A DNA stretch of 64,000 bases from Acidobacteriota bacterium. Its GTDB lineage: Bacteria > Acidobacteriota > UBA6911 > RPQK01 > JAJDTT01. Below the pieces are notes generated by a model. It worked only from the letters and a program-made list of their open reading frames with translations. It was not told the origin of the DNA and did not search any database. Of this stretch, positions 1 through 64,000 are shown piece after piece. Both the position numbers and the translations under genes were made by a program. Numbering within the stretch: the stretch's first letter is position 1; each line of letters starts with the position of its first letter. The stretch is taken from NCBI GenBank assembly GCA_965209055.1, contig OZ242374.1:4160001-4224000 (forward strand), in the 5' to 3' direction.

Positions 1-1390
1 ACGGCGTCGTGAATTCGCCTCCCGAATAATCGGCCCGTACAGAGATGAACCCGTCCCGGCGCAAAACCAACCGGCTGATGGCGGCGTTCTCCCGATGGGG
101 AGCCAGATCCGCCTTTCGGATCAGGCGATTCCTCCGGTCGTCCCAACCCCAGGCGTGCAGCATGTCCTTGCCCGAGTAGTACAGGTACATCTCCCGGCCG
201 TTGAGCGCCGGCACGACGCCGTGGACCATGTAGCTGTCCCGCGTGTCGAACTCTCCATCCATTCCCAGCTCCACAAAAGGGCGCCGGTCGTAACGATGCC
301 AGGCGATCCCGTCCCGGCTGGCGGCAAAGCGGATGTCGTTGGTCCCGGTGTTGTGCGGGGTTTCCTCCCTGAACTCGTGCAGGAAACGGCCGTCGTAGTG
401 ATAGTAGAGCGAAGGGAAAGCGTAGTAGGCGTCCTGCGCCCAAGGGTATTTCACGACGATGCTGGTGTAGAAATCGGCCACCGGGACCCGGGTCCTGGAG
501 ACGGGGTCGAAGTGGTGCAGATCCAGCCGGTCGGGGGACAGCGAGAGGGCCGAATCCTCGATGTCGGGAAACCGGTCGAGTCGGCGGGATTCGCTGCGGG
601 CGTTGGTCCGGTGTTGGCCGGTCCCCGGAGCGTTCCGCCTCACATAGGCGACGTATTTTCGGATTCGATCGTCCCAGAAGATGATGTTGTAGGTGTCCAG
701 GTGGTGTCTGCGGTCATCCCGGTAGGTCAGGACCCGCTCGTAGGTCGGCCGAAAACGGATCCCATCGGGGGCCGAGTAGACGTTGAGCTGGTTGCGTCCG
801 TCGCCCCGTAGCCGCACGACCAGGCGGAACCGTTCTTCGGGCGGAGCGTTGGGGTCCAGGAAGACCATCCCATACGCCTGCTTCTCGATTCCGGCGGCGC
901 CATGGCCGGCCACGATGTTGTTCTTCCGGCTGCCTTCGAACTCCACCAGCCCCAGGTTCGGCTTCTCCCAGGTGATCCCGTCGCGTGAGCGCGCGTAGCA
1001 CATGTAGCGACGCCAATCGCTTTGGTCCCTCTCCACCTTCAGGGTGTGGCCCCCCGCCTCGTCGCGGTCGAAATTGGCCAGGGACTCGTACCACATGTGG
1101 TAGGTCCCGCCCACTTTCAGCACCGTCCCGTACAGGCCCACTCTCCGGCTCTCCCACGGGTGTTCCTGGGGGATGGTCAGCTCGCCCGTCTTGCGAGGAG
1201 GATGAACCTGCAACCGGACTCCCTGGGAGGTTGCCAGGAACCGATGGTCGATGAAGACCTGGCGGCGGTCGCCGATGTCGAGCGGGGATGCGGACTCTCC
1301 CCAAGCCGGCGGCGTCATGAGCAGGAGCAGCGTCAGGCAGGCGAGCGGGTGTCGCGAACCGGATGTCAGGAGACGCTCGAAACTTGTCAT
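1..1390 (-). CDS. Secreted glycoside-hydrolase-like (GH32/43-type five-bladed beta-propeller) protein, partial; runs off the window start
   Basis: Manual translation from ATG at 1390: signal-like N-terminus, then DIGDRRQVFIDHRF, CYARSRDGITWEKPNLGLVEFEGSRKNN and ISRLVLRRDGFISVRADYSGGEFTTP. These blocks recur in the paralogues at 12771, 26821 and 55703. No stop codon before position 1. Confidence 0.75.
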   Translation of the reverse strand, partial: MTSFERLLTSGSRHPLACLTLLLLMTPPAWGESASPLDIGDRRQVFIDHRFLATSQGVRLQVHPPRKTGELTIPQEHPWESRRVGLYGTVLKVGGTYHMWYESLANFDRDEAGGHTLKVERDQSDWRRYMCYARSRDGITWEKPNLGLVEFEGSRKNNIVAGHGAAGIEKQAYGMVFLDPNAPPEERFRLVVRLRGDGRNQLNVYSAPDGIRFRPTYERVLTYRDDRRHHLDTYNIIFWDDRIRKYVAYVRRNAPGTGQHRTNARSESRRLDRFPDIEDSALSLSPDRLDLHHFDPVSRTRVPVADFYTSIVVKYPWAQDAYYAFPSLYYHYDGRFLHEFREETPHNTGTNDIRFAASRDGIAWHRYDRRPFVELGMDGEFDTRDSYMVHGVVPALNGREMYLYYSGKDMLHAWGWDDRRNRLIRKADLAPHRENAAISRLVLRRDGFISVRADYSGGEFTTP

Positions 1391-1417
1391 CGGGGTCCTT
1401 TCCGCCGGCCTCGCGGA

Positions 1418-2377
1418 TCAATTCAACGACGTGGCGCTCAGGATGCGCCATCGGCCATTCGCGTCACAGGCCTCGTAGAAGAGCCGGAAACGCCCGTCGT
1501 CCAAGTCGATGACGCACGGCTCGGAGGCGTGGGTCTGGTCCAAGGGTCCGCCGATGTCGAGACAGGGCTCGGGATTCTTCTTCCAGTGCAGTCCGTCGCG
1601 TGAGACCGCCGCAAAAATCCGTCCGTGCATGGGATCGTGGGTCCAGGCTGCGAAGTACATTCGATAGGTGCCGTCGGCCAGACGGATCACTTCCGGGGCA
1701 TACACGGCATAGTCCTCGTAACGGGTCTCCTGGGGAATGCGCACTCCCGGTTCCAGTTCGAAGTGGAGCCCATCTTTCGAGGCGGCGCTCACGATATGGT
1801 TTTGCGACGTCAGGCCCGGCTTCAGAGGATGAGAGTAATGGTGGCAGTAGATCCGGTACCGGAGTCCGCCGTTCGGGCCCCGGAAATAGAGGCACCGGGG
1901 CGATCCGTAGGACCACCGGCCGTCGGCGACTCGAATCCCGGGCTCCGGCTCCCAGTCGAGCCCGTTTTCCGAGACGGCGCTCAGCACGCTGGTGGGAGCC
2001 GACGCCGTCCTGGCTTCATAGTACATGCGATACCGTCCGTCGGGCAGCGGGATGACGTCCGGACAGAGCACCCTGCGGTCCGCATGAGGCGAGTGGACAT
2101 CCAATCGAATCCCCGGATCCTTGACCCACACCACGGCGTCCTCGGACCTGGCGCTCAGAACGTACCCTTCCGACTCGACTGCGGGACGGCCGAGGCCAAG
2201 TCCCGTGTAGTACATGCGGTAGGTCCCATCCGGAAGACGAATCACATTGGGGGTGAGGATCTTGGTGGAATCCAGGGGCGTGTCCTGATCCACGGCGATG
2301 TGCGCATCCTTGACCCAGTTGCGCCCCGGATCACGCTCCGCAAAATGCACTGAACGAATGATCTCGGATATCTGCAC
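1418..2377 (-). CDS. Five-bladed beta-propeller glycosidase-like protein (GH43/GH130-like)
   Basis: Repeated P.VI.LPDG.YRMYY and S.DGL.W..EPG.R blades. GTG start at 2377 chosen for a nearby AGAGG; the ORF is open to 2473. Confidence 0.7.
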   Translation of the reverse strand: MQISEIIRSVHFAERDPGRNWVKDAHIAVDQDTPLDSTKILTPNVIRLPDGTYRMYYTGLGLGRPAVESEGYVLSARSEDAVVWVKDPGIRLDVHSPHADRRVLCPDVIPLPDGRYRMYYEARTASAPTSVLSAVSENGLDWEPEPGIRVADGRWSYGSPRCLYFRGPNGGLRYRIYCHHYSHPLKPGLTSQNHIVSAASKDGLHFELEPGVRIPQETRYEDYAVYAPEVIRLADGTYRMYFAAWTHDPMHGRIFAAVSRDGLHWKKNPEPCLDIGGPLDQTHASEPCVIDLDDGRFRLFYEACDANGRWRILSATSLN

Positions 2378-2504
2378 CGTGCGTGCCTCTGGACAAGCCG
2401 TATGTGATGGTGCGTGGCACCGATCGCCACGAACGGTCTCCGGGAGGCTACTGAAGCGGGAGCCGTTCTTCAAGGCTGCCGTGAGGAGCCGTGCCCAGTC
2501 GGGG

Positions 2505-3788
2505 CTACCGTCTGGCGCGGCGCCAGAGCCAGAGACGCCACAAGGCGCCGGGAACCAGCGTCAGGACGCACATCCCCGCCAGGATTTCCGACACCTTCAG
2601 AGACGAGTCCAGAGCAAATCCTATCGCCGTCACGCCGAACGTGGACAGCAGGGTGAAGATGGCGTACTCGGTGGCGAAGACTCGTCCCCGCACTTGTCCC
2701 GGCACCGATTGGAGCAGGAGCTGAGTGGAAAAGACCCAGATGATTCCGCCGCCGATCCCCGCCCACAAGCTTCCCAGAAGCACGGTTTCCAGGTTGATGA
2801 GAAGAGACGAGATCCCCAAACCCAGAGCGCACAGGAAATATCCAACGACCAGGGCCAGGCGGAGCCGGTCGGGCCGGTCCCCGGTCCACAGGCGGGCGGC
2901 AATGGGACCGATGCCCGTCCCCAATCCGGCAGCGGAGAAGAGCAGGCCGAGGCTGATTCCTCCGGCTTCCCCCACGGGAAAAAGATTGCGGCCGACGACC
3001 ACCTTGACGACCTGGTACCCCTGGGAGAAGACCAGAGCGGTCACTCCCTTGTGGAGGGCCGTCACCAGAATGTCCCGGTTGTTCCCGAGGTAGCCGAGAC
3101 CCTCGAGATATTGGACCACGGCCGTCTCGAACAGGCCCCGGCCGGACGCGGCGGAGGTCTCGGGTGTCTTCCGGTACCGAACCCCCAAGAGGATGACGGC
3201 CGATACCACGAAGCTGAGGGCATCGATGATGAAGGCCGGATAGATCCCCCAGGTTCCGGCGGCGAATCCTCCCAGCGCCGCCCCGAACGCCAGCATCACC
3301 GACCAGGTGGTGGCGTTGATGGCGTTCGCCGTTCCCAGTTCCCGCGGAGAGACGATGTCGGGGAGAATGGCGTTGCGGGCCGGGAAGAAGAAACCTCCCA
3401 GGGCCAACTGGACGGCCGTGAGTGTATACAGCAGCCAGACGTCCTGCGGGTCACGGACCAGCAGGAAGCCGCAGACGGTGACGGCCCGAAACAGGTCGCT
3501 GAGGATGAGAATGTACTTGCGATTGCAGCGGTCGGCGATGACGCCCGCCAGCGGGCTGATGAGAAACGGGGCGAGCATTCGAACCGCAAACAGGCCCCCG
3601 ATAGCGAATCCGGACCCGGTGAGCTGGGCCAGGAGGGCGGCGGAGGCGATCAGGTTGAACCAGTCGCCCAGCAGGCTCGCGATCTGCCCGAACCAGAGAT
3701 ACCGGAAATTGGCGTTGCCCCGAACCAGCTCCCAATAACCCGTCGGCGCTTCTTCCGGACCAGCCCCGGTATTCACTCGCTCCGGCAT
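2505..3788 (-). CDS. MFS transporter (DHA3/macrolide-efflux-like)
   Basis: NFRYLWFGQIASLLGDW, GVIADRCNRK (motif A), FFPARNAILPDIV, about 12 hydrophobic segments. Confidence 0.85.
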   Translation of the reverse strand: MPERVNTGAGPEEAPTGYWELVRGNANFRYLWFGQIASLLGDWFNLIASAALLAQLTGSGFAIGGLFAVRMLAPFLISPLAGVIADRCNRKYILILSDLFRAVTVCGFLLVRDPQDVWLLYTLTAVQLALGGFFFPARNAILPDIVSPRELGTANAINATTWSVMLAFGAALGGFAAGTWGIYPAFIIDALSFVVSAVILLGVRYRKTPETSAASGRGLFETAVVQYLEGLGYLGNNRDILVTALHKGVTALVFSQGYQVVKVVVGRNLFPVGEAGGISLGLLFSAAGLGTGIGPIAARLWTGDRPDRLRLALVVGYFLCALGLGISSLLINLETVLLGSLWAGIGGGIIWVFSTQLLLQSVPGQVRGRVFATEYAIFTLLSTFGVTAIGFALDSSLKVSEILAGMCVLTLVPGALWRLWLWRRARR

Positions 3789-4999
3789 GGCTCGCACCCG
3801 AACAACTCTCGACGGCCTCGTTCCAGATCCGCTCGAATGGACTCGATTTCCTGGTTCTGAGACCGGCTCTGCGTCCAACCCGCTTCCCGCATCTTGTCGA
3901 GAATCTGCTCGGCGGCGAGGGCGTGCCCGTTCTGATTGAAATGGCTGTCGGTGAGAAAGAATTCCTTGATCGGAGTCGAGCTGGCTTCGAAGCTCCGTCG
4001 GATCGAGATCACGGTGGCCCCAAGATCGCTCAGGACGCCTTCGACCCGGTTCGTTCCATACCGGGGATCCATTCCTTCCGGTTTCCCCTGCTTGTACAGA
4101 ACCCAAAGTTCCGAAAGCGTCCATTTGTAGGGAATGACCAGGGCGATCAGCGGAATCCGGTGTTTGTCGAGCAGACTCTTTACGCGTTTCAGAGCCGATC
4201 CCGTGTCATCCCACGCTCGACGCAACGGTGGCGGTTGGTGGTCCTCGGGGAGAAGGGAAGCGAGCGCTCCGGTGACGGAGAGTCCGGCTTGCCGTGCGTG
4301 CTTCAGGAAATACCGCTGAGTCGATTTGCCGTCGCCCGCTCTGATCCCTTGATACCAGAACGAGGCCCGCACCGCAGGTTCCTCCGCCAGGCCGAAGATC
4401 CGGAAACGGCGGCGCATCCCGGCTCTGACCGGATCCAGGAACACAGGTTCCAGGTCCGGAACGGCCGGGTTCAGATAGGGGCGGAACAGGTCCTGCATGC
4501 TGCAGGTATGGGCGAGTTCAACGCTGTTGTTGCAGAGGTCGTTGAAGGGGAATACCTGGAGCACCACCACGTCCGGATTCAGGTCCAACCCCAGAGTCTC
4601 CAATGCGATCAACTGCTGGTTGGTTCCCCAGTCTCCGACGGCCAGGTTGATGACTTCCCAGGACTCGCCGTTCTGGTTGAGCTGGTCCGCGAGCAGTCCC
4701 GGGTACGTTTTTGCGTAATCCACGTTCATCCCCGCGGAGAAGGAATCGCCCAGGTTCAACAGCCGCCGGGTCCCCTCCGGCTTGGTCCGGCTCACCTCAG
4801 GCGAACGGAAACCGCGGGAGTTGAGCCCGGGGACCCGGCGGTGAACCGGATCCAACGTCCAGCCCAGATCGGGATCGTAGCGATACCAGGGGCTGGTGTT
4901 GGGATCGTAGTCGGAGAGCCGCAGCCCCACCTCGACGATGGTCAAGACCACCAGTGTGGACGACAGACCCAGCAGGAGCTTGATCGTTGCGCTCTTCAT
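3773..4999 (-). CDS. SGNH/GDSL hydrolase family protein with N-terminal membrane anchor
   Basis: NSRGFR, LGDSF (block I), FPFND (block III), DSHFNQNGH (block V). Confidence 0.85.
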   Translation of the reverse strand: MKSATIKLLLGLSSTLVVLTIVEVGLRLSDYDPNTSPWYRYDPDLGWTLDPVHRRVPGLNSRGFRSPEVSRTKPEGTRRLLNLGDSFSAGMNVDYAKTYPGLLADQLNQNGESWEVINLAVGDWGTNQQLIALETLGLDLNPDVVVLQVFPFNDLCNNSVELAHTCSMQDLFRPYLNPAVPDLEPVFLDPVRAGMRRRFRIFGLAEEPAVRASFWYQGIRAGDGKSTQRYFLKHARQAGLSVTGALASLLPEDHQPPPLRRAWDDTGSALKRVKSLLDKHRIPLIALVIPYKWTLSELWVLYKQGKPEGMDPRYGTNRVEGVLSDLGATVISIRRSFEASSTPIKEFFLTDSHFNQNGHALAAEQILDKMREAGWTQSRSQNQEIESIRADLERGRRELFGCEPCRSE

Positions 5000-5030
5000 T
5001 GGAACAGGTATCCCGAGCCGATCCCCCGGA

Positions 5031-7955
5031 TCAGGGTTCGCACTCCAGGACCACCTCGGTGAGGATCGGTGAATTGCCGCCGTCGGGGGAGACCAGCACG
5101 ACCCTGTACTGGAGCCAGGAATGGCCTTCCGGGATCTGCTTCAGGGGATCTCCTGACGTGGAATAGAAAGAGCCGGAGCCCTCGGGGCCTCTCCACGGGG
5201 CCGTTTCCAGACCGTCTTGCCCGGCAGCAGTGCGCACCTGGAACTTGAGTCCTGTACCCAGTGGCGTCTCTCCCGACCAGAGCAGGCGCTTGAAACCGGT
5301 TCCCGCAGGCGCCTCGACCGGGACGGAAATGAAGTCCCACTCCGGTTCCCGGGTGTAGACGTTCCCGGCATCGACCATGGCGTCCAGATGGACTCCCACG
5401 GTCGGCAGATGGGTTCGACGGGAATCGTCGAAGCCCGCCTTCGAGCCCCAGTAGATGTTCGTCCCTGCCGCATGGTCGAAGAAGGTCTGATGGTTGGAGA
5501 CCACCAGGTCCATCCAGCCGTCCCGGTCCAGATCCAGAGCATCCACCGCCGCTGAAGAAGCGGCCTTCACCAGCGTCCGCCGGGACTTGGAGTAGTTTCG
5601 GCTCCCGTCTCCCCAATAGACGAAGGCGGGAATCTCCCGCGTGGTGACCGACTTGTAGTTGGTCATCGCGATATCCAGATGGCCGTCCTCGTTGAAATCG
5701 GCGATGGAGGCGTCCAGGCTCGTGAATCCTTCCAGCGGAGTGGGAGGGGCCGCCGTTAGTCCGTCGGGACTCCCCCAGTAGATGAGCGCCGGTCCGTCCA
5801 TGTCCCGGTATCGGGGACTGGCGCTGCTGGTGAAGAGCAGGTCGAGCCAGCCGTCCCGGTCCAGGTCGGCCGGCACGGCATGGGGGGCGCCGTAGGCCTC
5901 CAAAAGGAGATGGTTCTCTTGCCGGTAACCGTCGGGGCTTCCCCAGAAGATCTGCGACTCGTCACCGTAGCTCATGGGAAAGACCAGGTCCAGGTGGCCG
6001 TCCCGGTCCAGATCGGCGATGGCGTTGGCTTCCAGCAACTTGTCGTGAAGATCCCACTGGGTCGTGCGAGGCGATTCGAACCGTCCGGCGCCGCCCCAGA
6101 CGATGGTGGCCACTGCGGCATCCTTGCGGCCGGAAACGCCGGAGCCGGCAAAGAGGAGGTCCAGGTAACCGTCCCGGTTCAAATCCGCAATGTTGTTGCT
6201 GATGGGCCGTGGGACATTCAGCCGGGTGCGCCGGTCGGCGCTGTACCCTTTCGTCCCGCCCCACCAGATGGCCGGTCCCTCACGATGAGCCATAAGCAGG
6301 TCGGGAAAGTCGTCGTCGTCCAGATCGGCGATGCTGTACTCCATCGTGCCTCCCGGCTCCAACAACGTCAGGGAGGAATCACCGTATTGGCGTTGGGATT
6401 CGCCCCAGAAGATGGCCGTGGGGAGGATATCGGTGTTGCTGCTCAAATGATTGATCAGGAGGATGTCCGGCCAACCGTTCCCGTCCAGGTCGGCGACCCC
6501 CGAACCGTCAACGCCGAATCCCAGGAGCTGGGTGCGCCGGTGCCGGGAAAACCCATGATCGCTTCCCCAGTAGATGTAGGAGGGCGCGTCGACGGTGGCT
6601 TGGCCCCGGCTGTTGCCGAACAGAAGGTCGAGACGACCGTCAAGATTCAGATCGGACGCTTGAACCGTCGTCGCAGACAAAGTGGGGAGGGACGTGCGTT
6701 TTGCGGGGCTGAATCCATTTTCCGTACCCCAGAAAATCTCCGATGCCGGCGGCGATCCCCTGCGGCCTCCCTTGTTGGCAAAAACGAGATCAACCCTGCC
6801 GTCATCATCGAGATCCGCGGCGGCCAGTCCCTGGCACGAATCCGCCGGGAGTTGAATCGAGTTTTGGCGATCGAGTCCCCCGGAAGATCCGAAAAACACG
6901 ACGCCGTTGGAACTGCCGGCGGCGACCAGGTCATGGATCCCGTCTCCGTTGAGATCCGTGGCCAGCAGCGTGCTCATGCCGTCGTGCATCCGCTTTCCCG
7001 GTTTCACGCCTGCATCGAGATGGAGGTCCTTGGCATCGAGAATCTGACGCCGCTCGGGTCCGAATCCTCCCTTGCCGTCTCCCCAATAGACGTAACAGCT
7101 CTGGACTTGGCTGTTGTGGTTGGCGAAGGCCAGGTCCAGGGAGCCGTCGCCGTTGAAGTCTCCTATGGCCGCGTCCTGTGCCGTGACACTGGGAACCGAA
7201 CTCCGGCGTTGGGGATGAAAGCCGGTGACGCTTCCCCAGTAGATGTAGGACTCCAGGTGCAACCGAAGCCCCAGGGATTCGCCCAGCTCATCCCCCCGGT
7301 TGGCCACGACCAGGTCGGGGAAGCCGTCTCCGTTCAGGTCATCTGCCGCGACTCCGCCAGCCCGATAGGCGGGAAGCTGCGTGTGGTTCCCGAGACCGTA
7401 ACCCGAAGGTCCCCCCCAATAGATGAAGACATCCTGATCCGGCCGGTAGTTGTGCATGAAATTGGCGATGACGATGTCGGGGAACCCGTCCAGATTCAGG
7501 TCCGAGATCAACCCGCGGCCGCCACCTTGGGTCGGCAGCCGGGTGATGCGGGAGGCAGCGTCGTCCAGGTACTTCAAGATGGAGAACGGGGCACGGAGTT
7601 CCCACAAGTCGGGCATCAGCGACCGGAACCCTTCGGGACCTCCCCAGTAGATGATGGAGTCGGGGTTGTAGACGCTGTTGTGGTCCTGGGTGAAGACCAG
7701 ATCCAACTCTCCGTCCCGGTTCAGGTCAAGCCGGTTGATGGTCTGAAGCCTTCCTTTTCGGGAAACGTAGGTGTTGGCCCCGGCATCGCCCAAACGTCCC
7801 TGGCTCAGGCTGTCGAAGCCGCTGTGGCGGACCCGGTGGATTTCGGACTGGGAATGGAGGTTCGAGGAGACCGCTGCCGTCAGGGTCAGGGCAAGAAGGA
7901 ATCCCGACAATGATGAGAAGTCTTTTCGGAAGTGGTGCAGCGGCCGCAATCGCAT
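5031..7955 (-). CDS. Secreted FG-GAP/VCBS-repeat protein
   Basis: More than 12 DLN.DG..DL repeats alternating with S.IYWG; signal peptide; C-terminal beta-sandwich (FQVRTA...WLQYRVVL...SPILTEV). Confidence 0.85.
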   Translation of the reverse strand: MRLRPLHHFRKDFSSLSGFLLALTLTAAVSSNLHSQSEIHRVRHSGFDSLSQGRLGDAGANTYVSRKGRLQTINRLDLNRDGELDLVFTQDHNSVYNPDSIIYWGGPEGFRSLMPDLWELRAPFSILKYLDDAASRITRLPTQGGGRGLISDLNLDGFPDIVIANFMHNYRPDQDVFIYWGGPSGYGLGNHTQLPAYRAGGVAADDLNGDGFPDLVVANRGDELGESLGLRLHLESYIYWGSVTGFHPQRRSSVPSVTAQDAAIGDFNGDGSLDLAFANHNSQVQSCYVYWGDGKGGFGPERRQILDAKDLHLDAGVKPGKRMHDGMSTLLATDLNGDGIHDLVAAGSSNGVVFFGSSGGLDRQNSIQLPADSCQGLAAADLDDDGRVDLVFANKGGRRGSPPASEIFWGTENGFSPAKRTSLPTLSATTVQASDLNLDGRLDLLFGNSRGQATVDAPSYIYWGSDHGFSRHRRTQLLGFGVDGSGVADLDGNGWPDILLINHLSSNTDILPTAIFWGESQRQYGDSSLTLLEPGGTMEYSIADLDDDDFPDLLMAHREGPAIWWGGTKGYSADRRTRLNVPRPISNNIADLNRDGYLDLLFAGSGVSGRKDAAVATIVWGGAGRFESPRTTQWDLHDKLLEANAIADLDRDGHLDLVFPMSYGDESQIFWGSPDGYRQENHLLLEAYGAPHAVPADLDRDGWLDLLFTSSASPRYRDMDGPALIYWGSPDGLTAAPPTPLEGFTSLDASIADFNEDGHLDIAMTNYKSVTTREIPAFVYWGDGSRNYSKSRRTLVKAASSAAVDALDLDRDGWMDLVVSNHQTFFDHAAGTNIYWGSKAGFDDSRRTHLPTVGVHLDAMVDAGNVYTREPEWDFISVPVEAPAGTGFKRLLWSGETPLGTGLKFQVRTAAGQDGLETAPWRGPEGSGSFYSTSGDPLKQIPEGHSWLQYRVVLVSPDGGNSPILTEVVLECEP

Positions 7956-8087
7956 TGTCTCTTCCCTCCGTCGGGTTCCGTGATAGTTCCGCACTTGTTT
8001 AACAGATCACGGTGGGCGGGGGAATGAGAATTGCGAATTATCAGGAGCAACAGTTGGTGGGAGTGTTGCAGACGGCTGGAAGGATGT

Positions 8088-8113
8088 AGGGGCCGGTCGG
8101 ACAACCGGCCCCT
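8088..8113 (-). terminator. GC-rich hairpin downstream of Cys-peptide module B (putative terminator or stabiliser)
   Basis: aggggccggt-cggaca-accggcccct, a perfect 10-bp stem. Near-identical arms occur at 9240-9265. No clear U-tract. Confidence 0.5.
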
Positions 8114-8129
8114 TGGGATGGGATTCGAA

Positions 8130-8384
8130 TTACCTACACCAACTCATGCAGTTTCTGAAATCCCGGCTGCAAATTCTCCTGTTCAAGTAATAGGCAAAAT
8201 AACATTGCATTTCTTCCCCGAATCGTCGACACCTCCGATAGTCGTCATAAGCCTGCGACAGACACCGATCGTAACTGAGCCAGCAGTTCCTGTAACAGAT
8301 CGCTTGGCCCGAACGTCCGGGAACGGTTGCAATCGATACTTGTAGAACGAACAGAGTGATCATGAGTGTGGCAATGGCTTTCAT
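8130..8384 (-). CDS. Small secreted 8-Cys peptide (paralogue 3)
   Basis: AAGGAG RBS, signal peptide MKAIATLMITLFVLQVSIA, Cys spacing 3-6-10-8-10-6-3 identical to two neighbouring ORFs. Confidence 0.85.
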   Translation of the reverse strand: MKAIATLMITLFVLQVSIATVPGRSGQAICYRNCWLSYDRCLSQAYDDYRRCRRFGEEMQCYFAYYLNRRICSRDFRNCMSWCR

Positions 8385-8403
8385 TGATTCTCCTTACTTT
8401 TTG

Positions 8404-8875
8404 CTATTCCGATTGTTGCTCGCAGACCTTGGAGACAAACTCCGGTCCCACGTTTTCATCCAGAAGGGGTCGCTCGAATTTGGGCGTCCACGAGAGGGTG
8501 CTCCATGAATTTGTCCAGCCGCTCGTTCTCTCCGCGGATGAACGGCCAGGTCATCATCCACCGATACACCTGATGCGTTCGCTGCTTGGGCGATGTCGTT
8601 ACAGGTGTGGAGACGGGAGGTTGTTACCGAGGATTGGAAGCGGCGAACTTCCAAGGCGGCAGGCCACTCTCGGTTTCTGCTTGGACGTCGGCTTCGGCTT
8701 CCAAAACGTCTCCGTCCTCCCGGTCGCGTTTCAGACTCTCCAACTACTGCCCCGTTATGGGTTGTTGTGTTGGATCGCTCACGCGTGCCGGATCGGTGTT
8801 CTCCCAACACCACCAGAGAATCAGCAGCAGGGGAATGACGAGAATCATTCCCAGTTTCGAGTACTTTACTGTCAT
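8404..8875 (-). pseudogene. Degraded paralogue of the ankyrin protein at 9854-10708
   Basis: ATG at 8875 with the same AACGAAAGGAG RBS context and a TM segment ILVIPLLLILWWCW. In-frame stops at 8744-8746 and 8624-8626, frameshift near 8466. LEAEADVQ...PWKFA aligns to LDAGADAQ...PWKTA, and ERLDKFMEHPLVDAQIRATLL...PE...EQ aligns to ARLDRILEGYLYEAKIKRLLL...PE...EQ. Confidence 0.75.
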
Positions 8876-8952
8876 GGATCGGACCTCCTTTCGTTAGGAC
8901 GGAAGTCCTGCGCAGACATGCCTGAAGCCGGACGAGTATAATTTTGCAAGAT

Positions 8953-8980
8953 TGACTCCTCCTCCTACGCAGGACGAGTT
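8953..8980. promoter_or_regulatory. Conserved upstream dyad (putative operator), copy B
   Basis: tgactcctcctcctacgcaggacgagtt, 25/28 identical to 10811-10838; imperfect inverted repeat ACTCNTCCT-N7-AGGACGAGT. Confidence 0.55.
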
Positions 8981-9239
8981 GATTGAGAGCCTGTCGAATG
9001 TAGCCCCATTCGACAGGCTCGACTCGGAAGCGGTAGATCCTGGCACGACGAGTCGAGACCTGTGAACACTATTTTTAGTCTCATCCGCTTCCTGCCAGTT
9101 CGAACCGATGTCCCCGTTCAACCATTGGACTCCGCACGGCATTTTGGGTTCTCATAGGTCCCGCCTGTAGAGAACCAAGCCTCCGGCTTTCCTCGGGACG
9201 GGACTGCCCGGAAACCCCAATTGATGGGGGGAGTAGGGG

Positions 9240-9265
9240 AGGGGCCGATTTTTTCACCGGCCCCT
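9240..9265 (-). terminator. GC-rich hairpin downstream of Cys-peptide module A
   Basis: aggggccg-N10-cggcccct, same arms as 8088-8113. Confidence 0.5.
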
Positions 9266-9285
9266 TGTGGAATGTTCCGGGTCTC

Positions 9286-9564
9286 CTAGCCGCTGCCGCA
9301 GACTCGCATGCAGCGTTCAAACTCCAGGTTGCAAATGCGGATCTTGAACTGGAAGTGCTCGTAGCACTGCGCCTCCTCCGAATACCGTTCGCATCTTCTT
9401 AGAAAACCCTCGGCACGAAAGTGGCAGTTTTGTTGTTTATCGTCACAATCCCTTCGGCAGAAATATTCCCACGGGACTTCGATAACCCCGTCGGCCCTGA
9501 GTGCCATCTGCGGCGGCACCAGTACGGCGGCCAAAATCAAACATATCGAGAAAACTATTTTCAT
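9286..9564 (-). CDS. Small secreted 8-Cys peptide (paralogue 2)
   Basis: AAGGAG RBS at 9571-9576, signal peptide MKIVFSICLILAAVLVP, Cys spacing 3-6-10-8-10-6-3. Confidence 0.85.
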   Translation of the reverse strand: MKIVFSICLILAAVLVPPQMALRADGVIEVPWEYFCRRDCDDKQQNCHFRAEGFLRRCERYSEEAQCYEHFQFKIRICNLEFERCMRVCGSG

Positions 9565-9586
9565 TTTATGCTCCTTTACAATTGGG

Positions 9587-9850
9587 TCAGCAGCGATCCC
9601 AGCAGCGGTTGTATTGGGTGGCACATATGCCCATCTCCAATCTGTAGACGAATCTACACGCTGACTCTTCGCCGTTCTTGATGCAGATCTGGTAGTCGGT
9701 TTTGGCGTTGTGCTCGCAGAAATTATTCTGACTCCAACACCTGAACCAACATGTCGGGTCGGGCAAGCAGCAGATCCGAGCCTCCACCTGCTGGACGGGA
9801 GTGACCATCGTCAACAGGATCAGGATCAGACAAGCCTTCAATTTCAACAT
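9587..9850 (-). CDS. Small secreted Cys-rich peptide (paralogue 1, with extra N-terminal CC)
   Basis: Signal peptide ending VEA, then RICCLPDPT, then Cys spacing 3-6-10-8-10-6-3; starts 3 nt after the ankyrin gene stop. Confidence 0.85.
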   Translation of the reverse strand: MLKLKACLILILLTMVTPVQQVEARICCLPDPTCWFRCWSQNNFCEHNAKTDYQICIKNGEESACRFVYRLEMGICATQYNRCWDRC

Positions 9851-9853
9851 ATA

Positions 9854-10708
9854 TCAATCTCCTAGTATTTCTCGTCGTTGTTCGTCCAGAATTTCCAGCT
9901 GTTCCGGATCAATCGCAGATCTGAGGAGCAATCTTTTGATCTTCGCTTCGTACAGGTACCCCTCGAGGATTCTATCCAGGCGGGCTCTCCGCCCGGGATT
10001 TGCGTCCATGAAGGCTTCCACCGACATTCCGTGGTCCAATGCGTCCTTTTCCAGTTTCTCCTGCACGGTCAGATGTGAGATCTCCGTAGAGGCCATGAGC
10101 CGGGCCGTTTTCCACGGGGCCTCCTCAGTCTGGTTCTTGATCTGGGCATCGGCTCCTGCGTCGAGAAGCATGCTGACCATCTCCAGAGTCTCCTCGGTTG
10201 GCTCCGACATTGTGGCCTGCTTGTGCAGGGGCGTGTCCCCGAATTCGTCTTGGGCGTTAACATCGGCCCCGGCCTCAATCAGATCCCGAACCATCTCCGG
10301 CGTGTTGGCGATGTGAAGCGGAGTCTTCCCTCCACATCCATCCAAGTGGTCCGTATTTGGATTCGGATTGCCGTCCAAACCCGCCTTCAACAACAGCCCG
10401 TAGCAGCCTCCGATCCGTTCAGCGGCTTCGTATTGAGCTTCACGGCGCATTTCGATGAACTGCTCGGCTGTGATCCCCGGACGCTTTTGATTTTCTACAT
10501 CCGTTTTAGGGAGGTCCGGGCAGGACGCGCAATCGTCTTTCACGGAATGTTGGTGGGACTGGTGCCGGTGTTTCCGATGCGGCCCTTCTTCTTCGGCCAC
10601 GACAGGCTTAGGCTCCTGCAGAACCGGTTCGCGCCTATCCCACCAGAAAAAGACGAGGAGAGAGATGGTGGCGATGGACGCACCAATTATCCAGCGGTTG
10701 ACTTTCAT
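9854..10708 (-). CDS. Membrane-anchored ankyrin-repeat protein with His-rich/CxxC linker
   Basis: N-terminal TM helix; HRKHRHQSHQH and CASC; ankyrin consensus GKTPLHIA...EMVRDLIEAGADVNAQDEFGDTPLH...EMVSMLLDAGAD. Confidence 0.85.
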   Translation of the reverse strand: MKVNRWIIGASIATISLLVFFWWDRREPVLQEPKPVVAEEEGPHRKHRHQSHQHSVKDDCASCPDLPKTDVENQKRPGITAEQFIEMRREAQYEAAERIGGCYGLLLKAGLDGNPNPNTDHLDGCGGKTPLHIANTPEMVRDLIEAGADVNAQDEFGDTPLHKQATMSEPTEETLEMVSMLLDAGADAQIKNQTEEAPWKTARLMASTEISHLTVQEKLEKDALDHGMSVEAFMDANPGRRARLDRILEGYLYEAKIKRLLLRSAIDPEQLEILDEQRREILGD

Positions 10709-10810
10709 ACGGCTATTCTCCTTTCGTTCCAGCGTGACACCGTAATCACCCTGGCGTGTGTCCTGCCTGCAACCAGAAAAAGTCGAGATTGAGTAGAATG
10801 CGATTCAGAG

Positions 10811-10838
10811 TGACTCTTCCTCCCATGCAGGACGAGTT
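10811..10838. promoter_or_regulatory. Conserved upstream dyad (putative operator), copy A
   Basis: tgactcttcctcccatgcaggacgagtt; near-identical copy at 8953-8980 in the same position relative to the paralogous operon. Confidence 0.55.
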
Positions 10839-11409
10839 AACTTAGAGACGGCAGGGTGTTCCAGCACTCTGCCGTCTCGGACTGCAGTTCAAGCCGGGCG
10901 CAATTCAATGCAGGCTCCGTGCCGGCTGCCTACAAGGAATTCCTCAGTAGCACTCTTCCCGGCTCCGAGCGTAGCCGAATCGAATTCAAGATCGACCACA
11001 CCTGTCGAAGTGACCCGGGTGCGATGGATTCTGTCGCCTGGTTTTGGGTCGGTGTACCGGGTTGGCACAGGTCCGGAGCCAAGAGCTGGCACGGCTTTAT
11101 TTATGGCCCATCCCAGCCACACCGCGAACACCAAAAATGCGGCCACGATGATTGAAGGGGTGATGGGTCGCTTCGATCTGACTGTCACTGTTACTCCAAT
11201 CCAGGCCGCTGGCACACTACCGAGGAAAGTTCGCCCACCGAACTTTTTCTCCGTCGCCGTCAAGACTCTCGGCGGTCTGCCGGGGCATTTCGGGCGTTAT
11301 ATAGAAAATAACGAGCAAGCAGAAAAATGCGTGAAGGAAGATTGTGGGTGGGGGACCGGCCGTTCCGGCTGGCCGCCTCAAGAGAATGGGAGGTACGGGG
11401 GATGGGCAG

Positions 11410-12672
11410 CTACACGGCCACGGGCGCCAGGTTGCCGTAGGCGTCGAACGCCATGGCATCCGGACCTGAAACCACTTCCAGATCGGAGCGTTCCCGGACC
11501 TCGGGCGTGTACTTCTCGCTGACCAGGACCTCGCGCAGCTTGAGCGTGTTGGCGATCTGGATGATCCCCGAGTCCGCCGGATCGACCAGGCCCACGGTCT
11601 CCAGGATGGCGAGCATGGCTTCCTGATCCGTGTCGAAGGCGATGGGGACCGCGGCCGCGGAGGGGTGTCCTCCGGTGAGGGCGTTGATCCGGGTGGCCAC
11701 CAGGTTCGCCTGGTCCACGGTCCTCTGGTTGGTCACCTCGGCCATGCCGATTCCGCAGGCGTTGCCATGGGTCTCGCGGGTCAGTCCGCGCACGAAGATG
11801 CGCTTGCAGTTGACCGTATCGTCTTCGGTGGCTCCGTGATCGTTGAACTTGCGCCCCACGACGTTCGTGTCCATGCCGGAGCCCGAGATATTCTTGCCGA
11901 TCTCGTCGACGACCAGGAGATCCACTTCGGGGAAGGGAAGGCGGGGCATCCAGAGTTGGGCCAGCTTGAGAAGCTCCTTTTCCCGTTCGAAGAACCGGTC
12001 GGGGGCCACCGCCTCGATGAGCGCGGTCTCATCGTAGGCGTTCTCCACGACGGCCAGCCCCGCGCCGACGCGGCACTTGGACAGGATGACGTCGGCGACG
12101 GCCAGGATGATCTCAAGGAAACTGAAGTCCTTGATGGCCCGATGGTAGATCTTGGCGCCCTTATGCTTCCCCAGGCCGATGAGCATCATCTTGTGAAGGC
12201 CCGACTCGATGGGACCGACGAAACCGGTATGGGGCTTGACCCGGCCGCAGACCACGACGTGATCCGCCTCGTAGGCATGGCGGTCGAAATGGACGGGAAT
12301 CCCCTGGGGAGTCGTGTCCACGATGACCGTCTCCATGGAGGAGCGGATCGGGGCTCCGGTGTATTCCTCGGTGACGCCGTAGCTGTGAAGGATCTCCTGC
12401 TGTCCCTCGGCGGTGCCGCCGCCATGGCTGCCCATGGCCGGAACCACGAAGGGTTCCGCGCCGATATCCTTGAGATGCCGGGAAGCCGCCTTGATGATGG
12501 AGGCGATATTGGCGATGCCGCGGCTGCCGGCCGTGATGGCTACGCTCTCCCCGGGCCGAATCTTGTTTCCGAGCTCAAGCGCGGCCAACTGCGAGCCGGT
12601 CTCATGCTCCACGTCGGTGAGTTCCGGCCCTTCGAACTTCTGACTCAAACGCAACATTCTGGGAAACGACAT
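11410..12672 (-). CDS. LarA-like (lactate racemase N-terminal domain) nickel-pincer-type isomerase family protein
   Basis: VAITAGSRGIANI, PAMGSHGGGTAEGQ, RVKPHT.F.GPIESGL.KM..IGLGK, GKNISGSGMDTNV. Start placed at MSFPRM; the longer ORF upstream overlaps the next gene. Confidence 0.8.
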   Translation of the reverse strand: MSFPRMLRLSQKFEGPELTDVEHETGSQLAALELGNKIRPGESVAITAGSRGIANIASIIKAASRHLKDIGAEPFVVPAMGSHGGGTAEGQQEILHSYGVTEEYTGAPIRSSMETVIVDTTPQGIPVHFDRHAYEADHVVVCGRVKPHTGFVGPIESGLHKMMLIGLGKHKGAKIYHRAIKDFSFLEIILAVADVILSKCRVGAGLAVVENAYDETALIEAVAPDRFFEREKELLKLAQLWMPRLPFPEVDLLVVDEIGKNISGSGMDTNVVGRKFNDHGATEDDTVNCKRIFVRGLTRETHGNACGIGMAEVTNQRTVDQANLVATRINALTGGHPSAAAVPIAFDTDQEAMLAILETVGLVDPADSGIIQIANTLKLREVLVSEKYTPEVRERSDLEVVSGPDAMAFDAYGNLAPVAV

Positions 12673-12770
12673 CCTGGAACTCCCTTCCGAACCACGGCTC
12701 CGGCCCCGAATGCGGGACGGCCGTGTCCCCCCTGATATATCACTCCCGACCCCATTTTCATACCACCACG

Positions 12771-14345
12771 CTAACGCACGAATTGAAAGGCGTAGAGTTT
12801 GGAATTCCTGAGCCTGATGTGCAGCCGGACTTCCCGGCCCGCCAGCGTCGACACGTCGCCTTGCCCCTTCCACGAAACCGGGAAGGCGACGTTGTTCCCG
12901 TTCATGGGGTCGGCGTCCTCCAATGCGAAACCAGGAATGGGCCGGCCCTGAGAGTCCTGGATCTCCACCAGCGCTTCGCCGCCGGCGCTGGTATCCAGGT
13001 TCAACTCCAGCCTGCTGCCGGCAAAACGGATGAGAGGCGTCGCCAGCCAGCCGCCACGGTAGCCGGCGTCGGCAGATACGAACCCATCGAGCCGGAGGAC
13101 GGCTCGGGAGACGGCGGACCGGCGCCCGCCGGGAACGGGGTCGACGCGGTCGGCGTGGTCCCAGTTGGTCCCCACGTAGTAGATCCAGATCTCGTTGCCC
13201 ATGCGGATGGGGCGGGGCATTCCCCAGACCCACTTGGACCCGAAGCTGCCGGCGTGACCCAGGCGCAGAAACGACTGGCGCTCTCCCAGGCGCAGGAAAT
13301 TCCGGCCGTCCCGGCTCGCCGCCAACTGGACATCGGCCGTGGTGGGATGGAGATGCCGGTAGTGATAGTAGATGGGAATCATGGCGAAGTAGGCGTCCTG
13401 GGCCTCGGCGTAGCGGAAGACGCCCGTTCCGTAGAAATCCAACGACAACGGACCGACAACGGTGTAGCCGGGTCCGAAGACGGTCTCGACCTGGTGGGCC
13501 CTCTCGGAGGCGCGCGACTGCTGGCGCCGGGGCAGGAAATCGACCAGGGGCGCCAGGTCCCGGGCATCGGGCAGGAGGACGATCTCGAATTTCTCCCAGT
13601 GGGTCATGTCGTCCGATTCGTTGTACCCCACCATGCGCGGATGGACTTCCCGGCTGTAGCCCCGATAGCGTCCGATGGTGGGGTCCCAGAACCAACTGGG
13701 TTGCGTGTCGGCGGCCCGCAGCCCGGTGGGGAGCGTCTCCTCCAGGTGCCACCGGAGCCCGTCCTCCGAGTACCAGAAGGCGTTTCCCCCCTTGCGCGTT
13801 CCCGGGACGGTGTAGAGCTTGGACCAGGACCGGTACCGCTTTTCGGCCGGCGCGACGGGATTGTCGTCCCTGGCCACGGAACCGCCGCCTACGGTCATCA
13901 CCGAGAGGTCGGTGGGCATCACCAGGTTGTTCTCCCGCGATCCGTCCTTCTCCACCAACCCCAAGATCGGTTTTCGGAATCGGATGCCGTCCTCCGACTC
14001 GGCGTAGCACAGGGCCCGAAAACCCTGCCCGGGCCGGCCGGCCCCCGTATACAGGTCGTACCAGAGGCGGATTCGGACCCCTTCGGGACCTTCCTCCTTC
14101 AGCACGCTGCAATAGACGTGGATCTTCGCACCCTCTTCCCACGGCTGGTCCACCACGATCAGAGGTTCACCCGTCTGGTGCGGAGGGTTCATGCGGAGGG
14201 TGATCCCGTCGCTGGATTCGATGAAGCGATGGTCGATGAACAACTGCTTCCGGTCTCCCACCACCAGCGTTTGAGCCGCCAGAGCTTGGGCGAGAGCTGC
14301 GGCCAAAAGGAACAGGACATTGAGAACGGCGATGGGGTTGGTCAT
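12771..14345 (-). CDS. Secreted GH-like beta-propeller protein (paralogue)
   Basis: Signal peptide, VGDRKQLFIDHRF, CYAESEDGIRFRKP.LGLVE.DGSRENN, LRLDGFVS, KLYAFQF. Confidence 0.75.
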   Translation of the reverse strand: MTNPIAVLNVLFLLAAALAQALAAQTLVVGDRKQLFIDHRFIESSDGITLRMNPPHQTGEPLIVVDQPWEEGAKIHVYCSVLKEEGPEGVRIRLWYDLYTGAGRPGQGFRALCYAESEDGIRFRKPILGLVEKDGSRENNLVMPTDLSVMTVGGGSVARDDNPVAPAEKRYRSWSKLYTVPGTRKGGNAFWYSEDGLRWHLEETLPTGLRAADTQPSWFWDPTIGRYRGYSREVHPRMVGYNESDDMTHWEKFEIVLLPDARDLAPLVDFLPRRQQSRASERAHQVETVFGPGYTVVGPLSLDFYGTGVFRYAEAQDAYFAMIPIYYHYRHLHPTTADVQLAASRDGRNFLRLGERQSFLRLGHAGSFGSKWVWGMPRPIRMGNEIWIYYVGTNWDHADRVDPVPGGRRSAVSRAVLRLDGFVSADAGYRGGWLATPLIRFAGSRLELNLDTSAGGEALVEIQDSQGRPIPGFALEDADPMNGNNVAFPVSWKGQGDVSTLAGREVRLHIRLRNSKLYAFQFVR

Positions 14346-14405
14346 GATACGGCTCTCGCTAGGAGTCAATTGCAGCCTCGAGAATCGGGAAAAGGAGAAC
14401 ATGTC

Positions 14406-14720
14406 ATGATCGCTCTTCTGGTCACGATCCGGATTCAGCCTCCGCATCGGGAGGCCTTTATGGAGGCCATGCTAGACGATGCCCTTCACTCGGTCCAGGA
14501 CGAGCCGGGTTGCCTGAGATTCGACGTGCTGGAGGATCGGGACGACCCGAACCGGATCTTTCTCTATGAAGTCTATCGGGACGAGGAGGCCCTGGAAGCT
14601 CACCGCCAAGCTCCCCACTTTCTGCGCTGGAAGCACACGACCCGCAACTGGTTCGACGGTGAGGCGCTGGTGGAGCAGGCCGTGTCGGTGTTTCCGGCGG
14701 ACGAAGACTGGGACGGCTGA
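14406..14720 (+). CDS. Antibiotic biosynthesis monooxygenase family protein (LsrG/YgiN-like)
   Basis: GGAG RBS; EPGCLRFDVL.DRDDPNRIFLYEVYRDEEALEAHRQAPHF. Confidence 0.85.
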   Translation: MIALLVTIRIQPPHREAFMEAMLDDALHSVQDEPGCLRFDVLEDRDDPNRIFLYEVYRDEEALEAHRQAPHFLRWKHTTRNWFDGEALVEQAVSVFPADEDWDG

Positions 14721-14761
14721 GTTCCACGTCCAGGGGATCGTTCCGGAGGGCCCGGTACTGT

Positions 14762-15964
14762 TCAGCCGAGGAACCGTTCCAATCGGTCCAGACCCTCCTC
14801 GATCACCTCCATGCCCGTGGCGAAACTGAGCCGCACGCAACTGTCCAACCCGAAAGCGGCGCCGGGCACCACGGCCAGATGCGCTTCCCCCAACAGGCGC
14901 GTGGTCCACTCGACCGAACCGGCAACCCCAAGGCGGGAATAGGTCGCCGAAACGTCCGGAAACACGTAGAAGGCCCCGGCCGGTTCGGGACAGACCACTC
15001 CGGGAATGGCATTGAGCCGGGCGTGCAGGACCTTGGAACGCCGCTCGAACTCTGAGCGCATCTCTTCGACGCATTCCTGATCGCCGGTGAGGGCCGCGGC
15101 CATGGCGTGCATGGTGAACGTCGCCGCGCCGCTGGTGGTCTGGGACTGGAGCTTGCCCAGGTTGCGGATCAGGTCCTGGGGCCCCGCCACGTAGCCGATC
15201 CGCCATCCGGTCATGGCATAGGTCTTGGACATGGAGTTGAAGGTCAAGGTCCGCTCGTAGGCGTGAGCGGACGTGGCCGCGAAACTCTTGTAGGTCCGGC
15301 CGCCGTAGAGGAGCCGGTCGTATATCTCGTCGCTGATGACCGCCACGTCGTCCCGGTCGGCCAGGACCTCGGCCAAAGCGTCCGTCTCCTCCGGACTGTA
15401 GACGGTCCCGCTGGGATTGCTGGGAGAGTTGAAGATGACCGCCGCGGTTCGAGGCGTCAGCGCGTCCCGAAGCTGTTGGGGCGTGATCTTGAAGTCCGCA
15501 TCCACCGTCGCGCTCACGAAGACGGGCACGCCGCCGGCGATCTTCACCTGTTCCGGATACGAAACCCAGTAGGGCGCGGGGATGATCACCTCGTCTCCAG
15601 GATCCAGGAGGGTGGCGAAGGCGAGCCAGAGCCCCTCCTTGCCGCCGACGGTGACCAGAATCTGGGAGGGAGAATATTCCAGCGAGTTCTCCCGGCGCAG
15701 TTTCTCGACCGCGGCCGCCTTGGCCTCGGGAACTCCCGACGCGGGTTTCGCGTACTTGGTCTCTCCCGCTTCAATGCAGTCCAGCGCGTGTTTCCGAATG
15801 TGAGCGGGAGTGGGAAAATCGGGTTCCCCGGCTCCCAGACTCACCACGTCGACTCCCGCCCGGCGCAACTCGGCGGCCCGGTTGCTGACCGCGATGGTCG
15901 CCGACTCCTGAAGCTGCATGAGGCGCTGTGAAATCTTCAATCCTGACCGCTCCTGAACACTCAT
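14762..15964 (-). CDS. Pyridoxal-phosphate-dependent class I/II aminotransferase (aspartate aminotransferase-like)
   Basis: GAGEPDFPTP, PAPYWVSY, NSPSNPSG, SDEIY, SMSKTYAMTGWRIGY. Confidence 0.9.
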   Translation of the reverse strand: MSVQERSGLKISQRLMQLQESATIAVSNRAAELRRAGVDVVSLGAGEPDFPTPAHIRKHALDCIEAGETKYAKPASGVPEAKAAAVEKLRRENSLEYSPSQILVTVGGKEGLWLAFATLLDPGDEVIIPAPYWVSYPEQVKIAGGVPVFVSATVDADFKITPQQLRDALTPRTAAVIFNSPSNPSGTVYSPEETDALAEVLADRDDVAVISDEIYDRLLYGGRTYKSFAATSAHAYERTLTFNSMSKTYAMTGWRIGYVAGPQDLIRNLGKLQSQTTSGAATFTMHAMAAALTGDQECVEEMRSEFERRSKVLHARLNAIPGVVCPEPAGAFYVFPDVSATYSRLGVAGSVEWTTRLLGEAHLAVVPGAAFGLDSCVRLSFATGMEVIEEGLDRLERFLG

Positions 15965-16095
15965 GGCGGGGAGTTTAGTTGGGGGGTCGGACACTGTCAA
16001 TTGGACCCGCCGGGTCACAATCGAGCCGGCAGCCGTTGACCCGCAAGAGGGCTTCTGTAAGGCTTCTACGGGATGACAGCCGCGAGGATTCGGGA

Positions 16096-17445
16096 ATGAA
16101 ACCGCTGGCGGTGATATTGATTCTGCTGGCGGCTGTTGCGGCCGGTTGGGCCCTCGCCACCTGGGACTCGTCGCCTCCCGAAGTTCTTTGGATCGATCCG
16201 GCCGGAACCGTGGGGCCCAAGACGGAGATCCAGGTGGAGGTCAGAGACCAGGGCCGGGGTCTCAAGTCCCTGCGGCTCCTCTTCCGCCAGCAGGGAAGTG
16301 AAGTCGTGGTGCACGAAGAGAATTTCGACGAGGCCGGATTCCTCTGGACGGACGGGACTCTCGAGCGGCGGATTGCAGTCCGCCTGTCCGATACGGCACC
16401 GCGTGAAGACCTGAAGGAAGGTTCATTCACTCTGGAGTTGCAGGCTCAGGACCACGCGAGCTTGGGACTCTGGTCACGGGAAACGGTTGAGAAGGAGACC
16501 TTCCGTCTGGACCGGACCCCTCCTCGAATCGAGGTTCTCTCCAACCAGCATTACATCCGGCAGGGCGGGTCCGCGGCCGTCCGCTACAGGGTGTCCGAAC
16601 CCGTCGACTCCAGCGGAATCCAGGTGGGAGACCGGATCTACGCCGGATACCCTGTTCCCTCCGGGGAAGAGCGAGTCTACGTCTGTCTCTTTGCTCTGAG
16701 ACACGACCAGGACAGAAAAACCCCCATGACGGTATGGGCCCAGGATCCAGCCGGAAACCGGGGCCGGGAAAACTTTTGGAAGAAGGTATTTCCAGGACGT
16801 TTCCAAAAGCGAAACATCAATATTTCGGACCGCTTCATGGAGCGGGTTCTGCCGTCCATCGTCCAGCGCAGCGAGCATGTCCGGGGAGCCTCCGATCTCC
16901 TGGAGACGTTCCTGGAGGTGAATGGATCGTTGCGCCGGGTCAACAACCGGCAGATTGCTGAGATGGCCTCCCAGACCGCCTCCGTCCCTCTTTGGACCGA
17001 AGAGTTTCTGCAGTTGACCAACTCGCAGGTCGAATCGTCCTTCGCGGATTTCCGCTCCTACTTCTACCAGGGAAAGAAGGTGGACGAGCAGACCCACCTG
17101 GGCTTCGATCTGGCCTCACTTGCGCAGGCTTCAGTGGAGTGCTCCAACGACGGCGTCGTCATCTTTGCCGACTATCTGGGGATCTACGGCAACACCGTGG
17201 TCGTGGACCATGGATTGGGACTCCAGTCGCTGTATGCCCACCTGAGCCGCTTCGACGTGGAAGTGGGAGACGAGGTTCGGAAGGGGCAATCACTGGGGCG
17301 GACCGGTCAGACCGGATTGGCGGGTGGAGACCACCTGCACTTCACCATGGTCCTCCATGGGACTCAGGTGAACCCCATCGAGTGGTGGGACCCGGCCTGG
17401 GTTCGGAAGCGGGTCCTGTCCAGGTTGGAGACCCCCGGGGAGTAA
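16096..17445 (+). CDS. M23 family metallopeptidase
   Basis: HLGFD, YGNTVVVDHG, LYAHL, GQTGLAGGDHLHF; N-terminal membrane anchor. Confidence 0.9.
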   Translation: MKPLAVILILLAAVAAGWALATWDSSPPEVLWIDPAGTVGPKTEIQVEVRDQGRGLKSLRLLFRQQGSEVVVHEENFDEAGFLWTDGTLERRIAVRLSDTAPREDLKEGSFTLELQAQDHASLGLWSRETVEKETFRLDRTPPRIEVLSNQHYIRQGGSAAVRYRVSEPVDSSGIQVGDRIYAGYPVPSGEERVYVCLFALRHDQDRKTPMTVWAQDPAGNRGRENFWKKVFPGRFQKRNINISDRFMERVLPSIVQRSEHVRGASDLLETFLEVNGSLRRVNNRQIAEMASQTASVPLWTEEFLQLTNSQVESSFADFRSYFYQGKKVDEQTHLGFDLASLAQASVECSNDGVVIFADYLGIYGNTVVVDHGLGLQSLYAHLSRFDVEVGDEVRKGQSLGRTGQTGLAGGDHLHFTMVLHGTQVNPIEWWDPAWVRKRVLSRLETPGE

Positions 17446-17468
17446 TACTGGGAGGGGGGACTGTTAGT

Positions 17469-19500
17469 CGGAACTTCACTGCCCCCCAAACCCTAGCAAA
17501 TCATTGAAATAGCGCCGGTTACGGTTCGCTAGGCTCACTCTCTAACTGGATATTTGTTTCCATGTATGGGATCGGTGTGTTTGTCAGTATTATCCTGTAT
17601 CATTTGCATATCAGTGCTCATTACTGTTTCCATGTAAGAGGTCGCCTCCCCATGTCCTACCACGTCGATGTCATCCCCAACCGCAACAGTCCCCCTGCCA
17701 TCCTCTTCCGCCACGCCAAACGCGAGGGCAAACGCATCCGCCGCACCACCCTCGCCAACCTCTCCAAGCTCCCCCCGGAGATCGTCGACGGCATCCGCGC
17801 CCTGCTCAAGGGTGGTCAAGTCTTCCACCCCCTGGACGACACCCTCTCCATTCGCCGCGCCCTGCCCCACGGCCATGTCGCCGCTCTCCTCGGCCTCGCC
17901 CGCCAACTCGGTCTGACACGCCTCCTGCACCGCAACCGCAGCCGCAACCGCGACCTCGCCCTCGCCGCCATCGTCGCCCGCGTGCTGGATCCCGCTTCCA
18001 AGCTCGCCACCGCCCGGAACCTGTCTCCCCAGACCGCCACCACCAGCCTCGGCCCGCTCCTCGGCCTCGGGCCGGTCCACGGCAACGAGATGCTCGGCAT
18101 GCTCGACTGGTTGGTTCGCCGCCAGGTCTGGATCGAGAAGAGCTTGGCGCGACGGCATCTGGAGGGCCGGACCCTGCTGCTTTACGACGTCTCCTCCAGC
18201 TATCTGGAGGGACGCTCCTGTCCTCTGGCCGCGTTCGGCCATAACCGGGACGGCAAGAAAGGCAAGCCCCAGATCGTCTTCGGTCTGCTGTGCGCCGAGG
18301 ACGGCTGCCCGCTGGCCGTGGAGGTCTTCTCCGGCAACACGGGGGATCCGAAGACGGTGGCGTCGCAGGTCGAGAAGATCCAGGGGCGTTTCGGCATCGA
18401 GTCCATCGCCTTGGTCGGGGATCGGGGCATGCTCACCACGGCGCGGCTGCGCGAGGATCTCTCACCGGCCGGACTGGCCTGGATCTCGGCCTTGAGAACC
18501 GACGCCATCCGCAAGCTGATGCGGCCGTCCAAATCGGGCACTGAAGGGGATCAACCGGCTCCGTTGCGGCCGGGCGAGTTGGTTCCGGACCGGGTCGCGG
18601 AGATCCTCAGCCCGGAATTTCCCGGAGAACGCTTGCTGGTCTGCCTCAATCCCCGCTTGCGCCAGGACCGCGCCCGCAAGCGGGAGGAACTGCTCCGCGC
18701 GACCGAAAAGATCCTGGAGACAATCGCCAAGGCTGTGCGCTCCCCGAGATCGCGGCTGCGCGGCCAACAGGCGATCAACCGCCGGGTGGGCCGGGACGTG
18801 AACCGCAAGAAGGTCGCCAAGCACTTCCGGATCGAGGTGAGAGACGACGACATCCGCTGGTCCAGGAACCAGGAGAAGATCGACGCGGAGGCCCAACTGG
18901 ATGGCATCTACATCGTGCGCACCAGCCTGGCGGCCTCCGAGATCGGGGCCTCGGAGGCGGTGGAGGCGTACAAGAGTCTCTCCCGGGTGGAACGGGCGTT
19001 TCGCTCGCTCAAGACGGCGCAGCTGGCCCTGCGCCCGGTGTACGTCTACAGCGAGGCCCATGTGCGCGGGCATGTCTTTCTGTGTCTGCTGGCGTATTAC
19101 CTGGAGTGGCACCTGCGACGAGCCCTGGCGCCGCTGCTGTTCGAGGAGGAGGATCGGGCCGGGGCGCGAGCGCTGCGGAAATCCCCGGTGGAAAAAGCGC
19201 AGGTGTCCGAGCGCACGAAGGCCAAGGCCGCACGCAAACGGACCACTGACGGGCTCCCGGTGCAGAGCCTCCGGACGCTGCTGGCGAATCTCGGAACGCT
19301 CACCCTGAACCAGGTGGCTCTGCCGAACGCCCCGCAGCATCCGTTTGCGATGTTCGCCAAGCCGACGCCGGTGCAGGCGAAGGCTTTCGATTTGCTCGGC
19401 GTGGATCCGACCCGATTTGTTGCCAGTAAATGGCCAGGTTGATTTCTTCTATCTTCCTGATAGAGAAACAGTTAGACCGACTACCCGAAGTGAAGTTCCG
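17469..19500 (+). mobile_element. Intact IS1634-family insertion sequence
   Basis: Perfect 12-bp terminal inverted repeats cggaacttcact (17469-17480) and agtgaagttccg (19489-19500); 6-bp target duplication gttagt at 17463-17468 and 19501-19506; single transposase. Confidence 0.9.
17652..19442 (+). CDS. IS1634 family DDE transposase
   Basis: RRTTLANLSKLP, LLYDVSSSYLEG, GHNRDGK, VGDRGM, YKSLSRVERAFRSLK, VRGHVFLCLLAYY. Confidence 0.9.
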   Translation: MSYHVDVIPNRNSPPAILFRHAKREGKRIRRTTLANLSKLPPEIVDGIRALLKGGQVFHPLDDTLSIRRALPHGHVAALLGLARQLGLTRLLHRNRSRNRDLALAAIVARVLDPASKLATARNLSPQTATTSLGPLLGLGPVHGNEMLGMLDWLVRRQVWIEKSLARRHLEGRTLLLYDVSSSYLEGRSCPLAAFGHNRDGKKGKPQIVFGLLCAEDGCPLAVEVFSGNTGDPKTVASQVEKIQGRFGIESIALVGDRGMLTTARLREDLSPAGLAWISALRTDAIRKLMRPSKSGTEGDQPAPLRPGELVPDRVAEILSPEFPGERLLVCLNPRLRQDRARKREELLRATEKILETIAKAVRSPRSRLRGQQAINRRVGRDVNRKKVAKHFRIEVRDDDIRWSRNQEKIDAEAQLDGIYIVRTSLAASEIGASEAVEAYKSLSRVERAFRSLKTAQLALRPVYVYSEAHVRGHVFLCLLAYYLEWHLRRALAPLLFEEEDRAGARALRKSPVEKAQVSERTKAKAARKRTTDGLPVQSLRTLLANLGTLTLNQVALPNAPQHPFAMFAKPTPVQAKAFDLLGVDPTRFVASKWPG

Positions 19501-19519
19501 GTTAGTCCCCCATAGCGGA

Positions 19520-19652
19520 GGGGGACGTCAAGTCCCCCGACCCGAGAATCTTCGGCTGCTGGTTGTCGCAGGTCCTGTTCGGCGGTCAATAAGCGTATTG
19601 GGGGACTGTCGTCCCCCTACCCCCCAGTCGGCGACAAGGATGTCGCCGCTCC
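19520..19652. repeat. Cluster of REP-like GGAG/GTAG-tagged palindromes
   Basis: gggggacgtcaagtccccc (19520-19538), gggggactgtcgtccccc-tac (19600-19620) and ggcgacaaggatgtcgcc-gctcc (19630-19652), between convergent genes. Confidence 0.6.
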
Positions 19653-19653
19653 T

Positions 19654-20592
19654 CTACTCCGAATAGACCGGGTGGCTCAGGTAGCGTTCGCCCAGGTCGC
19701 AGACCATGGCGACGACGCGGGCGCCCCTCCCCAGCCTTCGGGCGACCTGGAGCGCGGCCCAGCAGTTGGAACCGGACGAGATACCCGCAAAGATGCCCTC
19801 TTTGCGGGCCAGGTCCCGGGTGACGAGGCGGGCGTCCTCGAAATCGACGTGGATGATCTCGTCGATGACGTTGCGATTCAGGACCGACGGGACGAATCCG
19901 GCTCCGATCCCCTGGATCTCGTGGGGACCCGGTTCGCCTCCCGCCAGCACGGGGGAGTCCGCCGGCTCGACGGCGACGATCAGGACGTTTCCCAATTCCT
20001 TTTTCAGGATCTCGCCCACTCCCGTGATGGTGCCTCCCGTTCCCACGCCCGCTACGAACGCATCCAACCTCCCGTCCGTCGCCTCCAGGATCTCCAGGGC
20101 CGTGGTGTGACGGTGAACCCGGGGATTGGCCGGGTTGTTGAACTGTTGCGGCATGTAGGCATCGGGGAGCCGGCTCACCAGTTCTTCCGCCTTGTCAATG
20201 GCGGCGGTCATCCCCCGGACCTCGGGGGTCAGGACCAGTTCGGCGCCCATGGCCTGAAGGACCCGTCTGCGTTCCATGGACATGGTGTCGGGCATGGTCA
20301 GGATCAACCGGTACCCCATGACGGCCGAGGCCATGGCCAGGCCGATCCCCGTGTTGCCGCTGGTGGGTTCGACGATGACGGTCTTTCCCGGTTGGATCCT
20401 GCCTTCGTCCTGGGCCTGCTTCAGCATGGCGTAGGCGATCCTGTCCTTGACGCTGAAGGAGGGATTCAGGGATTCCAGCTTCAACAGGACCTCGGCGGAT
20501 CCGGGACGAGTCAGGCGCTGGACCCGCACCAGCGGCGTGTTGCCGATCAGTTCGAGGATGTTGTCTGCCAGCAGGGGGCGGTGACGGGGCAT
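19654..20592 (-). CDS. cysK: Cysteine synthase A
   Basis: IGNTPLV, KLESLNPSFSVKDRIA, EPTSGNTGIGLA, QQFNNPAN, GVGTGGT, IQGIGAG, GERYLS. Confidence 0.93.
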   Translation of the reverse strand: MPRHRPLLADNILELIGNTPLVRVQRLTRPGSAEVLLKLESLNPSFSVKDRIAYAMLKQAQDEGRIQPGKTVIVEPTSGNTGIGLAMASAVMGYRLILTMPDTMSMERRRVLQAMGAELVLTPEVRGMTAAIDKAEELVSRLPDAYMPQQFNNPANPRVHRHTTALEILEATDGRLDAFVAGVGTGGTITGVGEILKKELGNVLIVAVEPADSPVLAGGEPGPHEIQGIGAGFVPSVLNRNVIDEIIHVDFEDARLVTRDLARKEGIFAGISSGSNCWAALQVARRLGRGARVVAMVCDLGERYLSHPVYSE

Positions 20593-20631
20593 GGGTAAAG
20601 TTGGATGACGGCCAACCGGCCAGCCCCGGGT

Positions 20632-22056
20632 TCAGGCCAGGATTTCGTGGACCACGCGGCCGTGGACGTCGGTCAGACTCTCGTCGCGGCCCCCGAATCG
20701 ATAGACCAGGCGCTCATGGTCCAGCCCCAGCAGATGCAGGATGGTGGCGTGCAGGTCGTGGACGGTGGTCTTGTTTTCCACCACGGTCTTGCCGATATCA
20801 TCGGTCCGGCCATACACGGTCCCCCCCTTGACTCCACCGCCGGCCATCCAGATGGTGAAGGCCGTCTCCAGATGGTCGCGTCCGTCTCCGTTGGTTCCGG
20901 TGTCCACCGTGCGGCCGAACTCGGTGCCCCAGATGACCAGCGTCTCATCCAACATTCCTCTGGACTTGAGGTCCTTGATCAGGGCGGCCACCGACTGATC
21001 CGCCACCAGGGCGTTCCCCTCATGTCCTTTCTTCAGGTTGGTGTGCTGGTCCCACGTGCCGTTGGTGGCGCCGAAAAGGACGGGCGGCGTCACCTCCACG
21101 AAACGGACGCCCGACTCGATCAGCCGCCGCGCCCGGAGGCATTGCAGGGCATAGTTCCGCTGGTCCTTGTTGGAGGTGTCCAGGCCGTAGAGCCGCTTGG
21201 TAGCTTCCGTTTCGCGAGACAGGTCCAGCACATCGGGGACGAGGGACTGCATCCGGTAGGCCATTTCGTAGTTTCGGATGGCCGACTCGACGGCGTCGTT
21301 TCTGCCGGCCTCGGCCAGAAAATCCCGATCCTGGTCCAGCAACACCGACAACTTGGTGTTCTGGATGGCGCCCTCGTCGGCGGGGACCAGGTTCTCGATG
21401 GGTGTCCCCTCCGCCTTTACAGGCAACGCCTGGTGGGTTGCGGGGAGGAAGCCGTTGGAGAAGTTCTCCAATCCTCCCGGCGGGATCGACGTGGCTTCAG
21501 GGTGGAGAAGGACGTATCCGGGCAGGTTCTTGTTCTCGCTCCCCAGCGCGTAGGTGATCCAGGATCCCAGACTCGGGTAACCGCCGACGTTGCGGCCGGT
21601 GTGGAAAAGGATGTTGCCGCGCGGGTGCAGCGGGAAGTTGGAGACCATGGAGCGAACAATGGCCAGATCATCCACGCAGGTGGCGAGGTGAGGAAAGAGC
21701 TCACTCACGGGGATCCCCGATTTCCCGTATTTCCTGAAGGTCCAGTGACAACCCTGATAGGTCCGGATCCCGTCGCCGGAGGGCTTGCCGTGCAACTCGT
21801 TCAGCTTGGGTTTGGGATCGAAGGTGTCCATCTGCGAGACACCGCCGGGCATGAAACAGAGGATGACGTTCTTGACCTTGGGCTCGAAATGGGTCGGTGG
21901 AGTCGGGACCAGACCAGCGTAGCCGTCTTCAGCCATGAGAGCGGACAGGGCGGTCAGTCCGAACCCGTTGGCGCTCAACGACAGCATCTGGCGCCGTGTC
22001 AGCGGAGCGCCGAGGCAACCCGGACAAAGGCCTTGTTCCTTGTTTTGCTGGGTCAT
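20632..22056 (-). CDS. DUF1501 domain protein (Tat-exported, sulfatase-like)
   Basis: TRRQML Tat motif, [46 protein letters not shown]. Confidence 0.88.
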   Translation of the reverse strand: MTQQNKEQGLCPGCLGAPLTRRQMLSLSANGFGLTALSALMAEDGYAGLVPTPPTHFEPKVKNVILCFMPGGVSQMDTFDPKPKLNELHGKPSGDGIRTYQGCHWTFRKYGKSGIPVSELFPHLATCVDDLAIVRSMVSNFPLHPRGNILFHTGRNVGGYPSLGSWITYALGSENKNLPGYVLLHPEATSIPPGGLENFSNGFLPATHQALPVKAEGTPIENLVPADEGAIQNTKLSVLLDQDRDFLAEAGRNDAVESAIRNYEMAYRMQSLVPDVLDLSRETEATKRLYGLDTSNKDQRNYALQCLRARRLIESGVRFVEVTPPVLFGATNGTWDQHTNLKKGHEGNALVADQSVAALIKDLKSRGMLDETLVIWGTEFGRTVDTGTNGDGRDHLETAFTIWMAGGGVKGGTVYGRTDDIGKTVVENKTTVHDLHATILHLLGLDHERLVYRFGGRDESLTDVHGRVVHEILA

Positions 22057-22060
22057 GGCA

Positions 22061-25000
22061 TTACCTCAGGTAGATGAACTCTTTCGTGTTGAAGAGACTG
22101 TGGGCCACGTCCTTCCAAATCACTTTGCTGGCCAGGATATGCTCTTGCGGAACCTGATACAAGCGTCCCAGCTTCCGGGCCAGCTCTCCGAAACGGGCCA
22201 CCTCTTCGGCACTCGGGGGCCGGGAGAACGCCTTGACAAACATTCGTTCCAAGCGTTCCTCCAGCGTCCCCCCTTCGTGTTCCAGAAGCCTGTCGGCCCA
22301 AAAATCCGCCTGTTGGATCACAAAGGGATCATTGAGCATGGCGAGAGCCTGGGAGGGCACGTTCGTCACGTCCCGACGCCCTCTGGAGACGGAGGGGACG
22401 GGAAAATCGAAGAGTTCCAGAAACCGGGGGCCCTCCATGCGGGTGACCCGCAGGTAAACGCTCCGGCGCCCGTGCCCGTCCAGTGGACCGGCGTGGAGCT
22501 TCCGGTACTCCTTCGTCTTCAGCCGATAGGGTTCGATGCTGGGACCGTAGCGCAAGGGATCGAAACGGCCCGAAGTGGCCAGAATAGAGTCACGTATGGC
22601 CTCGGCCTCAAGGCGCCGGACCGGGTAATGGTGCAGAAGCCGGTTCTCAGGGTCGATCCGCGGGGCTGCCTCGGACGCCCGGCTCGACTGTTGGAAAGCC
22701 TGGGTAAGGACCAGCCGCCGGACCAGCCGTTTCAGGGACCAACCGTCGGCGATGAACCGGTTCGCCAGATGGTCGAGTAGCTGGGCGTGGGAGGGACGCT
22801 CCCCGAAGTTGCCGAAGTCGTTGATTGTGGCTACCAGGCCTCGTCCGAAAAGGTAGTTCCAGACCCGGTTGACCATGACCCGTGCGGTGAGGGGGTTCCG
22901 GGGAGAGGCAATGAGACCCGCCAGCTCCTGCCGGCCGCTTCCGTTGGATTCGAGGGTCCGTCCCCCGGTGAGCGCGGTCAGGTAGCGGCGCGGTACGGGG
23001 TCCCCCGGATTCTCGGCGTCACCGCTTTTCAGCAGGGAATAGTCCCGCCCCGAACCCATGTCCAGCAACGAGTTGATGGTCTGGGGTTGAGAAATGCCGG
23101 ATTCGATGCCTCGGTACTCGGCAATCAATTGCGAGAGTCTGGGAGTGAGGTTGATGGAATTGTCCACCAGGTGGTTCGTTGCCAGCCAATGAATCCAGCG
23201 GACGTCGTTCTCGCTGGGGGCTCCCTGGGCCCACGCTTCAAGGGCCTGGCGGCTTCGCTCGGAATAGCGCCGGGCGGCTTCCAGGGGTTTCCGGGGAGCC
23301 GGATCTCGAAACAAGGGCAGCAAGTGGGACAGGTCTTTGTGGGGAGGTTCCTCCACGTCGTGGAGCATCGCCCGGGCAATGCCGAAATAGGATCCGGGCG
23401 CCGCCATCTTCTCCTCGGTGAATCCCTTGATTCTCTTTGGCCGGTCCGGGAGCCGGGGATTGCTGGTCTTGGTGACCAGCTCGACGTAGACGGGAAACCG
23501 CTCTTTGTCCTGAAGAGTCGAGATCTTCTGCCAGTTCAAGTCTGTGCTGTCGAAGACTTCGACGCCCTCGCCCAGCATGCAGTTGTCCACCACCGCCCGG
23601 CGCCCTCCCAGCATTCCACCCATGACCTGGAGACTGAGGAACTTCCTCTCCTTGGTCAGGTAGGGGGAGCGGAGCGCTCCGTTGAGCCGTTCCGATAGGG
23701 TATGCGTGTAGATTCCCGCCGGATAGACGCCGGAGACCGCCTCCGGTCCTTCCGGGGCCACGACGAATTCTCCGTTCTCCGATCGGCCTTCGAGCAATCC
23801 CACCCCCTCGGGGTACCAGTCGCTCAGAGACAGGGAAGTGAAGTTCTCCGTGTTATAGGCCTGGCGGTCGCGGATCTCTTTCAAGTGCTTCGGCGCAACC
23901 TTTTGCCACAGTGCCTGAAACCGTTCCGGCGCCAGCCCCCCTTCGCACGTGACCGTCGACCAGGGATAGAGAAAGCTTTCCGGATCGACGCTCTCCTTCT
24001 GGAGCGCCTGGATCCATCTTTCCAGGCGTTGGGGCTGGAGATCCGGGCCGGCATCCGCCGACTTCAGATCGACCGGGGCCTGTGCCGCCAGGAGATAGGC
24101 CGGAATCTCCTCGACCTGCTTCAACCAGGCCTCAGCCAGCTCCGAGCGAATCTGCGGCTTCAGGGCCCGCAGGCGCTGCATCAACGGAGACTGGGAACCA
24201 CCCGTGTCCAGCGTGCTGGTGACCGGACGGGCACTGTTCAGGATCCCGTACAGTGCGTAGTAGTCTTCGATGGGAATGGGATCCAGCTTGTGGTCGTGAC
24301 AGCGCGCGCAGGCCACGGAGAGTCCCTGGAAGGCCCGGGTGAGGGTGTCGATCTGGTCGTCCACGACATCGGTGCGTATTTCGCGGAACTCGATGCAGTC
24401 GTCGTGCCCCATTTCACCCATGAGGAGGAATGCCGAACCGGTGGCGGATTCGTTGATTCCCAGCGGGACGTTGATCCGGGGGTCTTCCAGCAGGTCGCCG
24501 GCGACATGTTCCCTTACCAGTTGATCGTAGGGGACGTCCTGGTTGAAGGCGCGGATCAGGTAGTCGCGGTAGCGCCAGGCGCCCTTGACGATGTAGTTCC
24601 ACTCGTATCCGTAGGTCTCGGCGAAACGCACCACGTCCATCCAGTGACGCGCCCAATGTTCCCCGAAGTGGGGAGAATCCAGGAGACGGTCCACGAAGTT
24701 GGCGTAGGCCTGCCCGGACCGGTCCCGGAGCAGCTCTTCCACGCTGGCCGGATCCGGCGGCAGTCCCACGACCGAGAAACTGAGGCGCCGGGCCAGGGTA
24801 CGGAGATCGGCCCGCTCCGCCGGCTCCAGTCCCTCCTTGCGGAGCGCCGCCAGCAGAAAGCGATCGACCGGTGTTCCGGACCAGCTCTGATGATCCACCT
24901 GCGGAGGTTCGGGATCGGCAACCGGCTGGAAGGCCCAGTGCTCCCGGGTCAGGCGGGCGTAAAAATCGGGTTCGTTGGTCACGTCGGGAACCGCGGGCCA

Positions 25001-25561
25001 CGGGGCTCCCATCCGGACCCAGCTCTCCAAGTGATCGATCTCGGCGTCGGCGAGCATGCGGCCCAGGGGCATCTTCAGGTCCTGATGCCGGACGGCCTGG
25101 ATGATCAGGCTCCGGTCCGGATCACCGGGAACCAGAGCGGACCCTCGAAGACCACCCTTCATGAGGGCTTCGCGGGAATCGACTCTGAGTGAGGAGAGCT
25201 GCTGATTGCCGCCATGGCAGGAGTAGCAGTTTTCGACCAAGAGAGGACGGACCTTGGTTTCGAAGAACTCCATGGCCTCGCGGTCGCCTTTGGCGCCGGA
25301 TGGCGCCGGCACAAGGGAGCGGCCATTGGCGAGGACCAGGAACGGCAGCAGAAACAGAATCGCCAAGAGGCGGAGCCTGAGGTTTGGAATCGCGATGGTA
25401 CAGGGAATCAGCACGTTTCGTACCCGCGCCCAAACGATAGCATATCTTTCTGTCTTCGACGCACTTTGCCGGCGTTGGATCAACAACTTGCACGAGATCC
25501 CGGCAGCGCCGGTTTGCGCTGCCGCCGGTGTTCGGATAGGGTCTCGATGCTGTGTAGTCAA
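22061..25561 (-). CDS. Planctomycete cytochrome c / DUF1549 / DUF1553 (PSCyt1/2, PSD1) protein; true start probably about 150-200 nt downstream
   Basis: FFETKVRPLLVENCYSCHG, HWAFQP, GEHWARHWMDVVRFAE, CARCHDHK, NPLTARVMVNRVW, RRLEAEAIRD. Confidence 0.88.
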   Translation of the reverse strand: MTTQHRDPIRTPAAAQTGAAGISCKLLIQRRQSASKTERYAIVWARVRNVLIPCTIAIPNLRLRLLAILFLLPFLVLANGRSLVPAPSGAKGDREAMEFFETKVRPLLVENCYSCHGGNQQLSSLRVDSREALMKGGLRGSALVPGDPDRSLIIQAVRHQDLKMPLGRMLADAEIDHLESWVRMGAPWPAVPDVTNEPDFYARLTREHWAFQPVADPEPPQVDHQSWSGTPVDRFLLAALRKEGLEPAERADLRTLARRLSFSVVGLPPDPASVEELLRDRSGQAYANFVDRLLDSPHFGEHWARHWMDVVRFAETYGYEWNYIVKGAWRYRDYLIRAFNQDVPYDQLVREHVAGDLLEDPRINVPLGINESATGSAFLLMGEMGHDDCIEFREIRTDVVDDQIDTLTRAFQGLSVACARCHDHKLDPIPIEDYYALYGILNSARPVTSTLDTGGSQSPLMQRLRALKPQIRSELAEAWLKQVEEIPAYLLAAQAPVDLKSADAGPDLQPQRLERWIQALQKESVDPESFLYPWSTVTCEGGLAPERFQALWQKVAPKHLKEIRDRQAYNTENFTSLSLSDWYPEGVGLLEGRSENGEFVVAPEGPEAVSGVYPAGIYTHTLSERLNGALRSPYLTKERKFLSLQVMGGMLGGRRAVVDNCMLGEGVEVFDSTDLNWQKISTLQDKERFPVYVELVTKTSNPRLPDRPKRIKGFTEEKMAAPGSYFGIARAMLHDVEEPPHKDLSHLLPLFRDPAPRKPLEAARRYSERSRQALEAWAQGAPSENDVRWIHWLATNHLVDNSINLTPRLSQLIAEYRGIESGISQPQTINSLLDMGSGRDYSLLKSGDAENPGDPVPRRYLTALTGGRTLESNGSGRQELAGLIASPRNPLTARVMVNRVWNYLFGRGLVATINDFGNFGERPSHAQLLDHLANRFIADGWSLKRLVRRLVLTQAFQQSSRASEAAPRIDPENRLLHHYPVRRLEAEAIRDSILATSGRFDPLRYGPSIEPYRLKTKEYRKLHAGPLDGHGRRSVYLRVTRMEGPRFLELFDFPVPSVSRGRRDVTNVPSQALAMLNDPFVIQQADFWADRLLEHEGGTLEERLERMFVKAFSRPPSAEEVARFGELARKLGRLYQVPQEHILASKVIWKDVAHSLFNTKEFIYLR

Positions 25562-25605
25562 ACCCTATGGGAACGGCTTTTTCGCGGACTCGCGGGGAGG
25601 GAAAG

Positions 25606-26808
25606 ATGGATGCCATCAAGAGCGGATCCTGCTCGGTGGTCGCGGGTGTTGTCTCTCTGATGGTCCTTGCCGGGACCCTCTCCTGTGGCCCGCCTCCCGA
25701 CGAATCGAAGGAAACCATGGAGCCCGAACGCCTTTTTTCCCCGAGCTTGTCTTCCGCCGACTTCGGGACCACTCCCGACGGCGAGAGCGTCCGGATCTAC
25801 ACCTTGACGAATTCCGCCGGCATCGAAGTCCGGATCATCACTTACGGCGGCATCATCGTCTCCCTCCGAACCCCCGACCGGGACGGCAACTTCGACGACA
25901 TCGTCCTGGGATTCGACTCATTGGAAGGCTATCTCGCCAAGCACCCATACTTCGGCACCTTGGTGGGACGCTACGCCAACCGCATTTCCAACGGCCGATT
26001 CACGCTGGACGGAGTCGAGTACGAATTGGCCCGAAACAACGGGGACAACCACATCCACGGCGGCATCAAGGGATTCGACAAGGTGGTCTGGCGGGACCGG
26101 CCGGTCGAGGACGAAAACGGTGTCGGCATCGTCCTCGAGTACACCAGCGCGGACGGCGAGGAAGGGTACCCCGGCAAGCTGGACGTCCAGGTGACCTATA
26201 CGCTGACCGACGACAACGAACTGATCTGCGACTATCGCGCCACCACGGACCGGGCCACGCCCATCAACCTGACCCAGCACTCCTACTTCAACCTGGCGGG
26301 CCAGGGAACGGGGAACGTGCTACGGCACATCCTGGAGTTGAACGCCGCGGCATTCACTCCCAACGATGCCGAACTCATCCCCACGGGCGAGATCCGGCCG
26401 GTGGAAGGCACCCCTTTCGACTTCAGGGCCGAGATGCCCATCGGAGCGCGAATCAATTCTCCCCATGAGCAGATCCAAATCGGGGGCGGGTACGATCACA
26501 ATTTCGTCTTGAACCAGGAGGACGAGGGTCCGTCGCCGGCGGCAAGAGTCAGGGAACCGATGACGGGACGCGTGATGGAAGTGCACACGACCGAGCCCGG
26601 CGTCCAGCTCTATACCGGCAACTTCCTGGACGGGACGCTGACCGGCAAGGGTGGACGCGTTTACGAGCGCCGCTCCGGCTTCTGCCTGGAAACCCAGCAC
26701 TATCCGGATTCACCCAACCGGCCCGAGTTTCCCTCCACGATCCTGAGACCGGGTGAGATCTACGAGTCCCGGACCATGTTCAAGTTTCCCGACGTCCGGG
26801 GAACCTGA
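25606..26808 (+). CDS. galM: Aldose 1-epimerase (mutarotase), probable lipoprotein
   Basis: GRYANRI, HIHGG, GEEGYPG, NLTQHSYFNL, GYDHNF, FCLETQHYPDSPN; LSC lipobox-like sequence. Confidence 0.92.
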   Translation: MDAIKSGSCSVVAGVVSLMVLAGTLSCGPPPDESKETMEPERLFSPSLSSADFGTTPDGESVRIYTLTNSAGIEVRIITYGGIIVSLRTPDRDGNFDDIVLGFDSLEGYLAKHPYFGTLVGRYANRISNGRFTLDGVEYELARNNGDNHIHGGIKGFDKVVWRDRPVEDENGVGIVLEYTSADGEEGYPGKLDVQVTYTLTDDNELICDYRATTDRATPINLTQHSYFNLAGQGTGNVLRHILELNAAAFTPNDAELIPTGEIRPVEGTPFDFRAEMPIGARINSPHEQIQIGGGYDHNFVLNQEDEGPSPAARVREPMTGRVMEVHTTEPGVQLYTGNFLDGTLTGKGGRVYERRSGFCLETQHYPDSPNRPEFPSTILRPGEIYESRTMFKFPDVRGT

Positions 26809-26820
26809 GGCGTCGCGGGC

Positions 26821-28428
26821 CTACGGGGCCGTTGCACCGCCGGCCGAACCGCCGGTGGCGTCCGCCACCAGAAACTCAAACGAATAGAGGCTGGCCTCTT
26901 CAAGGTGAAAACGCAGCCGGATCGGCTTTCCGGCCAGGGAGCTGACGGCGGAGCGTCCATTCCAGCTCACCCTCTGGCGGAGAGCGTCTTGCCGAAGGGG
27001 GTCACAGTCCTCCCGGGTGAAACCGGGAACGGGGTTCCCCCCATGGTCCAGGACTTCCACCAGGAGACGGCCGTTCCCGGCATCGGCGTTGACCACCAGT
27101 TCATCTCCGGTGAAGGTAAAGCTCCTGGTGGTCAGGCTTCCGCCCGGCTTGCCCGCTTGGACCGATACGAACCCGTCCAACCGCAGAGTCGCCAATCCGA
27201 TGCCGTTGGGGAATCCGTCGACCCCCGGAGGAAGGGTTTCATTGTGATCGTAACCGGCACCGTGGTAGTAGATCCGGACTTCGTCGTCGTGAACGAAGGG
27301 ACCCTGCAAGGCGTAGATCGCGCCCCAATCGAAATCGCCGGGCCGGTTTGAGAGCGGCAGGAACACGTCCCGATTTCCGGCGCGGTCCCAGGTTCGTCCG
27401 TCCCGGCTGGAGGTCAACTGCACCGCGCCCCGGCAGTAGTCGGGGTCGTAGCTGAAGACCGTGACGAGGCCGATACGGAGGCCCTCATAGGTCATGACCT
27501 CCATGTTGTAGAACTGGTCCCGATTGAGAGGATCTTCCGCGTCCGGCCCTACGATGACCCGATAGTCGTTCCAATGAACGAAATCGCGGCTCGTGATCTG
27601 GCCCACCCGGCGGATGCTGTGGTTCTCGGGAGCACGGTTCCTCCGCGGGTCCCAGTGCCGCCGCCAACCGGCCCGAGCCTCCGGGTCGCTCACCAGGCGC
27701 GGCCGGACCTGGGAGATCCTGCCGGTGCGGTCCCGGATGATCCCGACGTAGAGGCCGAGGGCTTCGTCCCAGTAGGCGATCATCTGGCTGTCGTGGCCGG
27801 GAGGTTCGAAAAAAACGGCCTTGCCGTCGTTGTACGGAATCCAGTCCAGGCCGTCCGCCGAATGGGACGCGTAGATCTTGTAGTCTTCCCGCATGTGCAG
27901 CATCTTGAAGCGCCGGGACGGGTCCGCCTCCTGGTGGTCCAGGAAGACCCCGCTGGCCAAGCCGCCGTGAGGCACGACGATGTTGTTTTCCGTCGTTCCC
28001 CGGTACTTGAATTTTCCCAGCCTCGGCTTGTCCCACCGGATGCCGTCGGCGCTCCTGGCGAAGCAGAGGACCGCGTGCTCGTCCCCTCCGCTGCCGGCGT
28101 GCAGGCTGTACCAGAGTTTGAAGAGTCCATCGTCCGGATCGAAAAGGACGCTGGAAAAGGCGACCGGCATGCCCGCCTCCCAAGCCGCCTCGCCTTTCGG
28201 CACTCTCGCCAGGACCGGGTTGCCCGCATACTTTCCTGGCTGGTTCAACCTCAGCTCGACGCCCGTTGATTCGTTGATGAGGAAGTCGTCGACGAAGAGC
28301 TGCCGGTGGCCTCCCAGCGGGATCGGTTTCTCCCGGGACTGTTCCGGGGGACCCATTCCGCCTGTCCCCAGGACCAACACCGCGGTCATGTGCATCGTTA
28401 CCAGGAAAACCGGCCATGATTTTGTCAT
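26821..28428 (-). CDS. Secreted GH-like beta-propeller protein (paralogue)
   Basis: RQLFVDDFLI, CFARSADGIRWDKP.LG, SRDGRTW, LRLDGFVS, SLYSFEF. Confidence 0.75.
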   Translation of the reverse strand: MTKSWPVFLVTMHMTAVLVLGTGGMGPPEQSREKPIPLGGHRQLFVDDFLINESTGVELRLNQPGKYAGNPVLARVPKGEAAWEAGMPVAFSSVLFDPDDGLFKLWYSLHAGSGGDEHAVLCFARSADGIRWDKPRLGKFKYRGTTENNIVVPHGGLASGVFLDHQEADPSRRFKMLHMREDYKIYASHSADGLDWIPYNDGKAVFFEPPGHDSQMIAYWDEALGLYVGIIRDRTGRISQVRPRLVSDPEARAGWRRHWDPRRNRAPENHSIRRVGQITSRDFVHWNDYRVIVGPDAEDPLNRDQFYNMEVMTYEGLRIGLVTVFSYDPDYCRGAVQLTSSRDGRTWDRAGNRDVFLPLSNRPGDFDWGAIYALQGPFVHDDEVRIYYHGAGYDHNETLPPGVDGFPNGIGLATLRLDGFVSVQAGKPGGSLTTRSFTFTGDELVVNADAGNGRLLVEVLDHGGNPVPGFTREDCDPLRQDALRQRVSWNGRSAVSSLAGKPIRLRFHLEEASLYSFEFLVADATGGSAGGATAP

Positions 28429-28472
28429 CGAAAGGTCCTCGGGACGGCACAACCACCGCTGGTGAGAACGGT

Positions 28473-29156
28473 TCAGCCGCCGGATCGTTTCCGGCCGACC
28501 AGCACTGAAATCGGAATCTGACTCCAGATGCATCCGGCGTCGAATCCGGCGCGGGTCATGGCCTCCAGTTCGCATTCCAACGGGAAATACATATCTTCAT
28601 CCGACCATTCGTCAAAGTGCCGATAGGCGCGCTCTTCAGGGATTCCGCGCGACACCATGTGCGCCGCCCAGACCGCGTAATCCGCGGCCCTGCGGGAGGC
28701 ATCGTCCGGCATGGTCGCGTCGCCGTTGACGAACACGCCACCCGGGGCCAAAGCCTCATGGATCCGTCCAAAGAGCCGGGTCTTGGCCTCCAGGTCGGGC
28801 ACATGATGCAACGCCAACGAGGCGACAACGGCGTCGCAACGGGGAAGGGTGTCGTAAAACGACTGCCGTCTCAGTCGTACCCGTTCTCCGAAGCGTTGCA
28901 GCCGCATCCGGGCGCGAGCCAACATTTCGTCGTCGACGTCGATCAACTCCACGACGCTGTCACCGCACTTCTCCAAGATTGCCTCGGAGAGGGCCCCGGT
29001 CCCGGCGCCCAGATCGAGCACCCGCTTGGGGTGGCTGAGGTCGACTGCTTGAGCAACCTCCTCCAGCATTCGATCGTAGCAGGGAATGAACTGCCGGATG
29101 ATCTCGTCGTACTCGTCGATTTCAAGATGCAGGTGCCGGCGAACGGAGTGGCTCAT
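28473..29156 (-). CDS. Class I SAM-dependent methyltransferase
   Basis: VLDLGAGTG, DAVVASLALHH, LAPGGVFVNGD. Confidence 0.88.
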   Translation of the reverse strand: MSHSVRRHLHLEIDEYDEIIRQFIPCYDRMLEEVAQAVDLSHPKRVLDLGAGTGALSEAILEKCGDSVVELIDVDDEMLARARMRLQRFGERVRLRRQSFYDTLPRCDAVVASLALHHVPDLEAKTRLFGRIHEALAPGGVFVNGDATMPDDASRRAADYAVWAAHMVSRGIPEERAYRHFDEWSDEDMYFPLECELEAMTRAGFDAGCIWSQIPISVLVGRKRSGG

Positions 29157-29251
29157 GGGACCAAAAAACCATCGACAGGCGGAGCGAACGAATGCGGAGT
29201 CCGTATCACAACGTTCCTTCCGATCCCGCGACGACTCTCATTGCGTAACAC

Positions 29252-29590
29252 TCAGTCTTCGCCCCGGAGTTCGTGGAGAGTGAAGCCGCGTCCCGCCAGT
29301 CTGGCTCCAAGCCATCGCTTGAGGGATGCCTGACTCTCTCCCGACCGGCGGCCGGCGAGCAAACCCTCCACACTGATGTCCTCGTCAAGGTCCGTCCAAT
29401 GAATGTGCTGGCTCCCGGCGTGAAGCTCCCAGTTATTTCGTTCGTCTTCAGTCGCGTGGACAAGCCTTGGATACCAAGCGAGCGGAACCGAGATTATCCG
29501 TCCATCAGCCAATTCGGCCGTCAGCAAAGTGTTTGTTACCGTGATACTTGTGGCTCCCGGCACGTCCAATTCAACTGTCGAAGTAGTCAT
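29252..29590 (-). CDS. DUF2442 domain protein
   Basis: LADGRIISVPLAWYPRLVHAT..ER.NW...IHWTDLDEDISVEGLLAG..SGES..SL.RWL. Confidence 0.85.
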   Translation of the reverse strand: MTTSTVELDVPGATSITVTNTLLTAELADGRIISVPLAWYPRLVHATEDERNNWELHAGSQHIHWTDLDEDISVEGLLAGRRSGESQASLKRWLGARLAGRGFTLHELRGED

Positions 29591-29734
29591 GCCAAGCCTT
29601 TCTGAATGCTCCGGGCATGGTACCACCTTCCAATCGGATAGCCCGGAACCAATCGACACCGGTAACTGCCACCTCGTAAGCGGGCTTCGGATTTCGGCTA
29701 TAATGGCGGCTTTCACGGCAAAGGCAGGCTCGAC

Positions 29735-32539
29735 TTGAAGCTCCATTCAGCACCAAAATCCGCACGGGGGATCCCCTCGGCTCGCCGACATCCGGGTTGG
29801 CCCCCCGCTGTTCTCCTGCTGGGTCTTCTTGCCTCACTCCCCGTTCTGGGGGAAGTCGAGCTGGACAAAGCCGAACTGGAACAGACCGAGGAACTCTCCG
29901 AGTCCCTGGCCAACTCTCTCCTGGAATTCTCGGTGACGGTCCGGGAACGGGACCTGAAGCGGATCGGCGAGTTCTTCGAGTCCCCGTCCCGGGTGACGCC
30001 GTGGCCGGCTCTTTCCGGTGTCCCGGCTTCGGAGTTCAAATGGATCTCGACTGCCGCGCCCCGCGTCACGCGCAAGCGTCCGAAGAAGGTGCCCCGGACC
30101 GGACTGGTGAAGAGCTGGGAGAAGTTCCTGGAGTCCTTCTCATCCGTCGAGGATGCCCGTTTTCAGGTCAAGGGGGCCCGCTTCAGGCAACGGAGGGCGA
30201 AAGTCGAGGGCAAGGGGGATCTCAAGTTCTTCCTGATCGGGCGTGACGGAAAGAGCCATCGATTCTGGGTGAAGGGAACGGGCCGGCTGGTCGCGGTCCA
30301 AACCGGGGAGGAGAAGTGGCAAATCTCCGAATTCCAACTGGACGAGGTCAAGACCATGCGCGCGTCCGCGGACCTCTTCTCCGAGGTCTGTATCCCGGCG
30401 GGAGTTTCCAATTCGCTGCCACGGTACGGCGAACCGGGAAACGATGATTTCGTCTATCACGGCGCCGCTACGGGAGACCTGAACCAGGACGGGCTGCAGG
30501 ACCTGGTGGTCACGGGCATCAACCGGAACTACCTCTACCTGAACCAGGGCGGCCGGTTTCAGGACGTGGCCGACAAAGCGGGGATCTCGATCACCCCGCC
30601 GGGCACGGCGCCGCTGCTCCTCGACTACGACAACGACGGCGACCTGGACGTCTTCATGGCCTCGGTGGGAGAGCAGATGCTGTTCGAGAACCGCCTTGTG
30701 CCGTCCGGGAGACTGCTCTTCTTCGACATCTCGCAAGAGGTCGGCATCGCGGTGAACGCCATCGGTTTCAGCGCCACCGCCGGTGATGTGAACAAGGACG
30801 GCTGGACCGACGTCTACGTTGCCTCCTACAACCGCTACGGCCGGGTCATGCCCGACTCCTGGCACCGCGCCTCCAACGGGACTCCGAACCTGCTCTTCCT
30901 GAATCAAGGGAATGGAAGCTTCCGGGAAGCGGGGGCCGCGTGGGGTGTCCGCGACCAGCGCTGGAGCTATGCCGCCCAGTTCGCCGACATCAACGGAGAC
31001 GGACGGCTGGATCTCTACGTGGCCAACGACTTCGGCGAGAACGGCTACTACGTGAACCTGGGAGACCGCTTCGAGGACCGGGCCACGAGCATGGGGCTGC
31101 TGGACCCCGGCAATGGAATGGGTGTTTCCTTCGGCGACTTCAACAACGACGGGCGGATCGACCTCTACGTCACCAACATGTCCTCGACGGCCGGGAACCG
31201 GATCCTGGACCGGCTGTTCCCGCAGGGCCGGGGAGACCGGAGCGGACTCAAGAAGCTGGCCGCCGGCAACACGTTGTTCGAAGGAGTGGACGGGGGCGGC
31301 TTTCGGGACGTGAGCGGCAAATTCGGACCCTTCGTTGCCGGATGGGCCTGGGGCGGGGTCTTCGTGGACTTCGACAACGACGGATGGGAGGACCTCTACT
31401 CTCCCAACGGGTTCATCAGCGGCAAGTCCATGAAGGACACATGAAGCTTCTTCTGGCGCCACGTCGTGGCGTCCACGGTCGGCGACGAGAAGGCCGGCAA
31501 CCAGGATTACCAGACGAACCACATGGCTCTGCTCTTCGAGCAGGGGCTGTCCTTCAGCGGATTCGAACGGGACGCCCTGTTCCTGAACCGTGAGGGCACC
31601 CGGTTTCAGGACATTTCAGGCGTCTCGGGCATCGACTCCATCTCCGACGGACGCTCGGCCGTTCCCGTCGACCTGGACAACGACGGCGACCTGGACATCT
31701 TTCTCACCACCATCCAGGGCGAAGGTCATCTCCTGTTCCGCAACAACGTGGGCCAGGACAAGGGCTTCATTCGCGTCGAGCTGGAGGGGACGAAGAGCGG
31801 CAAGGACGCATTCGGCGCCCAGGTCCGGGTGAAGACTCCCCTGGGGGTCCAGACCCGGATCCTCTCGGGGGGAAGCGGTTTCATGGCTCAACCCGACCGG
31901 CGGCTCCTGTTCGGACTGGGGGAGACCAAGGAGGCGGAATGGTTGGAGGTGACCTGGCCCTCCGGTGTTCGCCAGCGGGTCGGTCCCATTCCCGCCGGCA
32001 CCTCCTTGAAGCTGGTGGAGGAGGAACCGGACTACCAGGCCCTGTCCCTGCCGTCGGCCGCTTTGCCGGATCCCCTGGAGGAGGAACAGGTCCTCTGGAG
32101 CAAGCTGGAGATCAAACGGGGCCTGCCCATGCCCGAGCTGGCGCTGAAGACGCTTCCGGAGGGAGAGGAGGTCTCGCTTCCGCTGGAGAAGGGAACGTCG
32201 TACCTGCTGAATCTCTGGGCCACCTGGTGCGGGCCGTGCCGGCGGGAGATGCCTGAGTTGGAAGCGGCCAAGGCCAAGCTGGAAGAGAACGGCATCCAGG
32301 TGATCGGTCTCAGTCTCGACCAGGGGGTTCCCCTCTCAGACGTGGAATCATATGCCCGAGACTTGGGCGTGTCCTATCCGGTCTACCTGCTGGAACAGGA
32401 GGATCTGAAGAAGATCTTCGCGGGAGACGAGATGTTCGTCCCGTTCTCGATCCTGGTGGACGAGGAAGGCCGGGTCGCCGACAGCACCGCCGGTTGGGGA
32501 GAAGAGGCCAAACGCAAGCTGGATCGCCTTTGCCGGTAG
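29735..32539 (+). CDS. FG-GAP (CRTAC1-like) + ASPIC/UnbV + TlpA-like thioredoxin fusion with in-frame UGA at 31442-31444 (candidate selenoprotein, 934 aa)
   Basis: ORFs 29735-31444 and 31466-32539 are in the same frame, separated only by TGA (GKSMKDT*SFFWRHVVAST). FG-GAP repeats continue on both sides; UnbV-like GGSGFMAQ...LLFGLG...LEVTWPSG; C-terminal NLWATWCGPCRREMP; SECIS-like hairpin after the UGA. Confidence 0.75.
31454..31475 (+). promoter_or_regulatory. Putative bacterial SECIS element
   Basis: tggcgccac-GTC-gtggcg(t)cca: 9-bp stem with one bulged U; apical loop begins with GU, with 18 nt between the UGA and the loop. Confidence 0.6.
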
Positions 32540-32592
32540 GAAGGGGACTGTCAGGCCGTCGTGGCCCTTTCGGTAGAGCTACTGGATACCGT

Positions 32593-32790
32593 TTATAGGC
32601 GAACTCCAAGTCGTTCCAGCGCCTGTTTTTGCAACGGCGTCGGCCGGGTCACGATGGTGAAGTGACGGGCTCCGGGGATCTTCAGAACCACCCGATACCG
32701 AACGATGGTCGCCAGATCCTCCAGCAGCGTTCGGAAGCTGTGCCCGGGCTGGCCGTCGGCCATGCGTTTGGACTAGGCTTTCTGTCAGGA
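32593..32790 (-). pseudogene. C-terminal remnant of a second IS1634-family transposase
   Basis: KA*SKRMADGQPGHSFRTLLEDLATIVRYRV...FTIVTRPTPLQKQALERLGVRL aligns with KAARKRTTDGLPVQSLRTLLANLGTLTLNQV...FAMFAKPTPVQAKAFDLLGV of the intact element. Confidence 0.8.
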
Positions 32791-32863
32791 GGCCGGACTT
32801 GGCGATGACGACACCGGCCTGTCGTTGGCACGTGTGCGCGTACTGAACGAGGAGTCATGAGCC

Positions 32864-34600
32864 ATGCCGAACGCCCTTCTCCTCTACCCGAAGCACCCAC
32901 CCACCTACTGGGGCAACGATTACGCCTTGGACATCATGGGAATCAAATCGACACATCCGCCACTCGGCCTGCTCACCGTCGCCGCGATGTTCCCATCCCG
33001 GTACAACTTGCGCCTGGTCGACCTCAATGTGACTTCGCTCGAAGACACCGACTTGAAGTGGGCGGATCTCGTGTTCACATCGAGCATGATTCCGCAACGC
33101 CCCTCCCTCGAGCAGGTCGTTGAGCGCTGCAACCGCGCGCAGGTTCCCGTCGTTGCCGGCGGGCCGCATCCCACCACGTTTCATGAGGAAATGGAAGGCA
33201 TAGATCATTTCGTACTCGATGAGGTGGAGGAGATCTTTCCTGGATTCCTTCGCGACCTGGAAACCGGCACGGCCAAACCGGTCTACCGAGCCCCGAGGAA
33301 ACCGGATGTGACCCTGTCCCCGGTTCCCCGTTTCGACCTCATCAATATGAACGAGTATTACTCGATGTCCCTGCAGTTCTCCCGGGGATGTCCCTTCGAT
33401 TGCGAGTTTTGCGACATTACGAAGCTGTACGGCCGTGTGTCCCGAACGAAATCACCGGAACAGATGGTGGCCGAGTTCGACCAATTGTACGAGTTGGGCT
33501 GGCGGGGTCCGCTTTTTCTGGTCGATGACAACTTCATTGGCAACAAACGGGAAGTTTCAAGGCTTCTCCCTGTGATCGCCGAATGGCAAAAGGAGCATCG
33601 CTATCCCTATACACTGACCACCGAAGCGACCGTCAATCTCGTTCGGATGAACGACTTGATGGATGTCATGATCGAGGCTGGCTTCGAATCCGTCTTCATC
33701 GGCATCGAAACGCCCAACCCGGCGGCTCTCAAGAAGATGAAGAAGCCTCAGAACATCGACATGCGCGACGACAACTACTTGCTCACGGCTGTGCGCAAGA
33801 TTCAACAGAAGGGGATGCATGTTCTGGGCGGCTTCATCCTCGGCCTGGACGAAGACGATGAGAACGCGTTTGACGCCCAGATCGAATTCATTCAGGCAGC
33901 CGGGATTCCGATCTCACTGATCGGGTTGCTGACCGCACTCAAGGGAACCAACCTGTGGGACCGGCTGGAGCGCGAGAATCGGCTGTTGAACAAACCTGTC
34001 GAGATCGACGACACTGCCCTGAACTTCAAGCCGCAGATGGATCCCGGGGTATTGGTGGAAGGGTATCTCCGGGTCATCAGGACCATCTACGATGCAACGT
34101 TGGAGAACTATTTCGACCGCTGCCTGACCCTGCTCGACAACCTCAACCCCGTACCACACGTCTACAAGCCGGTAAGCAACCACATACTCTTGGCGGGAAT
34201 CATGCGGATCCGACGGCGCCTGACGCCGGAGCAGTTGCCGCCGTTTTCGCGCTATATCGCCCAAGTCTCCAGGAATCATCCTCGATTCCTGCTGCTCGCA
34301 ATCCGTCTGGCCGGCATGGGTCATCACTGCGAAAAATTCACGCGCCAGCAGACCGTTCTCCGTGGCTTCAAGGAGTACTTGAAATCAGAGTTGGCATCAT
34401 TCAATGAAGCCGGATGGGAGTCTGAATCGGCGCCGGGAATGCAGGACGAGTTCAGACAGGAGATGCTGAAACACGCAAATGCGCGCCAGAAGGCCATCCC
34501 CGATGAATTCCGTTTTTACGGGGACGGCATCTCCGAGGCTCTGACGGCTTTCCAGCATGCGTTGAGTCCGGAGGCTCCGTTGGCCTTGCCGGTCAAGTAG
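32864..34600 (+). CDS. B12-binding-domain radical SAM protein (class B methyltransferase-like, DUF4070-type C-terminus)
   Basis: PPLGLLTVAA, VAGGPHPT, SRGCPFDCEFCDI (CxxxCxxC), FLVDDNFIGN, VFIGIETP. Confidence 0.88.
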   Translation: MPNALLLYPKHPPTYWGNDYALDIMGIKSTHPPLGLLTVAAMFPSRYNLRLVDLNVTSLEDTDLKWADLVFTSSMIPQRPSLEQVVERCNRAQVPVVAGGPHPTTFHEEMEGIDHFVLDEVEEIFPGFLRDLETGTAKPVYRAPRKPDVTLSPVPRFDLINMNEYYSMSLQFSRGCPFDCEFCDITKLYGRVSRTKSPEQMVAEFDQLYELGWRGPLFLVDDNFIGNKREVSRLLPVIAEWQKEHRYPYTLTTEATVNLVRMNDLMDVMIEAGFESVFIGIETPNPAALKKMKKPQNIDMRDDNYLLTAVRKIQQKGMHVLGGFILGLDEDDENAFDAQIEFIQAAGIPISLIGLLTALKGTNLWDRLERENRLLNKPVEIDDTALNFKPQMDPGVLVEGYLRVIRTIYDATLENYFDRCLTLLDNLNPVPHVYKPVSNHILLAGIMRIRRRLTPEQLPPFSRYIAQVSRNHPRFLLLAIRLAGMGHHCEKFTRQQTVLRGFKEYLKSELASFNEAGWESESAPGMQDEFRQEMLKHANARQKAIPDEFRFYGDGISEALTAFQHALSPEAPLALPVK

Positions 34601-34680
34601 AAATACTCTTCAGTTGACTGAGGGACAGTCGGGACTGTTGGTCCGCCAGTCTTCGTCGGCAAGTTTGTCACAACGGAGTG

Positions 34681-34730
34681 CGGCGGTAGGAAAACCGCCG
34701 CTCCACCGGCGACAAGACTGTCGCCGCTCC
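34681..34730. repeat. Two REP-like hairpins with GCTCC tail
   Basis: cggcggtaggaaaaccgccgctcc and ggcgacaagactgtcgccgctcc; the latter is nearly identical to 19630-19652. Confidence 0.55.
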
Positions 34731-34731
34731 C

Positions 34732-36183
34732 CTATGCGAGCAGCTTGTCCACCACGTGGCCGCCCACGTCCGTGAGGCGGAATTGGCGTCCCTGGAACTT
34801 GTAGACCAGCCGGGTATGGTCCAGACCCAGCAGATGGAGAATGGTTGCGTGCATATCGTGCATGTGGATGGGATCTTCCACGATATCGAATCCCAACTCG
34901 TCGGTCTTGCCCACGGTGGTTCCCGGCTTGGTGCCGCCGCCGGCCATCCACATGGTGAATGCGTACGGATGATGGTCTCGTCCCGGATACTTTCCGGGAT
35001 GCTCGTTCATGGGAGTCCGGCCGAATTCGCCGCCCCAGACCACCAGTGTGTCCTCCAGCAGGCCCCGGTCTTTCAGGTCCTTCACCAGGGCGGCTGAGGC
35101 CTGGTCGATCTCCAGGCAGCGGGTCTGCAACCCCTCCTTGTGGATGATGGACCCCGAGGCGATCAGTCCGTGGTGGTCCCATCCGTGGTGATAGAGCTGG
35201 ACGAAGCGGACGCCCCGCTCCACCAGGCGCCGGGCCAGGAGGCAGTTGTTGGCGAAGGATTCCTTTCCCGGCTCGGTCCCGTACATGCGGTGGATGTGCT
35301 CCGGTTCGCCGTTGATGTCCATCAGTTCGGGGACACTGGTCTGCATCCGGTAGGCCAATTCGTAGGAGGCGATGCGGGTCAGGATCTCCGGATCCCCCAC
35401 GGCCTCGTATTGCCGTTGATTGAGCTTCTTCAGAGTGTCAAGCGATTGGCGGCGAGCCTTGCGGGTCATCCATTCGGGATCGGACAAGAAAAGTACCGGA
35501 TCGCCCTGGGACCGGAACTGGACTCCCTGGTAGACGGTGGGAAGGAATGCAGGACCCCAGCACGAATTGCCGGCGAAGACCTCCACCGGACCCGATTGCA
35601 GGACCACGAAGCCCGGGAGGTCGCGGTTCTCGCTGCCCAGCCCGTAGGTCAGCCACGAACCCATGCTGGGCCGGCCGATGAGATGGTGCCCCGTGTTCAT
35701 GAACAATTGTGCCGGAGCGTGGTTGAACTGCTCCGCGTGGACCGACTTGACGATGGTCAGGTCGTCCACGACCTCGGCGAGGTGGGGCAGCAACTCCGAG
35801 ACCTCGCCCCCCGACTCACCGTATTGACCGAAAGAGTAGGGAGAAGCCAAGGCCTGAGGCGTCCCTCGCAAGAAGGCGAACCGTTTGCCGTCCAGCGTTC
35901 CCTCCGCGACGTTCTGGCCGTCCATTTCCGTGAGCCGCGGCTTGTTGTCGAACATGTCGAGCTGAGAAGGACCGCCCGACATGAAAAGGAAGATAACGTT
36001 CTTGGCCTTGGGTTCGAAGTGCCCCGCTTTCGGCGCCATGGGATGGCGGGCATCCGGGGCGGGCGCCGACAATAGCCGGTCGTCCAACATTCCGGCCAGG
36101 GCGATGGAACCGATGCTCATCCCTCCCCGGAAGAAAAAGTGACGGCGGGTGACGGCTTTCAAAAACTCCTGTCGGCTGTTCAT
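34732..36183 (-). CDS. DUF1501 domain protein
   Basis: TRRHFF Tat motif, [43 protein letters not shown]. Confidence 0.88.
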
Positions 36184-36202
36184 GGGTGCCTTTTCCTGGG
36201 AC

Positions 36203-39200
36203 TCACGGTCGCGAGATGGTTTCATCCAAATTCAGGAGTACCTGAGCCACACTGGTCCAGGCCATGAAATCTCCGGTTTCCGCCTTCTCGCGCGCTTTTC
36301 CCGCATCCGGAGCGGATCCGGACAGGTTCTGCATTTGAAGCCGATAGAGGGCGGTCAGATCCTGAAGCTCTCCTGGTGACGGCCGGCGACCGACACTAAG
36401 GCGAAATCCGTGGGAGATCCGGTCGGCCGTTTCCGGACCCGTTTCCGAGATCATGCGGTGGGCCAGTCCCCGGGCGGCTTCCAGAAAGGTCTGGTCGTTC
36501 ATCAAGTTCAGCGCCTGCAGCGGCGTATTGGACCGGCTGCGGGCCACGCACGTGGACTCACGGCTGGGAGCGTCGAAATTGGCATAGAAGGGATAGGGAC
36601 GAATCCGCTTCAGGAAAGTGTAGAGTCCCCGCCGGTAGCGGTCGTCACCGCGACCCGTGATCCAGGTGTCCGCCACGTACAGGTTGTCCCAGAGCCCCTT
36701 GGGCTGAGGCGGAAAGACACTGGGACCGTAAGGCCTCAGACTGAGGAGTCCTGCGGTGCTCAGCGCGCTGTCCCGAATCATTTCGGCATCCATCCGGAAG
36801 CGCGGCCCACGGGCGTAGAACTGGTTGGAGGGGTCCTTTTCCCGCAGGACCTCTCCCATGCGGGAATCTTGACGATAGGTCGCCGATGTGACCATCAGAC
36901 GATGCATGGTCTTCATGGACCAATTCTGATCCACGAACTCGGTGGCGAGCCAATCCAGAAGCTCCGGATGCGTGGGTCGGTCGCCCTGCGTCCCCAGGTT
37001 TTCCGGCGTCGTGACCAGTGGCCGGCCGAAATGATCGGCCCAGAGCCGATTCATGGTGACCCGTCCCACCAGGGGGTTCTCCGGCGAGACGAGCCAGCGG
37101 GCCAGGGTCAGGCGATTGGGCGGCGTGTCGCTCTCGGGCAAGGCATGGAGCACCGAGGGGACGCCCGGATGGACCTCCTTGCCCGGGTCCAAAAAACTTC
37201 CCTTGACAAACAGATGGGTGGTCCGGGGCTTCTCCAGCTCCTTCATGACCAGGCTATTGGGCGAGGTCAACTGCTTCCAGAAGGCCAGAAGCTCGGAGAG
37301 CCGTTGCCGTTTCGGCGTCAGCAGGGGGGCAAAGCCGCGATAGTAGTCGTTCAGGATCCGGCGTTGGACCTCGGTCCTCCGGACGGGGGGAACGGCCAGG
37401 ACGCGTTCTGCCCGCGTCGGGAGCTTGACGTTCCGGGCCGGGTCCTGATCCCGGGTCACGGAAAAACGAAAACGGCCGATTGTTTTGCCCGGCTTCTCTC
37501 CCTCATGTCTCAGGCGGATGGTAAACCGGGTTCCACCCGAAAAGCCCAAGGGAGACTCGGACAGGAAAATGGCCTGGCGTTCGACCCTGTTCTCTTGCTT
37601 GGTCCCGCTGTTGGACCAGCCGGTGGTGGGGTCGCCGTCCAGGGCGCGGCGAATTCCCATGGTAACGGGATCGATCTCGGCCGCGGCGCCGCTGAACGCC
37701 ACCGGTGAGGAGGATCCCGAGGCGGCCAGAGGCTCCGCCACCACTTCAAACTCGGTCAAAATGAACTCCCCGTCGGAACTCCGGCTGGACCCGCCGTGGG
37801 GCAGGCTGGGATCCGTCAGGGTCTCCAGACGGATGGCGGTGATTCCCTCGACGTGGGTCTCGGTCACGACCACAAACGTTTCGCGCCCCGGCTTCGGTCC
37901 GGAAGCCAGCAGGGCACCGTCCCCCTGAAGGGTCAGTTCCGCGCCGCCCAGGGAGAAGTAGGTGACCGGATCCAGATCGCTCCAGGAGACCATCTCCGTG
38001 GCCGTTTGCGTCTCCCATTGAGTCCGCGCCGCCTCCAACTCCGGCGTGGAACGTTTCAATGCAGCCTTCAGCTCCACGATCTCCCGCTCGATTTCGGAGC
38101 GGTGAGAGGACAGATAGTCGGCGGGAGGCAGGGTGATGCTGGCGTTCTGCGGCCGGACCTTCGTCTTCGGGTTGTTCTCCTCCATCGTGTTGTTGAAGAA
38201 GGCGTACATCCCGAAGTACTCCTCCTGGGTGATGGGATCGTACTTGTGATCGTGGCACTGGGCGCAGGCAATGGTGCTCCCGAGCCAGACGGTTCCGGTG
38301 GTCTCGACCCGGTCCAGGATGGCCGCTACCCGGTACTCCTCCGGGTCGGTGCCACCCTCGGTGTTGATCATGGTGTTGCGGTGGAATCCGGTGGCGATCT
38401 TCTGCTCGGGAGTGGCGTCGGTCAGCAGGTCCCCCGCGATCTGCTCGATGGTGAACTGGTCGAAGGGCATGTCGGAGCTGATGGCCTTGATCACCCAATC
38501 GCGATAGAGCCACATGTTGCGCCGCCGGTCGTGGATGTAGCCGTTGGTGTCGGCATATCGGGCCAGGTCCAGCCAGGGCCGGGCCCAGCGCTCTCCGTAG
38601 CGGGGCGAGGCCAGGAGCCGGTCGACGAGTCGCTCGTAGGCCAGCGGACGCCGATCCTCGACGAAGGCGTCCACTTCCTCGGGAGTCGGCGGAAGCCCGA
38701 TGAGATCCAGGGTCACGCGGCGGATCAAGGTCTCCCGCGAGGCTTCCGGGGACGGCTCCAGGCCTTCCCGTTCCAACCGCTCCAGGACGAAGCGGTCGAT
38801 GGCATTGCGGACCCGGGACATATCTTTGACCTTCGGAAGGGAAGGACGGACCGGATTGACATAGGCCCAGTGCTTCTTGACGCCGTCGCCGGTTCCATCG
38901 ATGGCCTCGGTCCAGGGGGCTCCCTGGTCCAGCCAAGTCCGGATCATCTCGACCTGGTCGCGGGGCAGGGTACCTGTGAGAGGCATGGGAGACCCCGGGG
39001 CGTCGCCGACGATCTTCCGGTAGAGGAGGCTCGAGGAACCGTCGCCGGGAAGGATGGCCGGTCCGGACTGGCCCCCCTTCAGGGCCGCCTCCCGGGTATC
39101 CAGGCGAAGACCGTTCATGCTCTGGTCGGCGCCGTGGCACTGGTTGCAGCTGGCCTCGAGGATGGGGCGGATGTCGCGGGCGAAGTCGACGTCCCGGTCC

Positions 39201-39307
39201 GCGGAGGGCGGCGGGCCCGATCCGCTCATCAGGGCGACGGTGCTCATAATGCTGAGCACAAAGAGAGATGCCCAGGTTTGGAGCCTTCGGACTGGTGTCC
39301 AGCGCAT
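36203..39307 (-). CDS. Planctomycete cytochrome c / DUF1549 / DUF1553 protein
   Basis: [65 protein letters not shown]. Confidence 0.88.
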
Positions 39308-39489
39308 ACGCCAACCTCGATTCGGGGTGTCGCACGAGTATATCAACCCAGGGCGAGTATCGTCGCCAGGAGGAGGGACTGTTAGTCCCCCGTCTTCTTT
39401 TGCGCGTAATATCTTGAGGTTTCCCAAACCGGAACAGCGGGGGTAGGAAAACTCCGGCTCCCATTAGACAATAGGGAGAGGTTTCGACC

Positions 39490-40767
39490 ATGGCCATCGG
39501 ATTGAGACGCATCGGACCCGCGTTTATCGTGGGGGCCTGTATTATCGGACCGGGAAGCGTCACCCTGATGTCGCGAACCGGCGCGGTCTACGGCTACTCC
39601 ATGCTCTGGCTGGCCATCCTTGCCGGCGCCCTCATGGCGGGGTTTCTCGCCCTCTTCCTGCGATTCGGACTCTACTCACAAGAGACCTTTCTGGGACTGG
39701 CCTCCCGAAAGCTGGGCCCCTGGTTCGCCGTGGTCTGTGGCTTCTCCCTGGCCTCGGTGAACGCCACCTTCCAGTTCGGGAACAACCTGGGCGTCACCGC
39801 CGCCATGACCACGCTCTTTGGAGACGTCCCCAAGTTGGTCTGGCCGGTGGGATTCACGCTGCTCTCCATCGTCTTCCTCGCAGGCTTCCGGAACATCTAC
39901 CTGCTGCTGGAAAGGTTGATGACCTTCTTCCTGGTCTTCATGGTCCTGGCGTTCGCGGCCAACCTGCTGTGGGCCGGCCCCGACTGGTTGTCCGCCCTGA
40001 AGGGCGCGACCATCCCCAATATTCCGGAGGGCGCCGATTGGCTCACGTTAGGCGGCCTGGTGGCCACCACGTTCGTGATGGTGGCGGCCTTCTTCCAGGC
40101 CTACCTGGTCCGTGCCAAGGGCTGGAAGGAAGAAGATCTCTCCAGCGGCGTCACCGACACGGTGCTGGCGTCCGTTCTCTACACGGCCATCGGCTGCGTG
40201 ATCATGATGACTGCGGCCGCCGTTCTTTACCCGGACGGACGTGTGGACAGCGCTGCCGGCATGGCGATGCAACTGGAGGGCGTCTTCGGACCGTACGCCC
40301 GGATCATCTTCTGCGTCGGTTTCGGCACCGCAGCCTTCTCCAGCTTCGTGACCAACGCCATGGTCGGCGGGGTCCTGGTCAACGACGGGCTTGGCCTGGG
40401 GGGGAGGGTGAACTCTCCCACGACCAAGCTCATCGCAGGGATCATCCTGGTCATCGGCATGGCCACCGCCGTCGCCATCCTCCAGACCGAGGCAACGGCA
40501 GACGCGGCGGCCGCGTCGGGATCCGTAGCCAAGAGCCAGTTGGAGATCCGTGCCCTCGCCTTGGCCCAGGCCCTGACCCTGCTGGCGATGCCCCTGGGCG
40601 TACTGGCCACGTTGCTGGCCTTCTTCGACCGGGACGCCATGGCGCGGCGTCCGTTGTCGCTGCCGGAACGGGCCTTCGTCCTCGTGGGCGTAACCGTCCT
40701 GCTGGCAATTGCCGGCATGACGGCCCTAAGGGTGATTCCGATGATTTCGGAAATTGTGTGGGGTTAG
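39490..40767 (+). CDS. Nramp/MntH-related divalent cation transporter family protein
   Basis: IGPAFIVGACIIGPGSVT...GAVYGYSMLW, FQFGN, AAFSSFVTNAM; about 11 TM segments. Confidence 0.75.
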   Translation: MAIGLRRIGPAFIVGACIIGPGSVTLMSRTGAVYGYSMLWLAILAGALMAGFLALFLRFGLYSQETFLGLASRKLGPWFAVVCGFSLASVNATFQFGNNLGVTAAMTTLFGDVPKLVWPVGFTLLSIVFLAGFRNIYLLLERLMTFFLVFMVLAFAANLLWAGPDWLSALKGATIPNIPEGADWLTLGGLVATTFVMVAAFFQAYLVRAKGWKEEDLSSGVTDTVLASVLYTAIGCVIMMTAAAVLYPDGRVDSAAGMAMQLEGVFGPYARIIFCVGFGTAAFSSFVTNAMVGGVLVNDGLGLGGRVNSPTTKLIAGIILVIGMATAVAILQTEATADAAAASGSVAKSQLEIRALALAQALTLLAMPLGVLATLLAFFDRDAMARRPLSLPERAFVLVGVTVLLAIAGMTALRVIPMISEIVWG

Positions 40768-40774
40768 TCGAACA

Positions 40775-41135
40775 TCAATCGGAACTTCCGTGCTGCCGCT
40801 CGTCCTTCAACAGGAATTCAATCTCACGTCGAAGCGTCGGCAGATGAGTCTCAACGACATCCCAGACCAGCCGATCGTCTACATCTGCGTAGCCATATCA
40901 GAACGTTTCGAAAGGCAATGATCCGTTGATACTCACTGATTCGGCTGGCGAATTTTTCATCGAGTCTTGCAAGTTTCGCTACTGCTTCACCAATGACTTC
41001 GAATTTGGGCTCAACGGCAGCCTGCAGCATGGCGTCGCACTGATATTTCCGGAAGGATATGCCGACAGTAAACCTCGTGAGTAATTCGACGGCAGTCCGG
41101 ATATCGAACAGATTTTTCTTGACCTCAAGCCTCAT
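40775..41135 (-). pseudogene. HepT/DUF86 HEPN toxin, frameshifted at the catalytic motif
   Basis: FEVIGEAV...IIAFRNVLI, then a frame change near 40895 to GYADVDDRLVWDVVETHLPTLRREI. The expected RNVLIHGY lacks 2 nt of the His codon. Confidence 0.85.
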
Positions 41136-41433
41136 AGATCGGAGTCTTCGTCTCTTCGACAGATTGCCGAAAGTAGGGATTTCGGATGGCTGAGCCGACT
41201 ACGAGGTCCACGGGTCGTCCGAAGAGACCGGACAGACCTTCTAGAAGGCCGAAATAGGTGTCGGCATAGGCTCCGGAAGGGAGCCGCTGGAATTCAACCA
41301 GGAAATCGAGGTCGCTATCCTCCCTCAGATCGGGGAAGGTCGCGGCCGAACCAAACAATTCAAGCCTCCGTACACGGTAGCGAAGGCAAAGCTCCTCCAG
41401 TTCGGCGGTGTGCTTTTCAATGGCCCGAGTCAT
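41125..41433 (-). CDS. MNT (minimal nucleotidyltransferase) antitoxin, MntA-like
   Basis: VRRLELFGSAA...SDLDFLVEF...LFGRPVDLV...IRNPYF; overlaps the HEPN gene start. Confidence 0.85.
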   Translation of the reverse strand: MTRAIEKHTAELEELCLRYRVRRLELFGSAATFPDLREDSDLDFLVEFQRLPSGAYADTYFGLLEGLSGLFGRPVDLVVGSAIRNPYFRQSVEETKTPIYEA

Positions 41434-41661
41434 TGCAGGTTCCTCATTCCAACATGATAACCGCAATCGATCTGGATTCGCCGTCATCACCAAACTCAAA
41501 GGAGAACTTCGACCATCTACCTCTCATACTCACTCAAACGCTTTACTATCCCGGCTCCACTATGGGTCGAAGCAAATTGTGACGCGCTGTAGACTAAGTG
41601 CGGTAGCGACGGGGCCAGTGATCCCCCAAGCATGCCCGCGTAAGAGGGTAACGAACCAGCT

Positions 41662-43041
41662 ATGGAAACGGATGTTCGGGTCCTTGAGATCCAACCTTAC
41701 TTTACCCGGGAGCAGTCTCGGACGCCCCTGAAGTTCGGTGGCGTGGTGATGGATTCGGCCTGGCTGTGCCACGTTCGGGTCCTGGTGGAGAACCGGCGCG
41801 GAGAGAGAGGAGAAGGCTGGGGCGCCATCTTTCTTTCCGACGTCTGGGGCTGGCCCTCAAGCCGCGTGGACCATCCGCAGCGGGAGAACCTGATGGTCCA
41901 ACTCGTGCGTTCCTGGTGCCGGCGTCTCCGGGACGTACAGGATTTCTCCCACCCCATCGACCTCTTTTGGGAACTGGAGCCGGAATTGGAGACCCTGGCG
42001 CGAGACCTCTGCCGGGACGCGGGGGCCGCCGAGGAGATGCCCCGGCTCAATGCGCTCATCTGCGCATCGGCCGCCGACGCCGCCCTCCACGATGCCTTCG
42101 GGAACACGGCGGGCATCGACACCTACCTGGGATACGGCCCCGGGCACATGGACCACGATCTCTCCCGTTGGTTGGGGTCATCCTACGCGGGCCGCTATGT
42201 TGAGGATTTTCTCCATCCTTTGCCGGAACAGGTGGATGCCTTCCACCTGGTGGGGGGGATGGACAAGCTTTCGGAGGCCGAAGTCACGGAAGATGACCCC
42301 GACGACGGCCTTCCCGTTTCCCTGGACCAATGGATCCGCTACGAGGCGCTCCGCTGTCTGAAGGTCAAGCTGGTGGGGACCGACCTGGAGTGGGATCTCA
42401 ACCGGCTCCTGGAGGTCTATCGCCTGGCCCGTGCGGAGCAACGCCGCCTCGGTATCGATGAACTGTGGCTCACGGCGGACACGAATGAGATGTGCGACAC
42501 ACCCCAGTACATGGTGGAGCTTCTGGTGCGGTTGAGGGAAGAGAACCGGGCTGCGTTCGACTCTCTGCTCTACGTGGAACAGCCGTGCGAGAGGGATCTG
42601 CGAAAACGAATGTTGGACATGACGGAATTGCGGCAGATCAAGCCGGTGATCGTGGATGAGGCCCTGAGTTCGCTGGAGGATCTGGAACTGGCGTTGGAAC
42701 TGGGCTACAGCGGGCTGGCCTTGAAGACCTGCAAGTGCCAATCGGCCGAACTGGTGCTGGCATCCCGGGCGGCGGCGGCCGGCGTTCCGTTCGCGGTGCA
42801 GGATCTGACCAATCCGGGGATCGCGCTGCTTCAGTCGGCTGGGCTTGCCGGTAGGCTGCAGACCATACGGGGCGTGGAGTCCAACAGCCGCCAGTTCTTC
42901 CCCGCCAGCAGCGAACCGGAACGGACGGTCCATCCTGGATTCTTCAAGCTGGAGCAGGGAAGGATCCGCACGTCTACCCTTCGGGGGCCGGGACTCGGCT
43001 ACCAGTGGGACCGCATCGACCGCCGATTTGAAACCTCCTGA
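41662..43041 (+). CDS. Mandelate racemase/muconate lactonizing enzyme (enolase superfamily) protein
   Basis: CLKVKL (KxK), TADTNE, YVEQP, IVDE, ALKTCK. Confidence 0.8.
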   Translation: METDVRVLEIQPYFTREQSRTPLKFGGVVMDSAWLCHVRVLVENRRGERGEGWGAIFLSDVWGWPSSRVDHPQRENLMVQLVRSWCRRLRDVQDFSHPIDLFWELEPELETLARDLCRDAGAAEEMPRLNALICASAADAALHDAFGNTAGIDTYLGYGPGHMDHDLSRWLGSSYAGRYVEDFLHPLPEQVDAFHLVGGMDKLSEAEVTEDDPDDGLPVSLDQWIRYEALRCLKVKLVGTDLEWDLNRLLEVYRLARAEQRRLGIDELWLTADTNEMCDTPQYMVELLVRLREENRAAFDSLLYVEQPCERDLRKRMLDMTELRQIKPVIVDEALSSLEDLELALELGYSGLALKTCKCQSAELVLASRAAAAGVPFAVQDLTNPGIALLQSAGLAGRLQTIRGVESNSRQFFPASSEPERTVHPGFFKLEQGRIRTSTLRGPGLGYQWDRIDRRFETS

Positions 43042-43063
43042 CGTCGTGGTAATCTGAATCCAA

Positions 43064-43171
43064 AGGAGCGGCGGCTTCTAGCCGCCGAACAGGAACGGCG
43101 GTTTCTAGCCGCCGAACAGGAACGGCGGTTTCTAGCCGCCGAACAGGAACGGCGGTTTCTAACCGCCGAAC
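43064..43171 (+). repeat. Four tandem 27-bp units, each a REP-like hairpin
   Basis: Unit aggaacggcggtttctagccgccgaac at 43064, 43091, 43118 and 43145, with 1-2 substitutions in units 1 and 4; no unique spacers. Confidence 0.9.
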
Positions 43172-43243
43172 TCCGACGTAACAAGGAACGGCCGTACAAA
43201 GGAATGGGCGATTAGGAAATCGCCCCTCCAAGGAGGATCAGCT

Positions 43244-44026
43244 ATGGCGGCGATACAGACATCAGTAGTCTCCCAGGTTCCTCGGGAAATCGATGCTGTC
43301 GAATGGGATCTCCGGGTCCAGCTCGCGGCGTGCTACCGGATCGTGGACTATTTCGACTGGTGCGAGCTGATCTACGGGCATATCTCGCTTCGTGTGCCCG
43401 GCCCCGAACACCACTTTCTGATCAACCCCTACGGGCTGCGTTACGACGAGATGACGGCTTCCAGCCTGGTGAAGATCGACCTGGACGGGAATCTGGTCGA
43501 GCCGTCCGACTATCCGTTCAACCCGGCCGGGTTCGTCATCCACAGCGCCATTCACCAGCACCGGGAGAATGCCCACTGTGTGATCCACACCCATACCCGG
43601 GCCGGAATGGCCGTGGCGGCGCTGGAATGCGGACTCCTGAACATCAGCATGAACGCCACCAGCTTCTACAACAATATCGGCTACCACGACTACGAGGGCT
43701 CCCAACTGTTCCTGGACGAGCGCAGGAAGCTCGCCGAGGACCTGGGAACGTCGAACGTCATGATCCTGCGCAACCATGGTCTGCTGAGCGTCGGAGCAAC
43801 CGTCCCCGAGGCGTTCCTGCACATCTACCGTCTGGAGCGGGCCTGCCAGGTCCAGCTCGACGCCATGGCCTGCCGGCAGAACCTGGTGATCCCGTCCGAT
43901 TCGGTCGTCGCGCGGTCGGCGGATCAGATGGACGATTTCGCCAAGTGCGCCGCCGACCTGGGCCAACTGGAATTTGACGCCCTGGTCCGGCTCATGGACC
44001 AGAGGGATCCCTCGTTCCGTAACTGA
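43244..44026 (+). CDS. Class II aldolase/adducin family protein
   Basis: LRVQLAACYR, HISLRVP, FLINPYG, AGFVIHSAIH, CVIHTHT, ILRNHGL. Confidence 0.9.
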   Translation: MAAIQTSVVSQVPREIDAVEWDLRVQLAACYRIVDYFDWCELIYGHISLRVPGPEHHFLINPYGLRYDEMTASSLVKIDLDGNLVEPSDYPFNPAGFVIHSAIHQHRENAHCVIHTHTRAGMAVAALECGLLNISMNATSFYNNIGYHDYEGSQLFLDERRKLAEDLGTSNVMILRNHGLLSVGATVPEAFLHIYRLERACQVQLDAMACRQNLVIPSDSVVARSADQMDDFAKCAADLGQLEFDALVRLMDQRDPSFRN

Positions 44027-44089
44027 GCCCGGCTTCGCCGAATCGATTCGAGCGCGCCGGCCCGAAGGCTCCCGTATGGCAACTGAGCG

Positions 44090-44443
44090 ATGAGATTCCT
44101 GCGGCTCGTCGTGGCCGTAGCCCTGTCAGTCCTCCTGTACGAAAGATTGGCGTCCCTGGATCAGTACGTCGGGCCCCCACTGTACCGGCCGCTGCACTTC
44201 TTGGGATTTCTGATCACCGGAGTTGTGATCTATCTCGTCCTCCTCCCCAAGAAAAAGCGGGTCTGGACCGGGCGGGACTCGGCCTTTGTGGCAGCCAGCG
44301 CGTTCACCGCGGCCGCCGTTTGGATCTACGAGTTCCTTTTCTCGTATCAGGTGAGCCACTTGGGGGGAATCATGATCTACATGATCCCGTTGGCGCTCTT
44401 CATCCTGAGCCGGTGGATCACGACGACGAAAGCCGGCGCCTGA
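44090..44443 (+). CDS. Hypothetical four-TM membrane protein
   Basis: Four hydrophobic stretches; fills the gap between two co-oriented genes. Confidence 0.6.
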   Translation: MRFLRLVVAVALSVLLYERLASLDQYVGPPLYRPLHFLGFLITGVVIYLVLLPKKKRVWTGRDSAFVAASAFTAAAVWIYEFLFSYQVSHLGGIMIYMIPLALFILSRWITTTKAGA

Positions 44444-44519
44444 CGCGCTCGCAATGGAGGGTACGTCAGGAAGAGCCGCTTGGAAGCAGGGCCGGATGAC
44501 GGTATCGAAGGAGGAATCC

Positions 44520-45662
44520 ATGAACCAGGAGAAAATCACCCGCCGCCGGATCCTGGGAGGGCTGGCCACCCTCGCCGTTTCTTCCGGGAGAGTAGAACCC
44601 GCCTGGTCTCTACCGGCTGAAGGATCCCTCAGCGCCGGCCTTTTCAGCGAAGCGGGCAGCCACGCCGAACACTACCTGAAGGGCTTTGCGCAAGCCCGTG
44701 GAGTGGGTCGAGTGGCCGTTTCCGACCCCACGGGGAAGACCTTCGAGCAGGCGAAGCAACTACTGGGCGGGCGTCTGGAAGGAACCTACCGGAGCCATCG
44801 GGAGATGCTGGAGAGAGTTCATCCCAAGCTCGTAGTCGTGACTTTGGAAGGACATCACGCGCCTCCCGCCATCCGATTGGCCTTGGAGGCGAACTGCCAT
44901 GTGATGACAGAGAAGCCGGGCTGTGCCCGGCTGGAAGACTTCGAGCCCCTGGTCGAGCTGGCGCAGTCGCGCGGCCGGGACCTGATGTTGGCCATGGCGA
45001 CCCGAATGAGTCTGGCCGTCAAGAAGGCGCGCGACCTGATCCGATCCGGCTTTCTGGGGAAGCCCTACTCGGCCACCATGGACTGGATCAGCGACCAGAC
45101 GCGGCTGACGCGCCCCGAACATCAGCGCTCCTGGCTCTCCTTCAAGGACAAGGCTGGAGGCGGAAAGCTCATCTACCATGGGATCCACTACTTGGACCTG
45201 ATCCAATTCCTCACCGGAGATCGAATTGACCGGATCACATCCCTCTGCGAGAACGTGGGAGGCCAGCCCATCGAGGTCGAGGATGCGGCAGTCGTCTCCT
45301 TTCGCCTCAGCAAGGGCCTGGTGGGAACCCTCAACGCCGGATACTACTTGGACGAGAGCTACCAGAACCAGATCCGTTTCTGGGGTTCGAAGGGTTGGTT
45401 CCATATGGACCTGCCCTATGGGGAGACCTTGAAATGGTACTCCACGCATCCCGAGGCGCCCCGGGGTGTCCAGTTCTTCCAATATCAGGACGATCCCAAT
45501 CCACCCTACGTGTACGGTCCGCTGGTGCAGGAGGCGGTTGACGCCGCCTTGGGGCTCTCCCCGCCTCCCATGACGGCAGCGGAGTGCCTCCACCTCATGA
45601 GGGTGATTTTCGCTGCCTACCGGGCGGCGGAAACAGGGAAAACCCAGGAGGTGGCGTCGTAA
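44520..45662 (+). CDS. Gfo/Idh/MocA family oxidoreductase, Tat-exported
   Basis: TRRRILGG, HVMTEKPG, AGGGKLIYHGIHYLD, VEDAA. Confidence 0.88.
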   Translation: MNQEKITRRRILGGLATLAVSSGRVEPAWSLPAEGSLSAGLFSEAGSHAEHYLKGFAQARGVGRVAVSDPTGKTFEQAKQLLGGRLEGTYRSHREMLERVHPKLVVVTLEGHHAPPAIRLALEANCHVMTEKPGCARLEDFEPLVELAQSRGRDLMLAMATRMSLAVKKARDLIRSGFLGKPYSATMDWISDQTRLTRPEHQRSWLSFKDKAGGGKLIYHGIHYLDLIQFLTGDRIDRITSLCENVGGQPIEVEDAAVVSFRLSKGLVGTLNAGYYLDESYQNQIRFWGSKGWFHMDLPYGETLKWYSTHPEAPRGVQFFQYQDDPNPPYVYGPLVQEAVDAALGLSPPPMTAAECLHLMRVIFAAYRAAETGKTQEVAS

Positions 45663-45758
45663 ATGAGAGCCCTGACCGACCTTGTCTACCCTGTTCCGTG
45701 CGACTCGTCTCGGCGCTGATCCGAGCGCCCGCCCCTCAGGACCCGGCCACGCCTGGCG

Positions 45759-47195
45759 TCATGCCAGGATCTCTTTCACCACCCGCCCGTAGACGTCCGT
45801 GAGGCGGAAGTCGCGACCGCTGTAGCGATAGGTCAGCCTCTCGTGGTCGAGGCCCAGAAGGTGGAGGATGGTGGCGTGCAAGTCGTGGATGTGCACCTTC
45901 TGGTCGACGGCCCGGAGGCCGTACTCGTCGGTGACCCCGTGGACCATGCCGCCGCGCACGCCCCCTCCGGCCATCCAGGTGCAGAACCCTTCGGGGTTGT
46001 GGCCCCGCCCGTATTGGGACTTGTCTCCGAAGGAGAAATCCTCGAAGTGGGGGGTTCGCCCGAACTCACCCGACCAGACGAGGAGCGTGTCGTCGAAAAG
46101 TCCCCTGGCCTTGAGGTCCGAGATCAGGCCGGCCGTGGGCTTGTCGATGTTGGCGCACTTCTTGGGGAGGCCCTTGCCGATCGCTTCGTGATGGTCCCAG
46201 CCGCTGGAGGTGATTTGGATGAAACGCACGCCGGCTTCGGCAAAGCGACGCGCCAGCAGGCACTGGCGTCCGAATTCGTCGGTCTCTTTCCGGCCGATGC
46301 CGTAGAGATCGAGCGTGGCCTTGGACTCGGACGACAGGTCGATGAGGTCCGGAGCCTCCGACTGCATTCGAAACGCCAGCTCGAAGGACTGGATGAGTCC
46401 CTCCATCCGGCGGTCGGATCGAACCTGTTGCAGGTGCGCCCGGTTCATCTGTTGAATGAAATCCACCTGATCGCGCTGCAGCTCGACCGGCAGGCTCGGA
46501 TCCTCGATATAGCGAAACACCGCTTTCTCGGCGCCGGTGGCCCGGCTTCCCAGCACCGTTCCCTGGTAGACGGCGGGGAGGAATGAATTCCCGAAAAACT
46601 GGACGTTCCCGGTGTCGCCGACGAGGAGGGGGCAGATGGTGATGAAGCTGGGAAGATTCCGGTTCTCGGTTCCCAGCCCGTACCCGACCCACGATCCCAT
46701 CGACGGACGAATCAGGCGGGGATCACCGGTGTGCAGTTGCCTGGCCGCGGGGGCATGAGCTTCGTTGTCCGCCTGCATGGCCCGGAGAAGACACAGCTCA
46801 TCGGCGTGCTTCGCCATGTGGGGCAACCAATCGGTCATCATCATTCCGGACTGTCCCCGGGGCCGCATCGGGGAGATCGGTCCCATCAGGCGGCTCAAGT
46901 CCATCCCCACCCCATCCGGGATCTCGTAGGGAATGGCTTCTCCACTCTCTTTCGCCAGCCGCGGTTTGTAGTCGAACATGTCGAGTTGGGAGGGGCCGCC
47001 CGCCATCCACATGAAAATCACGCGCTTGGCGCGGGGCGGAACATGCGGAACCTTCGGCGCCAGGGGGCCGGCGGCGGCCGAAGCCTGCTCGGTGCACATG
47101 GCGGCCAGCGCCACGGAGCCGAAGCCGCAGGCGGAGGATTGCAAGAAACGGCGGCGCGTCAAGTTTCGGTGAGGCGGGAGGTTCATGGGGATCAT
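45759..47195 (-). CDS. DUF1501 domain protein
   Basis: [56 protein letters not shown]. Confidence 0.88.
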   Translation of the reverse strand: MIPMNLPPHRNLTRRRFLQSSACGFGSVALAAMCTEQASAAAGPLAPKVPHVPPRAKRVIFMWMAGGPSQLDMFDYKPRLAKESGEAIPYEIPDGVGMDLSRLMGPISPMRPRGQSGMMMTDWLPHMAKHADELCLLRAMQADNEAHAPAARQLHTGDPRLIRPSMGSWVGYGLGTENRNLPSFITICPLLVGDTGNVQFFGNSFLPAVYQGTVLGSRATGAEKAVFRYIEDPSLPVELQRDQVDFIQQMNRAHLQQVRSDRRMEGLIQSFELAFRMQSEAPDLIDLSSESKATLDLYGIGRKETDEFGRQCLLARRFAEAGVRFIQITSSGWDHHEAIGKGLPKKCANIDKPTAGLISDLKARGLFDDTLLVWSGEFGRTPHFEDFSFGDKSQYGRGHNPEGFCTWMAGGGVRGGMVHGVTDEYGLRAVDQKVHIHDLHATILHLLGLDHERLTYRYSGRDFRLTDVYGRVVKEILA

Positions 47196-49762
47196 CCTCG
47201 AAAAAGGAATTCGTTTGACGCGAACACGGAATGACAGTAGCGCGCCCAGGCTCGCAGGCGCAGATCGTCAGGCGCCCCCGGCAGACGGCCCAGCTTCTCT
47301 TCGAAATTCGCGATGAAATTCAGAGCCTGCTCCACCTCCTGCTTTGTCGCGCGCCGGTTCAAGGCTTGCAGGAAAAAATCGGAGACCCGCGTTTCGTCGT
47401 CCGGCCCCCCGTCCTCCAGGAGGGTGCGGGCCGTCAGCAGAGCCTGCTCCCGGAGGAAGGGTGAATTCAAAAGATAGAGGCTCTGCGTGGGGACAGTGGT
47501 GACCGACCGGGCTCCGATGGTCTGATCGGGATCGGGGAAATCGAAAAGATTCAGCAGGTCGAGCTGCGGGAGTTGATTCTTGCGCACCGACGGCAGGTAG
47601 ATCGTTCGACGATTCAGAATCTCGTCGTTCACCCTGGCGTCCTGAGTCAGAGCCGTCGGGAAACCCAACGCGATACTTTCGGGGATATCCAGGGGCAGGG
47701 TAGGGCCTCCCCGGGTGCGGTCCAGTGCTCCGCTGATGGCCAGGACGGCATCACGATAGGATTCCGCCTCCAGCCGGCGCCGATTGGCCCGCCACAGCAG
47801 GCGGTTGTCCGGGTCAACCTCGTGGCCTTTCAGATTGTGACTGCTGGCCTGGCGGTAGGTCCGCGTGAGAACGATCTCCCGGATCATCCCCTTGACGGAC
47901 CATCCCAGCTCGACAAAGCGGGAGGCGAGGTGGTCGAGCAGTTCCGGATGGCTGGGAGGCTCTCCGCCGGCACCGAAGTTGTCGACCGTACGGACCAGGC
48001 CGGCGCCGAAAAGATGATGCCAGATCCGGTTGACCATGACTCTGGCCAGCAGGCGGTTCTGCGGGTCGATGAGCCACTCGGCCAACTCCAGGCGGCCGCT
48101 CGATTTCTGGAAACCCTCGTAGAGCCCTTTCAGATTTCGATGGCTGTCGATGCGGCCGGCCTTGGCGGGCGAAGCGACTGAGAGAAACGCCCTGGGAACC
48201 TCTTCGCCGAGATTGTGCGGGTCCCCGCCGATGTTGACGCGACAGTCTTTGGGGACCGGCCGATCCTGGACGGCAATGGCCATCGGCGGACCGGGACGGC
48301 GGAACTCCAGCAGTCTGATCCGGTCCTTCGCTTCCTTGAGCTTCTTGTCGATTTCCTTGATTTCTTTTTCGAGTTCCTCCTTGGCTTCGGTTCCTGCCTC
48401 TTCGAGCGCTTTCTGCCGGTCGGTCAGGCGCTTCTTTTCAGTTTCGACGGCTTCATATTCCCTCAGGAACCTGTCCAGAGCCCCCTGATATTCCTCCGTG
48501 GCGAGGGCGCGCTTCCTCATCTCGGACGGGGTCTCCGGCAGCAACACCCGGTTGACGTCGCTGAAGCCGCCGCTCATGCGGCCGTTGAGCGTTCGAGTGC
48601 TGCGGAAGATTCCCGCCAATGCGTAGTACTCGCGGGTGGGGATGGGATCGAATTTGTGATCGTGGCAGCGGGCGCAACCGAGGGTCAAGCCTTGAAGGGC
48701 CCGGCCCAGGGTGTCGAGTTGTTGGTCCACGACATCCATGCGGAGTTTTTCTTTGTCGGAATCCACCACGGCCCAAGGCCCGATGGCCAGGAAACCCGTG
48801 GCCACGAGTTGCTCCCGGCGCTGGTCGTCGGTCTTCCAGGGGAGGACGTCGCCTGAGATCTGCTCTTGGACGAAGCGGTCGTAACGCTTGTCGGAATTGA
48901 AGGCGTTGATAACGTAGTCGCGATATCTCCAGGCCTCCCTTGCCGGAATGCGGCGGCCCTGGCCCAGACTGTCGGCGTAGCTGGTCAGATCGAGCCAGTG
49001 CCGACCCCAGCGCTCGCCGAATCCGGGGGATCTTAGAAGGCGGTCGATGACCTTTTCGAAGGCGAGTCCGGAATCGTCCGTGGCGAAGGACTCCATGTCT
49101 TCGGGTTCCGGAGGGAGACCGGTGAGGTCGAAGTAAACCCGCCGTAAGAGCGTGTACCAGTCAGCCTCGGAAGAGGGGCTCAGATCCTCGGCCTCCAGTT
49201 TCTGAAGAATGAAGTTGTCGATAGGATCGGCGGGCCAGAATTTGTCCCGGACCGGGGGAGGGAACACCTTCTGCACCGGCTTCCAGGCCCAGTGGCTATG
49301 ACTGGCGGCCAAGTTGGCTTGCTCGGCGGGGCCCTTGTCTCCAACAGTCTTCTCCAGATCCGTCCAGGGTGCGCCCATCTCGACCCATTGGACCAACACA
49401 TGGATCTGGTCCTCCGACAACCTACCAGCCGGAGGCATTTCGAGGTTCTCGTAACGGACAGCCTGAATGAGCTGGCTTGCGTCCGGGTCACCGGGGACGA
49501 TTGCCGGACCTCGAGTGCCTCCATCGAGCAAGGCGTCCCGGCCATCCACCCGCAAGTTCGAGTACAGAACCTTAGCCTGTTCGCTGTGGCACTGGTAGCA
49601 GTTTCTTGCCAACAGCGGCCTGACTTTGGATTCGAAGAAATCAGTCTGTTCGGTTGTGGGCGGGGCTCCGAGCAGAGCACCGCCGGTGAGCAAAAAGATC
49701 CCTAGCCTAGCTGAGAAACTCCGCAAGCTCGGGTGAGAGATGTCTCGTAGGCAGGGGCTCAC
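47192..49762 (-). CDS. Planctomycete cytochrome c / DUF1549 / DUF1553 protein
   Basis: FFESKVRPLLARNCYQCHS, FGERWGRHWLD, CARCHDHKFDP, PSHPELLDHLA, SNEFLF. Confidence 0.88.
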   Translation of the reverse strand: MSPCLRDISHPSLRSFSARLGIFLLTGGALLGAPPTTEQTDFFESKVRPLLARNCYQCHSEQAKVLYSNLRVDGRDALLDGGTRGPAIVPGDPDASQLIQAVRYENLEMPPAGRLSEDQIHVLVQWVEMGAPWTDLEKTVGDKGPAEQANLAASHSHWAWKPVQKVFPPPVRDKFWPADPIDNFILQKLEAEDLSPSSEADWYTLLRRVYFDLTGLPPEPEDMESFATDDSGLAFEKVIDRLLRSPGFGERWGRHWLDLTSYADSLGQGRRIPAREAWRYRDYVINAFNSDKRYDRFVQEQISGDVLPWKTDDQRREQLVATGFLAIGPWAVVDSDKEKLRMDVVDQQLDTLGRALQGLTLGCARCHDHKFDPIPTREYYALAGIFRSTRTLNGRMSGGFSDVNRVLLPETPSEMRKRALATEEYQGALDRFLREYEAVETEKKRLTDRQKALEEAGTEAKEELEKEIKEIDKKLKEAKDRIRLLEFRRPGPPMAIAVQDRPVPKDCRVNIGGDPHNLGEEVPRAFLSVASPAKAGRIDSHRNLKGLYEGFQKSSGRLELAEWLIDPQNRLLARVMVNRIWHHLFGAGLVRTVDNFGAGGEPPSHPELLDHLASRFVELGWSVKGMIREIVLTRTYRQASSHNLKGHEVDPDNRLLWRANRRRLEAESYRDAVLAISGALDRTRGGPTLPLDIPESIALGFPTALTQDARVNDEILNRRTIYLPSVRKNQLPQLDLLNLFDFPDPDQTIGARSVTTVPTQSLYLLNSPFLREQALLTARTLLEDGGPDDETRVSDFFLQALNRRATKQEVEQALNFIANFEEKLGRLPGAPDDLRLRAWARYCHSVFASNEFLFRG

Positions 49763-50559
49763 CTGAAATCACCTCCCGGAGTCTGTCCGGCAAGGCTGGG
49801 ATAAGCAGAAAAGGCAATGCACGGTAGATGACTGTGGAAATACTACCTTGAACGCCGGATTCCGACAACTGCTTGTGTACTAAGGACATCCGACCATCCA
49901 AGTGTTGATTTGAACAATATGGGTCTTGCTCGAACCGATTTGATGCCCTGCCGACCGGCGTCGGGAATCGAGCCGAATCAAGTTTTCAGCTCCGAGCAAC
50001 GGCGAGGGGATGTTGGTCGCTGGCCTTGGCCTACGGGTTCAGACGGCTACCTTCTCTTCGATGCTTGCTCAAACCCGTTCGACGACCGGCCGGGCGAAGG
50101 GTTCCCGACCACACGTGTCGGATCACCGAAAGAGACAATTCTCTTGGCAAAGCTGCATGTGTGGTAGCCGCAGAAAACCAGGACGGTCCATCCGTACAAA
50201 TGTTCTCCACTCACATCAAGGCCCAACATACTCTTTATGCCGCATTTGGGGCACTGGGCATTCCAGTACTCCCGTGCCACGTCGCGAAACCACTCGGCGT
50301 CCGCTCTATGGTCAATACTCCACGACTGTGACTCGTCCAGACCCTTGCCCTCCACCGTCCAGACACGCCGGGACATGATCTTCACACTAACTCTTTCCAC
50401 CTCTAATCCCACCTTCGTCCCTCCTCTTGATGCTTCTCCTTCGCGGCCATCTCGTAATCGATTGTGATTGGACTGTTTTCGCAGGAATGGAGACACCACT
50501 GCATCCAAACGCGCCTTCCCACTCTCGTTCCACGCCCTTGCGACACTGCGATGATCGGC

Positions 50560-50765
50560 AAGGACTGCACCGCCTTTCGTTTCGACCACGCAGTGCGCCC
50601 GCACGGACCCGTCGGCAACGACCAGAATAGACCCGTCCGGGTTGGCGTGGTTCAGGGCGGCCGGGCCGCGACCTTCTCGGAAGGGTTGGTGTAAACGCTG
50701 ACCGCGGCGTTCTTCGCGAGCCGATCGGCGAGACCGGCGTCGACGGCAGACTCGTTGACGACCGG
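50560..50765 (-). pseudogene. Probable relic of a type III restriction endonuclease (Res) C-terminal nuclease domain
   Basis: Two frames joined by a frameshift near 50655 read VVNESAVDAGLADRLAKNAAVSVYT...PP / LNHANPDGSILVVADGSVRAHCVVETKGG. This resembles, from memory, the Res pattern F...LEKNE.V.VY.KLP......TP.G.YNPDW..........FVVETK. Confidence 0.45.
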
Positions 50766-50770
50766 GGCAG

Positions 50771-52384
50771 CTAAAGCGAGTTGAGAAACGCCAACAGGGC
50801 ATCCAGTTCGCGCTTGGACAGTTCCTCTACGAACAGGCGCGACTCTTCCGCTTCTCCCCCGTGCCACATGATCGCTTCGAGCAGGTTTCTGGCACGGCCG
50901 TCGTGCAGAAACGAGGTGTGACCGTTCACGACCTTGGTCAGGCCGATGCCCCACAGCGGAGGCGTTCGCCATTCGCTGCCGGTTGCCAGGAAATCCGGCC
51001 GGAAATCGGCCAGTCCCGGCCCCATATCGTGCAACAACATGTCGGTATAAGGACGGATCACCTGGTTGGCCAGCTCGGCGATGGGGAATTCGCCGGTCTT
51101 CAGCGCCGGAACGTGGCAGCCGTGGCAATTGGCCTGGGCAAATATCATCTGTCCCAGTTGGACGTCCGGCGACTCGACGTTGCGCCTGGCCGGAACGGCC
51201 AACGTCTGGATGTAGAAGGTCGCGTCCCCGAGAATGTCCTCGTCGATTTCGGGATCGTCGTCCAACAGGTCGTCCTGGACCTGTCCCGTGGAGCTCTCTT
51301 CAACGAAAATCGGAGAGGTGACGCCGATGTCGTTATGGTACGCCGTCGCCGTTTGCAACCGTAAATTGGGAATGTTCGCCTTCAGCCCGAAACGTCCGAG
51401 CGCTGTCTCTTCCTGCTCTGCGTCCCAAACATAATTGGCCCGTCCTGAAATCCCGTCGCCGTCCGCATCCTCCTCGTCGGCCATCTCCAGGATCGTGTGT
51501 GCCGGTATCGCCTCGAGCAGCCCCCGGCCGAAAACAGGTGGTCCGATCCGAGGGGAGAACAACGTCTCATCCGGCAAATCGTTGAAGGTTTCCACGATGT
51601 GGGAGGGTGTCCGCAAACTCACCTCCACGCCGCTTCCCGGCAATGTGACCGTCTCTTCCTCATAAGTAACGGTCACTGTCCCGTGCGGGTCCGTCCCGAA
51701 GTTAGCCTTCGTGAACAGTTGCGTGCCGAATTCCGGAACCGGAACCGGACCGCCCGTAAGGGGATCGGTCCCGGGCAGGCTCAGACGGAGAAACATGGTG
51801 TCCATTTCCTCGCCGTCCCCGGGCGCGGCGTCTCGCCCGTCCTTCGGGTGACAGTTCTCGCAGGCGGAATGATTGAAGATGGGACCCAACCCGGAATTCA
51901 CCGCCGCCGGGGCCGTGACGAAGATGGCCCCGAAATCCTTGTCACCCTCCCGGTGACGCTTTGCCCCCTCCGGCGACAAGTTCGGCGCCGGCGTAGAGAA
52001 AGAGTTGCTGGTGCGAGTGAAGGTCGTCGTTTCACCGCCCGAGACGGCAGGGTCCAATTCGGCCACGACGATATTCGAGACCGCGTTGAGATGCACATGC
52101 TCCCGGTAGGGGAGAACAGCCATCACATAGCTGTCCAGATCGCCCAACTCCAACGAATGGCTGCGCTGCAGGCCGAGATCGACACCGCGGGCGGGCTGAA
52201 ACTCCGGAAATGGAGCGTAGACGAAGATATAACCTTCGGCCCAGCTCACGGCCGTCCATTCGACCGTGATCGTTGATCCGTCTTGGGAATACGTGAGGAC
52301 AGGTGAGTCGGTCATGGTGAGCCCTACAGTGGCGCTCACCACGACCAAAATTGAGAAAATCGCTATGCAGAGAACGAATTTCAT
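50771..52384 (-). CDS. Di-heme oxidoreductase (DHOR/IrpB-like) with N-terminal Fn3-like domain
   Basis: GLGPIFNHSACENCH, SPRIGPPVFGRGLLEAI, DADGDGISGR, CHGCHVP, EWRTPPLWGIG, LHDGRAR, WHGGE. Confidence 0.88.
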   Translation of the reverse strand: MKFVLCIAIFSILVVVSATVGLTMTDSPVLTYSQDGSTITVEWTAVSWAEGYIFVYAPFPEFQPARGVDLGLQRSHSLELGDLDSYVMAVLPYREHVHLNAVSNIVVAELDPAVSGGETTTFTRTSNSFSTPAPNLSPEGAKRHREGDKDFGAIFVTAPAAVNSGLGPIFNHSACENCHPKDGRDAAPGDGEEMDTMFLRLSLPGTDPLTGGPVPVPEFGTQLFTKANFGTDPHGTVTVTYEEETVTLPGSGVEVSLRTPSHIVETFNDLPDETLFSPRIGPPVFGRGLLEAIPAHTILEMADEEDADGDGISGRANYVWDAEQEETALGRFGLKANIPNLRLQTATAYHNDIGVTSPIFVEESSTGQVQDDLLDDDPEIDEDILGDATFYIQTLAVPARRNVESPDVQLGQMIFAQANCHGCHVPALKTGEFPIAELANQVIRPYTDMLLHDMGPGLADFRPDFLATGSEWRTPPLWGIGLTKVVNGHTSFLHDGRARNLLEAIMWHGGEAEESRLFVEELSKRELDALLAFLNSL

Positions 52385-52419
52385 CGTCAGATAGCGATAC
52401 CTGATGGTTCTCGGTGGAA

Positions 52420-53739
52420 CTACTCGCCCCTCACGTGGTCGAGCAGATCTCCCTCAATCAGTTCCTGCAACGAGCGAACGGCTTCCTGCGCGATTTCGAC
52501 CTGAGCGCGTCCTTCGTCTGTCCCGATCGCGTCCCTGAAGGGATATGGGATCTTCTCAATCTCGCTGATCGCCATCGTGATCTTATCACGCATCTCCTGA
52601 TCCAATTCGGTGTTGGTCCGTTTCACGAGATCGTCCAACCCAGGACCGTCGTGGCGCTGGTAGCGGCCGATGTAGACGTTTTCGACGCCCCTGATATTGT
52701 CGGCAAAGTCCATGATCGAGTTGTAGCTGAACTGGGATTCCACCAGTTCGGTGTTCCTCTCGTCAAAGGGGTCCGCAATCTTGCCGTTACCGACTTCATC
52801 CGCAATGACAGCCATCCCTTCAACCAACTCCTCGAGAGCTGCGGTTGTGTCGGGGTACTCGGGGTTGTCGACTCCGGTATTGACGAACGTTTCGATAAAA
52901 CCGCCGGCCCGCCAGCCATCGGCCAGAGTCCTGGTGGCAGTCGCCAGGTTCTGGGTTGCCGCCACCAGGTATTCTTTCTGCCTCCCGGTCAGTTCAGACG
53001 GGCTCTTGGCGCTGCCGACGCCGAACAGCAGGTATTCGATGGTGTGAAATCCCTTCAGGGTGTCGTCCAGATTGCCCACGAAGTCCTCGGTGAGAGTGTT
53101 GGCGCTGTTCAGCACCTCATCCAAATCGACGCGATTCACGGGCCAACTGTCGATAGCCGGATCGAGTCCCTCCGTAGCCACCGGGCCGAACAGATACGCT
53201 TCCGTCTGCTCCCAGGCTCGCCTGGAATCGCGCCAAGCCTGTTGGGCCGCCAACAGGTTCTCGTCGGTGGTCCGGAAGCTGACGTTGTAGACCGTCTTGA
53301 GCAAAACCGCGGCGCGTCTCTCCAGTTCGGCATAGTCGGCTGCGATGACCGTGTTGGCCACGTTGGTGATGATTTCCGCGTCAGTGGCGTTGGCATCGGC
53401 GGCGTCCACAGACGTCGCGAGGAAAATTTCGATGTTCGACCAATCGCTTTCCTCGTCGCCATTAAACGCAGTGACAGCAGTATAAAAATGCGCCCCCTCC
53501 GTCTGGGTGGTCGCGACTGTTGTGGTATCGGTATCAAAGTCCACGTAGCTGACCGGATCGGAGCCGCTGGGCACCGGCGCGTAGTAGACCCGGTACTTGG
53601 TTGCCCCGATGACGTCGTCCCAATACAGAGTCACCTTCAAACCCTCCTGGGTGACCGACAGCACCGGAGGACGGATCTGAGCCTGGGACCATGAACTGCA
53701 AAGCAGGGCCAGGCTTGCTACCAAAATTACTCGTCTCAT
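52420..53739 (-). CDS. Imelysin family (peptidase M75/IrpA-like) iron-uptake protein with N-terminal Fn3-like domain
   Basis: AQQAWRDSRRAWEQTEAYLFGP, IDSWP, GFHTIEYLL (GxHxxE), ESQFSYNS. Confidence 0.88.
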   Translation of the reverse strand: MRRVILVASLALLCSSWSQAQIRPPVLSVTQEGLKVTLYWDDVIGATKYRVYYAPVPSGSDPVSYVDFDTDTTTVATTQTEGAHFYTAVTAFNGDEESDWSNIEIFLATSVDAADANATDAEIITNVANTVIAADYAELERRAAVLLKTVYNVSFRTTDENLLAAQQAWRDSRRAWEQTEAYLFGPVATEGLDPAIDSWPVNRVDLDEVLNSANTLTEDFVGNLDDTLKGFHTIEYLLFGVGSAKSPSELTGRQKEYLVAATQNLATATRTLADGWRAGGFIETFVNTGVDNPEYPDTTAALEELVEGMAVIADEVGNGKIADPFDERNTELVESQFSYNSIMDFADNIRGVENVYIGRYQRHDGPGLDDLVKRTNTELDQEMRDKITMAISEIEKIPYPFRDAIGTDEGRAQVEIAQEAVRSLQELIEGDLLDHVRGE

Positions 53740-53766
53740 TTCTGATTTCTCCTTTCGATTGATCGA

Positions 53767-55281
53767 TTAATATTCGTAAGCAACGCCTGCTGAAAGAGTG
53801 TTTTCCTTGTTCTCCCTGGAGAGGCCCAATGTCCTCCAGCTATGTCCGAATTTTCCGACGAATCCACGAGCGAACCGGTAGTTGAAGCCAAGCGTCCAGC
53901 TCTCCCGGTCCCACCGGGGGTTCTTGAATATGACCGGCTCCACTTCGTCCATGCTGTCGACCTGGTCGTAACGGACGAACAGGTCGAGCGGTCCGGGATT
54001 GAAGCGGAGACCGCGCCTGAGCCAGCCGGATATGTCGTAGCCGAACTCGACGTAGATCGACTCGGCGGCCTTGGCCACGGGGGAGCGGACGACGCCCAAA
54101 TTGTTGGACAGGCGCCGGTTGGATCGCGACAGCAGGTCGGAATTTCCTAGGACTCCACGGATATATTCCCCGCGCAGGGTGATGGGACCGGTCTCCCAGG
54201 TCCCAAACACCGAGCCGATGTTCACGTGCACGTCGTAGTCGACGTCATCCTTCGGACGATTCTCGGCCGTGTTGCCGCGGTAAAAAGAGACGCCGACCAT
54301 GCTGTTGCCGGTCGGGTGGTAGTTCACATTGAAGACGTAGGCGGGACTCTCGGCCACTTTGTATTCGAACCGCTCTTGAAACCCGCCCCGGATCCAGTTC
54401 GCCGAACTGAATCCCGTGGAGTCCAAGCCATTGACGAACTGCGCCTGGTATTCCAGATAGGTGTTACCGAAAAGCCCGATCTCGCCGAAAATACCGACGC
54501 CGTTTTCGTGCCACGTGACGGGAATCAGCGGGCTGGCCGTCGCATCGCGAGCAGCGGTGAAGTATTCGGACGGCAGGTGGCGTTGGTTGAGCAAACCCAC
54601 AGGAAGGATCAAGTGCCCGAATTTCAGGCTCAGAGGCCGGGAAAACAGGATCTCGGCGTGTGCCTTTTCCAGTTCGACTTCACCGCCTTTTTCAATCTCC
54701 TGTTCGAATTCCCCGAACTCCTCGAAGACGTCGAACTCCATGGCGGCTCCGACGCCCCCATGCTCAATAGCCACTTCCACCTCAACCTTGAACTTGTCGA
54801 AGGGCTGGTATTCGGCTTCGACCAAGATCCGTTCGACATCGGTTCTCGCCCGGCGGTCGGCATGAGTTTCCCAGTCGTAGCTTTCGAAAAAGATGGTCCC
54901 GTAGCCTGAAAACTCCCATTTGGAATCGGCGTCGCCCTTGACGTCCTCCTTGACGGGGGGACCGGGCTTTCTCTCGGCCAATTCTCTGTCGGGCCGGCGC
55001 GGAGCGGGCGTCTCTTGGGTCGGGTGCTCGACCATTCCCTCCACCTGTTTTCGGAGTTCATCCAGCGCCTGTTGCAGAGCGTGGATCTGCTCTTGTTGCG
55101 CTTCGATGATCTGAAGCAATTCCTCAGGATCGGAAATCTTCCGGCTGTCCGGCTCTTCATTTGAGATCGGCGTCTCTCGTTTCTCCTCCGGCGGTGCGGC
55201 AGCCTGAAGTGTCGCAAGGAGCAGAAGAAGGCTCGCCGTTCCCAATACACTCGCCCTCGCCAACGTCTTCTCTCGAACCAT
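53767..55281 (-). CDS. Outer-membrane beta-barrel porin of the iron-uptake operon
   Basis: N-terminal coiled coil, EVAIEHGG.G, EKGGEVELE, PVGLLN..H.P, IPVTWHENG, terminal aromatic YEY. Confidence 0.8.
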   Translation of the reverse strand: MVREKTLARASVLGTASLLLLLATLQAAAPPEEKRETPISNEEPDSRKISDPEELLQIIEAQQEQIHALQQALDELRKQVEGMVEHPTQETPAPRRPDRELAERKPGPPVKEDVKGDADSKWEFSGYGTIFFESYDWETHADRRARTDVERILVEAEYQPFDKFKVEVEVAIEHGGVGAAMEFDVFEEFGEFEQEIEKGGEVELEKAHAEILFSRPLSLKFGHLILPVGLLNQRHLPSEYFTAARDATASPLIPVTWHENGVGIFGEIGLFGNTYLEYQAQFVNGLDSTGFSSANWIRGGFQERFEYKVAESPAYVFNVNYHPTGNSMVGVSFYRGNTAENRPKDDVDYDVHVNIGSVFGTWETGPITLRGEYIRGVLGNSDLLSRSNRRLSNNLGVVRSPVAKAAESIYVEFGYDISGWLRRGLRFNPGPLDLFVRYDQVDSMDEVEPVIFKNPRWDRESWTLGFNYRFARGFVGKFGHSWRTLGLSRENKENTLSAGVAYEY

Positions 55282-55416
55282 GCGTTTACCTTTATTTGGA
55301 TGAGCCGCGAGCAGCGGAAAAGACCACTTACAGCAATACTCTCCGCGTGCCTCCCACAAATTCGCCGAGTCTCGGACGGATTCCCATGACAGGAGGCTTT
55401 TCGGCTGAATTCTCGA

Positions 55417-55500
55417 TGAAAATGAAATGCAATTTCACTAAGGGTGCCCATAGTAGGAAGTTCTTCGGTCAAGTACAAGTGAAATTGAAATCCTATTTCA
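55417..55500. promoter_or_regulatory. Two Fur-box-like palindromes
   Basis: tgaaaatgaaatgcaatttca (55417-55437) and tgaaattgaaatcctatttca (55480-55500); AT-rich dyads upstream of an iron-uptake operon, 13/19 and 11/19 matches to GATAATGATAATCATTATC. Confidence 0.65.
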
Positions 55501-55702
55501 ACTGTAAACGGGCACTTTCCCTGCGGGGCGGCGACCGCCGGCCGCGATGATCAAACGAAAAGCTTCGGCATTTCCAACCGCCGAAACTCCCAATGGGGCC
55601 CGGGGCAGGCGTAAAGGATGGAATGAAATCACCGACGAGCGGACGACGGCGCGACTGGAAATCTCCACTCCGTGTCAGCGGCCGGGTGATCGGACGAGAT
55701 GC

Positions 55703-58210
55703 TTATCGGACTTGAAATCCGTACAGATCAGCCTTCCGGACGTAAAACCGGAGACGAACCGGCTGGCCCCGCAGCGCTGAAAGATTCGACTTTTCGCGCC
55801 ACATGACCTCTTGCCGGGTGCTGTCGAAGGTCTCAATAAGGCAATCCTCGCGGCCATAGCCGGGCAGGGGACGGCCCTCTTCGTCCAGGACCTCTACCGT
55901 TACTCGACCCGCGCCGGCCGCGGCGTTCACCGTCAGACGGTTTCCCTGGAAGATCAATGGATGGGTCGTCAAGACACCTTCCTGCTCCCCAGCCTGTCTG
56001 GACGCGAACCCATTGGTCCGAAACTCCACGCGAAACGGCACGATCTCGTACTCCCAGCTTTTCTCGACGTGGTTACCGCGATTTTGCCCCGTGTGCGTCT
56101 CCAGCTCGGCCCAGAAGGCCTCCCGCACCTCCTCCATGGTCGGGTTGCACTGCGGCCGCCGCCAGCTCCAGATGCAGTCGTACATGGCCCATCCCGACCC
56201 CACCGGCGCCGGCGGGGACAGGTAGGGCCGTCCGTTGTAGGTCTTCTCGTCATAGATCTCGGAAGCCGGCACCGGAGGATCATCCAATCCTCCCCGCAAC
56301 CGGTTCAGGATCCAGGCGTTGAAATGCAGCGTGTTGGTCCCGTGGTAGAACGCCTCTGACCGGTCTCCATCCACCGGACCGTCGATGAGGCTGTAGACGA
56401 TCCCATGATCGAAGCTGCCATCGGGTCCGTTGGGGATCCAGGCCTGGTCCCCGCCCACGTCCTCCCAGTGGATCCCGTTCCGGCTCACCCAGATGTGGAC
56501 GTCCATCTGCTGCGTCTCGCAGTCGTAGAGCGGAAAGAACGCCACGTAGAGGTCGCCGATCTGCTTTACCCGCTGCATTCCGTAGCTCTGGTGTTTCGGA
56601 TGCTCCCGGGGCGGCGCCCAGATGTAGCTCCGGTGCCAGTTCACGCCGTCCCGCGTGGTCATGCGCCCCAGGTTCCGCGAGACCGCCCACTTGTTGTCGT
56701 AGCGCACCAGCCCCCGCCCCATGGCCGGAGGATGCGGCGCGAAGTACAACACCAGCTCACCTGTCCGCTCGTCGTAAAACATGGGCCCCAGGTTGTCGTT
56801 GGGGTTGTCCAACGATTCCAACTGCGAGTGATGCCGCATGAAGGGCCGTTCCGTGGTGAGATACCGGATCCCATCCGAGTCCGTGACCATGAGATACGTC
56901 CCCCGGAGGAAGAACATGTCTTCGGTCTTGGGGGTGTAGACCATGGTGGCGGTCCGAAGATCGGGCACCCCGCGAGTCCGGTAGTCCCAAAGTCCCCCGA
57001 AACTGCCCCTCGCTTCCATGTTGCTTCCGCGGGGAATGACCTCCAGGATGTTGTTGGCCCGGGATCCCTCGAACTCCACCAGGCCCAGATCCGGTTTGGT
57101 CCAACGCACGCCGTCACTGGAGACGGCCAGCAACCGGTGGCGGGGATTGAGGCTGTTGTATTCCAGTTCGTAACGATTCTTGTTTTCGTTGAATTCGTAT
57201 CTCGAGCCGACGGGGACCATGACCGCGTGCCCCTCCCAGGGCCGGTCCGCCCGGACGAGCGGCTGGCTGTCCAGCTTGCGGGCCGGATGGAAGACCCTCT
57301 TCAGATTCTGCTGTTCGTCGATCAGGAAGTCGTCCAGGAACAATTGGGGGGCCACCGGGATCTCGATGGGCGGCTCCGGTTTGGGCGGCGGCCCGTTCCG
57401 GAACACGTAAAGAGCCCGGCGGACGCCGTCGTCCCAGAGGTGCCCGTCGATCCGGGGCCGGACTCGAACGTGATATGTCTGAGGCTCCAGGTCCGTCAGG
57501 TCGAATGACACCCCGACCTTGTCCCGGGTCAGGCGGACCGGGCTGGAGGAGGATCTGAGGACACCGGTCCGGGCTTCCACAATATCCACTTCGACGGCCA
57601 GCTCGGTGACCGGTGCGCCCTTTTCCAGCCAGAGATCGATCTTGGCCGCGTTGTCGTCGATGTAGGCCAAGCGGTCCAGATCCGCTCCCACCCAGGTCTG
57701 GACGGGGAGACGCAGGTCGGTGGTGAACAGGGTCTTGCCGTCCTGCACCCGACGCGCCATGACGGTGACGAGATACTTGCCCGCGTCCTGCGTATCGACC
57801 CACCAGCCGGTGCGCAAGGGACGCCAACTTCTGGCCTGGGGACCCTTTCGGGTGTAGGCGGGGATCGGACGATAGGGCCCATGGGCCAGCAGCGGACCCA
57901 GATCGAAACTGTGCCGAGTGGCTTCCGGGCTCGGTTCCAGCAGTCGGCGCAAGGTCCGAGCCCCTCCCGCCGGGTATCCGACGGACACCTGAAGCTCGAC
58001 GGCCTCCGTGGCGCCGTATTGGAACTCGAGCCGGTGACCGGCCTCGCCGGCGAAGGCCAACTTGAATCCGGATGGGCCTGGTCCCTCTGCTTTCGGCTGC
58101 ACGAGATAGGGGGTCAGATCCACAGCGGCGGTCGGATCCTGGGATCGGACATCCTGCGCGAGACCCAGACAGACCAGGATCGGAGCCAAAAACCAACGGG
58201 TGTTTGTCAT
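55703..58210 (-). CDS. Secreted GH-like beta-propeller protein with N-terminal extension (paralogue)
   Basis: PQLFLDDFLI, SSDGVRWTKPDLGLVEFEGSRANN, SRNGIHW, FRTNGFAS, ADLYGFQ. Confidence 0.72.
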   Translation of the reverse strand: MTNTRWFLAPILVCLGLAQDVRSQDPTAAVDLTPYLVQPKAEGPGPSGFKLAFAGEAGHRLEFQYGATEAVELQVSVGYPAGGARTLRRLLEPSPEATRHSFDLGPLLAHGPYRPIPAYTRKGPQARSWRPLRTGWWVDTQDAGKYLVTVMARRVQDGKTLFTTDLRLPVQTWVGADLDRLAYIDDNAAKIDLWLEKGAPVTELAVEVDIVEARTGVLRSSSSPVRLTRDKVGVSFDLTDLEPQTYHVRVRPRIDGHLWDDGVRRALYVFRNGPPPKPEPPIEIPVAPQLFLDDFLIDEQQNLKRVFHPARKLDSQPLVRADRPWEGHAVMVPVGSRYEFNENKNRYELEYNSLNPRHRLLAVSSDGVRWTKPDLGLVEFEGSRANNILEVIPRGSNMEARGSFGGLWDYRTRGVPDLRTATMVYTPKTEDMFFLRGTYLMVTDSDGIRYLTTERPFMRHHSQLESLDNPNDNLGPMFYDERTGELVLYFAPHPPAMGRGLVRYDNKWAVSRNLGRMTTRDGVNWHRSYIWAPPREHPKHQSYGMQRVKQIGDLYVAFFPLYDCETQQMDVHIWVSRNGIHWEDVGGDQAWIPNGPDGSFDHGIVYSLIDGPVDGDRSEAFYHGTNTLHFNAWILNRLRGGLDDPPVPASEIYDEKTYNGRPYLSPPAPVGSGWAMYDCIWSWRRPQCNPTMEEVREAFWAELETHTGQNRGNHVEKSWEYEIVPFRVEFRTNGFASRQAGEQEGVLTTHPLIFQGNRLTVNAAAGAGRVTVEVLDEEGRPLPGYGREDCLIETFDSTRQEVMWREKSNLSALRGQPVRLRFYVRKADLYGFQVR

Positions 58211-58513
58211 TATTACGGTGCCTCCGCGGAGTGTTGTGCCTTGGGATTCGGCAATCCGGCCTCGGAATATTTCCGCGGCGAACGTCCCCCGGTAACGGGA
58301 CCGGGGCGTGGCTAGCCGGACCAAGTGCGATAGCTGAGCATTCTAGCCCTTCTCCGGCGGAGGGGCCATGACGCGGGAAGTATCGATGTTTCAAGTCGTG
58401 GGTGCGGTGTCCGCCCAACTTCGCACTCTGTAGTGACAACAGCGAAAACCCGGTCCAGGGATCGACCAATCCACAATCGACACGGAGCCCGTGCAACCAT
58501 ATCCTGTGTCGAT

Positions 58514-58950
58514 ATGAAACCTAACTCTCTCGGTTGATGCCGCCGTCGCTGTACGGGCCCGAAAAGCGGCTGCTGCCCTGGGACTGAGCTTGAATCAAGC
58601 CGTACGGAATTATCTCATCGATCTCGCTGGCTGCTCGTCGCGGGAGGTCGTTGCCGCCGAGGTGGCTCGCCTGTCACATCAAGCCCACGGTGACCGGGCA
58701 GATTGGAAATTCGACCGCGAGCAGATTCAAGAGCGCCCGTAGTTTCCTGGACACGAACGTACTGGTCTGCATTGACGACGCTTTCGGACCCCGCAAGCAA
58801 AGGCAGGCACTTGAACTCTACCGCAAGTGTTGCACGACCGGTCGCGCCGCCTTGGCAACCAATTGTTCGGTGCTGTATTCGGAGGATCTCCAGCACGGAT
58901 TCAAGACAAACGGCCTGCAGATCCGGAATCCCTTCACCGAAACGGCGTAA
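58514..58950 (+). pseudogene. Decayed VapBC-type toxin-antitoxin pair (RHH antitoxin + PIN toxin)
   Basis: Antitoxin M/NLTLSVD...RARKAA...SLNQAVRNYL...WKFDREQIQER is frameshifted right after the ATG. PIN fragment SFLDTNVLV is joined directly to AALATNCSVLYSEDLQHG...IRNPF, with the middle deleted and no start codon. Confidence 0.8.
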
Positions 58951-59022
58951 TCGCTCCCTCTCTCCGCCGCTTGTGGGCGACAACATTGTCTTCTGCACGC
59001 TCCAATCGGGTAGGCTTTAGCG

Positions 59023-60498
59023 ATGCTGTTGGGCAAGACGATCCTCTCATTGCTGCTTTTCACATGCGCTGCCATCGCGTCGGACTGGACGCGGTTCAGG
59101 GGGCCGAACGGAACCGGAGTCGCTGAAGAGGGCCCGCTGCCCGTGGCCTTCGGACCCGGGTCCAACGTGATCTGGGAGACGAGTCTGCCTCCGGGCAAAT
59201 CCTCTCCGATCCTGACGGACAGCAGAATCTTCCTGACGGCCCACGATGGGGACAGGCTCCTCACCATCGCCCTCGACCGCTCGACCGGCCAGGAGGTCTG
59301 GCGCCGGGCCGCGCCCTCCAGAAGAGTCGAGCGGATGCACCGGCTGAACGACGAGGCCGCGCCGACTCCGGTCACCGACGGGACCAACGTCTACGCGTTC
59401 TTCGGCGGGTATGGGCTCGTCGCCTACGGTCCGGACGGAACCGAACTCTGGACGCTGCCCATGGGGCCGTTCTCTAATTTTCACGGCATGGGGTCCTCCC
59501 CGATCCTGGTCGACGGGAAGCTGGTCCAAGTCTGCGACCAGGACCTCGACGCCTTTGTCGTCGCAGTGGATCCAGCCGGCGGAAAGATTCTCTGGAAGCA
59601 GGCGCGGCCCGACTTCGTGCACAGCTTCTCGACGCCCGTGGTCCACGAACGCGGGCAGGGAAGACCCGAGATCATCGTCCCGGGGTCTTACCGCATGACC
59701 GGCTACGCGACGGACGGCCGCGAACTGTGGCGGCTCGACGGACTGACCTACCAGGTCAAATCCGTGCCGGTCGTCGCCGGGGACCGGCTTTACTTCAACG
59801 GGTGGGCTCCCGGGGGAGAACCGGACGTCCGCCTCGAGTTGCCGCCGTTTGAGGAGATGCGGGACCGGTTCGACACGAACGGCGATTCGGAGTTGACCAA
59901 GCAGGAGATCCCCTCGGAATGGCTGCCCCGCGGTTGGGAGATGCACGACCGGAACAAGAACGGCACCATGGACGCACGGGACTGGGCGCACTACCGGGCC
60001 CGCCGGATCTCCGAGAACGGGTGCATGGCCATTCGCCTCGGCGGCCGGGGGAACGTGACCAAGTCTCACCTGCTCTGGCGTCATCAGAAGTCGCTGCCCG
60101 ACGTCGCTTCACCGATTCTCTATCGCGGTGTGCTCTACCTCGTGCGTAACGGCGGCATCGTGACGGCTTTGGATCCGGATAGCGGAAAGGTCCTCAAACA
60201 GGGCAGGCTGCAGGAAGCTCTGGACGGCTTCTACGCTTCTCCCGTGGCCGGGGACGGCAAGATCTACATGGTGAGCGACGCCGGGAAAGCCGTGGTGTTG
60301 GAACCCGGGCGCGACTGGAAGGTGCTGCAGACCAACGACCTGAACGAGGACGTGTACGCGACACCGGCGATTACCGGCGGGCGTCTCTTCATTCGAACGC
60401 AGAGCCGGCTCTATTGTTTCGGCGCGCGTGACGAGATTGCGAGGGGTGGGAGGGGGGACAGTCTTGTCCCCCATTCACCTCGTTCTGACCCCCGATGA
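59023..60498 (+). CDS. PQQ-binding-like beta-propeller protein (BamB-like) with EF-hand-like insert
   Basis: DWTRFRGPNGTG, GKSSPI, GMGSSPIL, FYASPVAGDGKIY, YATPAI; DTNGDSELTKQE and DRNKNGTMD. Confidence 0.85.
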   Translation: MLLGKTILSLLLFTCAAIASDWTRFRGPNGTGVAEEGPLPVAFGPGSNVIWETSLPPGKSSPILTDSRIFLTAHDGDRLLTIALDRSTGQEVWRRAAPSRRVERMHRLNDEAAPTPVTDGTNVYAFFGGYGLVAYGPDGTELWTLPMGPFSNFHGMGSSPILVDGKLVQVCDQDLDAFVVAVDPAGGKILWKQARPDFVHSFSTPVVHERGQGRPEIIVPGSYRMTGYATDGRELWRLDGLTYQVKSVPVVAGDRLYFNGWAPGGEPDVRLELPPFEEMRDRFDTNGDSELTKQEIPSEWLPRGWEMHDRNKNGTMDARDWAHYRARRISENGCMAIRLGGRGNVTKSHLLWRHQKSLPDVASPILYRGVLYLVRNGGIVTALDPDSGKVLKQGRLQEALDGFYASPVAGDGKIYMVSDAGKAVVLEPGRDWKVLQTNDLNEDVYATPAITGGRLFIRTQSRLYCFGARDEIARGGRGDSLVPHSPRSDPR

Positions 60499-60567
60499 TG
60501 TTCGGAAATTCGGCGGCTGACGGCAAAGCGGGTTCCGCCGCAACGTCCCAAATTCAGGCCTTTACAA

Positions 60568-61329
60568 CTAGAAACGATATCCGACCCCCAATTCCAGAGA
60601 TTGGGAGGCGGCCGTGTCGAGATACGCACCAACGAACGAGTAGCCCGCCCGCAAGACAACGCGCGGCGCCAGGCTCACCAGCACACCCGCACGGAGATTC
60701 AATGGCAGGATAGATACCATGTCCCTGGACTCCACAAATTCTTCAGAGCGGACAAGGATGCGGTTTCCATCCGGTTTCTCCTGTTCTTGAGCCGGTTGAT
60801 ACCTGATCAGTTGGCGCTGTTGCTCGAACCCAAGGCCGCCGCCGATGTAGGTTGAGAATCGATCCCTTCTCCACAGCCAGACGACGGATGGCAGAACGGA
60901 AATCAGTCTCTGCGTCGTAACGTCGTTGTTCTGAATCCCCGGATTCTGTCTGTAGAACTCTGTGAATGGATGGTAGGTGTATCGATTGTGAGGCCCTTCG
61001 TTGACTTCCAGATGGCTCGTGACGCCATCGATCATCAGCGCCCACTTCGATCCCAGAGGCAACAGGCCACCGACCCCGATTTGTGGTTTCCATTCCCCGC
61101 CTTTCAACACGTGCGATGTATTCCCAAAATAGTAAGCGCCTGTTAATCCGTAGATCTCTATTGCGGGATCCCTCTGTTGCGCACAGAGCGGCCCCCAACT
61201 GAAGAGTTGCAACGTTGCCGCAAGGGCGAAAAGGTACGGACGCCACGGAGTCGACCGCAGCGAGGGTATCAGTCCCATCGTTGAGAATTTGGTGAAACGT
61301 TTTCCGGGGTTTCGGGGGATGTTTTTCAT
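60568..61329 (-). CDS. Outer-membrane beta-barrel domain protein (start uncertain)
   Basis: Signal-like segment, alternating strands (TYIGGGLGF, LRAGVLV, LRAGYSF), C-terminal LGVGYRF. Confidence 0.65.
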   Translation of the reverse strand: MKNIPRNPGKRFTKFSTMGLIPSLRSTPWRPYLFALAATLQLFSWGPLCAQQRDPAIEIYGLTGAYYFGNTSHVLKGGEWKPQIGVGGLLPLGSKWALMIDGVTSHLEVNEGPHNRYTYHPFTEFYRQNPGIQNNDVTTQRLISVLPSVVWLWRRDRFSTYIGGGLGFEQQRQLIRYQPAQEQEKPDGNRILVRSEEFVESRDMVSILPLNLRAGVLVSLAPRVVLRAGYSFVGAYLDTAASQSLELGVGYRF

Positions 61330-61616
61330 GGCGTCTCCAAGCTCACTGAAGACAAATGTGTTTTTTTCTCCGGAAAGGGCTCACCGGGCAAAAAATTAAT
61401 GGGATCGAGCGGCTCAGGACTGATCCACTCCTTCGAGGTCTGACAATTTCGACGGCCACTTTCCTGCATCCGTACATGGTCGCCAGCATTCCCGTTGCTC
61501 TGACACTGAGAAATCTCGCCTGGACACGCATCCAAGATAGTGGTGGCAACAATCTTTAGGTTGCGTGATTCAAATTCCCGTCAATACAAGGCCGACGAAC
61601 CGCAGGGGGAGTGAAT

Positions 61617-61883
61617 ATGGAATCGAGACAAATTGTCAGGTTGGCTGATTGGTACAGCCGGGTGGTGTTTGGGGTGATTGAGGTAGCACTCGCAATCCTG
61701 GCGGGCCAAGGGGCGTGTTCGATGGAACCGGTCGCGCGCGCACAGTCCGGGCCATGCGGGTCACCGGATCAACCGTGCTTCGTTCGGATTCCGGCTCTTG
61801 AAGATATGATCCAGGTTGATCACCCGCACCGACAACCCAGGTTGAGAGTTCACGTGGTCAATCGAGTGAATACCTCCAAATGA
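61617..61883 (+). CDS. Small hypothetical single-TM protein with CG-x4-PC motif
   Basis: GGGGAG RBS; DWYSRVVFGVIEVALAILAG...AQSGPCGSPDQPCFV; fills an otherwise empty gap. Confidence 0.4.
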   Translation: MESRQIVRLADWYSRVVFGVIEVALAILAGQGACSMEPVARAQSGPCGSPDQPCFVRIPALEDMIQVDHPHRQPRLRVHVVNRVNTSK

Positions 61884-62132
61884 GAACTCCGGATCAGCTA
61901 GGGAACTGTCCCTTCTCTGTCCAGAGTTCCGCGCGGTCCCGAGCCATTCCACGAAGCCCAGAGGAAGGGCCTACCGCGGCTCTGTTTTCTCTTCCATGCC
62001 TATGGCGATATTTCGGGGGCTTGACGGCAATTTCAGGGCGGAGAGGACGGACGATGATGCAACCGCACGGGCGCCCATGCTTTCGAGCTCCATTGTGAAA
62101 ATTGGTCACGCGGGGGTTAACAACCCCCGCTC

Positions 62133-63254
62133 CTAATACGACAGCGACCGGGAATCGAGCCGGTGGATCGTCGCCGCTTTCATGGCGTCCCAGTCGACTT
62201 CCACCCCCAGGCCGGGCCCCGATGGCGCGACGACATGTCCGTCGGGACCGGTGCGGATCACGTCGTGCATCCCGTATTCGTACGGTTCCCACGGGACCGC
62301 CTGCTCGAAATAGGTGCTCAGTCCGGTCCCCAGCATCAGGTGGAGGTTGGCGGCGGAGACCAGCGTGGTGCCCCAGGCCATGACCTCGCAGCGCATACCC
62401 GCGGCTTTCGCTGCGGCCAGGTACTTCCGGCCCCCTGTGAAGCCGCCGGCGACTGCGACGTCGGTCCGGGCCGCCGTCCAACATTGGGTCGCCACTGCGT
62501 GTTTGAATGCCGTCAGGTCCTGAAGCCAATTCCCCGAGGGAATGACCGGAACCCCAACGCTCTGGGTCAGCTCGCGATAACCCGGCAGGTCGTAGTCAAA
62601 CAGAGGAGCTTCGAACCAGGTGAATCCCAAGTCGTGCAGCTCTGCGCCGACCCGCTTGGCGCTCTGCAGGTCGTAGTTGTTTTCCGCGTCCAACATGAAG
62701 GCCACACCGTCGCCGAATTCCTTGCGGGCGGCGCGGGCCAGCTCCAGGTCCTTTTCCGGAAGGCACCAGCAGTGGAACTTCACGGCCGAAAAGCCGCGCT
62801 CGATCATTTCTTCGATAAAGCGGAGGTACGTCGGCACGTCGTCCAGCATCGGCGTGCTGGCATACGATGGGATTCGATCCATTGCTCCTCCCAAGAGTTG
62901 ATAGAGGGGTTTTCCGGCGGCCTTTCCCCTCAAGTCCCACAACGCGATGTCGATGACGGACAGGGCTTGCGGCGGAAGGGGAAAGACCCGCGGCCACAGG
63001 CTTTTCCAGATCTCTTCCCGCGCCGTGGCGTCCCGGCCGACCACCGCGGGGATCAGGTGCCGCAATGTCTCGCAGGTGTAGCGATCAAAATCGTAGGACG
63101 TGCTGTTCCAAACGCCGCCGATGCCCTCATGGCCGTCCTTCGTCGTGATCCGGACGATGGTATGGGTCGTGTACTGCTCATCCAGGTCGTGCGACCACGT
63201 AAAGCGCTGAACTTTCGGCGCCACGACCATGACTTCGACACGTTCGATCTGCAT
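62133..63254 (-). CDS. Mandelate racemase/muconate lactonizing enzyme family protein
   Basis: IDIALWDLRGKAAGKPLYQLLGG, IPSYAS, MLDA, WFEAP, PSGPGLGVEVD. Confidence 0.9.
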   Translation of the reverse strand: MQIERVEVMVVAPKVQRFTWSHDLDEQYTTHTIVRITTKDGHEGIGGVWNSTSYDFDRYTCETLRHLIPAVVGRDATAREEIWKSLWPRVFPLPPQALSVIDIALWDLRGKAAGKPLYQLLGGAMDRIPSYASTPMLDDVPTYLRFIEEMIERGFSAVKFHCWCLPEKDLELARAARKEFGDGVAFMLDAENNYDLQSAKRVGAELHDLGFTWFEAPLFDYDLPGYRELTQSVGVPVIPSGNWLQDLTAFKHAVATQCWTAARTDVAVAGGFTGGRKYLAAAKAAGMRCEVMAWGTTLVSAANLHLMLGTGLSTYFEQAVPWEPYEYGMHDVIRTGPDGHVVAPSGPGLGVEVDWDAMKAATIHRLDSRSLSY

Positions 63255-63541
63255 GAGGACCGTCCTCCGGGGGGGTGGGGGCTCTACCGTAACGGCGCTC
63301 GTACCGGCCACAACCGGCCCCTTCTCCCTCTGATCCTGTCACTCTTCCGATCAGGGTTCCTGGCGACGAAACGTTCTTGAAAACGCAGGACGATGTCAAG
63401 GGAGCCCGCCCGGGGCCGGTGCTTGACACGCGGTAAAAAAGCGAACCTAATGCTCCGAAGCGTTCCTCAACGCACGGATGCCCGGAGCCGTTGCGGCAGC
63501 GCATGCTCCGGGCCGGTCACAACGGATCGAGGGGATCGACC

Positions 63542-64000
63542 ATGCAGCAATCGATCACCAGCGTCGCCCGGAATGTCGATGACCTGACCGCGGTTTGGAG
63601 CGGTGGCGAACGCACCCGTCTTCCCTACCTCTGGCTGCGCGACAATTGCGGTTGCAGCGAGTGCCGCGTCGTGCAGACCACGGAGAAGCGGTTCCACATC
63701 TTCCGGGTCGCCAAGGACCTGAGACCGTTGCAGGTCAGCATCGAACGCACCGGATCCGAGCACGAAGCCATCTCCATCGCCTGGCCGGACGGACACCGCA
63801 CGCGCTTTCGGTCACGCGAGATCCACGGCCTCCTGAGCCGGCCTCGTTTGGACCTGCGCTACTGGGACAGCCGGTTCCAGCCGCGCAAGTACGACTATCA
63901 ACGGTTCCTGGCGGACGACAGCACGGCGGCGGAGATGATCGAGGAGATTCTGCGGACCGGGGTCTGCGTGCTGGTCGACGCCCCCACGGATCCGGATTCG
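63542..64000 (+). CDS. Gamma-butyrobetaine hydroxylase-like TauD/TfdA dioxygenase, partial; runs off the window end
   Basis: Manual translation: YLWLRDNCGCSEC, IAWPDGHRTRF (GBBH N-terminal Zn domain), GVCVLVDAPT; GAGGGG RBS. Confidence 0.82.
   Translation, partial: MQQSITSVARNVDDLTAVWSGGERTRLPYLWLRDNCGCSECRVVQTTEKRFHIFRVAKDLRPLQVSIERTGSEHEAISIAWPDGHRTRFRSREIHGLLSRPRLDLRYWDSRFQPRKYDYQRFLADDSTAAEMIEEILRTGVCVLVDAPTDPDS

Follow-up and report, generated by a model that had tools for sequence, protein, structure and literature searches.

One frame of 934 codons runs along the forward strand of the window (the whole 64,000-nucleotide stretch of Acidobacteriota DNA analyzed here) at positions 29735–32539. 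It is broken only by a TGA at codon 570 (31442–31444). The first-pass annotation had described two in-frame ORFs with this TGA as their sole separator, and the sequence confirms this: an ORF at 29735..31444 (569 amino acids, TTG start) and another at 31466..32539 share the same frame, and the junction reads ...NGFISGKSMKDT-TGA-SFFWRHVV.... The TTG at 29735 is the sole start in the frame. The N-terminus has the character of an export signal, and a hydrophobic signal- or lipobox-like N-terminus occurs in all 17 orthologs that show this stretch (22 examined). With the UGA read as selenocysteine (Sec, U), the complete set of cysteines and selenocysteines in the product is C219, U570, C832, C835, and C933.

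Table 1. Features of the gene, in window coordinates
Feature	Position	Strand	Basis
Whole gene	29735..32539	+	TTG start, TAG stop, 934 codons, one in-frame UGA
N-terminal export signal (predicted)	29735..29851	+	Basic stretch followed by hydrophobic AVLLLGLLASLPVLG; cleavage site conjectural
N-terminal α+β domain, residues ~45–210	29867..30364	+	Secondary structure of model, high pLDDT
FG-GAP β-propeller with DxDxDG calcium-type motifs, crossing the UGA	30452..31744	+	Pfam; structural match to CRTAC1
UGA, predicted selenocysteine, residue 570	31442..31444	+	Same column in 81/81 locus records; Sec-decoding genes present
Two-helix insert between propeller blades, helices 570–582 and 590–602	31442..31540	+	DSSP on model; pLDDT blocks 89–95
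SECIS hairpin (predicted)	31455..31473	+	Helix 31455–31462/31466–31473; conserved core 31456–31461/31467–31472; loop 31463–31465, GUC
UnbV_ASPIC, residues 692–758	31808..32008	+	8e-17; 61.3 bits against a cut-off of 23.4
TlpA/ResA-like thioredoxin-fold domain, residues 796–920	32120..32494	+	Redoxin 52.1 bits, AhpC-TSA 51.5; ResA 4nmu, TlpA 1jfu
CGPC redox motif, C832 and C835	32228..32239	+	Start of helix 833–851; CxxC here in 70/75 evaluable Sec forms

The two ORFs could be taken at face value, with the UGA a true stop that ends a 569-residue N-terminal part, a C-terminal part restarted at GTG 31466, and a downstream hairpin serving to couple the two. This GTG is conserved and lies 21 nt past the stop, gene callers split the gene in this way, and ~96 of the 120 best database matches (hand count) are fragments ending at the stop. 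Against reinitiation, the GTG simply encodes a Val within the 3' stem arm, and inspection by eye of the 25 nt before it revealed no GGAG/AGGA-type ribosome-binding site. The first-pass annotation had noted both the lack of a convincing ribosome-binding site and the position of the GTG inside the hairpin.

The neighboring genes (DUF2442, a methyltransferase, a B12-radical SAM gene, and PSCyt/DUF1501 pairs) show no visible functional link to this one. The UGA position is spanned by three RNA-library contigs, each from a different study (31001–31568, 31036–31672, and 31286–31596); they are 5–9% unlike the window, which places their origin in relatives, and are no proof of transcription or decoding.

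Domains and predicted fold

Pfam searches with the read-through product matched FG-GAP_3 (2.8e-40, six stretches), FG-GAP, UnbV_ASPIC, and Redoxin/AhpC-TSA, all over cut-offs, and gave no match for the N-terminal α+β domain. As had been claimed, the FG-GAP repeats and the UnbV domain span the UGA, and a TlpA-type WCGPC lies at the C-terminus. The structure model is confident (pLDDT 90.9, pTM 0.89), with low pLDDT at residues 1–39. In the C-terminal domain of the model the CxxC opens the first helix, as in a thioredoxin fold.

Separate translation of the two halves, which the first-pass annotation had set down as an outcome contrary to its own reading, was examined on the model. The two halves together build a single propeller, just as CRTAC1 does in one chain, and the product is, as modeled, a single CRTAC1-like propeller chain. 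A split into two ORFs would cut this propeller between blades, which counts against separate polypeptides, and the relatives with a sense codon at this position are single chains. Sec570 had been placed in a loop; the model instead puts it at the first residue of an α-helix within the two-helix insert of the propeller. Catalytic Cys and Sec residues in thioredoxin-fold enzymes often cap a helix.

Conservation of the UGA and its hairpin

All 81 related locus records, which represent 79 distinct places and reach down to ~35% identity, have a TGA at the identical column. The records consist of 37 loci from relatives, every one with TGA at the aligned column, and 44 further named loci. Among 80 named genome loci, from Vicinamibacteria, Pyrinomonadaceae, Holophagales, Bryobacterales, Pirellulaceae, Roseibacillus, and Akkermansiaceae, TGA is at the column in 44 of the 48 that bear the motif. 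Exactly one TGA is found in each of 23 full-length ortholog rows (100–53% identity; 23 of the 41 genomes of the order) and in each of 14 rows of a paralogue clade, which is 35–39% identical; the present genome itself has a second, paralogous copy with TGA. The TGA form extends over three phyla, Acidobacteriota, Planctomycetota, and Verrucomicrobiota. An evenly drawn set of 401 Acidobacteriota genomes gave, by hand count, 45 rows with TGA among the best 46 and 29 among the 54 that follow. The family occurs in ~15% of the sampled Acidobacteriota genomes, as well as in Planctomycetota and Verrucomicrobiota.

Homologs with a sense codon at the Sec column have Cys there rarely (5 of 24 full-length database homologs and 1 of 20 fetched non-TGA loci), other residues being commoner: Ser in 8 of the 24, and otherwise L, V, T, E, A, Q, I, N, or R. 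Redox activity at this column is thus not universal. The homolog comparison had been proposed as a check for a recent nonsense change, and its outcome is that relatives share the same UGA and a covarying hairpin, with Cys at the column in a few. A recent nonsense mutation, a pseudogene, or an assembly error would account for the bare presence of the stop and for nothing more. Such an origin is already refuted by the conservation of the TGA across the 81 records, and both halves of the gene are open and conserved; its chance is negligible.

The stem-loop reported in the first-pass annotation, with an apical loop starting GU 18 nt after the UGA, was found. Its sequence is GGCGCCAC-GUC-GUGGCGUC(C), and it starts 10 nt past the UGA, with the loop G at 31463. 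The published bSECIS model calls for a loop of 3–9 nt, a stem of 4–16 bp, a G in the first two loop positions, a spacing of 16–37 nt from the UGA, and a minimum free energy (MFE) of at most -7.5 kcal/mol. The hairpin falls within all of these limits (loop GUC, 8 bp stem, 18 nt spacing, -13.2 kcal/mol).

Folding of the single sequence is unexceptional: the MFE of a 59-nt piece has z = -1.25, 22 of 200 shuffles fold equally well, and the MFE structure of this piece is a fold different from the SECIS-like hairpin. Rfam gave no match in 31300–31650 at E up to 10. Since the single-sequence energy is not significant, it is comparative evidence that carries the case for the hairpin. In a gap-free alignment of 60 sequences (56 distinct), 81.9% of cells are paired versus 74.2% after shuffling, and the covariation score is 0.265 versus 0.108; none of 500 shuffles reached either value, and all slid controls scored lower. 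Pair 18-28 alone takes the states GU (17), CG (14), AU (10), GC (8), UA (6), and other (1), and RNAalifold returned the same 6-bp helix. All six core pairs are kept in 47 of the 56 distinct sequences, compared with 1.8% after synonymous recoding. G fills the third codon positions of the stem in 54/56 and 49/56 sequences, whereas the third position in the loop is free. Sense-codon homologs with a similar SxxWR-type motif, several of which share the very SFFWRQVV peptide, retain all six pairs only once among 24 (none of 4 in one set, 1 of 20 in the other). In divergent members the stem sequences differ and a GGUC-type loop lies at an equal distance from the UGA. Comparison thus shows the UGA, its position, and the hairpin to be under selection across three phyla.

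The genome encodes tRNA-Sec (68.9 bits, anticodon tca), selA (541 bits), selB, and selD, all over curated cut-offs, so that the selABCD check suggested beforehand turned out in favor of Sec decoding. Of ~62 genomes with the TGA form, 58 have selA; in the other four selA was not found, and these have tRNA-Sec and selB. Co-occurrence with selA discriminates poorly, as 300 of the 401 sampled Acidobacteriota genomes have this gene anyway. No Sec-type FdhA was found in the present genome. Narrow screens for further selenoprotein genes (a UGA plus hairpin, or UxxC/CxxU-type contexts, with Pfam on five candidates; not a selenoproteome) yielded as convincing only the present gene and its paralogue.

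These data bear again on a true stop with reinitiation. In loop and spacing the hairpin agrees with the SelB-type model, all carriers checked have Sec-decoding genes, and a reinitiation signal would leave unexplained why the hairpin is eroded wherever another codon takes the place of TGA. Its chance is very slim. Read-through without selenium, in which the hairpin stimulates near-cognate decoding of the UGA as Trp, Cys, or Gly, deserves separate weighing, as conservation of the frame and hairpin alone is silent on the residue inserted. Here the fit of the hairpin to the bacterial SECIS model and the presence of decoding genes in this genome and in all ~62 carriers speak for Sec. The UGA has also been kept over three phyla even though a one-base change gives Cys or Trp, which argues for the residue mattering, and the CxxC is lost along with the UGA. 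We consider selenium-free read-through highly improbable.

From these comparisons, we regard it as almost certain that the gene yields a single long protein, which is exported, and that the internal UGA specifies selenocysteine. We assign a probability of roughly 0.85 to the complete reading, a single-gene exported selenoprotein of 934 residues. In such a gene, SelB with Sec-tRNA(Sec) would bind the hairpin at 31455–31473, selenocysteine would be inserted at codon 570, and the ribosome would go on to translate the remainder of the propeller, followed by the UnbV and thioredoxin-fold domains.

Linkage between selenocysteine and the CxxC motif

Of 75 evaluable Sec forms, 70 have a CxxC located 250–305 residues past U. 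Three of the other five are U-x-C, a minority in which the thioredoxin domain is missing and a Cys lies two residues past Sec. This arrangement is in keeping with the requirement for a resolving thiol here too. Grouped by what stands at the Sec column, rows with a CxxC number 68/71 for U, 3/5 for Cys, and 4/19 for other residues. Most homologs without Sec have also lost the CxxC, and among non-Sec homologs that keep the thioredoxin-like domain, both cysteines are present in only 2 of 15. A test on independent pairs (Sec/Cys against CxxC) had only 6 pairs to draw on, with ~4.5 going the same way and 0 the opposite way (p ~0.06). The joint presence and loss of Sec and CxxC suggests, rather than proves, a redox relay between Sec and the thioredoxin domain.

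We propose that Sec570, capping the N-terminus of a propeller helix, is the reactive redox center. It would react with some oxidized substrate or peroxide, leading to a selenenylsulfide, which would be resolved by the tethered TlpA-like CGPC motif; the CGPC would then be re-reduced in the periplasm by a membrane thiol-electron transporter. We hold the odds of this combination of redox center, resolution, and re-reduction to be slightly better than even.

The protein may instead be a selenoprotein without such a relay, in which Sec binds a metal or metalloid or acts as a lone nucleophile and the TlpA-like domain has a client of its own. Several homologs combine a retained CxxC with a residue at the Sec column that is not redox-active (P0003 L, P0005 V, P0006 S, P0036 Q, L156 Y, L157 E, and L165 A), so the thioredoxin domain may serve something other than Sec, and Ser is common at this column. 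The pairing of Sec with an intact CxxC, mostly lost together, and the U-x-C of forms lacking the thioredoxin domain argue against this alternative, as does the lack of any other conserved Cys or His cluster seen near the Sec site. We judge it unlikely, if still a serious contender. The earlier suggestion that Sec is recycled by the fused thioredoxin therefore stays conditional, having gained from the joint loss of Sec and CxxC in relatives and been weakened by the homologs that keep CxxC without Sec or Cys.

Relation to known families and selenoproteins

The family is missing from a 2026 catalog of 119 prokaryotic selenoprotein families and is a widespread bacterial selenoprotein family outside the published catalog checked. 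The first-pass annotation knew of no characterized selenoprotein with this architecture but could not confirm novelty; that review, as printed, is consistent with novelty. NCBIfam has no model for the propeller part, and literature searches linking selenoproteins, selenocysteine, or SECIS with FG-GAP, UnbV, CRTAC1, VCBS, or propeller found nothing relevant. FG-GAP and ASPIC are absent from the main text of deep-Sep, BSepDB, and a 2016 Planctomycetes paper, "propeller" is absent from the main text of deep-Sep and BSepDB, and VCBS from that of the Planctomycetes paper; supplements (S9 of PMC4807772, deep-Sep Table S2) could list the family.

In the words of the 2026 review, most described prokaryotic selenoproteins are thioredoxin-like or have Sec in a short redox motif. 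The present gene contrasts with these, with its predicted Sec in a propeller insert and resolving thiols that would come from a fused domain. Tentatively, and at somewhat less than even odds for the statement as a whole, we suggest an exported family that is ancient and widespread yet uncatalogued, with a CRTAC1-type propeller Sec outside any thioredoxin fold and a built-in relay with a tethered TlpA-like CxxC, that Sec rather than Cys is its dominant form, and that the two copies in genomes like the present one, where Sec-type formate dehydrogenase is missing, may be a main reason for keeping the costly Sec machinery. The family may also help explain the upkeep of Sec machinery in so many Acidobacteriota. 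Naming it would set right the annotation of numerous soil, marine, and sponge-associated genomes, in which callers now cut the gene in two. The gene also offers a first testable chemical handle on the large bacterial CRTAC1/ASPIC-UnbV family.

Murine CRTAC1 (crystal structure, 9etn_A) is the best match in both sequence (E 2.2e-48) and fold (E 2.4e-27; TM 0.74 on target). As in the present protein, its FG-GAP propeller is followed by UnbV_ASPIC. However, CRTAC1 is without selenocysteine, the thioredoxin-fold domain, or the N-terminal α+β domain, and no sequence alignment to it was obtained for the Sec-bearing region 540–632. To our knowledge, no function has been assigned to bacterial CRTAC1/ASPIC-UnbV members.

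The putative SECIS resembles that of E. coli fdhF: a hairpin ~10–11 nt past the UGA with G-U in a small apical loop, which is GGUC-like in many members of the present family. The present stem is shorter, and binding by SelB is predicted.

The C-terminal domain is like TlpA, ResA, and CcmG in its thioredoxin fold, its W-C-x-P-C, and its exported location. Those are small anchored proteins, whereas the present domain is a module at the C-terminus of a chain of 934 residues. Scores fall far below NCBIfam equivalog cut-offs (66.2 versus 170 for the ResA subfamily and 61.2 versus 230 for TlpA), and on sequence the module is best classed as a TlpA-like domain, not a TlpA/ResA ortholog. The protein is likewise not of the WAxxUGC/UGC type (NF041054, 38.9 against a cut-off of 300). 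The periplasmic UGC-containing TlpA, WAxxUGC, and UxxC thiol:disulfide interchange selenoproteins of the 2026 review share with the present protein an exported redox character, Sec, and a SECIS directly after the UGA. In those thioredoxin-fold selenoproteins Sec replaces a Cys inside the CxxC, whereas here the WCGPC is all-Cys and the predicted Sec lies 262 residues upstream, in an insert of the propeller.

Reading frame and conservation of the UGA codon

The two ORFs that the first-pass annotation had joined share one frame and are split by a TGA alone (table below). FG-GAP_3 (2.8e-40, six stretches) and FG-GAP are also above the Pfam cut-offs on the read-through product. Because of where Pfam places the domains, the propeller and the UnbV domain span the stop, in agreement with the continuity claimed for them. 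The 25 nt preceding the GTG of the second ORF (31466) contain no ribosome-binding site, and this GTG lies inside the 3' arm of the hairpin, again as annotated.

Features of the candidate selenoprotein gene and genes near it (window positions, except where residues are given)
Feature	Position	Strand	Remarks
Read-through frame	TTG 29735 to TAG 32537-32539	+	934 codons, open except one TGA
TGA, codon 570	31442-31444	+	context KSMKDT-TGA-SFFWRHVV
Hairpin	31455-31473	+	GGCGCCAC-GUC-GUGGCGUC(C); loop G at 31463, 18 nt past UGA
UnbV_ASPIC	residues 692-758	+	Pfam, above cut-off
Redoxin/AhpC-TSA	residues 796-920	+	Pfam, above cut-off
PSCyt1/PSCyt2/PSD1 (DUF1549/DUF1553) gene	22061-25561	-	adjoins DUF1501 gene, 20632-22056 (-)
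PSCyt1/PSCyt2/PSD1 (DUF1549/DUF1553) gene	36203-39427	-	adjoins DUF1501 gene, 34732-36225 (-)
B12-binding radical SAM protein with DUF4070	32864-34600	+	325 nt downstream of the gene, same strand

The neighboring genes give no functional hint to the substrate. The PSCyt/DUF1501 pairing is typical of Planctomycetes-like genomes.

Comparison of homologues indicates that the UGA is conserved and not accidental. Among 40 relatives of the same order, exactly one TGA occurs in 23 of 23 full-length matches (100-53% identity) and in 14 of 14 rows of a paralogue clade (35-39% identity), and at all 37 extracted loci it falls in the aligned column (the Sec column). Scanning one genome for each species gave 80 named loci. 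The motif S-x-x-W-R is present in 48 of them; the Sec column holds TGA in 44 of these and S, D, N, and N in the other four. The TGA loci belong to Acidobacteriota (Vicinamibacteria, Pyrinomonadaceae, Holophagales, and Bryobacterales), Planctomycetota (Pirellulaceae), and Verrucomicrobiota (Roseibacillus and Akkermansiaceae). All 81 TGA records (79 distinct places, two fetched twice) have the codon in the same column, which argues against a recent nonsense change or a sequencing error. Even sampling of the phylum Acidobacteriota gave 401 genomes, 99 of them with matches, and the rows include the unpublished G016 and G182; by hand count, TGA occurs in 45 of 46 best rows and 29 of 54 next rows, and one or more TGA forms occur in ~62 genomes. 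About 96 of the 120 protein-database matches listed cover 40-43% of the query region, most close matches being fragments that end at the stop.

A second copy in the source genome (C1:754964-759058, ~1360 residues) belongs to the paralogue clade and shares both the Sec column and the hairpin; a same-genus counterpart is at L079:994-5193. The paralogue consists of a membrane anchor, propeller, UnbV domain, and AhpC/TSA-Redoxin domain with WCPPC, followed by the ~330 residues of TPR repeats that distinguish this clade. One Planctomycetales MAG locus (L075) has the TGA and hairpin, but the frame around the TGA is open over just 95 preceding and 91 following codons; this locus may be a broken copy or hold further in-frame stops. 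Public runs containing window 30800-32100 or close relatives are labeled as sponge, marine, or coral-reef metagenomes.

The hairpin and the decoding machinery

The stem-loop with a GU-starting apical loop noted at first reading was recovered, and comparative evidence identifies it as the probable SECIS. The window hairpin alone is unremarkable (59-nt fold z = -1.25, with a different minimum-energy structure), and Rfam gave no match to the region. Nearly all of 66 distinct 48-nt post-UGA stretches form a hairpin at the same place, with loops of GUC, GGUCG, AGUUG, or GGUC, and the stem sequences of divergent members differ widely. In a gap-free alignment of 60 sequences (56 distinct), 81.9% of cells in the 8-bp helix are paired versus 74.2% in shuffles, and the covariation score is 0.265 versus 0.108; 0 of 500 shuffles reached either value, and every slid control scored lower. 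In the pair of the Arg codon's third base with the first base of the codon three positions on (GU 17, CG 14, AU 10, GC 8, UA 6, other 1), the synonymous site tracks an amino acid change. RNAalifold alone yields the identical six core pairs, which are complete in 47 of 56 sequences versus 1.8% after uniform synonymous recoding. G fills the stem's two third-codon positions in 54 and 49 of the 56, and the third position in the loop is variable. As the key control, two sets of sense-codon homologues with a similar S-x-x-W-R motif, several of which share the peptide SFFWRQVV, keep the six pairs in 0 of 4 and 1 of 20. The consensus bacterial SECIS, as stated in a figure legend, has a loop of 3-9 nt, a stem of 4-16 bp, G in the first two loop positions, a distance of 16-37 nt from the UGA, and an MFE of at most -7.5 kcal/mol (PMC13188914, Fig. 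2 legend). The window hairpin (GUC, 8 bp, 18 nt, -13.2 kcal/mol) lies within all these limits.

The source genome encodes selA (541.5 bits), selB, selD (299.6 bits, no in-frame stop), and tRNA-Sec (selC; 68.9 bits, ARAGORN anticodon tca), all above cut-off. Because selA occurs widely in the phylum (300 of the 401 sampled genomes), its co-occurrence discriminates poorly; it is present in 58 of the ~62 TGA-form genomes, and the other four (G009, G341, G117, and G279) have tRNA-Sec and selB. It was not found in these four relatives or in G012, all with tRNA-Sec, selB, and an intact TGA-form gene; selA may lie in an assembly gap, may have been missed by the search, or may encode a divergent SelA. 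The source genome yielded no Sec-type formate dehydrogenase (best match 132 bits, without in-frame stop), and two narrow screens of it brought up no further convincing candidate for a selenoprotein gene. A crude screen flagged window 19657-22065 (-), a DUF1501 gene ending in TGA followed in frame by a cysteine-synthase-like (PALP) gene, which looks like two ordinary genes rather than a site of recoding.

Comparison shows that SelB-type recoding of UGA 570 would give one chain, and we put the probability of Sec insertion there at about 0.9. Judged from sequence, the gene is a true selenoprotein gene that represents a new family and is decoded in the manner usual for bacteria.

Protein model and the proposed Sec-CxxC relay

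The protein is predicted to be exported, as first proposed, because the N-termini of all 17 displayable orthologues are hydrophobic and signal- or lipobox-like by eye (22 were examined, five without anchoring motif). A confident AlphaFold2 model (44-row alignment, pLDDT 90.9, pTM 0.89) has an N-terminal alpha+beta domain, propeller, UnbV domain, and thioredoxin fold. The earlier placement of Sec on the propeller agrees with the model, but not in a loop: residue 570 is the first of helix 570-582, which with helix 590-602 forms a two-helix insert between blades. C832 and C835 are at the start of helix 833-851.

Sec and the thioredoxin-domain CxxC mostly seem to travel together. CxxC follows Sec by 250-305 residues in 70 of 75 evaluable TGA records (of 81); three of the other five are U-x-C forms without a thioredoxin domain and two have neither. 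Four divergent loci lacking this domain (L133, L134, L142, and L061) have Cys two residues past Sec, and two (L096 and L099) have Cys immediately before Sec plus CxxC. In a 97-row tree (quick method without mixture model; two rows dropped as not evaluable), both major clades are mostly Sec, with non-Sec forms nested within (8 changes of state); CxxC occurs in 68 of 71 Sec, 3 of 5 Cys, and 4 of 19 other rows. Six independent pairs gave ~4.5 in the same direction and none opposite (p ~0.06). In 20 more homologues without TGA, the Sec column is occupied by S, N, Y, E, N, Q, N, A, N, S, C, A, S, A, E, G, L, G, D, and E; 15 of these homologues keep the thioredoxin-like domain, only two of them with both cysteines (seven of the rest have A/S-x-x-C, one C-x-x-K, and five neither). 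Against this, CxxC is kept without Sec in P0003 (L), P0005 (V), P0006 (S), P0036 (Q), L156 (Y), L157 (E), and L165 (A). The conserved UGA with its hairpin was found, and of the UGA/Cys alternation that the first reading proposed to look for, six Cys cases; Cys is rare among the homologues surveyed, and other residues are commoner at the column.

A relay between Sec570 and the tethered CGPC is somewhat favored. Sec570 would be a helix-capped nucleophile, oxidized by substrate and reduced by CGPC. TlpA-like proteins are reduced by a membrane electron transporter, and CGPC may be reduced likewise.

Comparison with known proteins

Table 1 of a 2026 review lists 119 prokaryotic selenoprotein families and subfamilies, and no entry in it is for FG-GAP, ASPIC/UnbV, or CRTAC1 (PMC13188914), in line with the tentative first-pass view that no selenoprotein of this architecture is known to have been characterized. 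FG-GAP and ASPIC were not found in the main text of deep-Sep, BSepDB, or the 2016 Planctomycetes paper, whose supplementary tables could list the family, and a literature search for such a selenoprotein found nothing relevant. NCBIfam release 20 matched the thioredoxin part alone, far under equivalog cut-offs. Homologues are named CRTAC1 family, FG-GAP-like, VCBS, peroxiredoxin, or thiol-disulfide isomerase, with "selenoprotein" nowhere among the names checked. Murine CRTAC1 (9etn_A) is the best Foldseek match (E 2.4e-27) and matches in sequence too, consistent with a single CRTAC1-like chain. The C-terminal domain matches ResA and TlpA in both structure and sequence, as expected of the TlpA-type WCGPC domain originally annotated.
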